Below, one piece after another: positions 1 through 64,000 of a stretch of DNA of 64,000 nucleotides (within the stretch, counting starts at the first letter, position 1; every line of letters starts with the position of its first letter). Position numbers and translations under genes: made by a program. The notes beneath the pieces were generated by a model. The model was given only the letters and a program-made list of their open reading frames with translations. It was not told the origin of the DNA and made no database searches. The stretch covers positions 403,786-467,785 of the forward strand of contig CAXXMU010000005.1 of the NCBI GenBank assembly GCA_963667785.2, given 5' to 3'. Source of the stretch: Alphaproteobacteria bacterium (GTDB lineage Bacteria; Pseudomonadota; Alphaproteobacteria; UBA828).

Positions 1-590
1 AGCCGCTGCCGAGCCACGTGAAGAGCCGCTCCGACCGGGTGCGCGCGGGCTTCGGCACTATCGCCCGCCTCGTCGCCTCGGGCGCCGAGATCTACGCGGC
101 GAAGATGTCCTACGCCGAGGCCGAGCGCCGCATCGACGAGCTCTACCGGCCCTACCACCGGGCGCTCGAGGGCCTGATCGAGACGACGCTGCGCGACTTC
201 GGCGCGGCGTTCCTGTTCGACTGCCACTCGATGCCCTCGGTCGGCGGGCCGACCGACCGCGACCGCGGCACGCCGCGCCCCGACATCGTGCTGGGCGACC
301 GCTTCGGCGCCTCCTGCGAGCCCCGAGTGATCGAGACGGCGGAGCGCATCCTCCGCGATCTCGACTTCTCGGTCAGGCGCAACGAGCCCTATGCCGGCGC
401 CTTCACCACCGCCCATTACGGGCGGCCCGGCCAGCGCGTCCACGCGATCCAGATCGAGGTGAACCGCCGCCTCTACATGAACGAGGCCACCGTCGCCCGC
501 TCCCGCGACCTGCCCCGGCTCAAGCGGAAGATGAACCGCTTCATCGCCGCGATGGCGGAGGAGAGCCTGGCTCTCGTGGAGACTCTCTGA
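1..590 (+). CDS. N-formylglutamate amidohydrolase (5'-truncated by window edge)
   Basis: Motifs YRPYH, DCHSMPS, DIVLGDRFGAS, NEPYAG and HAIQIEVNRRLYMNE. The frame is open from the window start. Confidence 0.9.
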   Translation, partial: PLPSHVKSRSDRVRAGFGTIARLVASGAEIYAAKMSYAEAERRIDELYRPYHRALEGLIETTLRDFGAAFLFDCHSMPSVGGPTDRDRGTPRPDIVLGDRFGASCEPRVIETAERILRDLDFSVRRNEPYAGAFTTAHYGRPGQRVHAIQIEVNRRLYMNEATVARSRDLPRLKRKMNRFIAAMAEESLALVETL

Positions 591-605
591 GCGCGTCCGC
601 ATCTG

Positions 606-635
606 TTGTACGGGCGCCGTCCCTGGAATTATGAT
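606..635 (+). promoter_or_regulatory. Putative sigma70 promoter of the amide/urea ABC operon
   Basis: TTGTAC-N18-TATGAT, 50 nt upstream of the ATG at 686. Confidence 0.45.
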
Positions 636-685
636 GAGCCGACGGCGGCGCAAGGCCGCCCGGACATTTCGCACGGGAGCAGACC

Positions 686-1933
686 ATGAGACTGAGCCGC
701 AGACAGTTCTTCCAGGCCTCATCCGGCGCACTGGCCTTCGCCAGCCTGCCACACGTGCTGCGGCGCGCCGGCATCGCCGCCGAGGACCCGATCAAGGTCG
801 GCAACATCCTCGACCGCACCGGGATCCTCAACATCTACAGCCTGAAGCAGATCCAGGCGACGGCGATGGCGGTGGACGAGATCAACGCCGCCGGCGGCTT
901 GCTCGGCCGGCCGCTGGAGCTGGTGTTCTACGATTCCCAGTCCGACGGCCAGTACAACTCCCAGTACGTCACCGAGGCGCTGGTCAAGGACAAGTGCGTG
1001 GTGGTGCACGGCGGCATCACCAGCTCCTCGCGCGAGGTGATGCGCCCCATCGTCAACCGCTTCAAGGGCCTGCTCTTCTACAACTCGCTCTACGAGGGCG
1101 GCGTCTGCGACCGGCGCCACGTCTCGACCGGGATGGTGCCGGCGCAGCAGCTCGAGCCGCTCTTCGACTACGTGGTGAACGAGCTCGGCGGCAAGCGCAC
1201 CTACATCCTCGCCGCCGACTACAACTACGGCCACATCACGTCCAAGTGGATGCAGAAGTTCACCCGCGACAACGGCGGCGAGGACTTGGCGGTCGAGTTC
1301 TTCCCGCTCGACGTCACCAACTTCCAGCCGGCGATCTCGCGCATCCAGGCGGCCAAGCCCGACGTGGTCATGTCCGCGCTGGTGGGCGGCGCGCACATCG
1401 CCTTCTACCGCCAGTTCGAGGCCTCCATCGGCAAGGACAACATGATGCTGGCGTCGGGCTCCTACGGCGTCGGCCTCGAGCACACCCAGCTCAGCCCCGA
1501 GGAGGGCAACGGCATCATCCTCGCCACCTCCTTCGTGGACGATCTCGACACGGCCGAGGCCAAGGACTTCGTGAGCCGCTTCCACGCCTATACCGGCGAT
1601 ACCGGCTATGTCGGCGAGTACGGCGAATACGGCGAGCGCGGGGTCAAGGTCTGGGCCGAGGCGGTGCGCCAGGCGGGCGACGCCAGCTCGGACGCCGTGA
1701 TCGAGGCGCTGGCGTCGGGCAACGTCAGCGTCGTCGGCGCAGGCGGGCAGTACACCGTGGACGGGCAGACCAACCACACGACCATGGACATTCACATCGT
1801 CCGCGGCAACATGTCCCAGACCTTCGACGTGATCCGCTCGTTCTCGCAGCGCCCGCCGCTGGACACGCAGCAGGTCTGCGATCTCCACGCCAACCCGGAC
1901 GACAAGACCCAGTACGAGGTCGAGGTCGAGTAG
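686..1933 (+). CDS. Urea/short-chain amide ABC transporter substrate-binding protein (UrtA/AmiC-like), Tat-exported
   Basis: Twin-arginine signal SRRQFF. Motifs EINAAGGLLGRPLE, GGITSSSRE, YEGG and ADYNYG. Confidence 0.85.
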   Translation: MRLSRRQFFQASSGALAFASLPHVLRRAGIAAEDPIKVGNILDRTGILNIYSLKQIQATAMAVDEINAAGGLLGRPLELVFYDSQSDGQYNSQYVTEALVKDKCVVVHGGITSSSREVMRPIVNRFKGLLFYNSLYEGGVCDRRHVSTGMVPAQQLEPLFDYVVNELGGKRTYILAADYNYGHITSKWMQKFTRDNGGEDLAVEFFPLDVTNFQPAISRIQAAKPDVVMSALVGGAHIAFYRQFEASIGKDNMMLASGSYGVGLEHTQLSPEEGNGIILATSFVDDLDTAEAKDFVSRFHAYTGDTGYVGEYGEYGERGVKVWAEAVRQAGDASSDAVIEALASGNVSVVGAGGQYTVDGQTNHTTMDIHIVRGNMSQTFDVIRSFSQRPPLDTQQVCDLHANPDDKTQYEVEVE

Positions 1934-2147
1934 GAGGCGGGGAGTCGGGACATCGCCGTCGCCGCTGCGTCCCGCCGCGTCGGGCCGCAGCATGACGGCG
2001 GCATGACGACGACGTGACGGCAGCGGCGGTGCCCGGAGGCTAGAGAAGGCGAACGCCGGCGGCGCACCGTGCCGCCGGCGGCCCGCCCGGCGTTCGGATG
2101 CGTGCGTTCCGCCACGGCTCGGCCGGCCGGGGCGGCGGGGGTGACGA

Positions 2148-3008
2148 GTGGATCAGGTCGCGAACTATCTCTTCCAGATCGGCTTTTCCTTCTCGATCTT
2201 CATCCTGATCAGCCTCGGGCTCGCGGTCATCTTCGGCATGATGCGGGTCATCAACCTGGCGCAGGGCGAGTTCCTCATGCTCGGCGCCTACTTCTGCACG
2301 CTCTGCAACCACTTCGGCATCAACCTCTGGCTCTCGTTCATCCTGTCGGCGCTGGCCGTCGGCGTCTTCGGCATCATCGTCGAGCGCCTGGTCATCCAGT
2401 GGCTCTACGGCCGCATCATCGACACGCTGCTGGCCACTTGGGGGCTGAGCCTGCTGCTCGTCGGCGGCGTCACCACGATCTTCGGCCCCCAGACCGAGAG
2501 CGTCGCCGCGCCGCTCGGCAACGTCCAGGTGGGCGCCTTCGGCTTCCCCATCTACGGCCTCGTGATGATGGCGATCGCCGTGGCGGCGCTGGCTGCGGTC
2601 TATGCCTTCTGGCGCTTCACCCGCTACGGGCTGATCGTGCGCGGCACCATGCAGAACCCGACGATCTCCGCCGCGCTGGGGGTAAACCGCAGCCTCGTCT
2701 ACATGCTCACCTTCGCCTTCGGCTCGGCGCTCACGGGCCTCGCCGGCGCGGTTCTGGCGCCCATCGTCGGCGCCTATCCCACGCTCGGCATCGTCTACAT
2801 CGCCAAGGCCTTCATCACGGTCATCAGCGGCGGCCACCTGCCGCTGGTCGGCACGGTGAGCGCGTCCGGCCTCTTCAGCACCATCGACGGCATCGTCGCC
2901 ACCGTCTCCAGCTCGGTGATCGGCGAGATGACGGTGCTCTTCGTCGCCATCATCCTGCTGAGGCTGCTGCCGCTCGGCATCACCGGGCGCATGACGAGGG
3001 GCGTCTGA
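2148..3008 (+). CDS. Urea/branched-chain-type ABC permease (UrtB/LivH-like)
   Basis: SLGLAVIFGMMRVINLAQGEF and TLLATWGLSL motifs; hydrophobic protein. Confidence 0.9.
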   Translation: MDQVANYLFQIGFSFSIFILISLGLAVIFGMMRVINLAQGEFLMLGAYFCTLCNHFGINLWLSFILSALAVGVFGIIVERLVIQWLYGRIIDTLLATWGLSLLLVGGVTTIFGPQTESVAAPLGNVQVGAFGFPIYGLVMMAIAVAALAAVYAFWRFTRYGLIVRGTMQNPTISAALGVNRSLVYMLTFAFGSALTGLAGAVLAPIVGAYPTLGIVYIAKAFITVISGGHLPLVGTVSASGLFSTIDGIVATVSSSVIGEMTVLFVAIILLRLLPLGITGRMTRGV

Positions 3009-3011
3009 GCG

Positions 3012-4109
3012 ATGATCCACGGCATCGCGCTCATGCAGCACCCGAGCAAGCGGCCCAGATGGTGGTGGTGGGTCTTCATCGCGGGCCTCGCCGCCTTCTT
3101 CATCACCATGCCCTTCCACCTGGAAATCTTCGTCATCCTGGAGATGTCGCGCTTCTTCGGCATGGCGATGCTCGCGCTCAGCATGGGCTTCCTCTGGGGC
3201 TTCAGCGGCATCCTGAGCTTCGGGCAGACGGCGTTCTTCGGGCTCGGCGGCTACGGCTTCACCGTGCTCGCGCTGAATACGGGCGAGACCACGGGCTCGG
3301 TCTTCTTCGCCGTCGCCATCGCCGCCGCCGGCGCCGGCATCCTCGGCTACTTCATGATCTACGGCCGCATCAGCGAGATCTATCTGAGCGTCATCACCCT
3401 GGTCTTCACCCTGATCCTGGAGAAGGGCATCCGCGCCACCTCGGGCGACCAGTACGTCATCGGCAAGGTGCGGCTGAACGGGCAGAACGGGATCCCCACG
3501 GTGCCGCAGCTCGACGTGCCGTGGAACCCGTCGGTCCAGCTCGACATCAACTGGTTCTTCTGGACCGGCGCCGTGCTCATGATCCTGGTCTATGTCGGGC
3601 TCCGGCTCGTCCTCACCACGCCCTTCGGCCGGGTGCTGGTGGGGATCCGCGAGAACGAACGCAGGACCGAGCTGCTGGGCTACGACACGCGGCGCTACAA
3701 GCTCGCGGCCTTCATGCTGGCGGGCGGGGTGGCGGGCTTGGGCGGCGCCTTCTACGCGATCTCGATTCCGCTGGCGCACCCGGAGATGTTCAGCCTGGGC
3801 CGCGCCGCCGACGTCATCATGTGGGTGCTGGTGGGCGGCAGGGGGACGCTCATCGGGCCGATCGCCGGGGTTTTCGCCATCGAGCACTTCAAGGGCTGGC
3901 TCGGCACCCAGGGGGTGGGCCAGGTGACGCTGGTGCTGGGCACGGTGCTGATCCTCTTCGTCCTGGTCTTCCACAAGGGCCTGCTGCCGAGCGTCGGCTC
4001 GCTGCCGGGCCTCTGGGTGGATCGCGCGACAATCCGGCGCAGGCTGGGCGAGGCGATGGGCGGGCTGGTCCCGCGCGGCCGCCCGCCGGGCACGGGAGGT
4101 CGCCCGTGA
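3012..4109 (+). CDS. Urea/branched-chain-type ABC permease (UrtC/LivM-like)
   Basis: WGFSGILSFGQTAFFGLGGY, GIRENERRTELLGY and VGGRGTLIGP motifs. Confidence 0.9.
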   Translation: MIHGIALMQHPSKRPRWWWWVFIAGLAAFFITMPFHLEIFVILEMSRFFGMAMLALSMGFLWGFSGILSFGQTAFFGLGGYGFTVLALNTGETTGSVFFAVAIAAAGAGILGYFMIYGRISEIYLSVITLVFTLILEKGIRATSGDQYVIGKVRLNGQNGIPTVPQLDVPWNPSVQLDINWFFWTGAVLMILVYVGLRLVLTTPFGRVLVGIRENERRTELLGYDTRRYKLAAFMLAGGVAGLGGAFYAISIPLAHPEMFSLGRAADVIMWVLVGGRGTLIGPIAGVFAIEHFKGWLGTQGVGQVTLVLGTVLILFVLVFHKGLLPSVGSLPGLWVDRATIRRRLGEAMGGLVPRGRPPGTGGRP

Positions 4110-4846
4110 GCGAGGCAGTGCGCCAGGACGAGGTGATCCTCGAGACGAAGGCGCTCGAAAAACGCTTCGGCGGGGTGAGCGCCATCGCCGGCGTGGACTT
4201 CTCGCTCCGGCGGGGCGAGCTGCGCTGCCTGATCGGCCCCAACGGCGCCGGCAAGAGCACCTTCTTCAAGATGCTCACCGCCCAGCTCAGGCCGTCGGCC
4301 GGGCAAATCCTCTTCGACGGCCGCGACATCAGCCGCGCGCACCCGCACGAGATCTCGCGGCTCGGCATCGGCATCAAGAACCAGGTGCCGGACGTCTACG
4401 ACGGCATCACCGTGGACGAGAACCTGTGGCTGGCCGCGCGCTTCCGCCACGGCACGAAGGCCGCGCGCGCCAAGGTGGACGAAACGCTCGACCGGCTCGA
4501 GCTCGGCGACATCCGCTGGCAGATGCTGGGCGCGCTCGCCCACGGCCAGCGCCAGTGGGTCGAGTTCGGCATGCTCATGGCGCTGGAGCCCAGCGTGATC
4601 CTGCTCGACGAGCCGACCGCCGGCATGAGCATCGAGGAGACCAACCGCACGGCGGCGCTGATCCGCGAGGTGAACCGGACCACGACCATCGTCGTGGTCG
4701 AGCACGACATGCAGTTCATCCGCCAGATCGCCGACATCGTCACCGTGTTCCACCAGGGCCGCATCCTGGCCGAGGACAGCATGGCGCGCATTCAGGCCGA
4801 CCAGGCGGTGCGCGAGGTCTATCTGGGAGCGTCGGGTCTTGCTTGA
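4106..4846 (+). CDS. ABC ATP-binding subunit (UrtD/LivG-like)
   Basis: GTG at 4106 overlaps the upstream stop (GTGA) and follows a GGAGG RBS. Walker A GPNGAGKS, LLDEPTAG and VEHDM are present. This is the C-terminal part of the 2069..4846 ORF. Confidence 0.9.
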   Translation: MSEAVRQDEVILETKALEKRFGGVSAIAGVDFSLRRGELRCLIGPNGAGKSTFFKMLTAQLRPSAGQILFDGRDISRAHPHEISRLGIGIKNQVPDVYDGITVDENLWLAARFRHGTKAARAKVDETLDRLELGDIRWQMLGALAHGQRQWVEFGMLMALEPSVILLDEPTAGMSIEETNRTAALIREVNRTTTIVVVEHDMQFIRQIADIVTVFHQGRILAEDSMARIQADQAVREVYLGASGLA

Positions 4847-5531
4847 GGTGGAGGGCCTCGCCGCCGGCTACGGCCGCATCCCGATCCTGAACGGCATCGA
4901 CTTCGAGATCGGGCGGGGCGAGATCGTGGGCGTGCTCGGCCACAACGGCATGGGCAAGACGACGCTGCTCCGCACGCTGACGGGCGAGATCAGGGCCACC
5001 GGCGGCGCCATCCGCTTCGAGGGCGCCGACATCACCCGGCTCGCCATGCACCGCCGCGCCCGGCTCGGCATCGGCTACGTGCCGCAGGGCCGCGACATCT
5101 ACCCGCAGCTCAGCGTCATGGACAACCTGCGCATGGGGGAGATCGTCAGGCGCGGCCAGAGCGCGGTGCCGGAGCTGCTGGACTACTTCCCGGTGCTGCA
5201 GGCGCTCACGGAGCGGCCGGGCCGCGCGCTCTCCGGCGGCGAGCAGCAGATCCTGGCGCTCGCCCGCTGCCTCGCCGGCCGGCCGCGGCTGCTGCTGCTC
5301 GACGAGCCCACCGAGGGTATCCAGCCCTCCATCGTCGACCAGATCCAGGCCAAGCTCGCCGAGCTCGCCAAGGCGCTGGACCTCACCGTCCTGCTGGTGG
5401 AGCAGAACCTGCGCTTCATCGCCGCGCTCGCGGAGCGCGTGCTCATCATGCAGAAGGGCACCATCGTCGCCACCATCACGCCGGAGCAGCTCTCCGACCA
5501 GGCGATCGTGGACGAGTATCTGGGCATCTGA
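4839..5531 (+). CDS. ABC ATP-binding subunit (UrtE/LivF-like)
   Basis: GHNGMGKT, LSGGEQQ and LLLDEPTEGIQPS motifs. Confidence 0.9.
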   Translation: MLEVEGLAAGYGRIPILNGIDFEIGRGEIVGVLGHNGMGKTTLLRTLTGEIRATGGAIRFEGADITRLAMHRRARLGIGYVPQGRDIYPQLSVMDNLRMGEIVRRGQSAVPELLDYFPVLQALTERPGRALSGGEQQILALARCLAGRPRLLLLDEPTEGIQPSIVDQIQAKLAELAKALDLTVLLVEQNLRFIAALAERVLIMQKGTIVATITPEQLSDQAIVDEYLGI

Positions 5532-5546
5532 CGGCCGGGCGTCTTT

Positions 5547-5773
5547 CACCCCGGACCATGGTGCGGTGCAGGGCGCGCAGCGGGCGTGCGACGATCGCGC
5601 CATGCAGTGCGTGAGAGAACGGGGCGGGGCAGACGGGGCGACGGGGGGAGCCGCCCGGCGCCACCCCGCGGTCGTGGGATTCATCCCGGAAACCCGCTCG
5701 GATATCCCAGCGGAATCCCACCTTCTTCGGAAAATGTCCCGCGCGGAATCCCTTGCTATCCCGGCGAATCCCG
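5547..5773 (+). repeat. Dispersed ~220-bp intergenic element, copy A (phased ATCCC/GANTC array)
   Basis: Matches the reverse complement of 59831-60046. The first 24 nt (CACCCCGGACCATGGTGCGGTGCA) are identical, and the alignment is gap-free for ~175 bp at about 80% identity by hand count. Confidence 0.9.
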
Positions 5774-5838
5774 TCAGGGAGGGGGCACTGCCGAATCCCA
5801 CTTTCGCGCCGCGCTCCTGCCTGCCCCGCGCGAGACGC

Positions 5839-5916
5839 TGTGCCGCATAAAGTGCCGCGTTGTGCCGGATTGTGCCGGATTGTGCCGCCTAAAAAATTAA
5901 TTTACCGGCTGTGCCA
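5839..5916 (+). repeat. Phased GTGCCG direct-repeat array with AT-rich tract
   Basis: GTGCCG at 5840, 5852, 5862, 5872 and 5882, plus GTGCC at 5911. TAAAAAATTAATTTA lies at 5890-5904. Confidence 0.8.
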
Positions 5917-5978
5917 CTTTGCGCCCCCGTCGCCCGGCCGCGGGTCGCGCCGGCCATGACCCCGGCGAGAAACGCGGG

Positions 5979-7289
5979 CTAGAGGATGAACCTGCTGAGG
6001 TCCGCGTCCTTGGCAAGGTCGCCCACATGGGCCTCGACGTAGGCCGCATCGATGGTGATGGTCTCGCCGGAGCGGTCGGCGGCCTCGAAGCTGATCTCCT
6101 CCAGCAGCTTCTCCATCACCGTGTGCAGCCGGCGCGCGCCGATGTTCTCGACCGAGCGGTTGACCTCGGCGGCGAGGTCGGAGACCGCGTCGATGGCGCA
6201 GTCGCTGAAGTCCAGCGTCACGCTCTCGGTCTGCATCAGCGCCCGGTACTGGCGGATCAGGCTGTTCTCGGGCTCGGTCAGGATCTTCTTCAGGTCGTCG
6301 CGGGCGAGCGCCCTGAGCTCGACCCGGATCGGCAGCCGCCCCTGGAGCTCGGGCAGCAGGTCGGCCGGCTTCGCCAGGTGGAAGGCGCCAGACGCGATGA
6401 AGAGGATGTGGTCGGTGGTGATCGCGCCGTGCTTGGTGGAGACGGTGGTGCCCTCGATCAGCGGCAGCAGGTCGCGCTGCACGCCCTCGCGGCTCACGTC
6501 GGCGCCGAGCCGGTCGGAGCGGGCGCAGATCTTGTCGATCTCGTCGATGAAGACGATGCCGTCGTTCCCGGCGCTCTCCAGCGCGCTGCGCACGACCTCG
6601 TCCTGATCGAGCAGGCTGTCGCTCTCCTCGGCCATCAGCGCGTCATAGGAGTCCTCGACCGACATGCGCTTGATCTTCTTCTGCTCGCCGAAGGCCTTGC
6701 CGAACATCTCGCCGAGATTGACCATGCCCATCTGGGCGCCCGGCATGCCGGGGATCTCGAAGGTCGGCAGCGACGAGGCCGCGGATTCGCTCACCTCGAT
6801 GTCCACCTCCTTCTCGGCGAGCGTGCCTTCGCGCAGCATCTTGCGGAACTTGGTGCGGGTCTCCTTGCTCGCGTTCTTGCCCACCAGCGCATCGAGCACG
6901 CGCTCCTCGGCGTTGAGCTCGGCCCGGGCGGCCACCTCCTTGCGCATGCGCTCGCGGGTCATGTGGATCGAGATCTCCACCAGGTCGCGCACGATCTGCT
7001 CGACGTCGCGGCCGACGTAGCCGACCTCGGTGAACTTGGTCGCCTCGACCTTGAGGAAGGGCGCCTGGGCGAGGCGCGCGAGCCGGCGCGCGATCTCGGT
7101 CTTGCCGACGCCCGTGGGGCCGATCATCAGGATGTTCTTGGGCAGCACCTCCTCGCGCAGGTCGCCGGTGAGCTGCTGGCGCCGCCAACGGTTGCGCAGC
7201 GCGATCGCCACCGAGCGCTTGGCCTCGTCCTGGCCGATGATGAAGCGGTCCAGCTCGGAGACGATCTCGCGCGGGCTGAATCCACTCAT
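5979..7289 (-). CDS. hslU: ATP-dependent protease ATPase subunit HslU
   Basis: [38 protein letters not shown] and [10 protein letters not shown] motifs. Confidence 0.98.
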
Positions 7290-7849
7290 GGGCCGATCTT
7301 CTCGAGCACCAGCTCGGTGTTGGTGTAGATGCAGATGTCGGCGGCGATCGCCATCGCGCGGCGCGCCACCGCCTCGGCATCGAGGCCGTCGACGTCCACC
7401 AGCGCGCGGGCTGCGGCCAGCGCGAAGGGGCCGCCGGAGCCGATGCCGATCAGCCCGTCCGCCGGCTCAAGCACGTCGCCGGTGCCGGTGAGCACCAGCG
7501 AGACCTCGGAATCGGCGACCGCCATCATCGCCTCCAGCCGGCGCAGGTAGCGATCGGTGCGCCAGTCCTTCGCGAGCTCGACACAGGCACGGGTGAGCTG
7601 GCCCGGATGCTGCTCCAGCTTGCCTTCCAGCCGCTCGAAGAGGGTGAACGCATCGGCCGTGGCGCCGGCGAAGCCCGCGACGATGTTCCCCTCGCCGAGG
7701 CGCCGGACCTTGCGGGCGTTCGCCTTGATGACCGTCTGCCCGAGCGTGACCTGGCCGTCGCCCGCGACGACGACCTCGTCGCCCTTGCGGACCGACAGCA
7801 CCGTCGTCCCGTGCCACACCGGCCCGCGCTCCCGTTCCGTCTCGGTCAT
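7286..7849 (-). CDS. hslV: ATP-dependent protease peptidase subunit HslV
   Basis: [10 protein letters not shown] (N-terminal Thr nucleophile), [10 protein letters not shown] and [16 protein letters not shown] at 7849 follows an AGGAG RBS, and the gene overlaps hslU by 4 nt. Confidence 0.97.
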
Positions 7850-7907
7850 CCGCTCCTGCCGCGCCCGCGCGCGGCGCCCGATTGCACGCCGCCTGCCGCG
7901 CCGCACC

Positions 7908-7935
7908 ATGTGGGTATTCCTGGCGCCCGGTCAAG
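7908..7935 (-). promoter_or_regulatory. Putative RpoH (sigma32) promoter of hslVU
   Basis: CTTG-N17-CCCACAT on the minus strand resembles the alphaproteobacterial RpoH consensus and lies upstream of heat-shock genes. Confidence 0.6.
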
Positions 7936-7971
7936 GGCAGGACAGGAAAGGTCACGCGCTCATGCGCGCGC

Positions 7972-8000
7972 TTGACCGGGACGCGCGTTGCCTTTACATA
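7972..8000 (+). promoter_or_regulatory. Putative sigma70 promoter of rpmB
   Basis: TTGACC-N17-TACATA. Confidence 0.55.
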
Positions 8001-8031
8001 GCCCGCTCTCCCATCCACGGAGCGCGAGGCC

Positions 8032-8328
8032 ATGGCACGGCGCTGCGAGCTGACCGGCAAGGGCGTGCTGACCGGCAACAACGTAAGCCACGCCCACAAC
8101 AAGACCCGGCGGCGGTTTCTGCCCAATCTCCACGACAAGGCGCTGCACAGCGAGGCGCTGGGGCGCATGGTGCGGCTCCGCGTCTCTGCGAACGCCATCC
8201 GCACGGTGGAGCGCCACGGCGGCCTCGACGCCTACCTGCTGAAGACGTCGGACGACCGGCTCTCCCAGGGAGCGCGCCGCATCAAGCGCCAGGTGAGGAC
8301 CATCCTCGCGGCCAACGCCGCCGACTGA
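8032..8328 (+). CDS. rpmB: 50S ribosomal protein L28
   Basis: [33 protein letters not shown]. Confidence 0.99.
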
Positions 8329-8391
8329 TCCATCCTGTCGCAGACCCCGGCGCGTTGGCCCTGCGGGACCCGCGCCTTATAGTCCGCGGCC

Positions 8392-8985
8392 ATGAAGGCG
8401 CCCTTCCCGCTGTCGCTGCTGCTCCCCATCGCCGCGATGATGGCGGTGATCGGCGTCTCCAACGTCGCCGTCCAGCACGCGATCAACGATTGGCTGACCT
8501 GGGGCGCCTTCACCTATCCGCTCGCCTTCCTGGTGACCGACCTCACCAACCGGGCGTGGGGGCCGGGGCGGGCGCGCACGGTGGCCTATGTGGGCTTCCC
8601 CTTCGGAATCGGGCTTTCCATCCTGCTCGCGGTGGCGGCGGACATTCCGCTTTGGGACGGCGTGCGCGTGGCGCTGGCGTCCGGCTTCGCTTTCATCTGC
8701 GCGCAGCTCTTCGACATCGCGCTGTTCCACCGGCTGAGGCGCGGGCTCTGGTGGCGGGCGCCTCTGGTCTCGTCGCTCTCGGCATCGGCGCTGGATACCG
8801 CGATCTTCTTCAGCGCGGCCTTCGCGCTGACCGGCCTGCCGTGGGTGACGTGGGCGCTCGGCGATTTCGCGATCAAGGTGGGCATGGCGGCCTTCCTGCT
8901 GATCCCCTTCAGGCTGCTGATGCCCTGGATCGTGCCTTCCCTCTACGGCGACGCGCGGGCGGGCGCGCGCCATGCAGACCTCTGA
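8392..8985 (+). CDS. Queuosine precursor transporter (YhhQ/VUT family)
   Basis: LTWGAFTYPLAFLVTDLTNR, AQLFDI and WWRAPLVSS motifs. Confidence 0.85.
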   Translation: MKAPFPLSLLLPIAAMMAVIGVSNVAVQHAINDWLTWGAFTYPLAFLVTDLTNRAWGPGRARTVAYVGFPFGIGLSILLAVAADIPLWDGVRVALASGFAFICAQLFDIALFHRLRRGLWWRAPLVSSLSASALDTAIFFSAAFALTGLPWVTWALGDFAIKVGMAAFLLIPFRLLMPWIVPSLYGDARAGARHADL

Positions 8986-9007
8986 CGCTAAGTGAGACGA
9001 TAAACCC

Positions 9008-9655
9008 ATGAGCGAGAACCCCTTTCCCAACCTCCACCTGGTCGACCATCCGCTGGTCCAGCACAAGCTGAGCCACCTGCGCGACAAGACGACGTGGACC
9101 CCGCTCTTTCGCGCGCTCCTGCGCGAGATCGCGCTGCTCATCGGCTACGAGATCACGCGCGGCCTGCCGATGGATTCGCGGACCATCGAGACGCCGCTCA
9201 CGGCGATGGAAGCGCCCTTCCTGCGCGGCCGGAAGCCCGCGATCGTGCCCATCCTGCGGGCCGGCCTCGGCATGGCGGAGGGGCTGGCCGAGCTCCTGCC
9301 GACCGCGCCGCTCGGCCATATCGGGCTCTACCGCGACCCCGAGACCCATCGCCCGGTCGAGTACTACGTGCGGCTGCCGGCGGATACCGACCGCCTCTTC
9401 ATCCTGGTGGACCCGATGCTCGCCACCGGCTACTCCGCGTCCTACGCGGTCGATCTGCTCAACCGGAACGGCATCGACGACAGGAACGTGCGCTTCATGG
9501 CCATGGTGGCGTCGCCCGAGGGCATGCGCGCCTTCAACGAGAAGCACGCGCGCGTCGAGGTGTGGGCGGCCTCCCTCGACGAGTGCCTGAACGAGAAGGC
9601 CTACATCGTGCCGGGGCTGGGCGACGCCGGCGACCGGCTCTTCGGCACGGATTAG
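9008..9655 (+). CDS. upp: Uracil phosphoribosyltransferase
   Basis: [23 protein letters not shown] and [16 protein letters not shown] motifs. Confidence 0.98.
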
Positions 9656-9794
9656 AGTCTTTTTCGCTCACGGCAGCCGGCCGTCCCGCGATTCCGCGTG
9701 CCTGCCGGCGCCTGCACGGGCGCGCCGCATAAGCGGCGGGCCGCGGTCGCGGCCTGTCGCGAGCCCGTCAATGACGGCCTCGCTCCCGCGTCAG

Positions 9795-10709
9795 TCAGTT
9801 TGCCGCCGTGCGCTTCTCCCGCGAGTCCAGGTAGGGCGTGATCCGGCCGCCGAGGGTCTGGCCGGTTAGCTCCTCGGCGATGGTCACGGCCTTGCGCAGG
9901 CCGGCCACGTCGATGCCGGTCTCGAAGCCGGCCCCGTTCGCCATGAACACGAGGTCTTCGGTAGCGAGGTTGCCGGTGGCGCCGGGCGCGAAGGGGCAGC
10001 CGCCGAGGCCGCCGATGGAGCTGTCGAACTTGCGGATCCCGCACTCGATGGCGACCCAGGTGAGCGTGAGCCCCATCGCGCGCGTGTCGTGGAAGTGGCC
10101 GGCGAGCCGCTCCGGCCCGTAGCGCCGGGCGAGCGTCTCGAAGAGGTGGACCATCTGCGGCGGGGTGCCGGCGCCGGTCGAATCGCCCAGCGCGAGCTCG
10201 TCGGCGCCCGCGTCGAACATGCGCGCGGCCAGATCGAACACCGTCTCGGGCGGAACCACGCCCTCGTAGGGGCAGGCGGCGACCACCGAGAGGTAGGAGC
10301 GAGCGCGGATGCCGTCCGCCTTGGCCCGCGCGATCACCGCCTGGTTGACCCTGATCGCCTCTTCCAGCGTCATGTTGATGTTGCGCCGGTTGAAGGCGTC
10401 GGTGGCGGCGAGCACCAGGGCCACCGTGGTGGCGCCGGCCTCCACCGCGCGCTCGTAGCCCTTCTCGTTGGGCACCAGCGCCTCGTAGCCCACGCCGCGA
10501 TCCTGCGGCAGACGGGCATAGACCTCGGCCGCGTCCGCCATCTGCGGCACCGCCTTCGGCGAGACGAAGCTCGCCGCCTCGACGGAGCGCAGGCCCGCAT
10601 CCAGCAGCGCGTCCAGGAGGCGCAGCTTGCCCTCGGTGGGTACGACGCGCGGCTGGTTCTGGAGCCCGTCGCGGAGCCCCACCTCGTGCACGGTGATGGC
10701 GTCACTCAT
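9795..10709 (-). CDS. Hydroxymethylglutaryl-CoA lyase family
   Basis: EVGLRDGLQN, HFHDT and GLGGCPFAPGATGNLATED motifs. Confidence 0.9.
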   Translation of the reverse strand: MSDAITVHEVGLRDGLQNQPRVVPTEGKLRLLDALLDAGLRSVEAASFVSPKAVPQMADAAEVYARLPQDRGVGYEALVPNEKGYERAVEAGATTVALVLAATDAFNRRNINMTLEEAIRVNQAVIARAKADGIRARSYLSVVAACPYEGVVPPETVFDLAARMFDAGADELALGDSTGAGTPPQMVHLFETLARRYGPERLAGHFHDTRAMGLTLTWVAIECGIRKFDSSIGGLGGCPFAPGATGNLATEDLVFMANGAGFETGIDVAGLRKAVTIAEELTGQTLGGRITPYLDSREKRTAAN

Positions 10710-10739
10710 CGCTCGTTTCCCTGCGCTTGCGGAGCGGGA

Positions 10740-11939
10740 TCAGGCTATCACGCCGGCCGTGCGAAGACCCGCGAGCTGGTTCGCGTCCTTGCCGCAGAGG
10801 CGGGCCAGCACCTCGTCCGTATGCTGGCCGAGGAGCGGCGGCGGCTCGTAGCTCTCGCCCGGGGTCGCGCTCAGCTTGATCGGGTTGCCGGTGGTGCGGA
10901 AGGAGCCGCCCTCGGGATGCGCGATGTCGACCACCATGTCGCGCGCCTGCACCTGCACGTCGGCGAGCGCACGAGCCACGTCGTTGACCGGCCCGCAGGG
11001 GACGCGGGCGGCGCGCAGCCGCTCGAGCCATTCGTCGCAGCCGTGCGCCCCGAGCGCTTCCGTGATCGCGCCGTCCACCGCCTCGCGGTGCTCGCACCGG
11101 CCCTCGTAGCCGTCGAAGCGCGCATCCTGGAGCGCAGGCGAGGCCAGCACCTCCCTGAGCCGCGCCCACTGGTCGTCCTTCACCACCGCGATGATCAGCC
11201 ACCTGTCCCTGGTCGGGAACGCATTGTAGGGGACATAGATCGGATGCGCGTTGCCGAACTGGCGCGGTACCTCGCCGGAGAGGAGCTGCATCGCGGCGAT
11301 GTAGCTCAAGAGCGAGACCTGGCAGTCCTGCATGGAGAGGTCGATGTGCTGGCCCTGGCCGGTCACCTCGCGCGCGTGCAGCGCCGCCAGCATGGCGACG
11401 GCGCCGAAGAGCCCGCTGGAGAGATCGCCCATGGGCACGCCGGCGCGGATCGGCGGGCCGCCCGCCTCGCCGGTGATCGACATGCCGCCGCCGTAGCCCT
11501 GGGACACCACGTCGAAGGCGGTGCGGTCGCAGTCGGGGCCGGCCTCGCCGAAGCCGGTGATGCTGCAGGTGACGATGCGCGGGTTGATGGCGGCGAGCGT
11601 CGCGTGGTCGACCTCCAGCCGCTCGGGCACGCCGGGGCGGAAATTGTTGACGACGATATCCGCCGCCGCCGCGAGCTCGTGGAAAAGAGCGCGGCCCTCC
11701 GCCTGCTTGAGGTCGATGCAGACGCTCTTCTTGTTGCGGTTGAGTGTGCGGAAGTAGGGCCCCATGCCCTTGTAGGCGTAGCGGGGGTCGTCGGCGAGCA
11801 GGCCGCGGGTCATCTCGCCGCCGTCGGGCGGCTCCACCTTGATCGTCTGGGCGCCGAGGTCGGCCAGCAGCATGGTGGCGAAGGGACCCGACAGCATGTG
11901 CGTCAGGTCGAGCATCACGATGTCCGAGAGGGCCTTCAT
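10740..11939 (-). CDS. Class III CoA-transferase (CaiB/BaiF family)
   Basis: LSGPFATMLLADLGA, LNRNKKS, NFRPG and SITGFG motifs. The start is probably the ATG at 11939. Confidence 0.92.
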   Translation of the reverse strand: MKALSDIVMLDLTHMLSGPFATMLLADLGAQTIKVEPPDGGEMTRGLLADDPRYAYKGMGPYFRTLNRNKKSVCIDLKQAEGRALFHELAAAADIVVNNFRPGVPERLEVDHATLAAINPRIVTCSITGFGEAGPDCDRTAFDVVSQGYGGGMSITGEAGGPPIRAGVPMGDLSSGLFGAVAMLAALHAREVTGQGQHIDLSMQDCQVSLLSYIAAMQLLSGEVPRQFGNAHPIYVPYNAFPTRDRWLIIAVVKDDQWARLREVLASPALQDARFDGYEGRCEHREAVDGAITEALGAHGCDEWLERLRAARVPCGPVNDVARALADVQVQARDMVVDIAHPEGGSFRTTGNPIKLSATPGESYEPPPLLGQHTDEVLARLCGKDANQLAGLRTAGVIA

Positions 11940-12195
11940 CGGGTCGGCAGGTGTCCGGCGGCGGGAGGGGGGCACACTCTATGGCCCGCGCCCGCGGCCG
12001 GTCAATGCGGCCGGACCATTCATTTTCCTCAACGGCGGGCGCTCGCATCGCGCGCCCCTGCGCGCGTGGACGCGCGACGCTCGCTTGCCTACGCGCTGAC
12101 GCGCGCGGCGCAGTCGCGCCGTCCGGGCCTGCGGCCCGCCGGGCGCGGCCGCCTCGTGATACCATCGCCGCCCGGGCAAAGAGAGGGAGGCGAGC

Positions 12196-13164
12196 ATGGC
12201 GGCGAAGGCGGTCGGCTGGGGCATGATCGGCACGCGGGGCTGGAGCGACATGATCCTCGGGCCCGCGGTGAACGCGGCGCGGGGCGCCCGGCTCAGGGCC
12301 GTGCTGTCATCGACGGCGGAGAATGCCGCGCGCTACTGCGTGAGCCACGGGGTGGCGCGGGGCTATTCGGATATCGATGCCTTCCTCGCCGATCCCGCCA
12401 TCGACGTGGTGTGGATCGCGAGCCCCAACCACCTGCACAAGGCGCAGGCGATCGCGGCGCTCAAGGCCGGCAAGCACGTGCTCTGCGAGAAGCCCATGGC
12501 GATGAGCCAGGCCGAGTGCCGGGCCATGATCCGCGCCGCCGGGAAGGCAGACCGCCTGCTCACCATCGGCTACAACAGCCGCCACCACCCCAGGTTGAGA
12601 ACGCTCCGCGAGCAGTGGCAGGCAGGCCGCTTCGGCGCGCCGGTGCGCATGCACGGCCAGTTCCACTACCGCTATCCGCACGTGCCGGACGACTGGTGGC
12701 GGCTCGACGACGAGACGTCGGGCTGCTGGGTTCTGGGCGACGTCGGTACCCACTTCATCGACCTCCTGCGCTGGTTCAACGGCGAGGCGAAGACGGTCCA
12801 CGCCCACCTCTCGAACAAGGCCTACGGCCGCTCGGCCGATACCGCCTTCCTCTCGATCGGCTTCGCCAACGGCACGCTGGGCACCATCTCGGCCTCGGTG
12901 GCCGTCACCTCCGGCGGCGGCATCGAGCTCCTCGGCAGCGAGGGCCACTGCCGGATCGATGGCGGCTTCGTCGGGCTCCCCGGCTCCATCACCACCGTGC
13001 GCCGCGGGGGCGCGCCGCGCACCGTCCCGCTCGCGGGCTACGATACCTACAAGGCCCAGGTGGAGAACGTCAGCCGCGCCGTTGCCCGGGGCACGCCGCT
13101 CGCCGTGAGCGCGGACGACGGTCTCGCCAACGTCCGCGTCATCGAGCAGGCCCGCGGCTGGTAA
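12196..13164 (+). CDS. Gfo/Idh/MocA family oxidoreductase
   Basis: SPNHLH, GKHVLCEKPMA and DVGTH motifs. Confidence 0.9.
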   Translation: MAAKAVGWGMIGTRGWSDMILGPAVNAARGARLRAVLSSTAENAARYCVSHGVARGYSDIDAFLADPAIDVVWIASPNHLHKAQAIAALKAGKHVLCEKPMAMSQAECRAMIRAAGKADRLLTIGYNSRHHPRLRTLREQWQAGRFGAPVRMHGQFHYRYPHVPDDWWRLDDETSGCWVLGDVGTHFIDLLRWFNGEAKTVHAHLSNKAYGRSADTAFLSIGFANGTLGTISASVAVTSGGGIELLGSEGHCRIDGGFVGLPGSITTVRRGGAPRTVPLAGYDTYKAQVENVSRAVARGTPLAVSADDGLANVRVIEQARGW

Positions 13165-13200
13165 CGGCTGCGGCCGCCTCTTGCGCCACCTCCACGGCGA

Positions 13201-13261
13201 CGGGCGCTGATCTCACAGGTGAAGATCTTCGACGTCACCGCCCTCCTCTCGATGGAGGAGA

Positions 13262-13290
<29 letters not shown>
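13201..13290 (+). pseudogene. 3' remnant of an Lrp/AsnC-family regulator
   Basis: Translates [29 protein letters not shown], the typical C-terminus of DecR-like Lrp/AsnC proteins. There is no start codon or HTH region upstream. Confidence 0.75.
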
Positions 13291-17086
<3,796 letters not shown>

Positions 17087-17112
17087 GCCCCACCCCCGTG
17101 GCCCGCCGCACG

Positions 17113-17144
17113 AAAATACCCGCCGCGGCTTGAGCGGGGCGGGC
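17113..17144 (-). terminator. Intrinsic terminator/attenuator in the metH leader
   Basis: Minus-strand hairpin CCCGCC...GGCGGG followed by TATTTT, directly after the SAM-II aptamer. Confidence 0.55.
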
Positions 17145-17148
17145 CCAA

Positions 17149-17200
17149 CGCTTTAGCCGCATTTGTAAAGCGCCCGCAAGCTGTCGCTCAAATCGGCGCT
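17149..17200 (-). ncRNA. SAM-II (SAM-alpha) riboswitch
   Basis: The minus strand reads AGCGCCGATTTGAGCGACAGCTTGCGGGCGCTTTACAAATGCGGCTAAAGCG. It has P1 GCGCC/GGCGC and the conserved GATTT, TTGC, AAAT and GCTAAA, upstream of metH. Confidence 0.88.
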
Positions 17201-17209
17201 GTAGCGTGC

Positions 17210-17238
17210 ATGATGGGTTGGATGCGGATTGCGGTCAA
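17210..17238 (-). promoter_or_regulatory. sigma70 promoter of the SAM-II-metH transcript
   Basis: TTGACC-N17-CATCAT, ending ~9 nt before the aptamer. Confidence 0.65.
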
Positions 17239-17500
17239 GGGCCGGGAATGACGTGCGGTCGCGAACACGAGACGGCTTGGGCCTGCGCGTCGGAAGACGG
17301 ATGGGCCGCGTTCCCTAGAAGACATGTTGTTCGGCGCGCTGATCGGAGGCCAATCGGCCCGGCAACGTGTCGATTCTCCATCACGCTTGCGTGTCGGCGT
17401 TCAGACCGTTGGCACACAAAGTCAGGAATTTGAGCTTTCTTGCAATGGTGTGATAAGTGGCTGAAACTAAGTTAGTTATTGCAAGCGGCGCTGGTCAGCC

Positions 17501-18841
17501 ATGTCGGATTCCGGCACAACACTGAACGTGACCTCGGGCGAGCTGATCTTTCTGGTCTGGAACGACCTCGTCGGGCTATCGCGCACCCGCGGTGTGCCGA
17601 TCGCTGAGTACGAGCGCCGAAAGGCCCACGGGCTCGGCTGGGCGCTGGCGGGGCAGGCGATGACCCCGTTCGAAGACATCGCCGAGAACCCCTGGGGGCC
17701 GATGGACGAGGTGCGCCAGACGCCCGATGACGGCACACGACGGCGTATCGTGCTGCGGCCCGAGCATCCGCCCCTTCATCTCGTGCTGTGCGACAGCCTC
17801 AACCCGGACGGGAGCCCCTGGGAGTGCTGCACGCGGAGCTTCCTGGCGTCCGCCCTGGCGGATCTGAAGGCGGAAACCGGTCTCGACCTGCACATCGCCT
17901 ACGAGAACGAGTTCGCGCTCTATGGCGAGGACATCCGCTGGGCGGCGCCGTTCTCGCTGGATGCGGTGCGCCGGATCGCACCGTTCGCCGATCTTTGCGT
18001 CGCGGCCCTGATCGATGTCGGCGCCGGGATCGAGACCTTCGAGCCCGAGTATGGCGTGGGGCAGTTCGAGATCACCTGCGGGCCTGCGGTGGGCCTCGCG
18101 GGCGCGGATCGTCTCGTGCTGACCCGCGAAGTCGTGCACGAGGCTGCGCGCCAGTGCGGGCTGCGCGCGACGTTCTCTCCCAAGCCGGCCCCGGACGCGG
18201 TCGGCAACGGCTGCCACCTTCATCTGAGCTTCTGGGACGACGACGACAGGGCGGCCGCCTACGACGCCGATGCGCCGGGAGAGCTCAGCGCGATTGCCGC
18301 GAGCTTCGTGGCGGGCGTTCAGCGCCACGTCGCGGCCCTCTGTGCCGTGACGGCGCCGAGCCCCATTTCCTATCTGCGCCTCGGCCCGCATCACTGGAGC
18401 TGCGGCTACGATATCGTCGGCGTGCAGAACCGCGAGGCCGCCATTCGCATCTGCCCGTCGCCGGCGGCCGATCCGGCGGACCGTGGTGAGGCCTTCAACA
18501 TCGAGTTCCGCTTTACCGATGCCACCGCGAGCCCCTATCTGGCTATCGGCGTGATCGTGCGCGCAGGTCTCCAGGGTATCCGCGACGAACTCCCGCGCCC
18601 GGCTCTGGTGGATGGAGAACCGGACGACCTGAGCGAAGACGAGAGAAGCGCGCAGGGCATCGGCAGGCTCCCCACCTCACTCGCGGAGGCGCTCGACGCG
18701 TTCGGCGAGGACGAGACCGCGAAGGGCTGGTTCTCGCCCACCATGGTGCAAGCCTATACCGCGCTCAAGCGGCATGAACTGCGGCTCTACGCGGAGTCAC
18801 GCGCCGAACGCATGTGCGAGAGGTACGCGCAGGTTTACTGA
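17501..18841 (+). CDS. Glutamine synthetase-like gamma-glutamyl ligase (PuuA/GlnA-like)
   Basis: AYENEF, EPEYGVGQFEI, GNGCHLHLS, QNREAAIRI, NIEFR and DATASPYLA motifs. It lacks typical GSI features. Confidence 0.88.
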   Translation: MSDSGTTLNVTSGELIFLVWNDLVGLSRTRGVPIAEYERRKAHGLGWALAGQAMTPFEDIAENPWGPMDEVRQTPDDGTRRRIVLRPEHPPLHLVLCDSLNPDGSPWECCTRSFLASALADLKAETGLDLHIAYENEFALYGEDIRWAAPFSLDAVRRIAPFADLCVAALIDVGAGIETFEPEYGVGQFEITCGPAVGLAGADRLVLTREVVHEAARQCGLRATFSPKPAPDAVGNGCHLHLSFWDDDDRAAAYDADAPGELSAIAASFVAGVQRHVAALCAVTAPSPISYLRLGPHHWSCGYDIVGVQNREAAIRICPSPAADPADRGEAFNIEFRFTDATASPYLAIGVIVRAGLQGIRDELPRPALVDGEPDDLSEDERSAQGIGRLPTSLAEALDAFGEDETAKGWFSPTMVQAYTALKRHELRLYAESRAERMCERYAQVY

Positions 18842-18937
18842 CGGAACCGGGAATTCATGCTGGCCGTCGCGGTGCGGCCTCTCGGCGAGGTCCGACAGAG
18901 GCGGGCGACCCGGCCTCACGAAGGGGAGACGACAACC

Positions 18938-19624
18938 ATGAAGCGCAGCGAGATCGATGCCATTCCCCCGGAAGGCGACGTGTCGTTCAGGCAGCGGGCG
19001 GTCGAGCCTGAGCGAACCGCTCTGCTCGTCGTCGACCTCCAGAAGGGCGAGTACAACGCGGAGAAGCGCGCAGAGAGCCCGAACCATCAGTACCTCCACG
19101 ACCGCATCCGGGACGTCGTGATCCCGAACGGGCAACGCCTGATCGCCGCATGCCGCGGCGCAGGCATCGAGGTCATGTACACGGTGATCGAATGCCTCAC
19201 GAAGGACGGTCGCGACCGCGGCCTGGACTACAAAATTTCCGGCATCTTCGCCGCCAAGGGGTCCTGGGAAGCGGAGGTCATCGACGAGTTGCGGCCGGGC
19301 GACGACGACATCGTCATCCCCAAGACCTCGTCCAGCCTGTTCAACTCGACCAACTGCGAATACGTGCTGCGCAACCTCGGCATCGAGTACGTGATGGTCA
19401 TGGGAGTTCTCACGGACCAGTGCGTCGAGACCGCCGTGCGCGATGGCTGCGACCGCGGCTTCCTCATGACCCTGGTCGACGACGGCTGCGCCACCGTTTC
19501 GGAGCAGCGGCACCGCGAGGCCCTGCACGGATTCAGGGGTTACTGCCGCGTCCGGACCACCGCCGAACTGCTCGAGGAACTGGAGCGCACGCACGCCACA
19601 CGCCCGGCGGCGGTTTCGGCCTGA
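18938..19624 (+). CDS. Isochorismatase-family cysteine hydrolase
   Basis: TALLVVDLQ, catalytic K in IPKTSSS and GVLTDQCVETAVRD. ATG at 18938 follows GGGGAG. Confidence 0.9.
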   Translation: MKRSEIDAIPPEGDVSFRQRAVEPERTALLVVDLQKGEYNAEKRAESPNHQYLHDRIRDVVIPNGQRLIAACRGAGIEVMYTVIECLTKDGRDRGLDYKISGIFAAKGSWEAEVIDELRPGDDDIVIPKTSSSLFNSTNCEYVLRNLGIEYVMVMGVLTDQCVETAVRDGCDRGFLMTLVDDGCATVSEQRHREALHGFRGYCRVRTTAELLEELERTHATRPAAVSA

Positions 19625-19720
19625 GGCGCACCAGGTGCGCGGAGCCCCGGTGCTGTTGACCCCCATCCCCGGCCATGGAAGGGTCGCGCCCGTCCGAGAC
19701 TTGCTGGGAGGCGGGCCGAG

Positions 19721-19960
19721 ATGAGCGGCAAGTGGGTTCCGTTTGACCTCGCCTGGTACGACACGCGGATCTTCAACTGCTCCTTCTGCGGCATCATGAT
19801 GGCGCGGGAATACTGGGTGGACGACGAGTTTCCCGGCGAGATGTTCTGCGAGGACAAGTGCGCCGGCGTGAAGCGCAGGCTCCGGGCCGAGTTCGCCGCG
19901 GCGAAGGCCGAGGGCCGCGTCGAGGACGCGGGCCGCGCCGGGGAGAGCAACGATGTATAG
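19721..19960 (+). CDS. Small Cys-rich putative zinc/metal-binding protein (TRASH-like)
   Basis: GGGAGG RBS and the motif CSFC-x19-CEDKC. Codon use is host-like, and the gene overlaps the start of the downstream hydantoinase by 8 nt. Confidence 0.75.
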   Translation: MSGKWVPFDLAWYDTRIFNCSFCGIMMAREYWVDDEFPGEMFCEDKCAGVKRRLRAEFAAAKAEGRVEDAGRAGESNDV

Positions 19961-22900
19961 GGTCGGCATCGACACCGGCGGTACGTTCACCGACCTTGTG
20001 GCGCTGGACGACAGGAGCGGCTGTATCCGCACCGTCAAGGTCCCGTCGACGCCGCAGACGCCCGCCGCGGCCCCGCTCGCTGCCATCGACCAGAGCGCGC
20101 TCTCGCCGGACGAGATCGGCCGCATCGTGCTCGGCACCACCATCGCCACCAACGCGCGCCTGCAGAAGAAGGGCGCGACCGTGCTCTATGTCGGCACCGA
20201 CGGCGTGCAGGACGTGCCCGTCATCGGCATCATCGCCCGCAAGGAGGCCTACAACCCGGCCTGGGAGAAGCCCTCGGCAGGCGTGCTGCGCCGCCATGTC
20301 TTCGGCATCCGCGAGCGCGTCGACCACAAGGGCAACATCCTGATCGCGCTGGAGCGCCCGGAGCTCGAGCGCCTCGGCGACTGGATCGACGAATGGATCG
20401 CAAGCACGCCCGGCCGCGAGTGGGCGGTGGCGGTCAACCTGCTCTTCTCCTATGTCGACCCGCGTCACGAGGAGGCCATCGGCGCCTATCTGGCCGAGCG
20501 CTTTCCCGACCTGCCGGTCTCGCTCTCCTGCCGCGTCTGCCCGATCTGGCGCGAGTTCGAGCGGAGCGCCACGGTCATCACCGACGCCTTCATCAAGCGT
20601 ATCATCGACCGCTTCGTGGGCCAGGTCTCGGCCGACCTCGCGGAGGCGGGGATCGGGGCGCCGCTTTCGCTGATGAAGTCGAACGGCGGCCACCTGCAGG
20701 CCGAGTCCGCAGGCGAGGTGCCGGTGCAGCTTCTGCTCTCCGGCCTCGCCGGCGGCGTCATCGCCGGCGCCCGCTTCGCCCGCGACCACGCGGACGGCAA
20801 CGGCGTCACCCTCGACATGGGGGGCACGAGCTGCGACGTGGGCCTCGTCACCGACGGCGCCTTCGGCTCCACAACCGAGTACGAGGTCGAATGGGGCGTG
20901 CCGGTGAGCGCGCTCTTCATCGACTACACCACCATCGGCGCGGGCGGCGGCTCGATCGCCCATGTCGATGCGGGCGGCCTGCTGCGCGTCGGCCCCCGCA
21001 GCGCCGGCGCCGACCCCGGCCCCGCCTGCTACGGCAAGGGCGGGACCGAGCCCACGGTCACCGACGCCAACGTGGTGCTCGGCCGGCTCGACCCCGATTA
21101 CTTCCTCGGCGGCGAGATGTCGCTGGACGCCGCGAAGGCGCACGAGGCCGTGGCGGCGCTGGGGAGTACGCTCGGGCTGACGGCGGTGGAGACCGCGCGG
21201 GCGATCCTCGAGACGGCGGCCGAGAACATGGCGGACGCCATCCGGCTGATGACCGTCGAGCGCGGCATCGACCACCGCGACTATGCGCTGATCGCCTTCG
21301 GCGGCGCCGGCCCGCTGCACGCCGTCGACGTCGCGGCGCCGCTGGAGATGAAGAAGGTCGTCGTGCCGCCCCACCCGGGGCTCTGCTCGGCGCTCGGCAC
21401 GCTGCTGACTGACCTGCGGGTCGACCGCGCGCGCACGGTCAACCACCGCTCCGACACGGTGGAACTCGCCCAGCTCAATGACCAGCTCCGCGCGCTCGCC
21501 CGCGAGGCGGTGGAGGAGCTCAGGCGCGACGGGCTGGAGGGCGAGGCGCGCGTCACCGGCTATATCAGCATGCGCTACATGGGGCAGAACTTCGGCGAGC
21601 TGGTGCAGCTCGACACGCTCGAGCTCAACGCCGATTCGCTCGCCCGCGCGCTTGAAGGGCTGCACCGCCAGCACGAGGAGCTCTACGGCTACGCGCTGCG
21701 CGACAAGGTGGTCGAGATGACAGAGGTCCGGGTGATCGCCGTCGGCGAGGAACGCACCGACGCCCACCTCAGCGCGCCCGCCTCTGGCTCGGGCGAGGCG
21801 CACGCCCACCGCGAGGTCCACTTCGACGGCGAGGAGCCGCTGGAGACGCCGATCTACCGCCGCGCCGCGCTTGCCGCAGGCGCCGTGATCGCCGGGCCCG
21901 CGATCATCGACGAGATGGATTCCACCACGCTGGTGCCGCCCCGGAGCGAGGTCGAGGTGGGCGCCGACGGCAGCCTCATCGTCAGCCTGCCGAGGGCTGC
22001 GAGCGAAGAGGGCGCCGCAGTCGGCACCGGGAGGCTCGCGCCGGAGAAGGACCCGGTCACGCTGACGGTGGTCAACAACGCGCTCGGCAACATCTGCAAC
22101 GAGATGGAAAGCGCCATGGTGCGCACCGCCTATTCGCCGATCTTCAGCGAATCGCGGGACTTCTCGTGCTGCCTGTTCGACCGGCGGCTGCGCATGGTGG
22201 GCCAGGCGGAGATGAACCCGGCGATCATCTGCGCCGGACTGCACACGGTGCCGCTCTGCGTGAAGGAGATGGAGGAGCCGATCGAGCAGGGCGACGTGAT
22301 CGTCCACAACGACCCCTACCGCGGCCAGTGCCACATGCCCGAACACTTGTTGATGAAGCCGGTCTTCGTCGACGGCACGCTCATCGGCTACGCCGCCAAC
22401 ATCGCCCATATCGCCGAGATCGGCGGCATGGCGGTGGGCTCCTTCGCCAGCACCGCCACCGAGGTGTTCCAGGAGGGGCTCCGGCTGCCGCCGGTGAAGC
22501 TGCTCTCGCGGGGCGAGTACGTGAAGGATGTCTGGCGCATCGCGCTCGCCAATCACCGCACCCCCAACACCACCTGGGGCGACTTCCACGCGATGATCGG
22601 CTCGCTGAATACCGCCGAGCAGCGGCTGAGCGCGCTGGTGAAGCGCCTGGGCGTGGACACCTTCGAGAAGATCTGCGACGCGCTGGTCGATCACGCCGAG
22701 AGCTGGATGCGGAACGAGATCCGCAAGCTCCCCAACGGCATCTACAAGGCCGAGGACTACTTCGAGGACGACGGCGTCACCGCCCGGCGCTACTACTTCC
22801 GCCCCACCGTGCATATCCGCGAGGAGGAGATCGTCGTCGATCTCTCGGAATCGGACGAGCAGGCGCGGGGGCCGATCAACGTCACCTACGTGGCGACCGC

Positions 22901-23777
22901 GGCCGCCGGCTGCACCGCGGTGCTGCAGACGCTGTGTGCCCGCGACGTGCCGCTGAACAGCGGCTGCTTCAAGCCGCTCCGCGTGGTGGCGCCGCCCGGC
23001 ACCGTGGCGAACCCGGTCTTCCCCGCGCCCAGCGTCGCCGGCAACACCGAGGGCCAGCCCCGCATCATCGCGGCGGTGCAGCATGCGCTGTCGAAGGCCG
23101 TGCCGGAGATGGTGAGCGCCGCCGAGGGCGGGACCGCGTGCAACCTGCTGCTCGGCGGTATCCACCCCGATACCGACGAGTACTGGACCCACTACCAGCT
23201 CGAGGGCGGCGGCTGGGGCGGCCGGCTCGGCAAGGACGGCAACACCGCGCTCTGCTGCGCCCATGCCAGCACCATCCGGGCGACGCCGATCGAGGTGTTC
23301 GAGACGCGCTTCCCGCTGCGCGTGCTGAAGTACGAGATCCGCCCCGATTCCGGCGGCGCCGGCAAGTGGCGGGGCGGCCTCGGCTGCTGGCGCCAGTTCG
23401 AGGTGATCGCGGATGCCATCAGCGTGAGCGCGCTCACAGACCGCATCACCGAGGGGCCGTACGGGCTGATGAAGGGGCAGGCGGGCGCGCCCACGGGCTT
23501 CTTCGTCAAGCGCACGCAAGACGACGAGTTCCGCACCTTCAAGGAGGTCTACGGCACCGTAAGCCCGACCAAGTTCGTCAACATCCGGCTCCACCGGGGC
23601 GACCAGATCCTGGTCCGGGTGCCGGGCGGCGGCGGCTACGGAGACCCGCGCGAGCGGGCGGACGCAGCCCTCCGCGCGGATCTGGAAGACGGCTTCGTCA
23701 GCGTGGAAGGACTCGCGGCCTACGGCCGCGACGCGAGCTTCGCGGAGACGGTGAAGGAGGCCGCCGCGGCCGAATAG
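19953..23777 (+). CDS. Fused hydantoinase A + B / 5-oxoprolinase-family ATP-dependent amidohydrolase
   Basis: A part: GIDTGGTFTD, DMGGTSCD, SAGADPGPACY and FGGAGPLH. B part: RTAYSPIFSESRDFSC, HNDPY, EGLRLPP and PGGGGYGDP. Confidence 0.92.
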   Translation: MYRVGIDTGGTFTDLVALDDRSGCIRTVKVPSTPQTPAAAPLAAIDQSALSPDEIGRIVLGTTIATNARLQKKGATVLYVGTDGVQDVPVIGIIARKEAYNPAWEKPSAGVLRRHVFGIRERVDHKGNILIALERPELERLGDWIDEWIASTPGREWAVAVNLLFSYVDPRHEEAIGAYLAERFPDLPVSLSCRVCPIWREFERSATVITDAFIKRIIDRFVGQVSADLAEAGIGAPLSLMKSNGGHLQAESAGEVPVQLLLSGLAGGVIAGARFARDHADGNGVTLDMGGTSCDVGLVTDGAFGSTTEYEVEWGVPVSALFIDYTTIGAGGGSIAHVDAGGLLRVGPRSAGADPGPACYGKGGTEPTVTDANVVLGRLDPDYFLGGEMSLDAAKAHEAVAALGSTLGLTAVETARAILETAAENMADAIRLMTVERGIDHRDYALIAFGGAGPLHAVDVAAPLEMKKVVVPPHPGLCSALGTLLTDLRVDRARTVNHRSDTVELAQLNDQLRALAREAVEELRRDGLEGEARVTGYISMRYMGQNFGELVQLDTLELNADSLARALEGLHRQHEELYGYALRDKVVEMTEVRVIAVGEERTDAHLSAPASGSGEAHAHREVHFDGEEPLETPIYRRAALAAGAVIAGPAIIDEMDSTTLVPPRSEVEVGADGSLIVSLPRAASEEGAAVGTGRLAPEKDPVTLTVVNNALGNICNEMESAMVRTAYSPIFSESRDFSCCLFDRRLRMVGQAEMNPAIICAGLHTVPLCVKEMEEPIEQGDVIVHNDPYRGQCHMPEHLLMKPVFVDGTLIGYAANIAHIAEIGGMAVGSFASTATEVFQEGLRLPPVKLLSRGEYVKDVWRIALANHRTPNTTWGDFHAMIGSLNTAEQRLSALVKRLGVDTFEKICDALVDHAESWMRNEIRKLPNGIYKAEDYFEDDGVTARRYYFRPTVHIREEEIVVDLSESDEQARGPINVTYVATAAAGCTAVLQTLCARDVPLNSGCFKPLRVVAPPGTVANPVFPAPSVAGNTEGQPRIIAAVQHALSKAVPEMVSAAEGGTACNLLLGGIHPDTDEYWTHYQLEGGGWGGRLGKDGNTALCCAHASTIRATPIEVFETRFPLRVLKYEIRPDSGGAGKWRGGLGCWRQFEVIADAISVSALTDRITEGPYGLMKGQAGAPTGFFVKRTQDDEFRTFKEVYGTVSPTKFVNIRLHRGDQILVRVPGGGGYGDPRERADAALRADLEDGFVSVEGLAAYGRDASFAETVKEAAAAE

Positions 23778-23786
23778 GCCGTTGGG

Positions 23787-24857
23787 CTAGGCGTCGGGCC
23801 CGGCGGCTCCCGCCGCCCGGTCGGCCTCCCGGCTGTTGCCGAGGGCGCGCACCAGGGCGCCGAGCGACACGGTGCCGATCGGCTCCCCCTCGGCGCTCAC
23901 CACCCTGGCCTCGCCGCCGGGCGATGCGACCGCCAGCGGCAGCGCATCCTCGATCGTCATGTCGTGCGCGCAGTCGGGGCCCGCGAGGTCCGGCCTGAGC
24001 GGCTCCATGATGGAGCCCACGCGGATGACCCGGCCGCGATTGATGCTCTTCGTGAAGTCGGCGATGTAGGAGTCCGCCGGACGGAGCACGATATCCTGCG
24101 AATCGCCGTTCTGGACGACCTCGCCGTCGCGCAGGATCGCGATGCGGTCGCCGATCTCGATGGCTTCCTCGAGGTCGTGGGTGACGAACACGATGGTCTT
24201 GTGCAGCTCGTGCTGCAGGTCAAGCAGCAGCGCCCGCATGTCCGAGCGGATCAGCGGATCGAGCGCGCTGAAGGCCTCGTCCATCAGCAGGATGTCAGCA
24301 TCGGTCGCGAGCGCGCGGGCGAGGCCGACCCGCTGCTGCATGCCGCCCGAGAGGTGATGGGGATATGAATCCTCGTAGCCCTGGAGCCCGACACGCTCCA
24401 CCCAGCGCGCCGCGCGCGCCGCGCGCGCGCTCCTGGCAAGGCCCTGGAGCGCCAGGCCGTAGCCCACGTTCTCCATCACGGTCCGGTGCGGGAACAGCGC
24501 GAAGCGCTGGAACACCATGCTGATCTTGTAGCGCCGGAGCTGCTTGAGCGCCGCAGCGTCGAGGGCGAGCATGTCCTCCCCGTCGATGCGGATATCGCCT
24601 TCGGTCGGGTCGATCAGGCGGTTGATGTGGCGCACGAGGGTGGACTTGCCCGAGCCGCTGAGCCCCATGACGACCTGGATGCTGCGCGGGGCCACATCCA
24701 GATTGATGTCGCGCAGCCCAAGCACGTGGCCGTGGTCCTCCAGCAGCTCCTGCTTGCCCATGCCTTCGTGCACGTGGGGCATGACGCCAGCCGGATTGGC
24801 GCCGAACACCTTGTAGAGGCCGCCGACGTGGATCCCCTCGCTGCCGGGCATGGTCAT
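23787..24857 (-). CDS. Glycine betaine/proline-type ABC ATP-binding protein (ProV-like)
   Basis: GLSGSGKS, LSGGMQQRVGLARAL and MDEAFSALDPLIR motifs. Confidence 0.93.
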   Translation of the reverse strand: MTMPGSEGIHVGGLYKVFGANPAGVMPHVHEGMGKQELLEDHGHVLGLRDINLDVAPRSIQVVMGLSGSGKSTLVRHINRLIDPTEGDIRIDGEDMLALDAAALKQLRRYKISMVFQRFALFPHRTVMENVGYGLALQGLARSARAARAARWVERVGLQGYEDSYPHHLSGGMQQRVGLARALATDADILLMDEAFSALDPLIRSDMRALLLDLQHELHKTIVFVTHDLEEAIEIGDRIAILRDGEVVQNGDSQDIVLRPADSYIADFTKSINRGRVIRVGSIMEPLRPDLAGPDCAHDMTIEDALPLAVASPGGEARVVSAEGEPIGTVSLGALVRALGNSREADRAAGAAGPDA

Positions 24858-24861
24858 GGGA

Positions 24862-25743
24862 TCACGCCTGCCGCTGCGCCTGGATGCGCCGGCCGTAGCT
24901 CTGGGTCACCCGGTCGAAGACGATCGCGAGCCCCACCACCGCCGCCCCGTTGAAGAGCCCGAGGGCGAAGTACTGGTTGGTGACCGCCTGGAGCACCGGC
25001 ATGCCGAGGCCCTTGACGCCGATCATCGAGGCGATCACCACCATCGAGAGCGCCATCATGATGGTCTGGTTGACGCCGGCCATGATGTTGGGAAGCGCCA
25101 GCGGCAACTGGACGCCGAAGAGCCTGCGCCAGGTGCCGGCGCCGAAGGCGTCCGCCGCCTCCAGCACCTCCTGGTCCACCAGGCGGATGCCGAGGTTGGT
25201 CAGCCGGATCACCGGCGGCACGGCGTAGATCACCACCGCGATCAGCCCCGGTATCTTGCCGAGGCCGAAGAGCATCACCACGGGAATCAGATAGACGAAG
25301 ATCGGCATCGTCTGCATCACGTCGAGGATCGGCGTCATGAACGCCTGCATGCGGTCGGAGCGCGACATGGCGATGCCGAGGGGGATGCCGATGGCGATGG
25401 CGATGAGGGTGGCGACGAAGATGATGGCGAGCGTGCGCATCGTGTCCTCCCACATGCCGAGGACACCGATGACGAGGAAGGCGACGATGACGCCGAGGCT
25501 CAGCCGCACGCGCCGGCTCGCGCTGTAGCAGATGCCTGCGATCGCGAGCACGATCACCCACCAGGGGGCGTTGAGCAGGACCCACTCGAACTTGATCAGG
25601 AGCCAGAGGAGGGGGTCGAAGACGCTCTCGATGGCATCGCCGTAGTTGCGCGAGAACGTCTTGTACGCCGCGTCGATGGACTTGTGGACGGCGCGCAGCG
25701 TGGCGATGTCGAGAGTGGGAAAGTTCAGAACCCAGTCGGTCAC
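24862..25743 (-). CDS. Glycine betaine/proline-type ABC permease (ProW-like)
   Basis: LDVMQTMPIFVYLIP and IMAGVNQTIMMALSMVVIASMIG motifs. Confidence 0.93.
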   Translation of the reverse strand: MTDWVLNFPTLDIATLRAVHKSIDAAYKTFSRNYGDAIESVFDPLLWLLIKFEWVLLNAPWWVIVLAIAGICYSASRRVRLSLGVIVAFLVIGVLGMWEDTMRTLAIIFVATLIAIAIGIPLGIAMSRSDRMQAFMTPILDVMQTMPIFVYLIPVVMLFGLGKIPGLIAVVIYAVPPVIRLTNLGIRLVDQEVLEAADAFGAGTWRRLFGVQLPLALPNIMAGVNQTIMMALSMVVIASMIGVKGLGMPVLQAVTNQYFALGLFNGAAVVGLAIVFDRVTQSYGRRIQAQRQA

Positions 25744-25804
25744 GGTTCACGCTCCCCGGTTCGGCTCCCCGAGGACAACCCGCTCGCACTCCGCGCCGGC
25801 GCGA

Positions 25805-25845
25805 CGCCCCGTCCCGGCGGCCACACGGCGCGCCGGGACGGGGCG
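25805..25845. terminator. 15-bp perfect stem-loop between the SBP and permease genes
   Basis: CGCCCCGTCCCGGCG ... CGCCGGGACGGGGCG. Confidence 0.55.
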
Positions 25846-25901
25846 GGGGAGCGGGCCGGCGCGCGCGGTGACGAGCGGCGTCTGACCCGCGCGCCCGCGG
25901 A

Positions 25902-26903
25902 CTACATCATGGCCGCCTTCACCTTGGCCGCGACGTCTTCGGGCACCCAGGCGGTCCACACGTCCTCATGGTTCTTGAGGAAGTACTCGGCCGCTTCCCG
26001 CGTGGTCGCCTGATTCGAGTCCTTCCACGCCAGGACGCTGTTCACCAGGTTGTTCGGCCAGGACACGTTGGAGACGAACGCGAAGGCTTCCGGCGCGGAC
26101 TCGGCGAAGCTCGAGGTCACCACCGTGATCACCACCGACTTCGCGTACATGTTGGGCTGCGGGTCGGCGCAATCCTTGTCGATGATGCAGGGCCACGTCT
26201 CGGGGTCGTGCACCATCCCGCCCAGCTTCACCATCGGGTAGTTGCCGAGCAACGCGGTCGGCGCCCAGTAGTAGGCGAAGATCGGGTTGCCGCGCTCGTA
26301 GGCGCTGGCGATCGCGCCTGCCAGCCCCTCGCCCGAGCCCGGGTTGAAGAGGGTGAAGCCCGCGTCGTCGAGCCCGTAGGCCCTGAAGAGATTGGCGTTG
26401 ACGTACTCGCAGGCCCAACCCGGCGGGCAGCCGTAGAAGCGACCCTTGCCCGGCTCCTCCTTGTCGGGGAAGAGGTCGGGCCGCTTGATGATCTCCTGCA
26501 GAGTGGTGAGTTCGGGATTCTGCTCCACCACGTAGTCAGGCACCCACCAGCCTTCCTCGCCGCCGTCGGAGAGGATCTCGCCGGCGATCGCGAGGCGGCC
26601 CTCAGCCACCGCCGCCTCGACGACCTCGCGCGCGGAGTTGATCCAGATCTCGGGCGCGATGTCGGGCTCGCCCTTCTCCGTCATCGACGTGACGGTGGGC
26701 ACCGTGTCGCCGGGCACGATCTCGGTATCGCAGCCGTAGCCTTCCTTGAGGATGATATCCTCGACATGGGCCGCGACGCCGGCCGACGCCCACGTCATCT
26801 CCGCGATCGTCACCTTGCCGCAGGCCGCATCGGCACCGCGCGCAAGCATCAGGGCGCCGGCAACCATGAGTGCCACCGCCAGTGACATTGTCAGCTTTCG
26901 CAT
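25902..26903 (-). CDS. Quaternary amine ABC substrate-binding protein (ProX/HutX-like)
   Basis: Signal peptide followed by CGKVTIAEMTWASA, EGWWVP, GCPPGWAC and YYWAPT. ATG at 26903. Confidence 0.9.
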   Translation of the reverse strand: MRKLTMSLAVALMVAGALMLARGADAACGKVTIAEMTWASAGVAAHVEDIILKEGYGCDTEIVPGDTVPTVTSMTEKGEPDIAPEIWINSAREVVEAAVAEGRLAIAGEILSDGGEEGWWVPDYVVEQNPELTTLQEIIKRPDLFPDKEEPGKGRFYGCPPGWACEYVNANLFRAYGLDDAGFTLFNPGSGEGLAGAIASAYERGNPIFAYYWAPTALLGNYPMVKLGGMVHDPETWPCIIDKDCADPQPNMYAKSVVITVVTSSFAESAPEAFAFVSNVSWPNNLVNSVLAWKDSNQATTREAAEYFLKNHEDVWTAWVPEDVAAKVKAAMM

Positions 26904-27219
26904 TGGACAGCTCCCTGTCTGCATCGCGCCGTGGCCGCTTGTTCTTGCTGCGCAATGCCTTGTCGGGGACCCGCCGGCACGACAGGCCCCTCACAAGCCG
27001 ATCATAGTCAGCCCGGGAGAGCCGTGGCAACAAGGAGGTCGTCGCCCGCCGCGCGGCCGCGCCGGCGTGCGGCGCCCGAGCGGCGGCCGGCAAGCGCGGC
27101 GCAGCGGTCGGGAGGATCGCCTCCCACCGCGGCTGCGCAGGCCGCCGATCCGGGCGGGCGAAGCGAGCGCAAGTCGCTCGATTTGGCCGATTATGTAGCT
27201 AAATCAGACCGCTACCCGG

Positions 27220-27250
27220 AATTGGGTTCGTTTTGCAAAAAAACCCAATT
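27220..27250. repeat. AT-rich palindrome AATTGGGTT-N13-AACCCAATT
   Basis: Perfect 9-bp inverted repeat containing TTGGGTTCGTTTTGCAAAA. Confidence 0.7.
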
Positions 27251-27282
27251 GTGGCGCCCCGCAGGCCGGGGCGCGGGCCCGC

Positions 27283-28734
27283 TCAGGCCTGGCTGCGCAG
27301 CTCCCGCTCGGTCTGCGGCACCGGCATGGGGCCGATGCCTTCGGCCACCATCTCGCGCCACTCGCGCTTCTGCGGCATGATCGGCGGCACCGGGATGGTC
27401 TTGGGCTCGGGCATCGCGTCCGCGATCGGCTTCTCCAGCCCCCGGCCCGTGACCTCGCCCCGCCGGAAGAAGCCGTTGTAGATGCCCCAGTGGAGCCGGT
27501 TGCGCGCGCCGGTGAGCGGGAAGCGCTTCGCAATGGAGGGGAGCGAGTAGAAGTTCCCGTAGGCCCGCATGTGGCCTTCGCGAAGCTGCTCGGTGGTCAT
27601 CTTCTTCGGCTGGTAGACGATGTGCCCCTGGTCGTAGAGATCCCAGTCGTAGGAGACGATGTCCCCCGCCTTCTTCATCTGGTACCAGGTGAGCGTGCCG
27701 GGATAGGGGGTCAGCACCGAGTAGGCGCACATGTCGTACTTGGCGCCGATGTTGAAGCTGGTCGTCTCGTCGAAGACGGTCTCGTCGTCGCCCTCGAAGC
27801 CGAACATGAAGAGGCCGAAGACCATGATCCCGTAGCTGTGGATCTTCTCCACCAGCGCCTGGAACTGCTCCGGCCGGTTGACGTACTTGTGGACGCTCTT
27901 GAGCGTGTCCCGCGAGATCGACTCGAAACCGATGCTCAGCATGTAGCAGCCGCTCTCGGCGGCGAGCTCCAGCATCTCGTCCTTCTGGGCGAGCTTGCTG
28001 GTGACGCCGGCCTGCCAGCGGATGCCGCGCCCCTTGAGCGCCTTCATCACCTCCTTGGGCCGGGCCTCGGTGCCGAAGAAGTCGGCGTCGTTCAGCGAGA
28101 TCGTGCGCTGGCCGCAGTTCTCGACCTCGTGGATTACCTCGTCGATGGGCCGGTAGCGGAACTTCAGCCCGTTCATCAGCGGCTCGGCGCAGAAGGTGCA
28201 GCCCTGGTGGCAGCCGCGCGAGGTCTGGACGAAGGTGCGGTTGACGTAGCGGTTCTTCTTCACCAGGTCGTAGCGCGGCATGGGCATGTCGACCATGGGG
28301 TGGAGCTTGTCGGCGCGGTAGACGCCCTTGAGCGCACCCTGTTCCAGGTCGTCCAGCACCTTCGGCATGACCATCTCGGCCTCGCCGATCACCACGGCGT
28401 CGCAGTGCTCGAGCGCCTCCTCGGGCATGAAGCTCGCGTGGACGCCGCCCATGACCACGGGCACGCCGCGCGCGCGGAACGCATCGGCGATCTCGTAGCC
28501 CCGCTTGACGTAGCTCGTCATGGCCGAGATGCCGACCATGTCGACCTTCAGGTCGAAGTCGATGTCCTCGATGTTCTCGTCGGTCATCACGACTTCGTAC
28601 TCGTCCTGAGGAATCACCGCCGCGACCGCGAGCAGACCGGCCAGCGGCGAATAGAGCGCCCGGCCGAAATACATCGGCCGCGTGGTGAACTGGTTGGTCT
28701 GGGGATTGATGAGGTGAATGATTCGTGTGCGCAT
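27283..28734 (-). CDS. Cobalamin-binding radical SAM protein
   Basis: N-terminal B12-binding domain (VVMGGVHAS, VVIGEAE), CxxxCxxC motif SRGCHQGCTFC, IGFES and LTPYPGT. Confidence 0.92.
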   Translation of the reverse strand: MRTRIIHLINPQTNQFTTRPMYFGRALYSPLAGLLAVAAVIPQDEYEVVMTDENIEDIDFDLKVDMVGISAMTSYVKRGYEIADAFRARGVPVVMGGVHASFMPEEALEHCDAVVIGEAEMVMPKVLDDLEQGALKGVYRADKLHPMVDMPMPRYDLVKKNRYVNRTFVQTSRGCHQGCTFCAEPLMNGLKFRYRPIDEVIHEVENCGQRTISLNDADFFGTEARPKEVMKALKGRGIRWQAGVTSKLAQKDEMLELAAESGCYMLSIGFESISRDTLKSVHKYVNRPEQFQALVEKIHSYGIMVFGLFMFGFEGDDETVFDETTSFNIGAKYDMCAYSVLTPYPGTLTWYQMKKAGDIVSYDWDLYDQGHIVYQPKKMTTEQLREGHMRAYGNFYSLPSIAKRFPLTGARNRLHWGIYNGFFRRGEVTGRGLEKPIADAMPEPKTIPVPPIMPQKREWREMVAEGIGPMPVPQTERELRSQA

Positions 28735-28847
28735 GCGTACCTCCGCTCGCGCGATTATACCCGACCTCTGCCCACCTGCCGAGAAGCTTTGCGAATGGCT
28801 TTCATCGTTCGAATCCGGCCCAAGGTGGCGGCGGCGGCCGTCGCGGC

Positions 28848-29366
28848 TCAGTAGTCGGCGCGGTCGTCAACGGCGTGGCCCCGCTTCGGCACCAGCACCG
28901 TGCGCTCGTAGGTCATGAAGACGGTGCCGTCGGACTTCTTGCCGGTGGTCTTCACGGTGACGATGCCCTGGGTAGGGCGGGAGCGCGATTCCCGGGTCTC
29001 CAGCACCTCCGATTCGGCGTAGATGGTATCGCCGGCGTAGACCGGCGCGGTCAGGCGGATGTCGTTCCAGCCGAGGTTGGCGATCGCCTTCTGGCTGATG
29101 TCGCTCACCGACATGCCGGCGACGATGGCGAGCGTCAGCGCGCTGTTGACCAGCGGCTGGCCGAACTCGCTGTGGCTCGCGTAGTGGCTGTCGAAATGGA
29201 GCGGGTGGGTGTTCATGGTGAGCAGGGTGAAGGAGATGTTGTCGTACTCGGTGAGCGTCCGCCCCGGCCTGTGCTCGTAGACGTCGCCCACGGTGAAATC
29301 CTCGAAGTAGCGCCCGTAGGATTCGCGGTAGCGCTGTTCCGCCACCTCCTTGCGCTCCACGGCCAT
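28848..29366 (-). CDS. MaoC-family (hotdog) acyl-CoA dehydratase
   Basis: GRYFEDF, HRPGRTLT, NTHPLHFD and PVYAGDTIYAESEVL motifs. Confidence 0.9.
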   Translation of the reverse strand: MAVERKEVAEQRYRESYGRYFEDFTVGDVYEHRPGRTLTEYDNISFTLLTMNTHPLHFDSHYASHSEFGQPLVNSALTLAIVAGMSVSDISQKAIANLGWNDIRLTAPVYAGDTIYAESEVLETRESRSRPTQGIVTVKTTGKKSDGTVFMTYERTVLVPKRGHAVDDRADY

Positions 29367-29516
29367 CGCCCGATGTCCCCCGCTGTTTTCCGCCCGCTCG
29401 CCGCCGACGCGCGGCGGCCGCGACCTTAGGGGCTGGCCCGGTGGGGGTCAATATCGGCCGGGAGGGCCGCGTCGTCCAGAGACAGCCGGACCGGCCTCGG
29501 CGACGGGCCGCAGCAC

Positions 29517-30197
29517 TCAGGGCTCGCCGATCTCGCCCATGATCTCGTCGGCCGGGATCACCCGCGCATAGCCCCGCCGGAGCGTCTTCAGCTCCGCCTC
29601 GTGCAGGTCACGGCTGTCGGTGGCGGTCACGTCGCTGCCGAAAATGACCTTGTAGTCGCGGAAGAACGCGTCCCGGGCGGTCGCGCCGCAGCAGTAGTTG
29701 GTCATGCAGCCGGTGATGATCACCGTGTCCACCGCGCAGCCGCGCAAGTAAGTGTGCAGGTCCGTATCGAAGAAGGCGCTGTAGCGGTGCTTCTGGATGA
29801 CCTTCTCGCCCGGCTCCGGGGCGATCTCGCGGTAGGTGGGCACGTCGTCCGCGCCGATCCGGAGCGCGCCCTCCCTGATCGGCCGGTTGAGCGGCACGTC
29901 CCACATCAGCCCCTTGTCCCGGCCCGAGGCGTCGTGGGCGTGCTCGGTGAAGATGACGGGCATGCCGAGGGCGCGGCAGCGCGCGATCAGCGCCTTGACG
30001 CGGGGCAGAATGCGCAGGTTCTCCGGGGTCCACATGCGCGCGCCCTCGGCGACGAATCCTTCCTGCAGGTCGATCACCAGCAGCGCCGTCCTGCCCGGAT
30101 CGATGGGAAAGTCGGGGTTGGACGATTCGTACTGATCGGCCGCGCGCGCGAGGATTTCCGCCTCGCCCGCGAACGCCTGAGCGTCCTTCTCCGCCAT
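29517..30197 (-). CDS. Isochorismatase-family cysteine hydrolase (RutB-like)
   Basis: TALLVIDLQEGF, KHRYSAF and GCMTNYCCGATARDA. ATG at 30197 follows GGGAGGG. Confidence 0.9.
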   Translation of the reverse strand: MAEKDAQAFAGEAEILARAADQYESSNPDFPIDPGRTALLVIDLQEGFVAEGARMWTPENLRILPRVKALIARCRALGMPVIFTEHAHDASGRDKGLMWDVPLNRPIREGALRIGADDVPTYREIAPEPGEKVIQKHRYSAFFDTDLHTYLRGCAVDTVIITGCMTNYCCGATARDAFFRDYKVIFGSDVTATDSRDLHEAELKTLRRGYARVIPADEIMGEIGEP

Positions 30198-30355
30198 GGC
30201 AACGCCCTCCCTGCTCATTGTTCGTCCCGACGCCCGTCGGGCCGCCTCCTGTGCCTGAGACCCGAGAATACCCCAGAGCGCTGGACAGGCTGGTTCGTTT
30301 TGTACAATAACTATCTTGCGAAGCTACCCAGCAGGCTGGGCGGAGAGAGCCGAGA

Positions 30356-30982
30356 GTGGAAGTCGCCGATCGCGAACGGTTTCCCAAGGACCGGCCCCAG
30401 GCGGCGCTGACCGTGGCGCGGCCTGAGCTGCTGACCGGCGGCTCTGACGACGCCTTCCGCCGGATGGTCCACGACGCGCTGGCCTTCGCCTCGCGGCTGC
30501 AGGCCGTGCGCGACGGCTACGCCCGCCTGATCGGGCTGACGGGCGTCCAGTACACCATCCTGATCGCGATCCACCACCTGCAGTACGAGCGCGACGTCAA
30601 CGTCTCGACGCTCGCCCGGCATCTCCATCTCTCGCCCCCCTTTGTCACCAACGAGACCGGCAAGCTCGTGGCCATGGCGCTGGTGGAGAAGTTCCGGGAT
30701 CCGGACGACGGGCGGCGGCTGATCCTGCGCACCACGGCCGAGGCAGAGGCGCGGCTCGACCGGCTGGCCCCGGTGCAGAGCGAGGTCAACGACGAGCACT
30801 TCGCGCCGCTTGCGGACGGCGAATTCGGAACCTTCGCGCGCCTGGTCGCGGAACTGGTGGAGAGCACCGAGCGCGCGCTCGCGCTGCTCGATGCACTCGG
30901 CCCGCGCATCGCGCCGCAGGATGCGGCCGGGCCTAAGCCCATGGCGCCGGCGCTCCCCGCGGGCGACGCCCCGCCCGCCTGA
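30356..30982 (+). CDS. MarR-family transcriptional regulator
   Basis: GLTGVQYTIL, LARHLHLSPPFVTNETGKL and DPDDGRRL winged-helix pattern. Confidence 0.85.
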   Translation: MEVADRERFPKDRPQAALTVARPELLTGGSDDAFRRMVHDALAFASRLQAVRDGYARLIGLTGVQYTILIAIHHLQYERDVNVSTLARHLHLSPPFVTNETGKLVAMALVEKFRDPDDGRRLILRTTAEAEARLDRLAPVQSEVNDEHFAPLADGEFGTFARLVAELVESTERALALLDALGPRIAPQDAAGPKPMAPALPAGDAPPA

Positions 30983-30998
30983 GAGAAGGGCAACGACG

Positions 30999-32501
30999 AT
31001 GAGGGTCAAGGACGGCGCCGCGCATCTCGCGTCTCTGGACCGGGACCGGGCGGTCTATCTCGACGGCACGCTGGTCACCCGCGTCGCCGACCACCCCGCC
31101 TTCGCCAACGGATGCCGCTCGGCGGCGGCGCTCTACGACTTCCAGGCCCGGCCCGAGAACGTCGAGTGGATGACCTTCGATACCGGCACGGGCCGGCGCG
31201 CCAACCGCGCCTGGCAGATGCCGCGCTCCTACGACGATCTGGTCGCGAACCGCGTGGCGATGACCGCCTGGGCGGAGCAGCACGGCGGCTTCATGGGGCG
31301 CTCGCCCGACCACCTGTCCTGCTGCATCAGCGGGCAGATCATGGGGATCGAGGTGTTCGAGCGGCACGGCGCGCGCTTCGCCGACGCCTACCGCGACTAC
31401 TACCGCTACGCCCGGGACAACGACATCTTCCTCACCTACGTCATCATCAATCCCCAGGCCGACCGCTCGAAGGCCTGGGGAGAGCAGGCGAGCGAGGACC
31501 TCACCTGCCGCATCGTCGACGAGGACGGCGACGGCATCACCGTGCGCGGCGCGAAGATGCTCGGCACCAGCGCGATCATGGCCGAGGAGATCTTCGTCGC
31601 CAATCTCCAGCCCCTCCAGGAGGGCGAGGAGGATCTCGCGGTCTGCTTCGCCATGCCGCTCGACGCCGGCGGCGTCAAGATACTCTCGCGCAAGAGCTAC
31701 GAGCAGAACGCCGTGACGCCCTGGGACAATCCGCTCTCCTACCGCTTCGACGAGAACGACGCGCTGATCTTCTTCGACGACGTGAAGGTGCCGTGGGAGA
31801 GGGTGTTCGTCTTCCGCGACATCGACATGTGCCGGGCGCAGTTTCACGACACGCCGGGCCACGTCTACCAGAACTACCAGGCGCAGATTCGCTACACCGT
31901 GAAGATGAAGTTCCTCCTCGCCATCGCGCGGCGGATCACGGAGACCGTGGGCACCATCAAGATGCCGGCGGTGCGCGAGAGGCTGGGCCAGATGGCCTCC
32001 CAGATCGGCGTGGCGGAGGGCCTTCTCTACGGCATGGAGGCGGCCGGAACCCGGTATGGCGACTACTTCGTCCCGAAGAAGAGCCTCCTCTACGCCGCGA
32101 CGGCCTACACCCAAGGGCTCTACCCCCAGTTCGTCACCGAGATCCGGGAGCTCGCGGGCGGCGGGCTGATCATGCTGCCGTCGTCGGCCGCCGATCTCGC
32201 CGACCCCGAGCTGGCCAGGCTGTTCGACACCGTGCTGGTCTCGGCGCGCGAGGGCGAGGACGCCTACGACCGGATCAAGTTCCTCAAGCTGGCCTGGGAT
32301 GCGGTCGGCTCCGAGTTCGCCAGCCGGCACACCCAGTACGAGATGTTCTACAACGGCGCCCAGTTCGTCACGCGGGGGCACACCTTCCGGACCTACGACT
32401 GGGCGGGCGCGGAGCGCATCCTGAACGCCTTCCTCGAGGGCAACGACACGGCCTGGGCCGGCGGCGGGGCGCGGGGAGCGTCGCGTAAGGGCGCCGAATG
32501 A
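30999..32501 (+). CDS. 4-hydroxyphenylacetate 3-hydroxylase-family (HpaB/PvcC) flavin monooxygenase, oxygenase component
   Basis: GFMGRSPDH, INPQADRS, PLSYRFDENDA, VPWERVF and GSEFASRHTQYEMFY. ATG at 30999. Confidence 0.9.
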   Translation: MRVKDGAAHLASLDRDRAVYLDGTLVTRVADHPAFANGCRSAAALYDFQARPENVEWMTFDTGTGRRANRAWQMPRSYDDLVANRVAMTAWAEQHGGFMGRSPDHLSCCISGQIMGIEVFERHGARFADAYRDYYRYARDNDIFLTYVIINPQADRSKAWGEQASEDLTCRIVDEDGDGITVRGAKMLGTSAIMAEEIFVANLQPLQEGEEDLAVCFAMPLDAGGVKILSRKSYEQNAVTPWDNPLSYRFDENDALIFFDDVKVPWERVFVFRDIDMCRAQFHDTPGHVYQNYQAQIRYTVKMKFLLAIARRITETVGTIKMPAVRERLGQMASQIGVAEGLLYGMEAAGTRYGDYFVPKKSLLYAATAYTQGLYPQFVTEIRELAGGGLIMLPSSAADLADPELARLFDTVLVSAREGEDAYDRIKFLKLAWDAVGSEFASRHTQYEMFYNGAQFVTRGHTFRTYDWAGAERILNAFLEGNDTAWAGGGARGASRKGAE

Positions 32502-32511
32502 GGACGGAGCA

Positions 32512-33696
32512 ATGCGTGTCGGCGTAACCAACCTAGCGACCATCGTCACCGGCGACTGGCGCGCCGGCCTCGCCGACGGCGACACGATCCTCATGGAGGG
32601 CGGGCTGATCGAGAAGGTCGGCGCGGCCGACGCCGGCGCGCTCGAGCGCTGCGACGTCGTCATCGACGCCGGCGGGGCCACGGCGATCCCCGGCCTGATC
32701 GACTCGCAGGTGCACATCACCTTCGGCGACTTCACCCCGCGCCAGAACACCGTCGGCTTTCTTTCCAGCTACCTCCATGGCGGGACCACGACCTCGATCT
32801 CGGCGTCCGAGGTGCATGTGCCCGGCCGCCCCAGCGACCCGCAGGGGGTGAAGGCCCTCGCGGTCGCCGCGCACAAGTGCTTCAAGGACTACCGGCCCGG
32901 CGGCATGCTCGTCCACGGCGGCTCGATCATCCTCGAGCCGGGGCTTACGGCAGAGGACTTCGCCGAGATTCACGCCGACGGAGTCTGGCTCGCCAAGGCC
33001 GGGTTCGGCGCCGTCGGCTCGGCGTCGGAGTACGTCGATCTCGTGCGCATGGCCCGGGAGGCGGGGCTGACCACGACGCTCCACACCGGCGGCGCCTCGA
33101 TCCCCGGCTCCTTTCCCATCACCGGCCAGGACCTGATCGACATCGATCCGCACGTCTCGTTCCATATCAACGGCGGCCCCGTGGCCATCGCGGACGAGTA
33201 TTTCGAGATCGTGGCACGGGATACCGGGATCGCCATGCAGGTCTGCACGGCGGGGAACCTGCGGACGACGATCCTCTGCGCCGAGATGGCCCGCGCGCAC
33301 GGCGCCTTCGACCGCTTCCTGATCGCGACCGACACGCCCACGGGCAGCGGGATCATGCCGCTCGGCATGATCTACACCATGATCCAGATCGCCTCGCTGA
33401 CCGACTTCCACCCGGTCGAAATGATCGCGGCGGCGACGGGCAACGTGGCCAAGGTCTACGGCCTGAACAGCGGCTTCATCCGCGCGGGCTGCGATGCCGA
33501 CCTTGTCATCGTCGACGCGCCGCTCGGCGGCACCAAGGGCACCGCGCTCGAGGCGATGAAGAACGGCGATCCCTTCGCCATCGGCGCGGCGATCACGGAC
33601 GGCGTGCCGCGCTTCGTCGGCCGCAGCCGCAACACGCCGCCGACCACCCGCAAGGTCGCCGTCGCCCGCTCGAACGTGGTCTCGACCTTCGCCTGA
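32512..33696 (+). CDS. Enamidase-like metal-dependent amidohydrolase
   Basis: PGLIDSQVH, GDFTPRQ, HVPGRP, HTGGASIPGS, HINGGP, ATDTPTG and SRNTPP, recalling nicotinate-pathway enamidase. Confidence 0.8.
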   Translation: MRVGVTNLATIVTGDWRAGLADGDTILMEGGLIEKVGAADAGALERCDVVIDAGGATAIPGLIDSQVHITFGDFTPRQNTVGFLSSYLHGGTTTSISASEVHVPGRPSDPQGVKALAVAAHKCFKDYRPGGMLVHGGSIILEPGLTAEDFAEIHADGVWLAKAGFGAVGSASEYVDLVRMAREAGLTTTLHTGGASIPGSFPITGQDLIDIDPHVSFHINGGPVAIADEYFEIVARDTGIAMQVCTAGNLRTTILCAEMARAHGAFDRFLIATDTPTGSGIMPLGMIYTMIQIASLTDFHPVEMIAAATGNVAKVYGLNSGFIRAGCDADLVIVDAPLGGTKGTALEAMKNGDPFAIGAAITDGVPRFVGRSRNTPPTTRKVAVARSNVVSTFA

Positions 33697-33761
33697 GCGC
33701 AGCCGGGCGGGCGCCGACGTCGTGGTCGACCAGGGGTGCTCGGCCCTCCGACTCTTCCGAG

Positions 33762-36140
33762 TCAGCCGGCGCGCGGCGCGGACGGCTCCAGCCGGCAGCG
33801 ATAGGCATTGTTTGGCGTTGAGCCGCCGATGGGATCGACGGCCTCGGTGCCGATCGCCGCATTGAAATTGGTGTTGTCGGACGCCGGGTAGCCGGAGAGG
33901 GAGAGCGCCTCGCAGCCCTGCCACCACCCATGCGTGGCGCTCACCACACTGGGATGCAGCTTCGCGGCGAAGCGGGCGCGGGCGCGCAGGGTGCCGTGGG
34001 GCGTCGTCAGCGTGACCCAGTCCCCCTCGCCGATCGCGTGCGTGGCCGCCGTCTCGGGGCTGATCTCCACCAGCGGATCGGGCTCGTGACGCCGGAGCGA
34101 CGGGAGATTCCGGTTCTGGCTGTGCAGGAAGTGCGTCGACTTGGCGCAGGTGAGCACCAGCGGGAATTCGTCCGTTAGCGCGGTGTCGCCGTTCTTGCCG
34201 ATGGCCGGCTCGACATGGTCCGGCAACGGCGCGTAGCCGTGCTCCAGGAAGCGCTCGGCGTAGATCTCGACCTTCTTGCTCGGCGTATCGAAGCCGGCCG
34301 GGCGGCCGTCGACGGGCGCGGCGAACCTGCGGCGGCGCACCGGCAGCGCCGCCTTCACGCCCCGCGGGTTCTCCCGCAGGGCCTCCAGCGTGATGCCGCT
34401 CGGCGCGAGCTGATGCCTGTAGGCCGCATCGCGGTCGCCGTTCCAGAACAGGTTGCCGAGACCCAGACGCTCGGCGAGCGCGAAGGCGATCTCCATGTCG
34501 GAGCGGGCCTCGCCGCGAGCCTCGACCACCGCCGGCCGGAGCTGGGCATGGGCGCTCGCCTCCTGGTCCACCAGGAAGTCGGTGCAGAGCCCCTCCCGCT
34601 CCCAGGCGGATGCGACCGGCAGCACGATGTCCGCATAGGCCGCCGTCGGGTTCATGAAGAGGTCGGCGTGGACCATGAATTCGAGGGCGCCGAGGGCCCT
34701 GGCGCCGCGCGCGCCGTCGGCATGGGTGTAGAGGATGTTCTTGCCGAAGTTGACGAGCGCCCGCACCGGATAGGGGCGATGATCGAGGACCGCCTCGTAG
34801 AGCGCATCCGTGTTGATCCAGCCCCCGGATTCCGGGCCGAGCGGCCGCTCCTCGAGGCCGAGCGTCCTGCTCCACAGGTCCTCGGGCATCAGGTCGGCGG
34901 CCATCACGTCGTTGGTCGGGATGGTCGCAGGCACCACGTTGCCCCCTTCCGAATCGAAGCTTCCGGTGAGGGCGTAGAGCAGGGCGATGGCGCGGTTGGT
35001 CTGGCTCGCGTTCGCCAGCATCTCGAGCCCGGACCAGGCGTAGAACGAGACCGACCCCGACGTGCCGATGAGCCGCGCCGTCTCGCGGATCTGCGAGGCC
35101 GGCACCCAGGTGATCTCCTCGACGCGCTCGGGCGGGTAGCGCCGGCAGAGCTCGGCGTAGAGGTCAAATGCGGGCCGGCAGGCGAGGGTGCCGTGCGGGC
35201 CGGCGATCTCGTAGCGGCCGTCGAGCGCGAGGCGGGCGCCCTCGCGCTCGTAGACGCCGCTCTGCGTGTCGTAGCGAAGCGGCGCGTCCGTGCCGGCGTC
35301 CCAGGCGACGCGCTCCGCCGGGTCGCCGCCCTCGCCCATGTCGGCGCCGGTGAGGAAGCGCCCGGTGTCCTCGCGCACCAGCAAGGGGCCGTTGGTCCAG
35401 CGCGTGACGAACTCCCGGTCGAACCAGCCCTCCGCGATCATGACGCCGGCGAGGCCGAGCGCCAGCGCGCCGTCGCTGCCTGGGCGCACGCGGAGCCATT
35501 GATCGGCCTTGTTGGCGAAGCCGGCGCCGCGCGGGTCGACGACCACGAGCGCAGCGCCCCGCGCCTTGGCGTCCGCGATCCGCGTCGCATGGGCGAGCCA
35601 GGTCGTGCTCGGGTTGTGCCCCCAGAGGATGAAGCAGTCCGTCCGCTCGAGGTCGGCCACGGGCAGCGGCACGCCGAAGGTGTGGGGAAACACCATCTCC
35701 TTGGCGAAGGCGCAGAGCTCCATCGCGACGGCCGCGTTGGGGCTGCCGAAGGCGCGCCGCAGACGCTCGACCCAGGCGTAGCCGTCCTGCATCGCGGTGC
35801 CGGCCGTGGTCGTGATGCCGAACGCGACCGTCTCGGGCCCCGATTCCTTCGCCTGCCGCGTGAGCGTGTCGGCGATCGTGTCGAGCGCTTCGTCCCAGCC
35901 GATGCGCTGCCAGCCGGGGTCGGCCGCGCCCTTCGGCTGCGTGCGCTTCAGCGGGTGGAGCAGCCGCTCGGGATGATGCACCAGCTCCGGCGCGGCCCGG
36001 CCCTTGGCACAGAGCGCCTTGCCGGTGGGATGCGCCGGATCCGGCTCCACCCGGACGAGGCGGCCGTCCTTTACCGTGGAGATGCAGCCGCAGCGCGACC
36101 AGCAGAGGGCGCAGAATCCGTGGATGCGCTCGGTGGCCAT
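33762..36140 (-). CDS. Molybdopterin (bis-MGD) oxidoreductase, DMSO reductase superfamily, acetylene-hydratase-like clade
   Basis: 4Fe-4S motif CALCWSRC...CAKG, WGHNP, PGSDGALAL, ADIVLP and HGWWQ. No signal peptide. ATG at 36140 follows GGAGG. Confidence 0.9.
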   Translation of the reverse strand: MATERIHGFCALCWSRCGCISTVKDGRLVRVEPDPAHPTGKALCAKGRAAPELVHHPERLLHPLKRTQPKGAADPGWQRIGWDEALDTIADTLTRQAKESGPETVAFGITTTAGTAMQDGYAWVERLRRAFGSPNAAVAMELCAFAKEMVFPHTFGVPLPVADLERTDCFILWGHNPSTTWLAHATRIADAKARGAALVVVDPRGAGFANKADQWLRVRPGSDGALALGLAGVMIAEGWFDREFVTRWTNGPLLVREDTGRFLTGADMGEGGDPAERVAWDAGTDAPLRYDTQSGVYEREGARLALDGRYEIAGPHGTLACRPAFDLYAELCRRYPPERVEEITWVPASQIRETARLIGTSGSVSFYAWSGLEMLANASQTNRAIALLYALTGSFDSEGGNVVPATIPTNDVMAADLMPEDLWSRTLGLEERPLGPESGGWINTDALYEAVLDHRPYPVRALVNFGKNILYTHADGARGARALGALEFMVHADLFMNPTAAYADIVLPVASAWEREGLCTDFLVDQEASAHAQLRPAVVEARGEARSDMEIAFALAERLGLGNLFWNGDRDAAYRHQLAPSGITLEALRENPRGVKAALPVRRRRFAAPVDGRPAGFDTPSKKVEIYAERFLEHGYAPLPDHVEPAIGKNGDTALTDEFPLVLTCAKSTHFLHSQNRNLPSLRRHEPDPLVEISPETAATHAIGEGDWVTLTTPHGTLRARARFAAKLHPSVVSATHGWWQGCEALSLSGYPASDNTNFNAAIGTEAVDPIGGSTPNNAYRCRLEPSAPRAG

Positions 36141-36376
36141 GGCTTGCCTCCTCCGGCTCTCGGCGGCTCCCGTATGCTCAGACGGCGCTTTCAGCGCGAT
36201 CGACGGGTTGCCGCTGCTCATTTCTAGCGGATCGCCGGTCTTTCGGAAATGTCGGCCTCTCGCGCTGATGGCCCGGGCGCGCCTCCCGTGATAGAGACAA
36301 CGCGACAGTCGGGCGCGCGGGGAGACGCGCACCCGATCGACCTGCAGCAACGGGTCGCACGCGACGGGACCGGAGC

Positions 36377-37291
36377 ATGGCGCAGCTCAATACCTTCGAC
36401 GCCGACGCAGGCGCGGACCCGCTGGTGGCGGCGATCGAGCGGGACGGCTACGCGATCGTGCGGGAGATACTCGACCCGAAGACCCGCGCGCGGCTCACGG
36501 GCGAGCTGGCCCCGCACCTGGAGGCGACGGCGCTCGGCGACCCCGACGCCTTCTTCGGGCAGAAGACGAAGCGCTTCGGCGCGTTGCTTTCGCGCTGCCC
36601 GACGAGCCGCGACATGGTCGTGCATCCGCTCGTGCTGGAGATCGCCGACCGCGTCCTCGGGCCCTACTGCGCGCGCTACCAGATCCACTACACCGGGGTG
36701 ATGCACATCGAGCCCGGCGAGACCGCGCAGTCGATGCATCGGGATACCGGCCTCTATCCCATCCAGAACCCGGCACCGCCGCTGACGCTCGCGACCATGT
36801 GGGCGGTGAGCGACTTCTCGGAGGAAAACGGGGCCACCCGCTTCGTGCCGGGAAGCCACCGCTGGCCCGATCAGCGCGTTCCGACGCCGGAGGAGATCGC
36901 GGTGGCCGAGATGCCGGCGGGCTCGCTGCTGATCTACGTGGGCAGCCTGATCCACGGCGGCGGCGCCAACCGCTCGAACGCCGCCCGCTGCGGCGTCGCC
37001 CTGCACTACTGTCTCGGCTGGCTGCGCCAAGAGGAGAACCAGTATCTCGCCGTGCCGATGGAGGAGGCCCGGACCTTCCCCCACCGGCTGCAATGCCTGA
37101 TGGGCTACGACCTCGGCACGGTCAATCTGGGCTTCGTCGACCACAAGCACCCGAACGACGTCCTGAACGGAACCGCGGGCGAGCAGGCCGGCGTGCTCGG
37201 CCCTCAGGAGCTGATGGACGCGGACAACGCGATCCAGCGCTTCAGGATCGACGGAACCGAGGCCATCGGCCGCGCGCGGATGAAGGTTTAG
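36377..37291 (+). CDS. Phytanoyl-CoA dioxygenase-family Fe(II)/2-oxoglutarate dioxygenase
   Basis: QSMHRD (HxD), NGATRFVPGSH, HGGGANRS and GWLRQEENQYL motifs. Confidence 0.9.
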   Translation: MAQLNTFDADAGADPLVAAIERDGYAIVREILDPKTRARLTGELAPHLEATALGDPDAFFGQKTKRFGALLSRCPTSRDMVVHPLVLEIADRVLGPYCARYQIHYTGVMHIEPGETAQSMHRDTGLYPIQNPAPPLTLATMWAVSDFSEENGATRFVPGSHRWPDQRVPTPEEIAVAEMPAGSLLIYVGSLIHGGGANRSNAARCGVALHYCLGWLRQEENQYLAVPMEEARTFPHRLQCLMGYDLGTVNLGFVDHKHPNDVLNGTAGEQAGVLGPQELMDADNAIQRFRIDGTEAIGRARMKV

Positions 37292-37338
37292 GCGAAAGCC
37301 CGGCGGGCGGCCCACCGCTAAAACCGCGCGCCCTCACC

Positions 37339-38244
37339 TCATAGCGGATCCCAGCTGAACACGTCGCCGGAGCGATCCAGCGCGGCGAAGTGGGACTGCA
37401 GCGCCGGCACGGCATGGTCGGCGATAGCCTGCACGTCCCACCCCTCGCTCCGGTGGACGCTGCGAACGGGCCGGAAGGGCGCGAGGAGAAAGATCTCGTT
37501 GTGGCGCGCGGCGAAGACCTGCCCGGTGATGTCGCGCGCGGCGTCCGACGCGAGAAACACGGCGAGCGGGGCGTTCTTCGCCGGCGTCATCTTCCTCAGC
37601 CGCGCGATCCTCTCCCTCTGCTCGTCGGTCTCGGCCGGGATCTCGCTCGTCATCCGGCTCCAGGCGAAGGGCGCGATGCAGTTGGAGCGCACGTTGAAGC
37701 GCCGCATGTCGAGCGCGATCGACTTGGAGAGCGCGCAGATGCCGAGCTTGGCCGCGGCGTAGTTGGCCTGCCCGAAATTGCCGATCAGCCCCGACGTGCT
37801 GGTCATGTGCACGAACGCGCCCGATTCCTGTCGCCGGAAGTGCTCCGCCGCCGCGCGGCTGAGGAAGAAGCTGCCGTTGAGGTGCACGCCGACGACGGAG
37901 AGCCACTGCTCGGCCGTCATCTTGTGGAAGATCGTGTCGCGCAGGATGCCGGCGTTGTTCACCACGATGTCGATCCGCCCGAAGGCCCCAAGCGCCGTCT
38001 CCACGATGGCGCGCGCGCCGTCCCAGCTCTCGACGCCGTGCGTGTCGACGACCGCCCTCCCGCCGGCCTCCTCTATCAGCCCCTTCGTCTCCTCGGCCGG
38101 GGCTGCCGACCCGCCCTCGCCCGTGACCGAGACGCCGATATCGTTGACGACGACGGCGGCCCCGGTCCGTGCCAGCGCAAGCGCGATCTCGCGCCCTATG
38201 CCGCCGCCCGCGCCGGAGACGATTGCAACCCTTCCCTCGTTCAC
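37339..38244 (-). CDS. SDR family oxidoreductase (3-hydroxyacyl-CoA dehydrogenase-like)
   Basis: SGAGGGIG, NNAGILRD and GNFGQANYAAAK. GTG at 38244 follows AAGGGAG. Confidence 0.9.
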   Translation of the reverse strand: MNEGRVAIVSGAGGGIGREIALALARTGAAVVVNDIGVSVTGEGGSAAPAEETKGLIEEAGGRAVVDTHGVESWDGARAIVETALGAFGRIDIVVNNAGILRDTIFHKMTAEQWLSVVGVHLNGSFFLSRAAAEHFRRQESGAFVHMTSTSGLIGNFGQANYAAAKLGICALSKSIALDMRRFNVRSNCIAPFAWSRMTSEIPAETDEQRERIARLRKMTPAKNAPLAVFLASDAARDITGQVFAARHNEIFLLAPFRPVRSVHRSEGWDVQAIADHAVPALQSHFAALDRSGDVFSWDPL

Positions 38245-38272
38245 CGTTCGAGTCTCCCTTGATACCGGCGCC

Positions 38273-39118
38273 TCAGGCGAAGGTCGCGAGTCCGTTGCGC
38301 AGCACGACGACATCGCGCTCGACGGCCCGGGCGCGAAAGGCGCCGCCCTGCCACATCTCCACCTCGACGGTCTCGCCCGGAAAGACCGGCGCCGAGAAGC
38401 GCGCGGACATGCTGCGGAGCGCGCCGGGATCGTCGTGCGCGAACGCGCGCAGAAGGGCGTGGCAGGCGATGCCGAAGGTGCAGAGCCCGTGGAGGATCGG
38501 CCGGTCGAAGCCCGCCTCCCGCGCGACCTCGGGGTCGAGATGGAGCGGGTTGGGATCGCCGTTGAGACGATAGAGGAGCGCCTGCTCCGGCCGGGTCGCG
38601 ACGCGGGCGGTGCGGTCGGGCACACCGCCGGGCTCCTCCGGCGCAGGCCGCGGCGTGCCGGAGGGTCCGTCGTAGCCGCCGTCGCCCCGGAGCATGATCG
38701 TGCGCGTCTCGGTCGCGATGACCGCGCCCGTCCCGACCTCGCGCAGGTCCTTCTCGAGATAGAGCAGCGCGCCCTTGGCCGCGCCCTTGTCGACGACATC
38801 GACGATCCGGGTCACGCCCGCGACCGTGCCGGCGCTGGGGATCGGCCGCTGCAGGCGGAAGCCCTGCTCGGCATGGACGAGGCGGGTCGCGTCCACCGTC
38901 GTGCGCGAATCGGCCAGCCAGAAGCCGGGATGGCCGAGCACCGAGCAGAACGACGGCACGATGACGGGACCCTTCCGCTCGTCCACGAACTGCAGTTGCC
39001 ACGGGTCGAGGGGATCGCGGCCGAGGCCGATCGAGAGCGCGTAGCGGACCGCGTCGAGGGGGCCGAAGGTCTGGCGGGCCTCGGGAATCTCGAAGCCCAT
39101 GAGCGCGTCGTAGTTCAC
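38273..39118 (-). CDS. Double-hotdog (R)-specific enoyl-CoA hydratase (MaoC/MFE-2 type)
   Basis: LVHAEQG, YRLNGDPNPLHLDP and ILHGLCT motifs. Confidence 0.9.
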   Translation of the reverse strand: MNYDALMGFEIPEARQTFGPLDAVRYALSIGLGRDPLDPWQLQFVDERKGPVIVPSFCSVLGHPGFWLADSRTTVDATRLVHAEQGFRLQRPIPSAGTVAGVTRIVDVVDKGAAKGALLYLEKDLREVGTGAVIATETRTIMLRGDGGYDGPSGTPRPAPEEPGGVPDRTARVATRPEQALLYRLNGDPNPLHLDPEVAREAGFDRPILHGLCTFGIACHALLRAFAHDDPGALRSMSARFSAPVFPGETVEVEMWQGGAFRARAVERDVVVLRNGLATFA

Positions 39119-39203
39119 GGCCCGGGACTGGCGGCGCGCGGCGGGCGGGTCACGGGCCTCGCAATCGATCGGGGGGCCGTTGCGGACCGGCGCGGCGCCC
39201 GCT

Positions 39204-40406
39204 TCAGCCGTCGTAGTGTCCGACGATCGCCACGCTGCAGATGTTCTGCGCGGGATGGCCGCCCAGATTGTGGGTGAGCCCGTAGCGCATGGTGCCGATC
39301 TGGCGCTCGCCGGCGCGGCCCAGGAACTGCAGATAGATCTCGTAGAGCATCCTTAAGCCCGAGGCACCGATGGGGTGGCCGAAGCACTTCAGGCCGCCAT
39401 CGATCTGGCAGGGCATCTCGCCGTCGGCGTCGAAACGGCCGTCGAGCACCGCCTTCCAGGCCTGGCCCTCGTCGGCGAGGCCGAGGTCCTCCATCGTCAC
39501 CAGCTCGGTGATCGAGAAGCAGTCGTGGACCTCGGTCGCGCTGATCTCCTTGCGCGCATCGTCGATGCCGGCCTCCTCGTAGGCGCGGCGCGCGGCGATG
39601 CGCGTGGTCTTGAAGTGGGCGCCGTCCCAGCCGTTGAAGCCGACCTCCTCGCCGTTCGAGACGCTGAGCTGCAGGGCCTTGACCGTCACGACATCGGTCC
39701 TGCCCAGGGTCACGGCGATCTCCGGCGTGGTGACGATGGCACAGGCCGCGCCGTCGCTGACGCCACAGCAATCGAACAGGCCGATGGGCTCGGCAACCAT
39801 CGGCGCCGCGATCGCCTGCTCGTGGGTGATCTCGCGCCTGAGATGCGCCTTGGGATTGCGCGCGCCGTTGGCGTGGCTCTTGACCGAGACGTGCGCCATC
39901 GCGCGCTTGAGATCGTCCCCGTCGATGCCGTGAGCGCCGCGATAGCCGGCCGCGAGCTGCGCGAACGCGCCGGGGGCGGAGACGGTGGGGGCGAACAGAT
40001 CGTTGGTCACCCCGCGGGTGCGGGCCGGCAGGCCGCCGTAGCCGGTGTCCTTCAGCTTCTCCACGCCGAGCGCGAGCGCGAAGTCCGCAGCGCCCGAGGC
40101 CACGGCGTAGCAGGCGCCGCGGAAGGCCTCCGTGCCGCTCGCGCACATGTTCTCGACGTGCGTGACGGGGATGTAGCCGAGCCTGAGCGCGGTCGCGAGC
40201 GGCAGCGCGCTCGGCCCGACGTTGACGGAATCGAAGGCTGTGCTGAGCCATGCCGCATCGATCTGCGAGCGCTCGATCCCGGCGTCGGCGATGCATTCCT
40301 CGAACGCCTCGGCCATCAGGTCCGAGGGCTCCGCATCCCACCGCTCGCCGAACTTCGAGCATCCCATCCCGAGGATGGCGACCTTGTCTCGAATGCCGCT
40401 GGCCAT
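39204..40406 (-). CDS. SCP2-type thiolase
   Basis: VENMCASG (catalytic Cys), EVHDCFS, FGHPIGASG and HNLGG motifs. Confidence 0.92.
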   Translation of the reverse strand: MASGIRDKVAILGMGCSKFGERWDAEPSDLMAEAFEECIADAGIERSQIDAAWLSTAFDSVNVGPSALPLATALRLGYIPVTHVENMCASGTEAFRGACYAVASGAADFALALGVEKLKDTGYGGLPARTRGVTNDLFAPTVSAPGAFAQLAAGYRGAHGIDGDDLKRAMAHVSVKSHANGARNPKAHLRREITHEQAIAAPMVAEPIGLFDCCGVSDGAACAIVTTPEIAVTLGRTDVVTVKALQLSVSNGEEVGFNGWDGAHFKTTRIAARRAYEEAGIDDARKEISATEVHDCFSITELVTMEDLGLADEGQAWKAVLDGRFDADGEMPCQIDGGLKCFGHPIGASGLRMLYEIYLQFLGRAGERQIGTMRYGLTHNLGGHPAQNICSVAIVGHYDG

Positions 40407-40432
40407 CTCCGCTCCTCTCGCGCCGTGAGGCC

Positions 40433-41863
40433 CTAGTCGGGCGCCGCCTTCCAGAAATACTGACGCATCCCGCGCCGTTCATCCACATGCTTGATCCTGA
40501 AGCGCATGCTCGCCCGCGTGCCGACGTCGAAGCTCTCGGGATTGACCTCCGTGAACTCCACCATGGTGCGCCCGCCGCCCTCGAACTCGACGAGGCCGAG
40601 ATAGGCCGGCGGGTCCATGGAGAACACAAGATGGTCCGCGGTGAAGGTCTTCACCGTGGCCGGCACGTCCGCCATGGGGTGGGGCTCCTGCGTGTCGCGC
40701 GCGCCGCAGTTCGGGTTCACGCAGTAGATCGAGCGCGGGTACTGCACGGTGCCACAGCGGCTGCAGCGGCCGCCGACGAACCCGGTCACGCCCTCGCGGT
40801 TGCGGTACTGCGCGGTCAGCGCGGGCGGACGGTCGAGCTCGGCCCGCTTGCCGTATTCGCGCTCGACGACCCCGCTGTAGGTCAGGAACCTGTGATAGCT
40901 GGATTCCTCCACCCGCCGGCTCAGCCACCCGGCGACGCCGCGGCCGGGCCGGGTCGCGCCGATCGCATCCGTGACGCGGAACACCAGCGCATCGCAGCCC
41001 TGGCCGAACCCGGTGACGACGATGGTCTGCCCCGGCTCAGCGTCCGCAAGCTCGGCCGCGAGCATGAGCAGCGGCTGGGCCGTACCGCACTGGCCGACCG
41101 TCTCCATCATCGGGTCAGCAACGGCGTCCGCCGGAATGCCGCAGGCCCTGGCGACGCTCTCCGGCACCCGCCGCAGGTGGCAGGGCACGATCAGGCGGTC
41201 GACGGCCGCAGGCTCGACGCCGGCCTTCGCGAGCGCCCGCGCGACCGCCTGCGGCACCAGCTTCAACCAGCCTTCGTCGCGTATCCAGCGGTCCTCCCAG
41301 CCATAGTCGAAGTCGTCGCCGCTCGCGCGGAAGTGATCGATGAAGTCCGCGGCGACCGTCGCTGCCCCGAGCAGGGTCGCGATCTCCCCCTCGCCGCCGG
41401 TGCGAAGAGCGGCCGCCCCGTCGCCGGACAGCATCTCCATCGGGCTGCCGGCCCGGGCCCTGCGGCGGTCGGCCGCCGCCACGATCGCCGGCTGGCCTGC
41501 CGCCGCGGCGTCGAGCGCGCTCATCAGCGCGGTGGTCGAGGCGCGGAGCGAGCCCGCCACGTCCATGGTGCGCAGCGCGCTCCCGAGATTGAGCGCCTCC
41601 GCGACGATGCCGGCATTCTGGCGGACGGCGAAGGGATGCGTGGTCGACGCCAGGAACAGCGCCTCGACGGGCGCGGCCGCGCCCATGTCGCGCACGGCCT
41701 CCACGGCCATCGTGACCGGGTCCTCGTCCCAGCTGCACATGCTGCGCTCGCCGCGCGCGAGGGCTGCAAGCGATGCGTCGAACCAGGCGTTGGCGGCGGC
41801 GATCGCCGAGCGTTGAAGGCGTCGGCGCGGCAGGTAGGCGCCATACGCGGTGATGCCGGGCAC
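40433..41863 (-). CDS. HMG-CoA synthase-like domain fused to DUF35 (Zn-ribbon/OB-fold)
   Basis: N-terminal GITAYGAYLPRRRL and DEDPVTMAVEA; C-terminal CSRC..CVNPNC followed by an OB-fold. Confidence 0.85.
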   Translation of the reverse strand: MPGITAYGAYLPRRRLQRSAIAAANAWFDASLAALARGERSMCSWDEDPVTMAVEAVRDMGAAAPVEALFLASTTHPFAVRQNAGIVAEALNLGSALRTMDVAGSLRASTTALMSALDAAAAGQPAIVAAADRRRARAGSPMEMLSGDGAAALRTGGEGEIATLLGAATVAADFIDHFRASGDDFDYGWEDRWIRDEGWLKLVPQAVARALAKAGVEPAAVDRLIVPCHLRRVPESVARACGIPADAVADPMMETVGQCGTAQPLLMLAAELADAEPGQTIVVTGFGQGCDALVFRVTDAIGATRPGRGVAGWLSRRVEESSYHRFLTYSGVVEREYGKRAELDRPPALTAQYRNREGVTGFVGGRCSRCGTVQYPRSIYCVNPNCGARDTQEPHPMADVPATVKTFTADHLVFSMDPPAYLGLVEFEGGGRTMVEFTEVNPESFDVGTRASMRFRIKHVDERRGMRQYFWKAAPD

Positions 41864-41975
41864 GTCGGGACTCCGGAGACGGACGGTTGCGCGACCGAGG
41901 GCGGGCGCATACTACACGCTCGCGGCCGCAAGACCAGTCGGCCGGCGCAACTGCTCCGGGGGACGGGGGGCAGGC

Positions 41976-42737
41976 ATGTCCAGGGTCATGATCGTCACGG
42001 GCGGCAGCCGCGGGATCGGCGCCGCCGTCGCGCGGCTCGCCGGCGCAAAGGGATACGATGTCGCCGTCAACTACGCCCAGGCCAGGGACCGGGCCGAGGC
42101 GGTCGCAGCCGAGATCGAGAGGGCGGGCCGGCGCGCCGTCGCCATCCAGGCCGACATGGGGCGCGAGGACGATATCCTGCGGATGCTGGACGTGGTCGAT
42201 TCCGAGCTCGGGCCGGTCACGGCCATCGTCAACAATGCGGCGATCGACTACGAGACCCTGATCCCCGACATGGACCTGGCGAAGCTGGAGCGCGTCTTCG
42301 CGGTCAACGTCTTCGGCCTCTTCGTCATCGCGCGCGAGGCGGTCAAGCGCATGTCGACCAGGCTGGGCGGAAAGGGCGGCGCCATCGTCAACGTCGGCTC
42401 GATCTCGGCCCGCTACGGCGGGCTGCCGAGCGATGTCGTCTACGCCTCGTCCAAGGGCGCCGTCGATTCCTTCACCAAGGGCCTCGCCCACGAATATGCC
42501 GAGTACGGCATTCGCGTGAACTGCGTGCGCCCCGGATTGATCGCCACCGACATGTGGGAGCGCTCCATCGGCATCGAGGCCGCGACCGCGCTCGGCAGGA
42601 CCGGCTCGATGCTCAAGCGCATCGGCCGGCCCGAGGAGGTCGCGGCCATGTGCCTTTGGCTCTGCTCGGAAGAGGCCTCCTACGTCACCGCGGCGATCTA
42701 CGACGTGGACGGCGGGCGCGGCAACAGGCCGGCGTGA
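41976..42737 (+). CDS. SDR family oxidoreductase
   Basis: TGGSRGIG, YASSK and RVNCVRPG. ATG at 41976. Confidence 0.9.
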   Translation: MSRVMIVTGGSRGIGAAVARLAGAKGYDVAVNYAQARDRAEAVAAEIERAGRRAVAIQADMGREDDILRMLDVVDSELGPVTAIVNNAAIDYETLIPDMDLAKLERVFAVNVFGLFVIAREAVKRMSTRLGGKGGAIVNVGSISARYGGLPSDVVYASSKGAVDSFTKGLAHEYAEYGIRVNCVRPGLIATDMWERSIGIEAATALGRTGSMLKRIGRPEEVAAMCLWLCSEEASYVTAAIYDVDGGRGNRPA

Positions 42738-42838
42738 GCGGAGTGAGCGAGGGTGCTGGCGCATTCGTGCGCCGCAGCGCTTGCACCGGGGCGACGAGTA
42801 TCCGATAGAACCGCAAGAGAACGCCGCAGGAGGTGACG

Positions 42839-43243
42839 ATGAGCATGACCGACGAGGAACGCGATGCCTTCCTGCGCGAGGTCCGCATCGGCACGCTGTG
42901 CACGCTGAACGAGGACGGCTCTCCCAACGCGCTCCCGCTCTGGTACGAGTGGGACGGCGAGAAGGCCCGCATGTTCTCGATGCTGGACACCGGCAAGGTG
43001 ACGCGGCTGCGGCGCGATCCGCGCGCCTGCCTCAGCGTGGCCGACCCGGTCGGCGCGCCCGAGGCGTGGGTCACGGTGGAAGGGACCATCGAGCTCTTCG
43101 ACGAGGGCGGCAAGGAGTTCGGACTCGAGCTCACCAGGCGCTACTACGAGAGCCCGCGGCGGGAGGAGGCCATCGCCGAGTGGTCCGCGCGGGACGACTG
43201 GATCCTGCTGGTGCTCACGCCGACCCGCATCCTCTCCTACTGA
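42839..43243 (+). CDS. Pyridoxamine 5'-phosphate oxidase-like (PPOX, possibly flavin/F420-binding) protein
   Basis: LCTLNEDGSP..PLWY and KVTRLRRDPR motifs. AGGAGG RBS before the ATG at 42839. Confidence 0.8.
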   Translation: MSMTDEERDAFLREVRIGTLCTLNEDGSPNALPLWYEWDGEKARMFSMLDTGKVTRLRRDPRACLSVADPVGAPEAWVTVEGTIELFDEGGKEFGLELTRRYYESPRREEAIAEWSARDDWILLVLTPTRILSY

Positions 43244-43262
43244 TGCCCGACGCGAGCGACCG

Positions 43263-44048
43263 TTGAGGATCGCGGACAAGTCCGTCGTCGTCACCGGCGG
43301 CGCGAGCGGCATCGGGCTGGCGCTCGCGCGCCGCTTCCGCGCGGAGGGCGCGCGGGGCATCGCCCTGGCCGACCTTCAGGAGGACGCCCTGCTGAACGCC
43401 GCCAGCGAGATCGACGCCCTGGCGGTGCCCTGCGATGTGGCGGACGAGGCCGCCGTCAAACGCCTCGTCGCGGCCGCAGAGGACACCTTCGGGCCCGTCG
43501 ACGTGTTCGTCTCCAACGCCGGCATCGCGCGCATGGGGGGCGTCGACGCGCCGGACGAGGAGTGGCGGCAGAACTGGGATATCCACGTCATGGCCCACGT
43601 CTATGCGGCGCGGGCGGTGGCGCCCGGGATGGCCGCGCGCGGCAGCGGCTATCTGGTCAACACGGCCTCGGCCGCCGGGCTCCTCAGCCACGTGGATTCG
43701 GCGACCTACTCGGTGACGAAGCACGCCGCCGTGGCCTTCGCCGAGTGGCTCGCGATCGCCTACGGCGACCGGGGCGTGCGGGTCTCGGTGCTCTGCCCGC
43801 AGGCGGTGCGCACGGCGATGCTCGCGGGCCATGACGAGAGCGTCGCCAGCCTGGACGGCATCCTCGAGCCGGAGCAGGTGGCCGACTGCGTGATCGCGGC
43901 GATGGAGCGGGAGGCGTTCCTCATCCTTCCGCACCCCGAGGTGCAGGGCTACATGGAGCGCAAGGTCTCGGACCACGAACGCTGGCTCAAGGGGATGCGC
44001 AAGCTGCGCGCGGCGCACGGAGGAGCGCCCTCCCGGCCCCATTCCTGA
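43263..44048 (+). CDS. SDR family oxidoreductase
   Basis: TGGASGIG, SNAG and YSVTK motifs. TTG start. Confidence 0.9.
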   Translation: MRIADKSVVVTGGASGIGLALARRFRAEGARGIALADLQEDALLNAASEIDALAVPCDVADEAAVKRLVAAAEDTFGPVDVFVSNAGIARMGGVDAPDEEWRQNWDIHVMAHVYAARAVAPGMAARGSGYLVNTASAAGLLSHVDSATYSVTKHAAVAFAEWLAIAYGDRGVRVSVLCPQAVRTAMLAGHDESVASLDGILEPEQVADCVIAAMEREAFLILPHPEVQGYMERKVSDHERWLKGMRKLRAAHGGAPSRPHS

Positions 44049-44066
44049 GCGGAGAGCGTCACCGAC

Positions 44067-44519
44067 ATGGCACGAGCGGACTTCGGCTTCTTCTTCCCCT
44101 TCCGGGTGAGGTATGCGGAGGTCGACGGGCAGATGATCGTCTTCAACGCCCACTACCTCACCTACTTCGATACCGCGATCACCGAGTATTTCCGGGTTCT
44201 GCCCTACGACTACCAGGGGCAGGTGGAGCGTACCGGCGAGGACTATCACACGGTCCGGACCGTGGTTGAGTACTACGCGCCGATCCGCTTCGACGACGAG
44301 ATCGAGGTCGGCGTGCGGACCGCGCGCATCGGCCGCTCGAGCCTCACCTTCGGCCTGGAAATTCACCCGAAGGGCCGGGACGAACGCCTCGCCTCCGGCG
44401 AGGTGGTATGGGTCAACACCAACCAGACGACGCACCGCCCGGCGCCGCTTCCCGCCGAGCTGGTCGGGAAGCTGCGGGCGTTCGACGGCGACGCGAAGGC
44501 AACCGAGCAGGGAGGATGA
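44067..44519 (+). CDS. Acyl-CoA thioesterase (YbgC/4HBT family)
   Basis: RVRYAEVDGQMIVFNAHYLTYFD. Confidence 0.9.
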   Translation: MARADFGFFFPFRVRYAEVDGQMIVFNAHYLTYFDTAITEYFRVLPYDYQGQVERTGEDYHTVRTVVEYYAPIRFDDEIEVGVRTARIGRSSLTFGLEIHPKGRDERLASGEVVWVNTNQTTHRPAPLPAELVGKLRAFDGDAKATEQGG

Positions 44520-44989
44520 CGATGGCGGAACTCACTCTCGAGCAACAGGTGGCGCGGCTTGCCGCGATCGAGGACATCAAGCGGATGAAGGCGCAGTACT
44601 GCTACTACGCCGATCACGGCTACGATCCGGACGGCATGGCGAGCCTCTTCGTCGAGGACGCCATCTGGGACGGCGGCCAGTTCGGCCGCTACGAGGGCAG
44701 GGAAGCGATCAGGGAGTTCTTCGCCGGCATCTCGAAGGAGATCGTCTTCGCGATCCACCCGGTGATGAACCCGATCATCACGGTCGACGGCGACACGGCG
44801 AACGCCAAGTGGTGGCTCATCATGTGGAGCACCATGATGGTGGACGGCGAGAAGCAGGCCCGCTGGTTCGCCGGCGAGTACGACGATCATCTGGTGAGGC
44901 GCGACGGCGAATGGCTGTTCACCTCCATCACGGTGGACGGCAAGTTTCTCGCCTCTCCCGTCGAGGGCTGGGCGGAGCAGACGGGGTAG
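44516..44989 (+). CDS. NTF2/SnoaL-like protein (BaiE/LinA-like)
   Basis: LAAIEDIKRMKAQYCYYAD, LFVEDA, HPVMNPII and GEYDD motifs. ATGA overlap with the thioesterase stop. Confidence 0.8.
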   Translation: MTMAELTLEQQVARLAAIEDIKRMKAQYCYYADHGYDPDGMASLFVEDAIWDGGQFGRYEGREAIREFFAGISKEIVFAIHPVMNPIITVDGDTANAKWWLIMWSTMMVDGEKQARWFAGEYDDHLVRRDGEWLFTSITVDGKFLASPVEGWAEQTG

Positions 44990-45060
44990 GGCATTGTCCA
45001 AACGGACACGATCGTGCCCGGTTGTCGCACGTCCCCCTTGCTGCAAGCAGCGTGGATCGC

Positions 45061-45173
45061 CCCCCTCCTCACCCCGGCCCTCTCCTCCCCCGAGGGGAGG
45101 AGAGGGAGGACGAGCCGGCGCCGCCACGTCCCCCCTCCGCCCTTAGGGGGAGGGGGGACAGGGGGAGGTGGGG
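45061..45173. repeat. REP/RIME-like double palindrome between convergent genes
   Basis: Two hairpins: CCCTCTCCTCCCC-cga-GGGGAGGAGAGGG and GTCCCCCCTCC...GGAGGGGGGAC. The second unit matches 63892-63937 in reverse complement. Confidence 0.8.
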
Positions 45174-45246
45174 ATCGATCGCGCTGCCGCGATCCCGTAC
45201 GGTCGGATACGCTCAAGCCGCGGCCTACCCGCCGGGGCCCAAACGC

Positions 45247-45747
45247 TCAGTGGTCGCCCTGGCCCGACTCGTCACCGTGCCCCATCCCGGCCTCGACCGA
45301 GACGCTGACCGTGACATCGCCCGCGCGCTCGAAGCTAAGGGTGACGGGGATCGTCTCCTCGGCGAACAGCGCGAACTTGAGGCCGATCAGCATGACGTGG
45401 AGGCCGCCGGGGGCGAGCGCCACCGTGGCGCCGGCCGGCAGCGCGATGCTCTCCACCTTCTCCATGCGGTGGATGCCGTCCTCCATGGTGCTCTCGTGGA
45501 GCTCGACCTTCGTGGCCAGCGGCGTGGCGACGGCGAGGAGACGGTCGTCAGCGTCGCCGCCGTTGCGCATGTCGAGGTAGATCACGCCGTTCTGCCCCTG
45601 CGACGCCGGCCGCGACCGGGGATGGACGATAGTGATGTCGCCGGCCTGCTCCTCGTGCGCCGCAGCCGGCGTCGTCACGGGCGCCGCCAGGGCGACGGCG
45701 GCCAGCGCGGTGACGAGGGCGGCGACAGCGACTCTCGACCGGATCAT
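45247..45747 (-). CDS. Periplasmic copper chaperone PCuAC
   Basis: Signal peptide and the H-x10-M-x21-HxM motif (ELHESTMEDGIHRM...GGLHVML). Confidence 0.92.
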   Translation of the reverse strand: MIRSRVAVAALVTALAAVALAAPVTTPAAAHEEQAGDITIVHPRSRPASQGQNGVIYLDMRNGGDADDRLLAVATPLATKVELHESTMEDGIHRMEKVESIALPAGATVALAPGGLHVMLIGLKFALFAEETIPVTLSFERAGDVTVSVSVEAGMGHGDESGQGDH

Positions 45748-45778
45748 TCCCGTTCTCCCTCTCTCCCGGCGCCGCCGG

Positions 45779-46621
45779 CTACAGGCGGCCGGGCGCCGCC
45801 TCGATATCGGGCACGAGGCCCCGCGCCAGCGCCTCGCCGGGCACCTCGATCCGCTCGGCGGGGATCGCGAGGCGCCAGTCGTGATCGACCGGGACGAGCC
45901 GCGTGAGCCGGTCCTTGCCCCGGGTCCGCGCGCCGATGAGCCTGGCGCCGGCGTGGCGCCGCAGCAGCGCCGCCAGCACCTCCGCGCTGCTCGCCGTTCC
46001 GGGCCCGATCAGCACGTCGAGGGCGACCGTCTCCAGCGCGCGCAGCGGCGCGGGCAGCGCCACCTCCCTCGCCCCGTCGGTGCCGCGCAGGCGGATCGCC
46101 CCCTCGCGCGGGCCGGTGAAGAGGCTCGCGACGCGGCGCATGCGGTCGAAGTCGCCGCCCCCGTTGCCGCGCAGGTCGAGCACCAGCCGCGCCGCTGCGC
46201 CGGGCGTGGGCGCGTGCGCGTGCGCGACCACGGCATCGGCGATCTCGCGGTCGGCGGTGCGGCCGAAGCGGGCCAGCACCAGGACCAGCGCGGAATCGTC
46301 CTGCCGCCAGACGGCCGTGACCGAGGGACGGGTGTAGGCGCGGCGGATCGTGTCCGTATCGGGGTGGCTCACCCGAACCAGCCGTGCCGCAGGGAGGCTG
46401 CCGGCGATGAGCCGCGCGGCGCAGCCAGAGTCCGCTGGCGCACAGTGCCGCTCGATGGCCGGGCCGAGCGCCGCGGGCAGAGCGGCGTGGCGCGCGACGG
46501 CTCCGAGCAGGCGGTCGCGCGGCGCTTCCGCCTCGGCGTGCGCGGTCGAGGCCGCGGCCAGCGCAGCCAGCGCCAGCAGGCCTGCGGCGACGATGCGGGC
46601 AGGTACCGTCGCCGCCGGCAG
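45779..46621 (-). CDS. Secreted S41-family peptidase without PDZ domain; probable CTG start
   Basis: LVLDLRGNGGG, GTASSAE (Ser) and TRGK (Lys), with a signal-peptide-like N-terminus. There is no in-frame ATG or GTG near the start, but AGGAG lies 7 nt before the CTG at 46621. Confidence 0.75.
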   Translation of the reverse strand: MPAATVPARIVAAGLLALAALAAASTAHAEAEAPRDRLLGAVARHAALPAALGPAIERHCAPADSGCAARLIAGSLPAARLVRVSHPDTDTIRRAYTRPSVTAVWRQDDSALVLVLARFGRTADREIADAVVAHAHAPTPGAAARLVLDLRGNGGGDFDRMRRVASLFTGPREGAIRLRGTDGAREVALPAPLRALETVALDVLIGPGTASSAEVLAALLRRHAGARLIGARTRGKDRLTRLVPVDHDWRLAIPAERIEVPGEALARGLVPDIEAAPGRL

Positions 46622-46632
46622 AGCGGCTCTCC

Positions 46633-47799
46633 TCAGTGACAGTAGTTGACCGCTCCCGCCATGTGCGCGCCCCAGGGCTCCGCGCCCACGCCCTCGATGG
46701 TCGCGGTGACGGCCTGCGCCTGAACGTCGATCACGGCGACCGTGCCGGCATCGCTCAGCGCGACGTAGAGCTTGGTGCCGTCCGGCGTCACGACGCCGGT
46801 CTCGGGCGTGCCGGGCAGCGCGATCTCGCCGGCCGGGCGCATGGTCACGAGGTCGATGACCAGCGCCTTGTCGTCGCCCCGGCTGATGACGAAGGCGAGG
46901 GTGTCGAGCAGGCCGGCGTTGACGCCGGTCATGTCGGCCGCGCCGGGGAGGCGGGCGACCTCGGTCAGCGTCTCGGTCGAGACGATCGAGACCGTCTCGT
47001 CGCCGTTGTTGGGGACGATCATGTAGCGCCCGTCGGTCGTGGTGAACGCGCGCCAGGGCGTGTCGCCCAGGGTGAGCGTCTTGAGCGTGCCGCCGGTTTC
47101 GAGGTCGATCACCGCCATGCCGTCGCCTTCGCCGTAGGCCGCGAAGCCGAGCCTGCCGTCCGGCGTGGCGGTGACGTTGATGATGCCCTGGTAGGCGGTA
47201 TCGTCCTCGCCGCGCGCGGCCAGGGCGCGGTCGGGCCCGACGGCAATCTCGCCCGCCACCCGGGCCTCCGCGACGTCGATCACGCTGACGAAGCTCGCGC
47301 CGAGATTGCCGACATAGAGGCGCTGGCCCGAGGGATCGAAGGTCATGTTGTGGGGCTCGTGCAGCCCCTCCACGCGCGCGAGCTCGCGCTCTTCCTCGAA
47401 CGAGACGAGGGAGACCGTGCCCTCGCCGATATTGCCGACGGCGATCACCGCGCCGGAGGGGTCGATCTCCATGTGCTCGGGCTCGTGGCCGAGATGAACG
47501 GTGGCCGTCACCTCCAGCGTCGCGAGGTCGATCAGCGAAAGGGTGTCGTCGGCGGTGTTGGTCACGGCCATCTTGCCGAGACGCTGCGAGACCGCGACCT
47601 GATGCGGCACCTGACCGACGGGAACGTGGGCGACGACCGTATCGCTGCGCGTGTCGATGACCGCCACGTCGGCCGACGCCCGGTTGGGCACGAACACATG
47701 GTGCGAGAGGTCGTCCAGCGCGTGCGCGCGCGGCGCCTCTGCGGCGAGCGCGGTGAGCACGACGAGCGCGCCGAGGCCTGCGGGCAACAGCTTGATCAT
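46633..47799 (-). CDS. Secreted YVTN/YncE-type beta-propeller protein
   Basis: Signal peptide and repeated VxN...VSVID blades; the C-terminus is NYCH. ATG at 47799. Confidence 0.85.
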   Translation of the reverse strand: MIKLLPAGLGALVVLTALAAEAPRAHALDDLSHHVFVPNRASADVAVIDTRSDTVVAHVPVGQVPHQVAVSQRLGKMAVTNTADDTLSLIDLATLEVTATVHLGHEPEHMEIDPSGAVIAVGNIGEGTVSLVSFEEERELARVEGLHEPHNMTFDPSGQRLYVGNLGASFVSVIDVAEARVAGEIAVGPDRALAARGEDDTAYQGIINVTATPDGRLGFAAYGEGDGMAVIDLETGGTLKTLTLGDTPWRAFTTTDGRYMIVPNNGDETVSIVSTETLTEVARLPGAADMTGVNAGLLDTLAFVISRGDDKALVIDLVTMRPAGEIALPGTPETGVVTPDGTKLYVALSDAGTVAVIDVQAQAVTATIEGVGAEPWGAHMAGAVNYCH

Positions 47800-47867
47800 T
47801 CCTTCCCCTCCCATGAGTTCGCGCGAGCCGCCGCGCGGGCCGCCCCCGGCGGCATGGACAGAGAGGC

Positions 47868-47897
47868 AGCATAGGAATCGCCGCGGGGCGGGGTCAA
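47868..47897 (-). promoter_or_regulatory. Putative sigma70 promoter of the YVTN-S41-PCuAC operon
   Basis: TTGACC-N18-TATGCT; the -35 box overlaps the pyk stop codon. Confidence 0.5.
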
Positions 47898-49339
47898 GCG
47901 CGCGTCCCGGTTTTCTGCCGCGTACTGCCGACGCGGGCGATCCTCAGTGCATTGGTGGTGCCGGGGGTGCCGAAGGGAACGCCTGCGGTGATGACGATGC
48001 GTGCGCCGGGGGCGGCGTGGCCCGAGTCCAGGGCGTGCGCGCACGCCTTCTCCACCATGTCGGTGAAGCCGGTGGCGTCTTCGGTGTGGATGCAGTGCAC
48101 GCCCCAGAGGAGCGCGAGCCGCCGTGCCGTCCCGAGATTCGGCGTGAGCACCAGGATCGGCGCCGGCGGCCTCTCGCGCGCCGCCCTGAGCGCGGTCGAG
48201 CCGGAGGTGGTGTAGGTCACGATGCTGGCCGCATCGAGAGTCTCCGCCACCTGGCGGGCGGCGGCGGTGATCGCGTCGGCCGAGGTGGCTTCCGGATCCT
48301 GCTGCTGCCAGTGGACATGGCGCCGGTAGGCGTCGTCGTGCTCCACGCGCTCGATGATGCGGTTCATCATCGCCGTCGCCTCGCGCGGGTAGCGGCCGGC
48401 GGCGGATTCGCCGGAGAGCATGAGCGCGTCCGCGCCGTCATAGACGGCCGTCGCCACGTCCGAGGCCTCGGCGCGGGTCGGCGCCGGCGCGTTCATCATG
48501 GAATCCAGCATCTGGGTCGCGATCACCACCGGCTTGCCGGCGCCGCGCGTCGCCCGCACGATCCGCTTCTGCGCGGCCGGCACGTCCTCGGGCGCGAGCT
48601 CCACGCCGAGATCGCCGCGCGCCACCATGATCGCGTCGGAGAGCGCGACGATCTCGTCGAGGCAGTCGAGCGCTCTGGGCTTCTCCAGCTTGGTCACGAT
48701 GGCCACGTCGTCCGGCACCAGGCGGCGCGCGGCGGCGATGTCCTCCGGCCCCTGGACGAAGGAGAGCGCGACCCAGTCGACGCCGAGGCCGAGCGCGAAC
48801 GCGAGGTCGTCGCGATCCTTGGCCGTGACCGCGTCGATGGGGAGCGTCACGCCCGGCAGATTCAGCCCCTTGCGGTCGGAGAGGAGGCCCGGCGTGACCA
48901 CCTCGGTCTCGGCCCGGCCCGGGCCGCAGTCGGTGACCGAGAGCCGTACCTTGCCGTCGTCGAGCAGGACCTCGGCGCCGGGCACGAGCGCCTCGAAGAC
49001 CTGCGGGTGCGGCACGCCGACGCCGCTTCCGTCCCCCGGCGCATCGCCGAGCGCCAGGGTGAAGCGCTGCCCCCGGGCGAGCGCCGCCTCGCCGCCCCGG
49101 AAGGTGCCGATCCTGAGCTTCGGCCCCTGCAGGTCGACGAGGATGCCGATCGGCCGGCTGACCTCGGCCTCGACCGCGCGAACGAGGGCGTGACGGGCGC
49201 GGTGCTCGGCATGGCTGCCGTGGCTGAAGTTGAGGCGGAAGACGTCCACGCCGGTCTCGAACAGCGCGCGGACCATCGACGCATCGGTGCTCGACGGCCC
49301 GAGGGTCGCGACGATCTTGGCGCGGCGGTGGCGGCGCAC
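47894..49339 (-). CDS. pyk: Pyruvate kinase
   Basis: KIVATLGPSS, RLNFSHG, DLQGPK, MVARGDLGVE, ATQMLDSM and MLSGESA motifs. Confidence 0.97.
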   Translation of the reverse strand: MRRHRRAKIVATLGPSSTDASMVRALFETGVDVFRLNFSHGSHAEHRARHALVRAVEAEVSRPIGILVDLQGPKLRIGTFRGGEAALARGQRFTLALGDAPGDGSGVGVPHPQVFEALVPGAEVLLDDGKVRLSVTDCGPGRAETEVVTPGLLSDRKGLNLPGVTLPIDAVTAKDRDDLAFALGLGVDWVALSFVQGPEDIAAARRLVPDDVAIVTKLEKPRALDCLDEIVALSDAIMVARGDLGVELAPEDVPAAQKRIVRATRGAGKPVVIATQMLDSMMNAPAPTRAEASDVATAVYDGADALMLSGESAAGRYPREATAMMNRIIERVEHDDAYRRHVHWQQQDPEATSADAITAAARQVAETLDAASIVTYTTSGSTALRAARERPPAPILVLTPNLGTARRLALLWGVHCIHTEDATGFTDMVEKACAHALDSGHAAPGARIVITAGVPFGTPGTTNALRIARVGSTRQKTGTRA

Positions 49340-49394
49340 GGACGGTGCCTCTGCGATCTCCCTGCCCCCTATATCGGCAAGGCGCCGCCGCCGG

Positions 49395-50648
49395 TCAACG
49401 GCCGACGGAGCCGACGAGAATGGCGCGGAAGTCGTTCACGTTGGTGAGCGTCGGCCCGGTCATCACCAGATCGCCGAGCGCGGCGAAGAAGCCGTAGGCA
49501 TCGTTGGCGGCGAGCCGGGCGCCGGCATCCTCGCCGAGCGCGCGGGCGCGGGCGAGCGTCTCCGGCGTCACCAGGGCGCCGGCATTGTCCTCGGTGCCGT
49601 CGATCCCGTCGGTGTCGCAGGCCGCCGCAAAGATGCCGGGGGCGCCCTCCAGCGCCAGCGCCAGCGCCAGCGCGTATTCCGCATTGGGGCCGCCGCGCCC
49701 CGCTCCGCTCACGGTCACCGTGGCCTCGCCGCCGGAGAGCAGCAGGGTGCCGGGCGCGGCCCCGCGGGCGAGCGCGGCATGGGCGCGGGCGAGATCGCGC
49801 GCCTCGCCCTCCAGCGCGTCGCCGAGCACCACGGGCGCATAACCGGCGTCCCGCGCCACGGCGGCGGCGGCGGCCAGCGCCATCGCGGGCGTGGCGACGA
49901 TCCGCGTCTCGGCGCCGGCGAGCCGGGGATCTCCCTCCTTCGGCGTCTCGTCCGCGGCGTGCTCCAGGTGACGGATGACGCCGGCGGGCTCGGCGATCCC
50001 GTACCTGCCCAGCACGGCACGCGCGTCGGCGAAGGTCGTCGGGTCGGGCACGGTCGGGCCAGAGCCGATCACCGCCGGATCGTCCCCCGGCACGTCCGAG
50101 ATCAAGAGGCTCGCGAGCCGCGCCGGATGACACGCCACGCCGAGCCTGCCGCCCTTGATGGCCGAGAGGTGCTTCCTGACGCTGTTGATCTCGCCGATGG
50201 TGGCGCCCGAGCGCAGCAGCGCGCCGGTCACCGCCTGCTTGTCGGCGAGCGCGATCCCCGGCGCCGGCAGGGCGAGCAGCGCCGAGCCGCCGCCGGAGAC
50301 GAGGCAGAGCGCGAGATCGTCCGCACCCAGGCCCTCGGCGAGCGCGAGGATGCGCGCCGCGGCCTCGCGGCCGCCGGCATCCGGCACCGGATGGGCCGCC
50401 TCGACCACCTCGATCGCGCGCGTCGGCACGCGGTGACCGTAGCGGGTGACGACGACGCCCTCGAGCGGGCCGTCCCAGTGGTCTTCCACGGCCCGCGCCA
50501 TGGTCGCCGCGGCCTTGCCCGCGCCGATGACCACGGTGCGGCCGGCGGGCGGCGCGGGCAGGTGCGGCGGCAGGCAGTGGGCAGGCTTGGCGCTGGCGAT
50601 CGCCGCCTCCAGCAGGCGGCGCAGGAGGGCCGTCGGCTCGTCGCTCAT
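49395..50648 (-). CDS. ttuD: Glycerate 2-kinase (TtuD/MOFRL family)
   Basis: IGAGKAA, SGGGSAL, SDVPGDD..IGSGPT, DTDGIDG and TGPTLTNVNDF. ATG at 50648. Confidence 0.9.
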   Translation of the reverse strand: MSDEPTALLRRLLEAAIASAKPAHCLPPHLPAPPAGRTVVIGAGKAAATMARAVEDHWDGPLEGVVVTRYGHRVPTRAIEVVEAAHPVPDAGGREAAARILALAEGLGADDLALCLVSGGGSALLALPAPGIALADKQAVTGALLRSGATIGEINSVRKHLSAIKGGRLGVACHPARLASLLISDVPGDDPAVIGSGPTVPDPTTFADARAVLGRYGIAEPAGVIRHLEHAADETPKEGDPRLAGAETRIVATPAMALAAAAAVARDAGYAPVVLGDALEGEARDLARAHAALARGAAPGTLLLSGGEATVTVSGAGRGGPNAEYALALALALEGAPGIFAAACDTDGIDGTEDNAGALVTPETLARARALGEDAGARLAANDAYGFFAALGDLVMTGPTLTNVNDFRAILVGSVGR

Positions 50649-50793
50649 CGCCCCACCTTGCCAGAGCCGCCCGCCAGCGTCATCCGCCGCCGGCACCGGG
50701 CAGCAGACGCGCGGGCGTCGGCCGGCGCAACCGGCTACCATGCCGGCGCCGGTCCCGGAGCGTGCGCGGATCGGGTGACACGGGAGCCCGCCC

Positions 50794-51690
50794 ATGACCC
50801 CTGCCCGCCGCCGCCTCCTTTTCGGAGCCGGCCTCGCGGCCGTCTCGGGCCTCTGCTTCAGCACGGGCGGCTTCTTCGTCCGCTCGGTCTCGGTCGATCC
50901 CTGGGAGATCATCACGGTCCGCTGCTTCTTCGCAGGCCTCGGCGTGCTGCTGATCCTCTTCGTGAGCGAGCGCGGGCGGGTGTGGCCGCTGCTCCGCGCC
51001 TCGGGCTGGCCGGTGCTCGCGGTGGGAGTCGCCACTGGCTGGGGGATCATCGCCTACGTGCTGGCGATGCAGTACACGCTCGTCGCCAACGTGATCGCGA
51101 TCATGACGATCTCCACCGTGATGGTCGCCCTGCTGGCGAAGCCGGTGCTCGGCGAGCCGGTGGCGCTCAGGACCTGGCTTGCGCTGGCGGGCAGCCTCTG
51201 CGGCGTCGGCGTCATGTTCTGGAGCGACGTGGGCAGCGGCGGCATCATCGGCAACCTGCTCGCGCTCTCCATCGCGGCCGCCATCGCGTTCCAGACCCTG
51301 ATCGCGCGGCGCTTCCGCACCGGGCGGATGGAGCCGGCGGTGCTGATGGCGGCGGTGATCGCGGGCCTCGCATCGCTGCCGCTCGCGCTGCCGTTCGAGG
51401 CGACGCCGCCGGAACTGGGGTACATGGCGGCGCTCGGCCTGGTGCAGCTCGCCGCGGCGCTCACCCTCTATTTCTACGCTGCCCGCTACCTGCCGGCACC
51501 GATCCTGATCTTCGTCGTGCTGATCGACGCGGTCTTCGCGCCGATCTGGGTCTGGCTCGGTTTCGGCGAGGTGCCGGGCACGCTGGTCTTCATCGGCGCC
51601 GTGGTGATCCTCGCCTCGGTGGCCGGCAACGCGCTCTTCGGCCTGTTCGCCTGGCGCCGGCCGCCGGCGGTGAGCGACACGGAGAGCTAG
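50794..51690 (+). CDS. DMT/EamA-family transporter
   Basis: Ten hydrophobic segments; VLGEPV and PIWVWLGFGEVP motifs. Confidence 0.85.
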   Translation: MTPARRRLLFGAGLAAVSGLCFSTGGFFVRSVSVDPWEIITVRCFFAGLGVLLILFVSERGRVWPLLRASGWPVLAVGVATGWGIIAYVLAMQYTLVANVIAIMTISTVMVALLAKPVLGEPVALRTWLALAGSLCGVGVMFWSDVGSGGIIGNLLALSIAAAIAFQTLIARRFRTGRMEPAVLMAAVIAGLASLPLALPFEATPPELGYMAALGLVQLAAALTLYFYAARYLPAPILIFVVLIDAVFAPIWVWLGFGEVPGTLVFIGAVVILASVAGNALFGLFAWRRPPAVSDTES

Positions 51691-51910
51691 TGTCCTGCTC
51701 CGGAAGTTTCCGCCCATCTGCTGGGCGCCCTTTCCACGTCATGGCCGGATTCATTCCGGCCATCCACGTGTTTGCCCGGCGACGGGTGGGCTTCGCTGAG
51801 AGAGATGCCCGGAACGAGTCCGGGCATGACGGCATGGGGGAGAGGCGCGGTCGGCAAGATCACGCGCCAGCTCGACCACACACGCATGAACTTCGGAAAC
51901 AGGACACTAG
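51687..51910. mobile_element. 224-bp MITE-like element with CTAG-ended terminal inverted repeats
   Basis: The left end CTAGTGTCCTGCTCCGGAAGTT matches the reverse-complemented right end CTAGTGTCCTGTTTCCGAAGTT at 19/22. No credible ORF lies inside. Confidence 0.8.
51737..51831. repeat. Alphaproteobacterial palindromic repeat (GTCATGGCCGG...CCGGGCATGAC type)
   Basis: Two hairpins, ATGGCCGGA/TCCGGCCAT and ATGCCCGGA/TCCGGGCAT, enclosed by CGTCATG/CATGACG. Confidence 0.75.
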
Positions 51911-52671
51911 CGCCGGTGCATCACGCCGGCGGCGAGAAAGCCGCCGTCGACCGCGAGCACGTGCCCGGTGACATAGCGGGCCTCCTCGCTCGCGAGGAAG
52001 AGGGCCGCGGCCGCGGTCTCCTCCGGCGTGCCGTAGCGGTCGAGCGGAATGCCGGCGCGGTAGACCGTGCGCGTCTCGGCCGAATGCATCCTCGCCACCA
52101 GCTCCGTCTCGATGGCGCCGGGCGCCAACGCGTTCACGGTGATGCCGTAGGGCGCGAGCTCCACCGCCATCACCTTGGTGAGCGCGATGACGCCGCCCTT
52201 GGCGGTGCCGTAGGCGGCCCGTCCAGTGCCGCCGCGTACGCCGGCGGTGGACGCGAGATTGACGATGCGGCCGTAGCCGCGCTCCTTCATGTGGCGCGCC
52301 GCCGCCTGGCCGCAGAAGAAGGTGCCGGAGAGGTCGATATCGAGGATGCGACGCCATTCCTCCGGCGTCGTCTCGAGGAAGCCGCGCTCGACGCCGACGC
52401 CGGCGCTGTGCACCAGGATGTCGACCGCGCCGAAGGCCGCCACGGCGCGGGCGACCATCGCGTCTGCCTGCTCCGGCCGGCTCACGTCGCAGGCGATGGC
52501 CTCGGCCTTCGCGCCGCCGTCCGTCAGCGCCGCCGCGACCTCCTCGGCGCCCTCCAGGTTGATGTCGGCGACGGCGACGGCAGCGCCCTGCCTGGCGAGC
52601 TGGCCCGCGATCTCGCGGCCGATGCCGCTGGCGCCGCCGGTGACCAGCGCGGCCCGATTGACATAGGTCAT
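51907..52671 (-). CDS. SDR family oxidoreductase (FabG-like)
   Basis: TGGASGIG, YGTAK and VDGG motifs. ATG at 52671. Confidence 0.9.
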   Translation of the reverse strand: MTYVNRAALVTGGASGIGREIAGQLARQGAAVAVADINLEGAEEVAAALTDGGAKAEAIACDVSRPEQADAMVARAVAAFGAVDILVHSAGVGVERGFLETTPEEWRRILDIDLSGTFFCGQAAARHMKERGYGRIVNLASTAGVRGGTGRAAYGTAKGGVIALTKVMAVELAPYGITVNALAPGAIETELVARMHSAETRTVYRAGIPLDRYGTPEETAAAALFLASEEARYVTGHVLAVDGGFLAAGVMHRR

Positions 52672-52844
52672 CGCCCGCTCCCGAGGCGCTTGCCGCGCCT
52701 TCGCGTGTGTTCTAGCGTGGCGTCTTGGCGTGCGCCAGGGCGTGGGAACGGGCGCCGTCGCCCGGACCGGGACCGCCGGCACCGGGGCAAGAAACCGACC
52801 GCGCGCCGACGCGTGGCGCGACGACCCGATGGGAGGGAGAGCAG

Positions 52845-53903
52845 ATGAAACTTCGCAAGACGATCATGGCGGGCCTTGCCGCCGGCGTGCTGAGCGCATC
52901 GCTGCTGACGGCGGGCATCGCCCAGGCCGAGGACGAGCGCGTGCGCTGGAACATGGCGAGCTGGTTCCCCAGCAACCTCACCCAGCTCGGCACCCTCGGC
53001 AAGAGCATGGTGGACCGGCTGGACCGCATCTCAGGCGGCAACATCCAGCTCAAGTTCTTCGAGCCCAACGCGCTGATCCCGGCGAAGGAGTGCTTCGACG
53101 CCGTTTCCGCCGGCTCGGTCGATGCCTGCTGGTCCACGCCCGGCTACTGGTACGGCAAGGAGCCTGCGCTCGCCATGTTCGCGGCAGTGCCGTTCGGCCC
53201 GAGGGCGGGCGAGTATCTGGGCTGGATCTACTACGGCGGCGGCTACGACCTGTGGGATGCGATCTACGAGCCGCACGGCCTGAAGTCGCTGCCCTGCGGC
53301 ATCATCGCGCCCGAGGCCTCCGGCTGGTTCCGCAGCGAGATCACGTCCATCGACGATCTCGCCGGCCTGAAGATGCGCTTCTTCGGCCTCGGCGCCAAGG
53401 TGATGGAGAAGATCGGCGTCTCCACCCAGCTCATCGCCGGCGGTGACATCTTCCCGGCGCTCGAGCGCGGCTCGATCGACGCCACCGAGTACTCGATGCC
53501 GGCGATCGACCTGAACCTCGGCTTCTACCAGGTCGCCAAGCACTACTACTTCCCCGGCTGGCACCAGCAGGCCACGATCTTCGAGCTGCTCATGAACCGG
53601 GCCGCCTGGGATGCGCTGAGCGACACCCAGCGGGCGCAGATCGAGGTCTCCTGCGGCGATGCCTTCCGCGAGGGGCTGGCCGAGGGCGAGGCGATCCAGG
53701 GCAAGGCGCTGGCCGAGCTCCAGGAAAAGGGCGTCACGATCCACCGCTGGCCTCAGGAGATCCTGGACACGCTGGAGGAGAAGTGGAACGAGGTCGCGGC
53801 CGAGGACGCGGCGCGTGACGCGAACTTCGCCAAGGTGTGGGAGTCCTACCAGGCGTACCGCGCCGAGTACGCGGTCTGGAAGGACCTCGGTTACCTGAAC
53901 TAA
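52845..53903 (+). CDS. dctP: TRAP transporter substrate-binding protein (DctP, TakP-like)
   Basis: Signal peptide, GWFRSEI, GLKMRFFGLG and HYYFPGWHQ. ATG at 52845 follows GGAGGGAG. Confidence 0.92.
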   Translation: MKLRKTIMAGLAAGVLSASLLTAGIAQAEDERVRWNMASWFPSNLTQLGTLGKSMVDRLDRISGGNIQLKFFEPNALIPAKECFDAVSAGSVDACWSTPGYWYGKEPALAMFAAVPFGPRAGEYLGWIYYGGGYDLWDAIYEPHGLKSLPCGIIAPEASGWFRSEITSIDDLAGLKMRFFGLGAKVMEKIGVSTQLIAGGDIFPALERGSIDATEYSMPAIDLNLGFYQVAKHYYFPGWHQQATIFELLMNRAAWDALSDTQRAQIEVSCGDAFREGLAEGEAIQGKALAELQEKGVTIHRWPQEILDTLEEKWNEVAAEDAARDANFAKVWESYQAYRAEYAVWKDLGYLN

Positions 53904-53915
53904 GGCCGAACAGGA

Positions 53916-53990
53916 GCCGCGCGCCACGGCGCGCGGCTTCTGCCTAGCGTAGGAGCGCCGGAGGCGGTGTAGACCGCGTTCCGGCGCTCC
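53916..53990. terminator. Two GC-rich stem-loops after dctP
   Basis: GCCGCGCGCC-ac-GGCGCGCGGC and GGAGCGCCGGA...TCCGGCGCTCC. Confidence 0.5.
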
Positions 53991-54025
53991 CCTATTGTCT
54001 GGGCAGGGCAGCGGTAGCGGACTGC

Positions 54026-54610
54026 ATGCGGTATCTCCTGAGAGTTGAGGGAGTCCTCAATTCCGTGACGACCTGGGTCGGGCGCATCGGCGCCTGGATC
54101 TCGGTCCCGCTGATGATCATCATCATCTTCGACGTCATCACCCGCCGCTTCCTGGTGCTGGGCTCGACCAAGCTGCAGGAGGGCGAGTGGCACCTGCACG
54201 CGATGCTGTTCCTGCTCTGCCTGGGTTTCGCCTACCTCAGGCACGCCCATGTGCGGATCAGCCTGGTGCACGAGCGCTTCAGCCCCAGGACGCAGCGCTG
54301 GATCGAGTTCGTCGGCTGCCTGGTCTTCGCCATCCCCTACTGCGCCATCGTCTTCTACTTCGCGATGGACTTCGTGGAGCGCTCCTGGAGCCTGAACGAG
54401 GCCTCGGACTCCGCCACCGGCCTGCCCTACCGCTGGGCAATCAAGGGCTTCCTGCCGGCCGGGATGCTCTTCCTGGGTGTGGCCTCGATTGCCGTGGTGC
54501 TGCGCAAGTTCATCGAGCTCTTCGGCTCGGACGAGCACCGTCGCGCCCTCGGCGACGACACCCCGCAGAGGCCCGAGCCCCCCAAGCCCACCATGGCGGG
54601 CCGGGACTAG
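54026..54610 (+). CDS. dctQ: TRAP transporter small permease (DctQ)
   Basis: LQEGEWHL, HVRI and GLPYRWAIK motifs; four TM segments. Confidence 0.9.
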   Translation: MRYLLRVEGVLNSVTTWVGRIGAWISVPLMIIIIFDVITRRFLVLGSTKLQEGEWHLHAMLFLLCLGFAYLRHAHVRISLVHERFSPRTQRWIEFVGCLVFAIPYCAIVFYFAMDFVERSWSLNEASDSATGLPYRWAIKGFLPAGMLFLGVASIAVVLRKFIELFGSDEHRRALGDDTPQRPEPPKPTMAGRD

Positions 54611-54616
54611 CAGGGC

Positions 54617-55978
54617 ATGTACATCGAGGACTATCTGCCGGCGTTCATGTTCGGCGCGCTGGCGATCCTGCTGTTCTCGGGCTTCCCGGTCGGTTTCGTG
54701 CTCGGCGGCGTGGCGCTGGCCTTCGGCTTCCTCGGCGCCGCGCTCGACGTCTTTCACGTCATCCAGTTCTTCAACCTGCCGCTCCGCATCTGGGGCATCG
54801 CCGACAACCTGGTGCTGGTGGCGATCCCCATGTTCATCTTCATGGGCACGATGCTGGAACGATCCGGCGTCGCCGCCGACCTGCTCTACTGCCTGCAGGT
54901 GCTGCTCCGGCGGACGCCGGGCGGGCTCGCGCTCGCGGTCACGGTGATGGGCACGATCCTCGCCGCCACCACCGGCATCATCGGCGCCTCGGTGGTGATG
55001 ATCAGCCTGATGGCGCTGCCGGTCATGCTGCAGCGCAAGTACAACATGGAGCTCGCCACCGGGACGATCGCGTCGTCCGGCACCCTCGGCATCCTGATTC
55101 CGCCCAGCATCATGCTGGTCATCATGGCGGACCTGCTGGGCCGCTCGGTCGGCACGCTCTTCGTCGCGGCGGTCTTCCCCGGCCTGATGCTGGCGGGTCT
55201 CTACTTCATCTACATTTTCACGCTGTGCCGGTTCAAACCGCACCTGGCGCCGCCGCTACCCAAGGAGATGGGGCCCAAGAGCACGCGCGAGCTGATCATC
55301 CTGATGCTGAGGGGCTTCATCCCGGCGGTCTTCCTCATCCTGCTGGTGCTGGGCTCGATCGTGCTCGGCTGGGCGACGCCCACCGAGGCGGCCGGCGTCG
55401 GCGCCTTCGGCGCGGTGCTGCTTGCGCTCGTCAACCGCAAGTTCTCCTGGCGGATGCTGCGCGACGTGGTGGAGCGCACGGCGCTCACCAACGGCATGCT
55501 CTTCTTCATCTTCGTCGGCGCGACGGCGTTCTCCTACGTCTTCCGCTCGCTCGGCGGCGACCAGCTTATCGAGGACCTAGTCTATTCGGTCGGCGTCGGA
55601 CCCTGGGGAATCCTCTTCATCCTGATGATCGTGACCTTCCTGCTGGGGTTCTTCTTCGACTGGATCGAGATCACGCTGATCGTGCTGCCGGTGTTCGCGC
55701 CGATCCTGGCGGGCCTCGACTTCGGCGACCACGTTCCCAAGCTCGAGGTGGTCTACTGGTTCTCGATCCTGATGGCGGTCAACCTGCAGACCTCGTTCCT
55801 GACGCCGCCCTTCGGCTTCGCCCTCTTCTACATGAAGGGCGTGGCGCCGCCCGAAGTGCGAATCCAGCAGATCTACCGCGGCATCATTCCCTTCGTGTTC
55901 CTGCAGCTCATCGGGCTCGGGCTGGTGATCGCCTTCCCCGAGATCGCCATGTGGCTGCCGCGAACGATGCTCGATTAG
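54617..55978 (+). CDS. dctM: TRAP transporter large permease (DctM)
   Basis: AIPMFIFMG, GTLGILIPPS and SFLTPPFGFALFY motifs. Confidence 0.93.
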   Translation: MYIEDYLPAFMFGALAILLFSGFPVGFVLGGVALAFGFLGAALDVFHVIQFFNLPLRIWGIADNLVLVAIPMFIFMGTMLERSGVAADLLYCLQVLLRRTPGGLALAVTVMGTILAATTGIIGASVVMISLMALPVMLQRKYNMELATGTIASSGTLGILIPPSIMLVIMADLLGRSVGTLFVAAVFPGLMLAGLYFIYIFTLCRFKPHLAPPLPKEMGPKSTRELIILMLRGFIPAVFLILLVLGSIVLGWATPTEAAGVGAFGAVLLALVNRKFSWRMLRDVVERTALTNGMLFFIFVGATAFSYVFRSLGGDQLIEDLVYSVGVGPWGILFILMIVTFLLGFFFDWIEITLIVLPVFAPILAGLDFGDHVPKLEVVYWFSILMAVNLQTSFLTPPFGFALFYMKGVAPPEVRIQQIYRGIIPFVFLQLIGLGLVIAFPEIAMWLPRTMLD

Positions 55979-56074
55979 AGCGAGTCTGCCCTGCCCGGCG
56001 GAGAGTTCCGGGTTCTCTGTCGCATTGGGAAAGAAGCGCGGGCGGAAGGCCGCTCGGGCGAGCGGCGGCGGCGC

Positions 56075-57469
56075 TCAGACGACGACCACCTTGCCCGGGT
56101 TCATCAGGTTGTGGGGATCGAGGGTGCGCTTGATGGTGCGCATCAGGTCGACGGCGCCGGCGCCGTGCTCGACCTCCAGGTAGTCGAGCTTGCCGCAGCC
56201 GATGCCGTGCTCGCCGGTGCAGGTGCCGCCCATGGCGAGCGCGCGGTCGATCATGCGCCCGTTGAGGCGCTTGGCCTCGGCCATCTCGGCCTCGTCGTCG
56301 GGATCGATGAGGAAGCAGACGTGGAAGTTGCCGTCGCCCACGTGGCCCACGATGGGGGCCAGCAGCGGCGAGGCGTCGAGCTCCTCCTTGGTCTCGATCA
56401 GGCACTCGGCGAGACGGGAGATCGGCACGCAGACGTCCGTCGCCCAGCCCTTCTTGCCGGGCTGCAGCGCGAGGCAGGCGTAATAGACGTCGTGCCGCGC
56501 CTGCCAGAGCGCGTTCCGCTCCTCCGCCTTCGTCGCCCAGCGGAAGTCGGAGCCGCCGAACTCCTGCACGATCTCGCGCACCTGCTCGACCTGCTCGGCG
56601 ACGCCCTGCTCGGTGCCGTGGAACTCGAAGAAGAGCGTGTCCCTGGGCGCGTAGTCGAGCTTCGAGAACTTGTTGCAGGCGTCCATCTGGATGTCGTCGA
56701 GCAGCTCCACCCGGGCGATGGGGATGCCCGACTGGATGGTCAGGATCACCGTGTTGACCGCGGCCTCGAGCGAGGGGAAGGCGCACACCGCCGCCGACAC
56801 CGCCTCGGGGATGCCGTAGAGCTTCAGCGTGATCTCCGTCATGATCCCGAGGGTGCCCTCGGAGCCGACGAAGAGCCGGGTCAGGTCGTAGCCCGCCGCC
56901 GACTTGCGCGCGCGCCCGCCGGTCGTGATGACCTGCCCGTCGGGCAGCACCACCGTGAGCCCCAGCACGTTCTCCTTGAGAGTGCCGTAGCGCACGGCGT
57001 TGGTGCCTGAGGCCCGCGTCGCGGTCATGCCGCCGAGCGTCGCGTCCGCGCCCGGGTCGATGGGGAAGAAGAGGCCCGTGTCGCGCAGGTGGGTGTTGAG
57101 CTGCTTGCGCGTGACGCCCGCCTGGACGGTGACGTCGAGGTCCTCCTGGCTCACCCGGAGCACGTTGTTCATGCGCCCCATGTCGAGGGTGACGCCGCCC
57201 TCCAGCGCGCAGACGTTGCCCTCCACCGAGGTGCCGACGCCATAGGGGACCATGGGCACGCCGTGGGCGGCGCAGATGCGGACGATCTCGGCGACCTCCT
57301 CCGTCGTCTCGGGGAAGGCCACGGCGTCCGGCGGGCGCGGCGCGTGGTAGGTCTCGCCGGTCGCGTGATGCTCGCACACCGCCTGCGATGTGGAGAGCCG
57401 GTCGCCGAGGAGCGCGCCGAGCGCGTCGGTCGCGCTTCCTGTGTCGGTATTTCTGAGCAGGGTTGCCAT
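56075..57469 (-). CDS. FAD-linked oxidase, D-lactate dehydrogenase/GlcD family
   Basis: PIDPGADATLGG, SAAGYDL, GSEGTLG, HVGDGNFH and GEHGIG motifs. Confidence 0.92.
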   Translation of the reverse strand: MATLLRNTDTGSATDALGALLGDRLSTSQAVCEHHATGETYHAPRPPDAVAFPETTEEVAEIVRICAAHGVPMVPYGVGTSVEGNVCALEGGVTLDMGRMNNVLRVSQEDLDVTVQAGVTRKQLNTHLRDTGLFFPIDPGADATLGGMTATRASGTNAVRYGTLKENVLGLTVVLPDGQVITTGGRARKSAAGYDLTRLFVGSEGTLGIMTEITLKLYGIPEAVSAAVCAFPSLEAAVNTVILTIQSGIPIARVELLDDIQMDACNKFSKLDYAPRDTLFFEFHGTEQGVAEQVEQVREIVQEFGGSDFRWATKAEERNALWQARHDVYYACLALQPGKKGWATDVCVPISRLAECLIETKEELDASPLLAPIVGHVGDGNFHVCFLIDPDDEAEMAEAKRLNGRMIDRALAMGGTCTGEHGIGCGKLDYLEVEHGAGAVDLMRTIKRTLDPHNLMNPGKVVVV

Positions 57470-57550
57470 GGGCGGCACTATAGCGCGCCGCTCCCCGGTG
57501 GCGCCAGCGGGCGCCGGCCGCAGGCCGGCTGCCGTGAGCGAAAAAGGGCG

Positions 57551-58324
57551 CTAGCGCCGGTAGGAGGGGTCCTCCCGGTCCAGGCGGCGAAGCAGGGCCT
57601 CGAAGCCGATCCGCGCCCACTCCACGTTGCCGGTCCCCTGGGCCGTCGCCGCGGTCCGCTCGATCACGGATTTCGCCGGCAGCACCGGCGCGCCGCCCGC
57701 CTGGGCCGCGATCTGGATCTCGCAGGTGCGCTCCAGATAATGCATGAGCGTGAAGGCCTCGGCGATGGAGCGGCCCCAGGTCAGCGTGCCGTGGTTGCGC
57801 AGGAACATCATGCGCTTGCCGCCGAGATCGCGGACCAGGGTCTTCTGCTCGGCCGGCCTGAGTCCGGGGCCGTCATAGTCGTGGTAGGCGATCTGTCCGG
57901 CATGGGTGATCGCGAACTGGTTGATCGGCAGCAGCCCGCCCTTCTGCGCCGAGACGGCGACGCCCGGCACGGTGTGGAGGTGCATCACGCTCTCCGCCTC
58001 CGGCACCGCCTCGAAGACGGTCCGGTGCACCACCCAGCCCGCCGGGTTGACCTCGCCCGGCACCCGGCCCCGGTTGCGGCCCTCGATGTCGACGGTCATC
58101 AGGCCGGATGCCGTGACGTCGTCGAAGAGCTGGCCGAAGCCGATGAAGAGGTAGCGGTCGCGCCTGTCGGGAATGCGCACCGAGAGGTGCGTGTAGATCA
58201 GGTCGTCCATGCCGCGCCGGTAGAACATGCGGTAGCAGGCGGCGAGCTCGCGCCGGGCCCGGCTCTCCGCGCGCGAGCGGCGCGGCTTGCGCGTCGTCCC
58301 GTCGCCGCCGCCGTTCCGCGCCAT
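57551..58324 (-). CDS. Class II aldolase/adducin-family protein
   Basis: DDLIYTHLS, NPAG, HLHT and LRNHG motifs. ATG at 58324. Confidence 0.9.
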   Translation of the reverse strand: MARNGGGDGTTRKPRRSRAESRARRELAACYRMFYRRGMDDLIYTHLSVRIPDRRDRYLFIGFGQLFDDVTASGLMTVDIEGRNRGRVPGEVNPAGWVVHRTVFEAVPEAESVMHLHTVPGVAVSAQKGGLLPINQFAITHAGQIAYHDYDGPGLRPAEQKTLVRDLGGKRMMFLRNHGTLTWGRSIAEAFTLMHYLERTCEIQIAAQAGGAPVLPAKSVIERTAATAQGTGNVEWARIGFEALLRRLDREDPSYRR

Positions 58325-58446
58325 CCGGTCTCTCCCCCCGCAGCACACAAAGACTAGCACGGCGGCGCGCGGCGCGGAGGCGTTGCCGAGACTCGGCGAC
58401 TGCCGGTATTAGGAAAGCCAATGCCAGCAGGACATGGTGCGATTCG

Positions 58447-59802
58447 GTGATGTGGCGACGCCGGTTCGCGGTTGCGGCACTCGTTTCGCTGTTCTCGGCG
58501 ATGGCCGCCGCCGGGGCGCTGGCCGCGCCGTCGGTGGTCGACGTCCGCATCGGCGAGTACGGCGACGGGACCCGCCTGGTCCTGGACCTCACCGAGGCGA
58601 CGACCTTCGAGGTCTCCACGCTGAGCGGGCCGGACCGCCTGGTGGTCGACCTGCCGCCGGTGGCCTGGGCGGTGGGAGGACGGTCCCTCTCGATCGGCCG
58701 CGCAGGCGTGGTGCAGGTGCGCTTCGGCCAGTTCAGCCGGGACACCTCCCGCGTCGTGGTCGACCTCACCCGCCCGGCAATCGTGCAGCGGACGTTCATG
58801 CTGGCGCCGCGCGCGGGCGGCTCGTCCGTCCACCGCCTGCTGGTGGATTTCGGCGCGGTCCCGGTCGCAGCTCTTCCCGCCGCAGAGCCCGAACCGGCCG
58901 GCGCGGCCCCGGTCACGGCAACTCCCGCCGCCGAGCCCATCGCGCGATCCACCGGGCCCGTCGCGCTATCCGCCGAACCCGTCGCGCGATCCGCCAGGCC
59001 CGCGCCGGGGGAGGAGGAGGCCGTCCCCGACCCGGAGCCCCCGGTGCCGGCGGCGCTCGCGCGGCAGACCGAGCGGCGCGCGCCCCCGCCCCTGCCGCGG
59101 CAGAAGCCGGCGACGCGCGTGCCCCGCCTGATCGCGATCGACGCCGGCCATGGCGGCGCCGACCCCGGCGCCATCGCGGCGGACGGGGTGAAGGAGAAGA
59201 ACCTCGTCCTGACCTTCTCGCGCGAGCTCGGCGCGGCGCTCGAGGAGAGCGGCAGGTACCGCGCGGTGATGACCCGCGACGGCGACCGCAAGATCTCGCT
59301 CAGGCGGCGCGTCGCCATCGCCCGGGAGGCGGACGCCGAGGCGTTCCTCTCGATCCACGCCGACCGCGTGGACGAATCCTGGGTGCAGGGTGTCTCGGTC
59401 TACACGCTGTCTGACGAGGCGTCGGACCTGGAGACCGCCGAGCTCGCGGCGCGCGAGAACAGGGCCGACATCGTCGTCGACGTCGATCTCTCGGAGGGCT
59501 ACGACGAGGACACGGCGAAGGTGCTGATCTCGCTGGTCCAGCAGAACACGATGAACTGCTCGGCGGCGCTCGCGGCCCGCCTGCTGCCGGAGCTCGGCGG
59601 CGTGGCGCCGCTGGTCAAGCGCTCCCACCGCTTCGGCAACTTCCGCGTCCTCAAGGCGCCGGACATCCCGTCGGTCCTGGTCGAGCTGGGCTTCCTGTCC
59701 AACGACGAGGACCTGGAGCGGCTGCGGAGCGGGAGCCACCGGCGCGCGCTCGCGGGCGCGATCGAGCGGGCGCTCGACCGCTTCTTCGGCGAGCCCTGCT
59801 GA
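58447..59802 (+). CDS. amiC: N-acetylmuramoyl-L-alanine amidase (AMIN + Amidase_3)
   Basis: AMIN repeats (TRLVLDL, RLVVDL), IDAGHGGADPG, EK, FLSIHAD and VLVELGFLSN. Confidence 0.92.
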   Translation: MMWRRRFAVAALVSLFSAMAAAGALAAPSVVDVRIGEYGDGTRLVLDLTEATTFEVSTLSGPDRLVVDLPPVAWAVGGRSLSIGRAGVVQVRFGQFSRDTSRVVVDLTRPAIVQRTFMLAPRAGGSSVHRLLVDFGAVPVAALPAAEPEPAGAAPVTATPAAEPIARSTGPVALSAEPVARSARPAPGEEEAVPDPEPPVPAALARQTERRAPPPLPRQKPATRVPRLIAIDAGHGGADPGAIAADGVKEKNLVLTFSRELGAALEESGRYRAVMTRDGDRKISLRRRVAIAREADAEAFLSIHADRVDESWVQGVSVYTLSDEASDLETAELAARENRADIVVDVDLSEGYDEDTAKVLISLVQQNTMNCSAALAARLLPELGGVAPLVKRSHRFGNFRVLKAPDIPSVLVELGFLSNDEDLERLRSGSHRRALAGAIERALDRFFGEPC

Positions 59803-59830
59803 GCGGCGATCCCGCCCAAGGGGGGGCATG

Positions 59831-60046
59831 CGGGATTCCGTGGGATAGCAAGGGATTCCGCGGAGACGTGGGTGGGATTCCGCTGGGATATTGGGTGGGA
59901 TATCCGGGATGAATCCCACGACCGTGACGCGGCGCCCGGCGACGTGCCCCTTCGCTCCGTCTGACCCGATCCGTTCGTTCACGCGCTGCATGGCGCGATC
60001 TTGGCGCCTGCGCCAAGCGCCGTGCACCGCACCATGGTCCGGGGTG
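59831..60046 (-). repeat. Dispersed ~220-bp intergenic element, copy B
   Basis: Reverse complement of 5547-5773, 11 bp shorter. GGGAT occurs at 59832, 59842, 59852, 59874, 59885, 59897 and 59906. Confidence 0.9.
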
Positions 60047-60301
60047 TCGCGCATGCCCGCAGGGTCATGCGCGCGGGAGAAGAGTCCCTCGCGCCTGAGT
60101 CGCTCGTGCCTGCAAGGTCACGAGCGCGGTACATGAGGATCGCGAACACGGAAAGAGAGTCCGCGCGCCGCCGATCCCGCCGCACGATCGCCGCAATCGC
60201 GTGGTCTCGTGCGCCGGTGCGCGCAGGCGGAACCGGCCGCGCGCGAATGGTGGTAGGCTGGGACGCCCTTCGACTCCGGCAGGCGTTAGGCCCTCGCGCA
60301 G

Positions 60302-62713
60302 ATGAAGACCTTCGGCATCGCTCTCGGCAGCCTCGTCCTGCTGGCCGCCCTTGCCGCAGGGGCCATCGCCTTCGTGTTCTTCCACTACGGCCGCGACCTG
60401 CCGGACCACAAGCAGCTCGCCGCCTACGAGCCGCCGGTGATGACCCGGGTCTACGCGGGCGACGGCCGGCTGCTCGCCGAGCACGCCCGCGAGAAGCGCC
60501 TCTTCGTCCCCATCGGCGCCATGCCGCACCGCTTGATCCAGACCTTCCTCGCCGCCGAGGACAAGTCGTTCTACGAGCATTTCGGGGTCGACCCGATCAG
60601 CGTGGCGAACGCGGTGGTCACCAACCTCGTCAACATGGCCGGCAGCGGCGACCGCCGGCCGATCGGCGCCTCCACGGTGACCCAGCAGGTGGCGAAGAAC
60701 TTCCTGCTCTCGGGCGAGCTCTCGTTCTCGCGCAAGATCAGGGAAGCCATCCTCGCCATGAGGATCGAGGACGCCTTCACCAAGGACCAGATCCTCGAGC
60801 TCTACCTCAACGAGATCTATCTCGGCGGCGGCTCCTACGGGGTGGCGGCGGCGGCGCTCAACTACTTCGACCGCTCGCTCAACGAGCTCTCGCTGGCGGA
60901 GACGGCGTTTCTCGCCGCGCTCCCCAAGGCGCCCAACAACTACCACCCGGTCCGCAACCGCGAGGCGGCGGTGGCGCGGCGCAACTGGGTGCTGAGCCAG
61001 ATGGTCGCGAACGGCACGGCGAGCGAGGCCGAGGCCGAGGCCGCGATGCAGGCGCCGCTGCGCACCCGGACGCGCGCGCCCACCACCCTCGTCGAGGCGC
61101 CGCACTTCGCCGAGGAGGTGCGCCGCTGGCTGCAGCGCCGCTACGGCGACGACGCGCTCTATGACGGCGGCCTCTCCGTTCGCACCACGGTGGACCCGGA
61201 CCTGCAGGCGATCGCCGACGAGGCGCTGCGCGGCGGCCTCTTCGCCTACGATTCGCGGCAGGGCTGGCGCGGCCCACTCGGCCGGATCGAGCCCGGCGGC
61301 GACTGGCAGGCGGCGCTCGCCGCCGCCGAGATCGTGCCCGTGCCGCCGCCCTGGCGGCACGCGACGGTGCTGGCGGTGGAGCCTGCCGGCGCCGAGATCG
61401 GCTTCGCCGACGGCGCCCGCGGCCGGATGGCGCTGGAGGATCTCGCCTGGGCGCGGGAGGCGCGCGAGAACGGCAGGCTCGGGCCCGAGGTCGCTGCGGC
61501 GACCGAGGTGCTGAGCGCGGGCGACGTGGTGGCGGTGGCGCCGCTCGGGCAGCGCGAGGGCGCCTGGGCGCTCCGCCAGATTCCCGGGGTCTCGGGCGCG
61601 CTCGTCGCGCTCGATCCGCACACCGGCCGGGTGCTGGCGCTGGTCGGCGGCTTCGACTTCGCCACCAGCGAGTTCGACCGCGCGACCCAGGCCCGGCGCC
61701 AGCCGGGCTCCGCCTTCAAGCCCTTCGTCTACCTGGCGGCGCTGGACAACGGCTACACGCCGGCCTCCATCGTGCTCGACGCGCCGGTGGTAATCGACCA
61801 GGGCGAGCACCTGCGCAAGTGGAAGCCGGAGAACTACACCGAGCGCTTCTACGGGCCCAGCACGCTCCGGGTGGGCCTGGAGGAATCGCGCAACCTGATG
61901 ACGCTCCGCCTCGCCCAGGCCATCGGCATGGAGGCCGTGGCCGACTATGCCGCGCGCTTCGGGCTGCACCCGGACCTCCCCGACATGCCGTCGGCCGCGC
62001 TCGGCGCGCAGGAGACGACGCCGCTCGACCTCGCCGCGGCCTACGCCATGCTGGTCAACGGCGGGCGCAGGATCGAGCCGGCCCTGGTCGAGCGCATCCA
62101 GGACCGCAACGGGCGCACGGTCTATCGCCGCGACGGGCGCGAGTGCGGCGGCTGCGCGGCGGGCGACTGGCGCGGCGAGCCCCCGCCGGTGCTGCGCGAC
62201 GTACGCCCGGTGATCGCCGACCCCCGCACCACCTACCAGGTGGTGTCGATGCTGGAGGGGGCCGTGCAGCGCGGCACCGGCCGCGCGCTCAGCGAGCTGG
62301 GCGCGCCGCTCGGCGGCAAGACGGGGACCACCAACGAGTTCCGCGACGCCTGGTTCGTCGGCTTCACGCCGGACCTGGTGGTGGCGGCCTATGTCGGCTT
62401 CGACCAGCCGCGCTCGCTGGGCAGGCGGGAATCGGGGGGCCGGGTGGCGGCGCCGATCGTGCGCGACTTCTTCGCCAAGGCCCTCGCCGGCAGGCCGGCG
62501 GTGCCGTTCCGGGTGCCGCCCGGCATCCGCTTCGTGCGCGTCGAGCGCGAGAGCGGCGCGCTGGCCGGCGCCGACAGCGACGGCGTGATCGTCGAGGCGT
62601 TTCTCCCCGGCACCGAGCCGACCCGGCGGACGGCGCAGAGGCTGGGCGACGACGCGCCGGGCGCGCTCGAGAGCGGGGCGGTTCCGTCCGAGGGGCTGGG
62701 CGGCCTATATTGA
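60302..62713 (+). CDS. mrcA: Penicillin-binding protein 1A
   Basis: Transglycosylase motifs EDKSFYEHFG, GASTVTQQ and RKIRE; transpeptidase motifs SAFK, SRN and KTG. Confidence 0.95.
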   Translation: MKTFGIALGSLVLLAALAAGAIAFVFFHYGRDLPDHKQLAAYEPPVMTRVYAGDGRLLAEHAREKRLFVPIGAMPHRLIQTFLAAEDKSFYEHFGVDPISVANAVVTNLVNMAGSGDRRPIGASTVTQQVAKNFLLSGELSFSRKIREAILAMRIEDAFTKDQILELYLNEIYLGGGSYGVAAAALNYFDRSLNELSLAETAFLAALPKAPNNYHPVRNREAAVARRNWVLSQMVANGTASEAEAEAAMQAPLRTRTRAPTTLVEAPHFAEEVRRWLQRRYGDDALYDGGLSVRTTVDPDLQAIADEALRGGLFAYDSRQGWRGPLGRIEPGGDWQAALAAAEIVPVPPPWRHATVLAVEPAGAEIGFADGARGRMALEDLAWAREARENGRLGPEVAAATEVLSAGDVVAVAPLGQREGAWALRQIPGVSGALVALDPHTGRVLALVGGFDFATSEFDRATQARRQPGSAFKPFVYLAALDNGYTPASIVLDAPVVIDQGEHLRKWKPENYTERFYGPSTLRVGLEESRNLMTLRLAQAIGMEAVADYAARFGLHPDLPDMPSAALGAQETTPLDLAAAYAMLVNGGRRIEPALVERIQDRNGRTVYRRDGRECGGCAAGDWRGEPPPVLRDVRPVIADPRTTYQVVSMLEGAVQRGTGRALSELGAPLGGKTGTTNEFRDAWFVGFTPDLVVAAYVGFDQPRSLGRRESGGRVAAPIVRDFFAKALAGRPAVPFRVPPGIRFVRVERESGALAGADSDGVIVEAFLPGTEPTRRTAQRLGDDAPGALESGAVPSEGLGGLY

Positions 62714-62744
62714 ATATCGAGGCCGAGCCGGAGGAAGCCTGCCG

Positions 62745-63864
62745 ATGCGCGCCGAAGTCCTGTCCCTCGCCGACGAGATCAAGCAGTCGCTGGCGCTGCT
62801 GAGGAGGCATCTTTGACGTCGACGGCGCCACCGGCCGCCTGGAGGCGCTGAACCGCGAGGCCGAGGACCCGGACCTCTGGGCCGACGCCGAGCGGGCGCG
62901 CACGGTGATGCGCGAGCGCACCCGGCTGGACGCTGCGCTCGGCGGCTACCGGCGGCTGGAGCAGGAGCTCGACGACGGCCTCGCGCTCGCCGAGCTCGCC
63001 GAGGAGGAGGGCGACGAGGCGGCCTACGACGAGGCGGAGGCCGCGCTGGCCGCCACCCGCGAGGAGGCGAAGCGGCGCGAGCTGGAGAGCCTGCTCTCGG
63101 GCGAGGCCGACGGCAACGACGGCTTCCTCGAGGTCCATGCCGGCGCGGGTGGCACCGAATCGCAGGACTGGGCCGAGATGCTGCTGCGCATGTACGTGCG
63201 CTGGGCCGAGCAGCGCGGCTACAAGGTGGAGTGGATCGAGGAGAGCCCCGGCGAGGAGGCGGGGATCAAGTCGGCGGTCATCAGGGTCGCGGGCGAGAAC
63301 GCCTATGGCTGGCTCAAGACCGAGAGCGGCGTGCACCGCCTGGTCCGCATCTCGCCCTTCGACGCCGGCGCGCGCCGGCACACGAGCTTCGCCTCGGTCT
63401 GGGTCTATCCCGTGGTCGACGAGACCATCGACATCGAGATCGCGGACAAGGACCTCCGCATCGACACCTACCGGGCCTCGGGCGCGGGCGGGCAGCACGT
63501 CAACCGGACCGACAGCGCGGTCCGCATCACCCACCTGCCCACCAGCATCGTCGTCCAGTGCCAGGCCGAGCGCTCGCAGCACCGCAACAAGGCGGAGGCG
63601 ATGTCGATGCTCAGGGCGCGCCTCTACGAGCAGGCGCTGCAGGAGCGCGAGGCCGAGGCGCAGGCGCTCGCCGAGCAGAAGAGCGACATCGGCTGGGGCC
63701 ACCAGATCCGCTCCTACGTGCTGCAGCCCTACCGCATGGTGAAGGACCTGCGCACCGGGATCGAGAGCAGCAACCCGGACGCCGTGCTCGACGGCGGGAT
63801 CGACCCCTTTCTCGCGGCCTCGCTCGCCGCCCGGATCGGCGGCGCGGCGGAGAGCACGGGGTAG
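62745..63864 (+). CDS. prfB: Peptide chain release factor 2 (+1 programmed frameshift at 62811-62817)
   Basis: ORF1 is [23 protein letters not shown], ending in AGGAGG-cat-CTT-TGA-C. The +1 frame continues with SPF and GGQ motifs. Confidence 0.97.
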
Positions 63865-63891
63865 AGGCCTAAGCGCCCGGCACGAACGTCA

Positions 63892-63937
63892 CCCACCTCT
63901 CCCTGTCCCTCTCCCCCCTGAAGGGCGGAGAGGGGAC
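63892..63937. repeat. REP-like palindrome after prfB
   Basis: CCCACCTCTCCCTGTCCCTCTCCCCCCTGAAGGGCGGAGAGGGGAC, a reverse-complement relative of 45128-45173. Confidence 0.75.
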
Positions 63938-64000
63938 GGAGGTTGCGCCGACCTTGCTCTCAATCCCAGAGGGCGGTGAAGCACGTTGGCGGTGCCGCCT

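Follow-up and report, generated by a model that had tools for sequence, protein, structure and literature searches.

A dispersed promoter-and-repeat element of a sponge-associated alphaproteobacterium as a putative gene-less derivative of a phage-derived cassette

The repeated stretch described here lies in a window of 64,000 nucleotides from an alphaproteobacterial genome and is best read, with a probability of roughly 0.55, as the front half of a gene-less derivative, about 435 bp long, of a phage-derived cassette of about 1 kb that consists of a late promoter, a gp27-like gene and a pac-like array. In the initial annotation it had been presented as an element of 227 bp at 5547-5773 (copy A) with a single partner on the other strand (copy B). 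The 227 bp are real, but they form only the first half of a non-coding cassette at 5549-5981, and the copies far exceed two, since 37 promoter-bearing copies, referred to here as heads, are found in this 4.1-Mb genome. Sequence comparison identifies copy A as an internally deleted derivative of a promoter-gp27-array unit of about 1 kb, and the suggestion that the element is non-autonomous is upheld in the sense that it derives from a larger, gene-bearing unit. The cassette has become dispersed over the chromosomes in one group of sponge-associated bacteria; 20 sequencing runs contain parts of the stretch, mostly labelled as sponge metagenomes, with one RNA run holding 0.11 of its words.

Alignment of copy A (5547-5773, plus strand) with copy B (59831-60046, minus strand) by MAFFT, flanks included, gave a column identity of 81%, with a gap-free stretch from about column 53 to 235 followed by a single 11-column gap, in agreement with the likeness and the one net 11-bp indel first reported, and BLASTN gave 77.5% over 227 bp. 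Chance likeness between the two was set aside, as a search of the same genome with the 227-bp query gave 54 matches, and 10 of these span 170 bp or more. The ATCCC spacings had been listed as 21,11,33,10,10 for copy A and 21,11,22,10,10 for copy B; those of copy A are exact and the difference of 33 against 22 stands, but copy B actually reads 9,12,11,22,10,10, an extra ATCCC splitting the supposed interval of 21 into 9 and 12. Both reported palindromes could be read from the sequence, GGGAT-TC-ATCCC at 5676-5687 and the ACCATGGT-centred dyad at 5551-5566. The absence of coding signal was also borne out, with the ATG-opened frame of copy A falling well short of the GC3 of 0.89-0.94 in real genes behind the same ATG, and on inspection by eye the copy alignments showed no terminal inverted repeats. 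The features of the two copies are collected in Table 1.

Table 1. Features of copies A and B, in window coordinates.
Feature	Position	Strand	Remarks
Dyad CCGGACCATGGTGCGG, 16 bp, predicted Mor/C-type late activator site	5551-5566		Centre 43.5 bp before A of ATG at 5602
-10 box GACGAT, A at -11, T at -7; no -35 box	5590-5595	+	From the 92-head alignment
Conserved ATG, predicted leaderless transcript start	5602-5604	+	Start codon of gp27-like genes in full-length units
Non-coding middle	5605-5675	+	Read as 5' and 3' end remnants of a deleted gp27-like gene; GC3 0.73
ATCCC array: one inverted GGGAT, six ATCCC, one GTCCC	5676-5772	+	Spacings 21,11,33(=22+11),10,10
G-run spacer and terminal unit GAATCCCACTTTCGC	5773-5808	+	27 bp past array; conserved in 7 copies
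GTGCC array, five units, spacings 12,10,10,10	5840-5889	+	Same array behind both orphan gp27-like genes of the genome
A/T-rich patch TAAAAAATTAATTTA	5890-5905		Equivalent A/T patch behind arrays in other units
Terminal unit TGTGCCACTTTGCGCC	5910-5925	+	Sequence comparison of copies
GC-rich tail	5926-5981	+	Last bases CTA (5979-5981) are the TAG stop of a convergent AAA-ATPase gene (5979-7289, minus)
Copy B	59803-60046	-	Dyad 60027-60042, -10 box 59998-60003, ATG 59989-59991, ATCCC array 59832-59910
GC-rich hairpin modules upstream of copy B promoter	60047-60190	-	CGCGC..GACC..GGC..GCG type

What had been called an invariant 24-nt end is not a transposon end but corresponds to the activator site of a Mu-type late promoter, as indicated by the position of its dyad and by its twins in a prophage. 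Among 92 unique heads the dyad, of the form CCG(G/C)ACCATGGTGCGG, is near-invariant and centred at -43.5 from the ATG, and the -10 box, nAnnnT, has T(-7) in 100% and A(-11) in at least 90% of the heads (alignment A2). The A of the ATG follows T(-7) by exactly 7 nt, the A and G of this ATG are invariant and its T is present in at least 90%, the codon is in frame with the gp27-like ORFs and there is no Shine-Dalgarno sequence. Dyad, -10 box and ATG are conserved in gene-less copies as well. The late promoters of Mu (Plys, PI, PP and Pmom), at least in the account of PMC2582627, have a recognisable -10 box and no -35 box, over which C binds a 16-bp dyad centred at -43.5; the heads likewise display a dyad of ~16 bp near -43.5 over the -35 region, a -10 box without a -35 box and a predicted start. 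A simple scan with the sigma-70 consensus did not find a full promoter in copy A, which is expected for an activator-dependent promoter and equally offers it no positive support. Metatranscriptome contigs cover 5613-6014 at a depth of 1-2, without information on strand or ends.

The genome itself supplies the closest comparison. Its resident Mu-like prophage carries the dyad GTTCACGGGACCATGGTCCCGTGAAC at C1:205635, directly 3' of a late-activator gene (C1:205279-205620; phrog_836, E 2.5e-15), and again at C1:192083, ahead of the head-protease gene; at both sites the distance from dyad to -10 box is that of the heads, and the promoter at C1:192083 is leaderless or nearly so. Related prophage dyads with identical spacing stand ahead of the lysis/terminase arm and ahead of the protease gene, so that the prophage late promoters share their geometry and dyad core with the heads, the head half-sites differing from the prophage dyads at 2-3 positions. 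There are two phrog_836 matches in the genome, and the Pfam Mor model scored only 23.6 bits, below its cut-off of 24.9. The genes found behind heads are also of late type: two gp27-like genes (PF11985 E 1e-16 and 5e-20; PHROG 426 terS), a Mu portal fragment (PF06074 E 1e-83), a pair of DUF5675 and phrog_6637 genes, and a homologue of the protease (49% identity, E 2e-80). The arrangement therefore resembles that of Mu in having sites ahead of lysis-region, terminase-region and protease genes, and a resident prophage with a Mor/C-type activator gene and two such promoters, but it departs from Mu in that ~37 copies are strewn over the host chromosome, most of them without a gene to drive, and in that the predicted transcripts of the heads are leaderless.

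The 37 heads of this genome fall into 32 loci with modular variants, and the whole architecture of copy A is common to five copies of 430-445 bp. Copy B lacks the GTGCC module, retains the promoter and the ATCCC array, and adjoins with its 3' end the TGA of an amidase gene (58447-59802). The GC-rich hairpin pattern seen upstream of copy B has 14 matches genome-wide, of which 10 are followed within 60 bp by a head on the same strand; a scan of the window for tRNA genes returned none. Full units made of head, gp27 gene and array, 0.8-1.2 kb in length, number 1-14 per genome in 17 of the 20 other genomes of the genus, and heads and gp27 genes occur together, with both present in 17 genomes and neither in 3. 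Gene-less copies outnumber the full ones. In copy A the first codons of the middle resemble the MQCES... gene start, and its last ~40 bp resemble the gene end that precedes the array in relatives, both as judged by eye.

The gene within the units encodes an HTH/helical protein of 185-360 aa with no catalytic domain match, which belongs to the Mu gp27 / DUF3486 family (PF11985 E 1e-16 to 7e-24; PHROG 426 E 9e-18 to 2e-24) and is modelled by AF2 as an N-terminal HTH followed by long helices. Over the full length, an orphan gp27-like protein shares 30% identity with the terS product of the prophage, where terL comes next. A Foldseek search with the model gave no match at E <= 1e-3, small terminases appearing only among rows with E of 1-3, a sequence search of the PDB returned 0 matches, and a word-based protein search found only 6 relatives. 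Homologues on viral contigs reach at most 48% identity over a short segment and 47% for the best full-length match; none has a head, the 8 loci inspected out of 15 have no array, and the 9 matches to the head pattern in viral contigs include no full head. The orphan genes stand singly between host genes with no neighbouring large terminase, only the prophage copies having terL next, and this position counts against the main reading. The context gene calls come from a crude GC3-based caller that misses genes, and several locus-to-gene distances are too large for that reason.

This protein also bears on the kind of partner that had been proposed for the repeats. Like the parC/ParR and tubC/TubR centromeres, the arrays consist of phased direct repeats of 10-11 bp and have the look of a platform on which an HTH protein binds co-operatively, but the protein encoded with them belongs to the Mu gp27 family, they are dispersed over the chromosome, and the gene-bearing units inspected contain only the gp27-like ORF, with no partition ATPase or GTPase linked. 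In place of a partner of the ParR, TubR or Xis type, the predicted one is a small-terminase-like protein encoded in the full-length units.

Insertion of the cassette is polymorphic. The site of copy B is empty in all 19 of the other genus genomes that hold the locus, whereas that of copy A is empty in three genomes (G002, G003 and G013) and occupied by other head elements in three more (G004, G005 and G017); in the genomes with the empty site the stop codon of the AAA-ATPase gene is TGA instead of TAG. Eight copies directly adjoin a convergent gene at its stop codon, and this codon is TAG in 7 of the 8 against 33% genome-wide, which suggests a target preference. Together with the high copy number, the internal deletions reminiscent of MITEs and a tyrosine integrase gene that adjoins one unit, at a single locus, these observations are consistent with a non-autonomous mobile element in the strict sense, in which a protein of transposition or recombination (a gp27-like accessory or an unseen enzyme) would bind the repeats as sub-terminal sites and the promoter would only be cargo. 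We consider this rather improbable. Besides the absence, as judged by eye, of terminal inverted repeats, comparison of filled and empty sites at copy A revealed no target-site duplication, and the direct repeat of 10-11 bp (GCGATCCCGCC / CCGATCCCGCC) around the whole 395-bp block at copy B may belong to the element; the only consistent gene of the unit has no catalytic domain match, the arrays lie on one side only, and the left boundary is a promoter operator that is also present in the prophage. The genome, which is 98% complete, has 0 matches to the Y1 (IS200/RAYT) transposase model PF01797. The lack of a recombinase in a unit of ~1 kb, and of a target duplication at the sites compared, also counts against the main reading.

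Two specific element types were rejected in the course of this comparison: an IS200/REP-RAYT element, for want of a Y1 transposase, and an IS5-like insertion into CTAG, which is found at the left boundary of only one copy. The cassettes are short, non-coding, intergenic and multicopy with modular variants, as are MITEs, BIME/REP and RIME sequences, and they share with MITEs the origin by internal deletion from a gene-bearing unit and the insertion polymorphism between related genomes. Unlike MITEs and BIMEs, however, they have a functional-looking promoter at one end; the inverted repeats, target duplication and transposase that characterise MITEs and other IS derivatives were not seen, and GC hairpins, which with a RAYT gene would indicate REP/BIME, are few and mostly tied to heads.

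The arrays comprise 4-19 repeats of about 10 bp and are closely linked to the heads: a head precedes, on the same strand, each of the 24 clusters with four or more ATCCC, 29 of the 30 tight ATCCC triples and 9 of the 11 GTGCC triples. As had been observed, substitutions fall mainly between the motifs, motif columns being 97.3% identical between copies A and B and non-motif columns 73.1%; over eight copies 1 of 40 motif columns is variable against 25 of 60 non-motif columns (Fisher p = 4.2e-6), and the motif columns are 99% identical among copies while the adjoining spacer columns drift. Where the 10-nt repeat overlaps an ORF it is translated in all three frames, giving for example (PGESHFVPPD)n, so the constraint is not on protein, and the data support a constraint on the motifs at the level of DNA. 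The idea of a multi-site platform for an oligomeric DNA-binding protein survives as the best, sequence-predicted reading of the arrays. The accompanying claim of selection on helical phase rested on a single 11-bp indel and can be dispensed with: the indels are of 11 and 33 bp here, the latter a deletion within the array of two further copies, and of 9 bp in relatives, each amounting to one or three repeat units between direct repeats, so that they are accounted for by slippage or unequal exchange. The most frequent spacing is moreover 10 bp and not 10.5, and the last interval, to the terminal unit, is 24-27 bp and out of helical phase, a point that counts against the main reading too.

The type of motif follows the type of protein. 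In the set of 32 units with a regular-expression match out of 35 loci (L115, L157 and L160 gave no match and were left out), a SAVG helix goes with TCCC (ATCCC) arrays in 27/27, a SAVV or SAVC helix with GGGCC/GAGCC arrays in 3/3 and a SAVA or SAIA helix with GTGCC arrays in 2/2, and GTGCC arrays can be matched to GGGCC arrays as homologues unit for unit, every unit showing the same base change. With no more than three clades, and with each gene physically linked to its array, this 32/32 co-variation could come from common descent alone. No SAVG-type gene is present in this genome, though ATCCC arrays are its commonest and best-conserved type.

The absence of this cognate gene would suit a functionless relic, that is, old cassette insertions in decay whose periodicity and unit-length indels stem from tandem duplication and slippage, and so would the indels themselves and the drift of the middle and promoter spacer to 67-74% identity among copies (74%, pairwise, for the middle). 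Decay would be hard to reconcile with the constancy of the motif columns, with the retention of dyad, -10 box and ATG in gene-less copies or with a concerted single-base change across all units of homologous arrays, and we judge it an improbable explanation.

All arrays lie 3' of a promoter and share its strand, 24 of the 32 loci have a unit that faces the 3' end of a convergent gene, and no intrinsic terminator is found inside copy A, all of which could be expected if the element acted as RNA, either as a phage-activated non-coding transcript running antisense into the convergent gene or as a repeat-rich sponge for a protein. The structural searches that had been proposed as a check gave this no support. 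Rfam returned 0 matches at the gathering threshold and none even at E <= 1, folding is no better than that of shuffled sequence (z = +0.51 and +0.23 for the two strands), and compensatory changes affect 0 of 49 predicted pairs in 10 copies, so that neither a known RNA family nor a conserved structure with covariation is apparent. The motif also occurs in both orientations in one subfamily and its type co-varies with an HTH protein, and we regard an RNA function as quite improbable. A sponge for CsrA, through GGGAU on the opposite strand, was rejected because no CsrA gene was found in the genome and the GTGCC/GGGCC arrays would be left unexplained.

Iteron origins resemble the order of a gene, 4-5 phased direct repeats, a 12-15-bp A/T patch and one more repeat, but a replication-origin-like module with the A/T-rich patch as unwinding site and the gp27-like protein as initiator is very improbable, given that the protein matches Mu gp27 / terS families and not initiators, that its homology with the prophage terS ahead of terL extends over the full length, that dozens of chromosomal origins would be harmful, and that the ATCCC module has a G/C run in place of the A/T patch.

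The phage-derived cassette can be set beside known packaging systems. As far as PMC4737164 describes them, neighbouring HTHs in TerS rings are about one DNA turn apart, the pac site of SPP1 consists of direct repeats at terS, and terS is where pac sites are usually found; according to PMC11417361, a satellite can carry the gene for an alternative TerS that serves its own pac. With small terminases and their pac sites (SPP1/SF6 G1P, P22 gp3, SaPIs) the cassette has in common a terS-family HTH protein encoded beside direct repeats. It differs from them in having no adjoining gene for a large terminase, an integrase, replication or capsid remodelling, in being a multicopy unit of ~1 kb with gene-less copies in the majority, and in its repeats, which are strict 10-mers with clade-specific cores and for which binding and packaging are here predicted. 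Compared with phage satellites (PICI/SaPI, P4, PLE), the units are only 0.8-1.2 kb long with one gene or none, and they have no consistently linked integrase, replication or helper-interference genes, the integrase neighbour being confined to one locus.

The full cassette runs from a Mu-type late promoter through a leaderless gp27-family HTH gene to an array directly behind or overlapping the gene end, followed by an A/T patch and one repeat, and copy A has lost the gene and kept the promoter, the ATCCC array and the GTGCC array. We propose that the promoter would stay off until a Mor/C-type late activator is supplied, either by a Mu-like phage or by the conserved Mu-like element resident in the genome. 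The array may then provide the gp27-like protein of the cassette with its cognate binding platform, each HTH of the oligomer occupying one helical turn, and be a pac-like site that could recruit the phage large terminase to chromosomal DNA, as in satellite-like hitch-hiking, or alternatively divert it and so interfere with the phage. Gene-less copies would act in cis, with the protein supplied in trans.

A bolder and doubtful extension is that the cassettes form a chromosome-wide network of phage-triggered packaging sites. The late activator of the Mu-like element or of an infecting relative would fire the ~37 dispersed promoters, orphan TerS-like proteins would load on the clade-specific 10-bp arrays, and the phage large terminase would be drawn to host DNA, with gene-less copies such as copy A as cis-acting sites. 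The result might be a minimal 'satellite' of 1 kb carried along when host DNA is transduced, a gene-transfer agent derived from Mu with a distributed pac system, or a decoy defence in which capsids are wasted and the activator is titrated.

A few word searches of the literature found no description of such a cassette, which may have been published elsewhere. Even if the proposal does not hold, the repeat first described as helically phased is explained as a promoter with a tandem decamer array of phage origin. If it does, the cassette would be a phage-dependent genetic unit of very small size, possibly smaller than any yet seen, made up of a helper-activated promoter, a specificity protein and a binding array, in a family that includes miniature copies keeping only the cis sites. 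It would also mean that late promoters and terS/pac modules are able to escape from phages and become multicopy in host chromosomes, and its three protein/motif specificities would provide a natural series for how small terminases read DNA. In uncultured sponge symbionts, it could explain directed packaging of host DNA or anti-phage interference.

The initial annotation had described two related copies of one element in the window, at 5547-5773 on the plus strand (copy A) and at 59831-60046 on the minus strand (copy B), and this observation is confirmed: in MAFFT they align over a long stretch without gaps before the one gap of 11 columns, and BLASTN puts their identity at 77.5% over 227 bp. 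The GGGAT-TC-ATCCC palindrome at 5676-5687 and the ACCATGGT-centred dyad at 5551-5566 can both be read in the sequence. The reported ATCCC spacing of 21,11,33,10,10 holds for copy A, as does the difference of 33 versus 22 between the copies, but copy B reads 9,12,11,22,10,10, with an extra ATCCC inside the interval counted as 21. The window is C5:403786-467785 of a genome of 4.09 Mb and 70% GC, in which the 227-bp query has 54 matches. Extension of the best copies gave five elements, each 430-445 bp long and alignable with the others over its full length, among them copy A, which reaches window position 5981. An HMM of the first 66 bp, here called the head, finds 37 copies in this genome, and a whole-element HMM gives 45 matches that fall into 32 loci of modular variants, in which the head is followed by an ATCCC array, by ATCCC and GTGCC arrays or by a GTGCC array only. 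Of 20 other genomes in the genus, 17 have heads; four other genera of the family have none, and there are three weak single matches farther off. The exact head pattern occurs at 64 loci in the species collection, 55 of them from MAGs labelled Alphaproteobacteria/Rhodospirillales, as are the relatives of this genome, and the remaining nine are chance matches within genes of unrelated bacteria. Sequencing runs containing the window are mostly labelled sponge metagenomes.

The dyad CCG(G/C)ACCATGGTGCGG(TGCAC) hardly varies among 92 unique heads, and behind it come about 19 variable bases, a hexamer nAnnnT (A conserved in at least 90%, T in 100%), six more bases and a conserved ATG; numbering the invariant T as -7 puts the A of the ATG at +1 and the dyad centre at -43.5. 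In the Mu-like prophage on contig C1 of the same genome, GTTCACGGGACCATGGTCCCGTGAAC lies directly 3' of the late-activator gene (C1:205635) and is followed by TACCAT at exactly the distance from the dyad centre that the -10 box has in the heads, and a second identical dyad (C1:192083) is followed at this distance by CAGACT and, seven bases later, by the ATG of the head-maturation protease gene. Head and prophage dyads have the core GGACCATGG in common and their right half-sites agree at 10 of 13 positions. The head is thus predicted to be a Mu-type phage late promoter, a sequence-based reading for which we consider the comparison with the resident prophage promoters decisive. The geometry of dyad, -10 box and ATG would make the supposed 24-nt end of the element part of this promoter instead. 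A simple scan of copy A found no sigma-70 promoter, which is compatible with a promoter that has no -35 box but is not positive evidence for one.

The reading frame that begins at the ATG is non-coding in composition in most of this genome's copies (GC3 0.59-0.83), and a few heads start real genes; the orphan phage-type genes behind heads each stand singly among host or housekeeping genes. No Shine-Dalgarno sequence precedes the ATG in most gene-bearing copies, so the simplest reading is a leaderless mRNA that starts on the ATG.

Genes found behind heads, and the Mu-like prophage of the same genome
Feature	Location	Annotation or content	Context
Orphan Mu gp27-family gene 1	C6:55589-56146	PF11985, PHROG 426 'terminase small subunit'	behind head
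Orphan Mu gp27-family gene 2	C6:83868-83281	PF11985, PHROG 426 'terminase small subunit'	behind head
Mu portal fragment, 383 aa	C8:115040-116191	PF06074, E 1e-83	behind head
DUF5675 and phrog_6637 pair	C8:122059-123079		behind head; same pair opens prophage late arm
Protease homologue		49% identity, E 2e-80	87-nt leader after head
Mu-like prophage	C1:177700-213000 (loci L192, L193, L195)	two divergent arms	outside window
Prophage minus arm		protease, scaffold, major head, sheath, tube, tape-measure, baseplate genes	
Prophage plus arm		transposase, Gam-like, HNH, late activator, DUF5675, phrog_6637, terS, terL, portal, F	
Prophage late promoters	C1:192083 and C1:205635	identical 26-bp palindromes	

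Both orphan gp27-like genes lie within paralogous units that start exactly at the dyad and end in a GTGCC array, an A/T patch and GTG(C/T)C(A/G)CTTCGCG..CCCGGCC. Among the relatives, 17 genomes give 1-14 matches each to the gp27-like gene (a looser threshold brings G003 to 15) and three give none, the same three that have no heads; every copy is a repeat unit of 0.8-1.2 kb flanked by host genes. In the commonest clade, the gene passes directly into the array, for example GGAATCCTGCGGA-ATCCCACTTA-ATCCCACTTA-ATCCCGGCGA-ATCCCGCCCGG-AAAA. Copy A retains the first codons of the gene (MQC..) and its last ~40 bp before the array, short remnants whose homology was judged by eye, and after them the ATCCC array, the terminal unit of that array and a complete GTGCC module. 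Since these parts of the full-length unit are preserved, copy A is read as a gene-less derivative produced by internal deletion, and copy B as a shorter one, in keeping with the non-autonomous element that had been suggested.

The arrays are closely tied to the head: in this genome all 24 ATCCC clusters of at least four, 29 of 30 tight ATCCC triples and 9 of 11 GTGCC triples have a head in front of them on their own strand. Array spacings of 10 bp (55), 11 (12), 9 (4), 19-22 (14) and 33 (7), and of 24-27 bp (15) to the terminal unit, are not independent counts, many arrays being copies of one ancestral array. Eight type-A copies are 99.3% identical in motif columns versus 83.8% in the columns between, with 67% in the promoter spacer and 74% in the 'middle'; variable columns number 1 of 40 for motif and 25 of 60 for non-motif positions (Fisher p = 4.2e-6). 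Where arrays overlap ORFs, the 10-nt period places the motif in three frames (..PVDPWNPAESHLIPLNPGES..; (PGESHFVPPD)n in locus L155), which argues for a constraint on nucleic acid and not on protein. In L155, from a relative (G008:C6:509200-510650), the 3' part of a gp27-like gene consists of 19 TCCC decamers, and the protein repeat arises because three 10-nt units equal ten codons.

An action as RNA appears unlikely from the Rfam and covariation checks suggested at the outset, which gave no family match at the gathering threshold or at E <= 1 and no compensatory change at any of 49 consensus pairs in ten copies; folding was no better than that of shuffled sequences on either strand (z = +0.51 and +0.23), and the genome has no CsrA gene. 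The proposed DNA-level multi-site platform is supported by the conserved motifs, the drifting spacers and the use of three frames. Selection on helical phase is not required, as the 11-bp indel of copy B is one repeat unit and the other indels, 33 bp in two copies, where a pair of CGGAATCCC repeats flanks it, and 9 bp in relatives, are also repeat-unit lengths, although the 10-bp unit itself would suit binding on one face of the helix.

In place of the head-to-tail polymerising protein envisaged by the initial annotation, the partner of the array is likely the small-terminase-like protein that full-length units encode. In 32 gp27-like units out of 35 loci (three were dropped because the helix pattern was unmatched), the residue after CSRSA(V/I) pairs with the array core: G with [AG]TCCC (27/27), V or C with G(G/A)GCC (3/3) and A with GTGCC (2/2). 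Each unit of the GTGCC array has its homologue in the GGGCC array (..CAC-CTT, ..CGC-TTT, ..CGG-A.T, ..CGG-AAT, ..CGCC, then an A-rich patch), and the two differ at one core position, the same in every unit. The pairing would fit a changed recognition specificity, but it is suggestive only, since just three clades are involved and each gene is linked to its array. Homogenisation by slippage was considered for the concerted core change and rejected, as unit-specific flanks would not stay intact. Over its full length the gp27-like protein shares 30% identity with the terS of the prophage, whose gene overlaps terL. Its AF2 model (pLDDT 77) combines an N-terminal HTH with long helices; Foldseek returned nothing significant with this model, small terminases appearing only at E of 1-3.

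The C1 prophage is complete in head, tail, terminase and transposase genes and encodes the late activator (phrog_836, E 2.5e-15; Pfam Mor just below cut-off). Portal_Mu is matched in all 17 head-bearing genomes, and the near-equal score in 15 of them (293-305 bits, likewise in the C1 prophage) suggests that this prophage may be an old and conserved, possibly domesticated, element. Among the three head-less genomes the match is absent in two and partial in one, a comparison between kin that allows no statistical test. The gp27 relatives in IMG/VR (28-48% identity) carry no heads, and none of the 8 loci inspected out of 15 has an array; in these, coding sequence continues beyond the gene.

The stop codons of an ABC-ATPase gene and a convergent AAA-ATPase gene flank copy A; copy B has an amidase gene on one side and a PBP1A gene on the other. 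In each of the 19 other genomes with this locus the copy B site is empty, measuring 13-150 bp versus 500 bp here. The copy A site measures 21-36 bp in three relatives (G002, G003, G013) and is occupied in three more (G004, G005, G017) by other head elements, whose arrays are GGGCC or mixed; in G008 (L140, G008:C9:1258700-1262950) a head is interrupted by a 551-aa transposase-like ORF, whose N-terminus (MFVRIKTTPNSPRRSVQLVE..) may be of the IS1634/IS4 type. By crude gene calls, 24 of 32 loci have a convergent gene whose 3' end is turned toward the 3' side of the unit. Eight copies in this genome end exactly at the stop codon of the convergent gene, copy A at window 5979-5981; seven of these stops are TAG, versus 33% genome-wide, and at the copy A site the stop is TGA in genomes without the element and TAG here. 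Stop codons may be where the element lands, or may be replaced by it. No inverted termini were seen by eye, nor was there a target duplication at the empty and filled sites compared, nor a Y1 transposase in the genome. At one locus of G013, a tyrosine integrase gene (Phage_integrase and Arm-DNA-bind_3, L116:2732-3916) lies directly upstream of a gp27 unit.

One to three GC-rich hairpin units (CGCGCTCG(C/T)GACC..GGC..CGAGCGACTCAGGCGCG) stand upstream of many heads, as at window 60047-60190 on the minus strand, and of 14 loose-pattern matches in the genome, 10 are on the strand of a head and no more than 60 bp upstream of it; these units may serve as an insulating terminator module or as a target. 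A ~130-bp repeat (..TTAATCATTTCCCTCAACGGCGGGCGCTCGCTCCGCTCGCTTGCCTACGCGCC..) often flanks gp27 units of relatives on one or both sides (L110-L118, L149, L150, L162). Two further short repeat families, GTCATG(C/G)CCGGAC..GTCCGGGCATGAC(G) hairpins and CCCTCTCCGCCCCTGGGGGCGGAGAGGGCCGGGGTGAGG, are common near cassettes and in many intergenic regions of this genome.

Taken together, the earlier interpretation was partly right, in the platform and the non-autonomous derivative, and the end, the partner and the 11-bp indel are read differently here. As to function, the cassette may serve as a site of packaging, act as a decoy or be a selfish relic.
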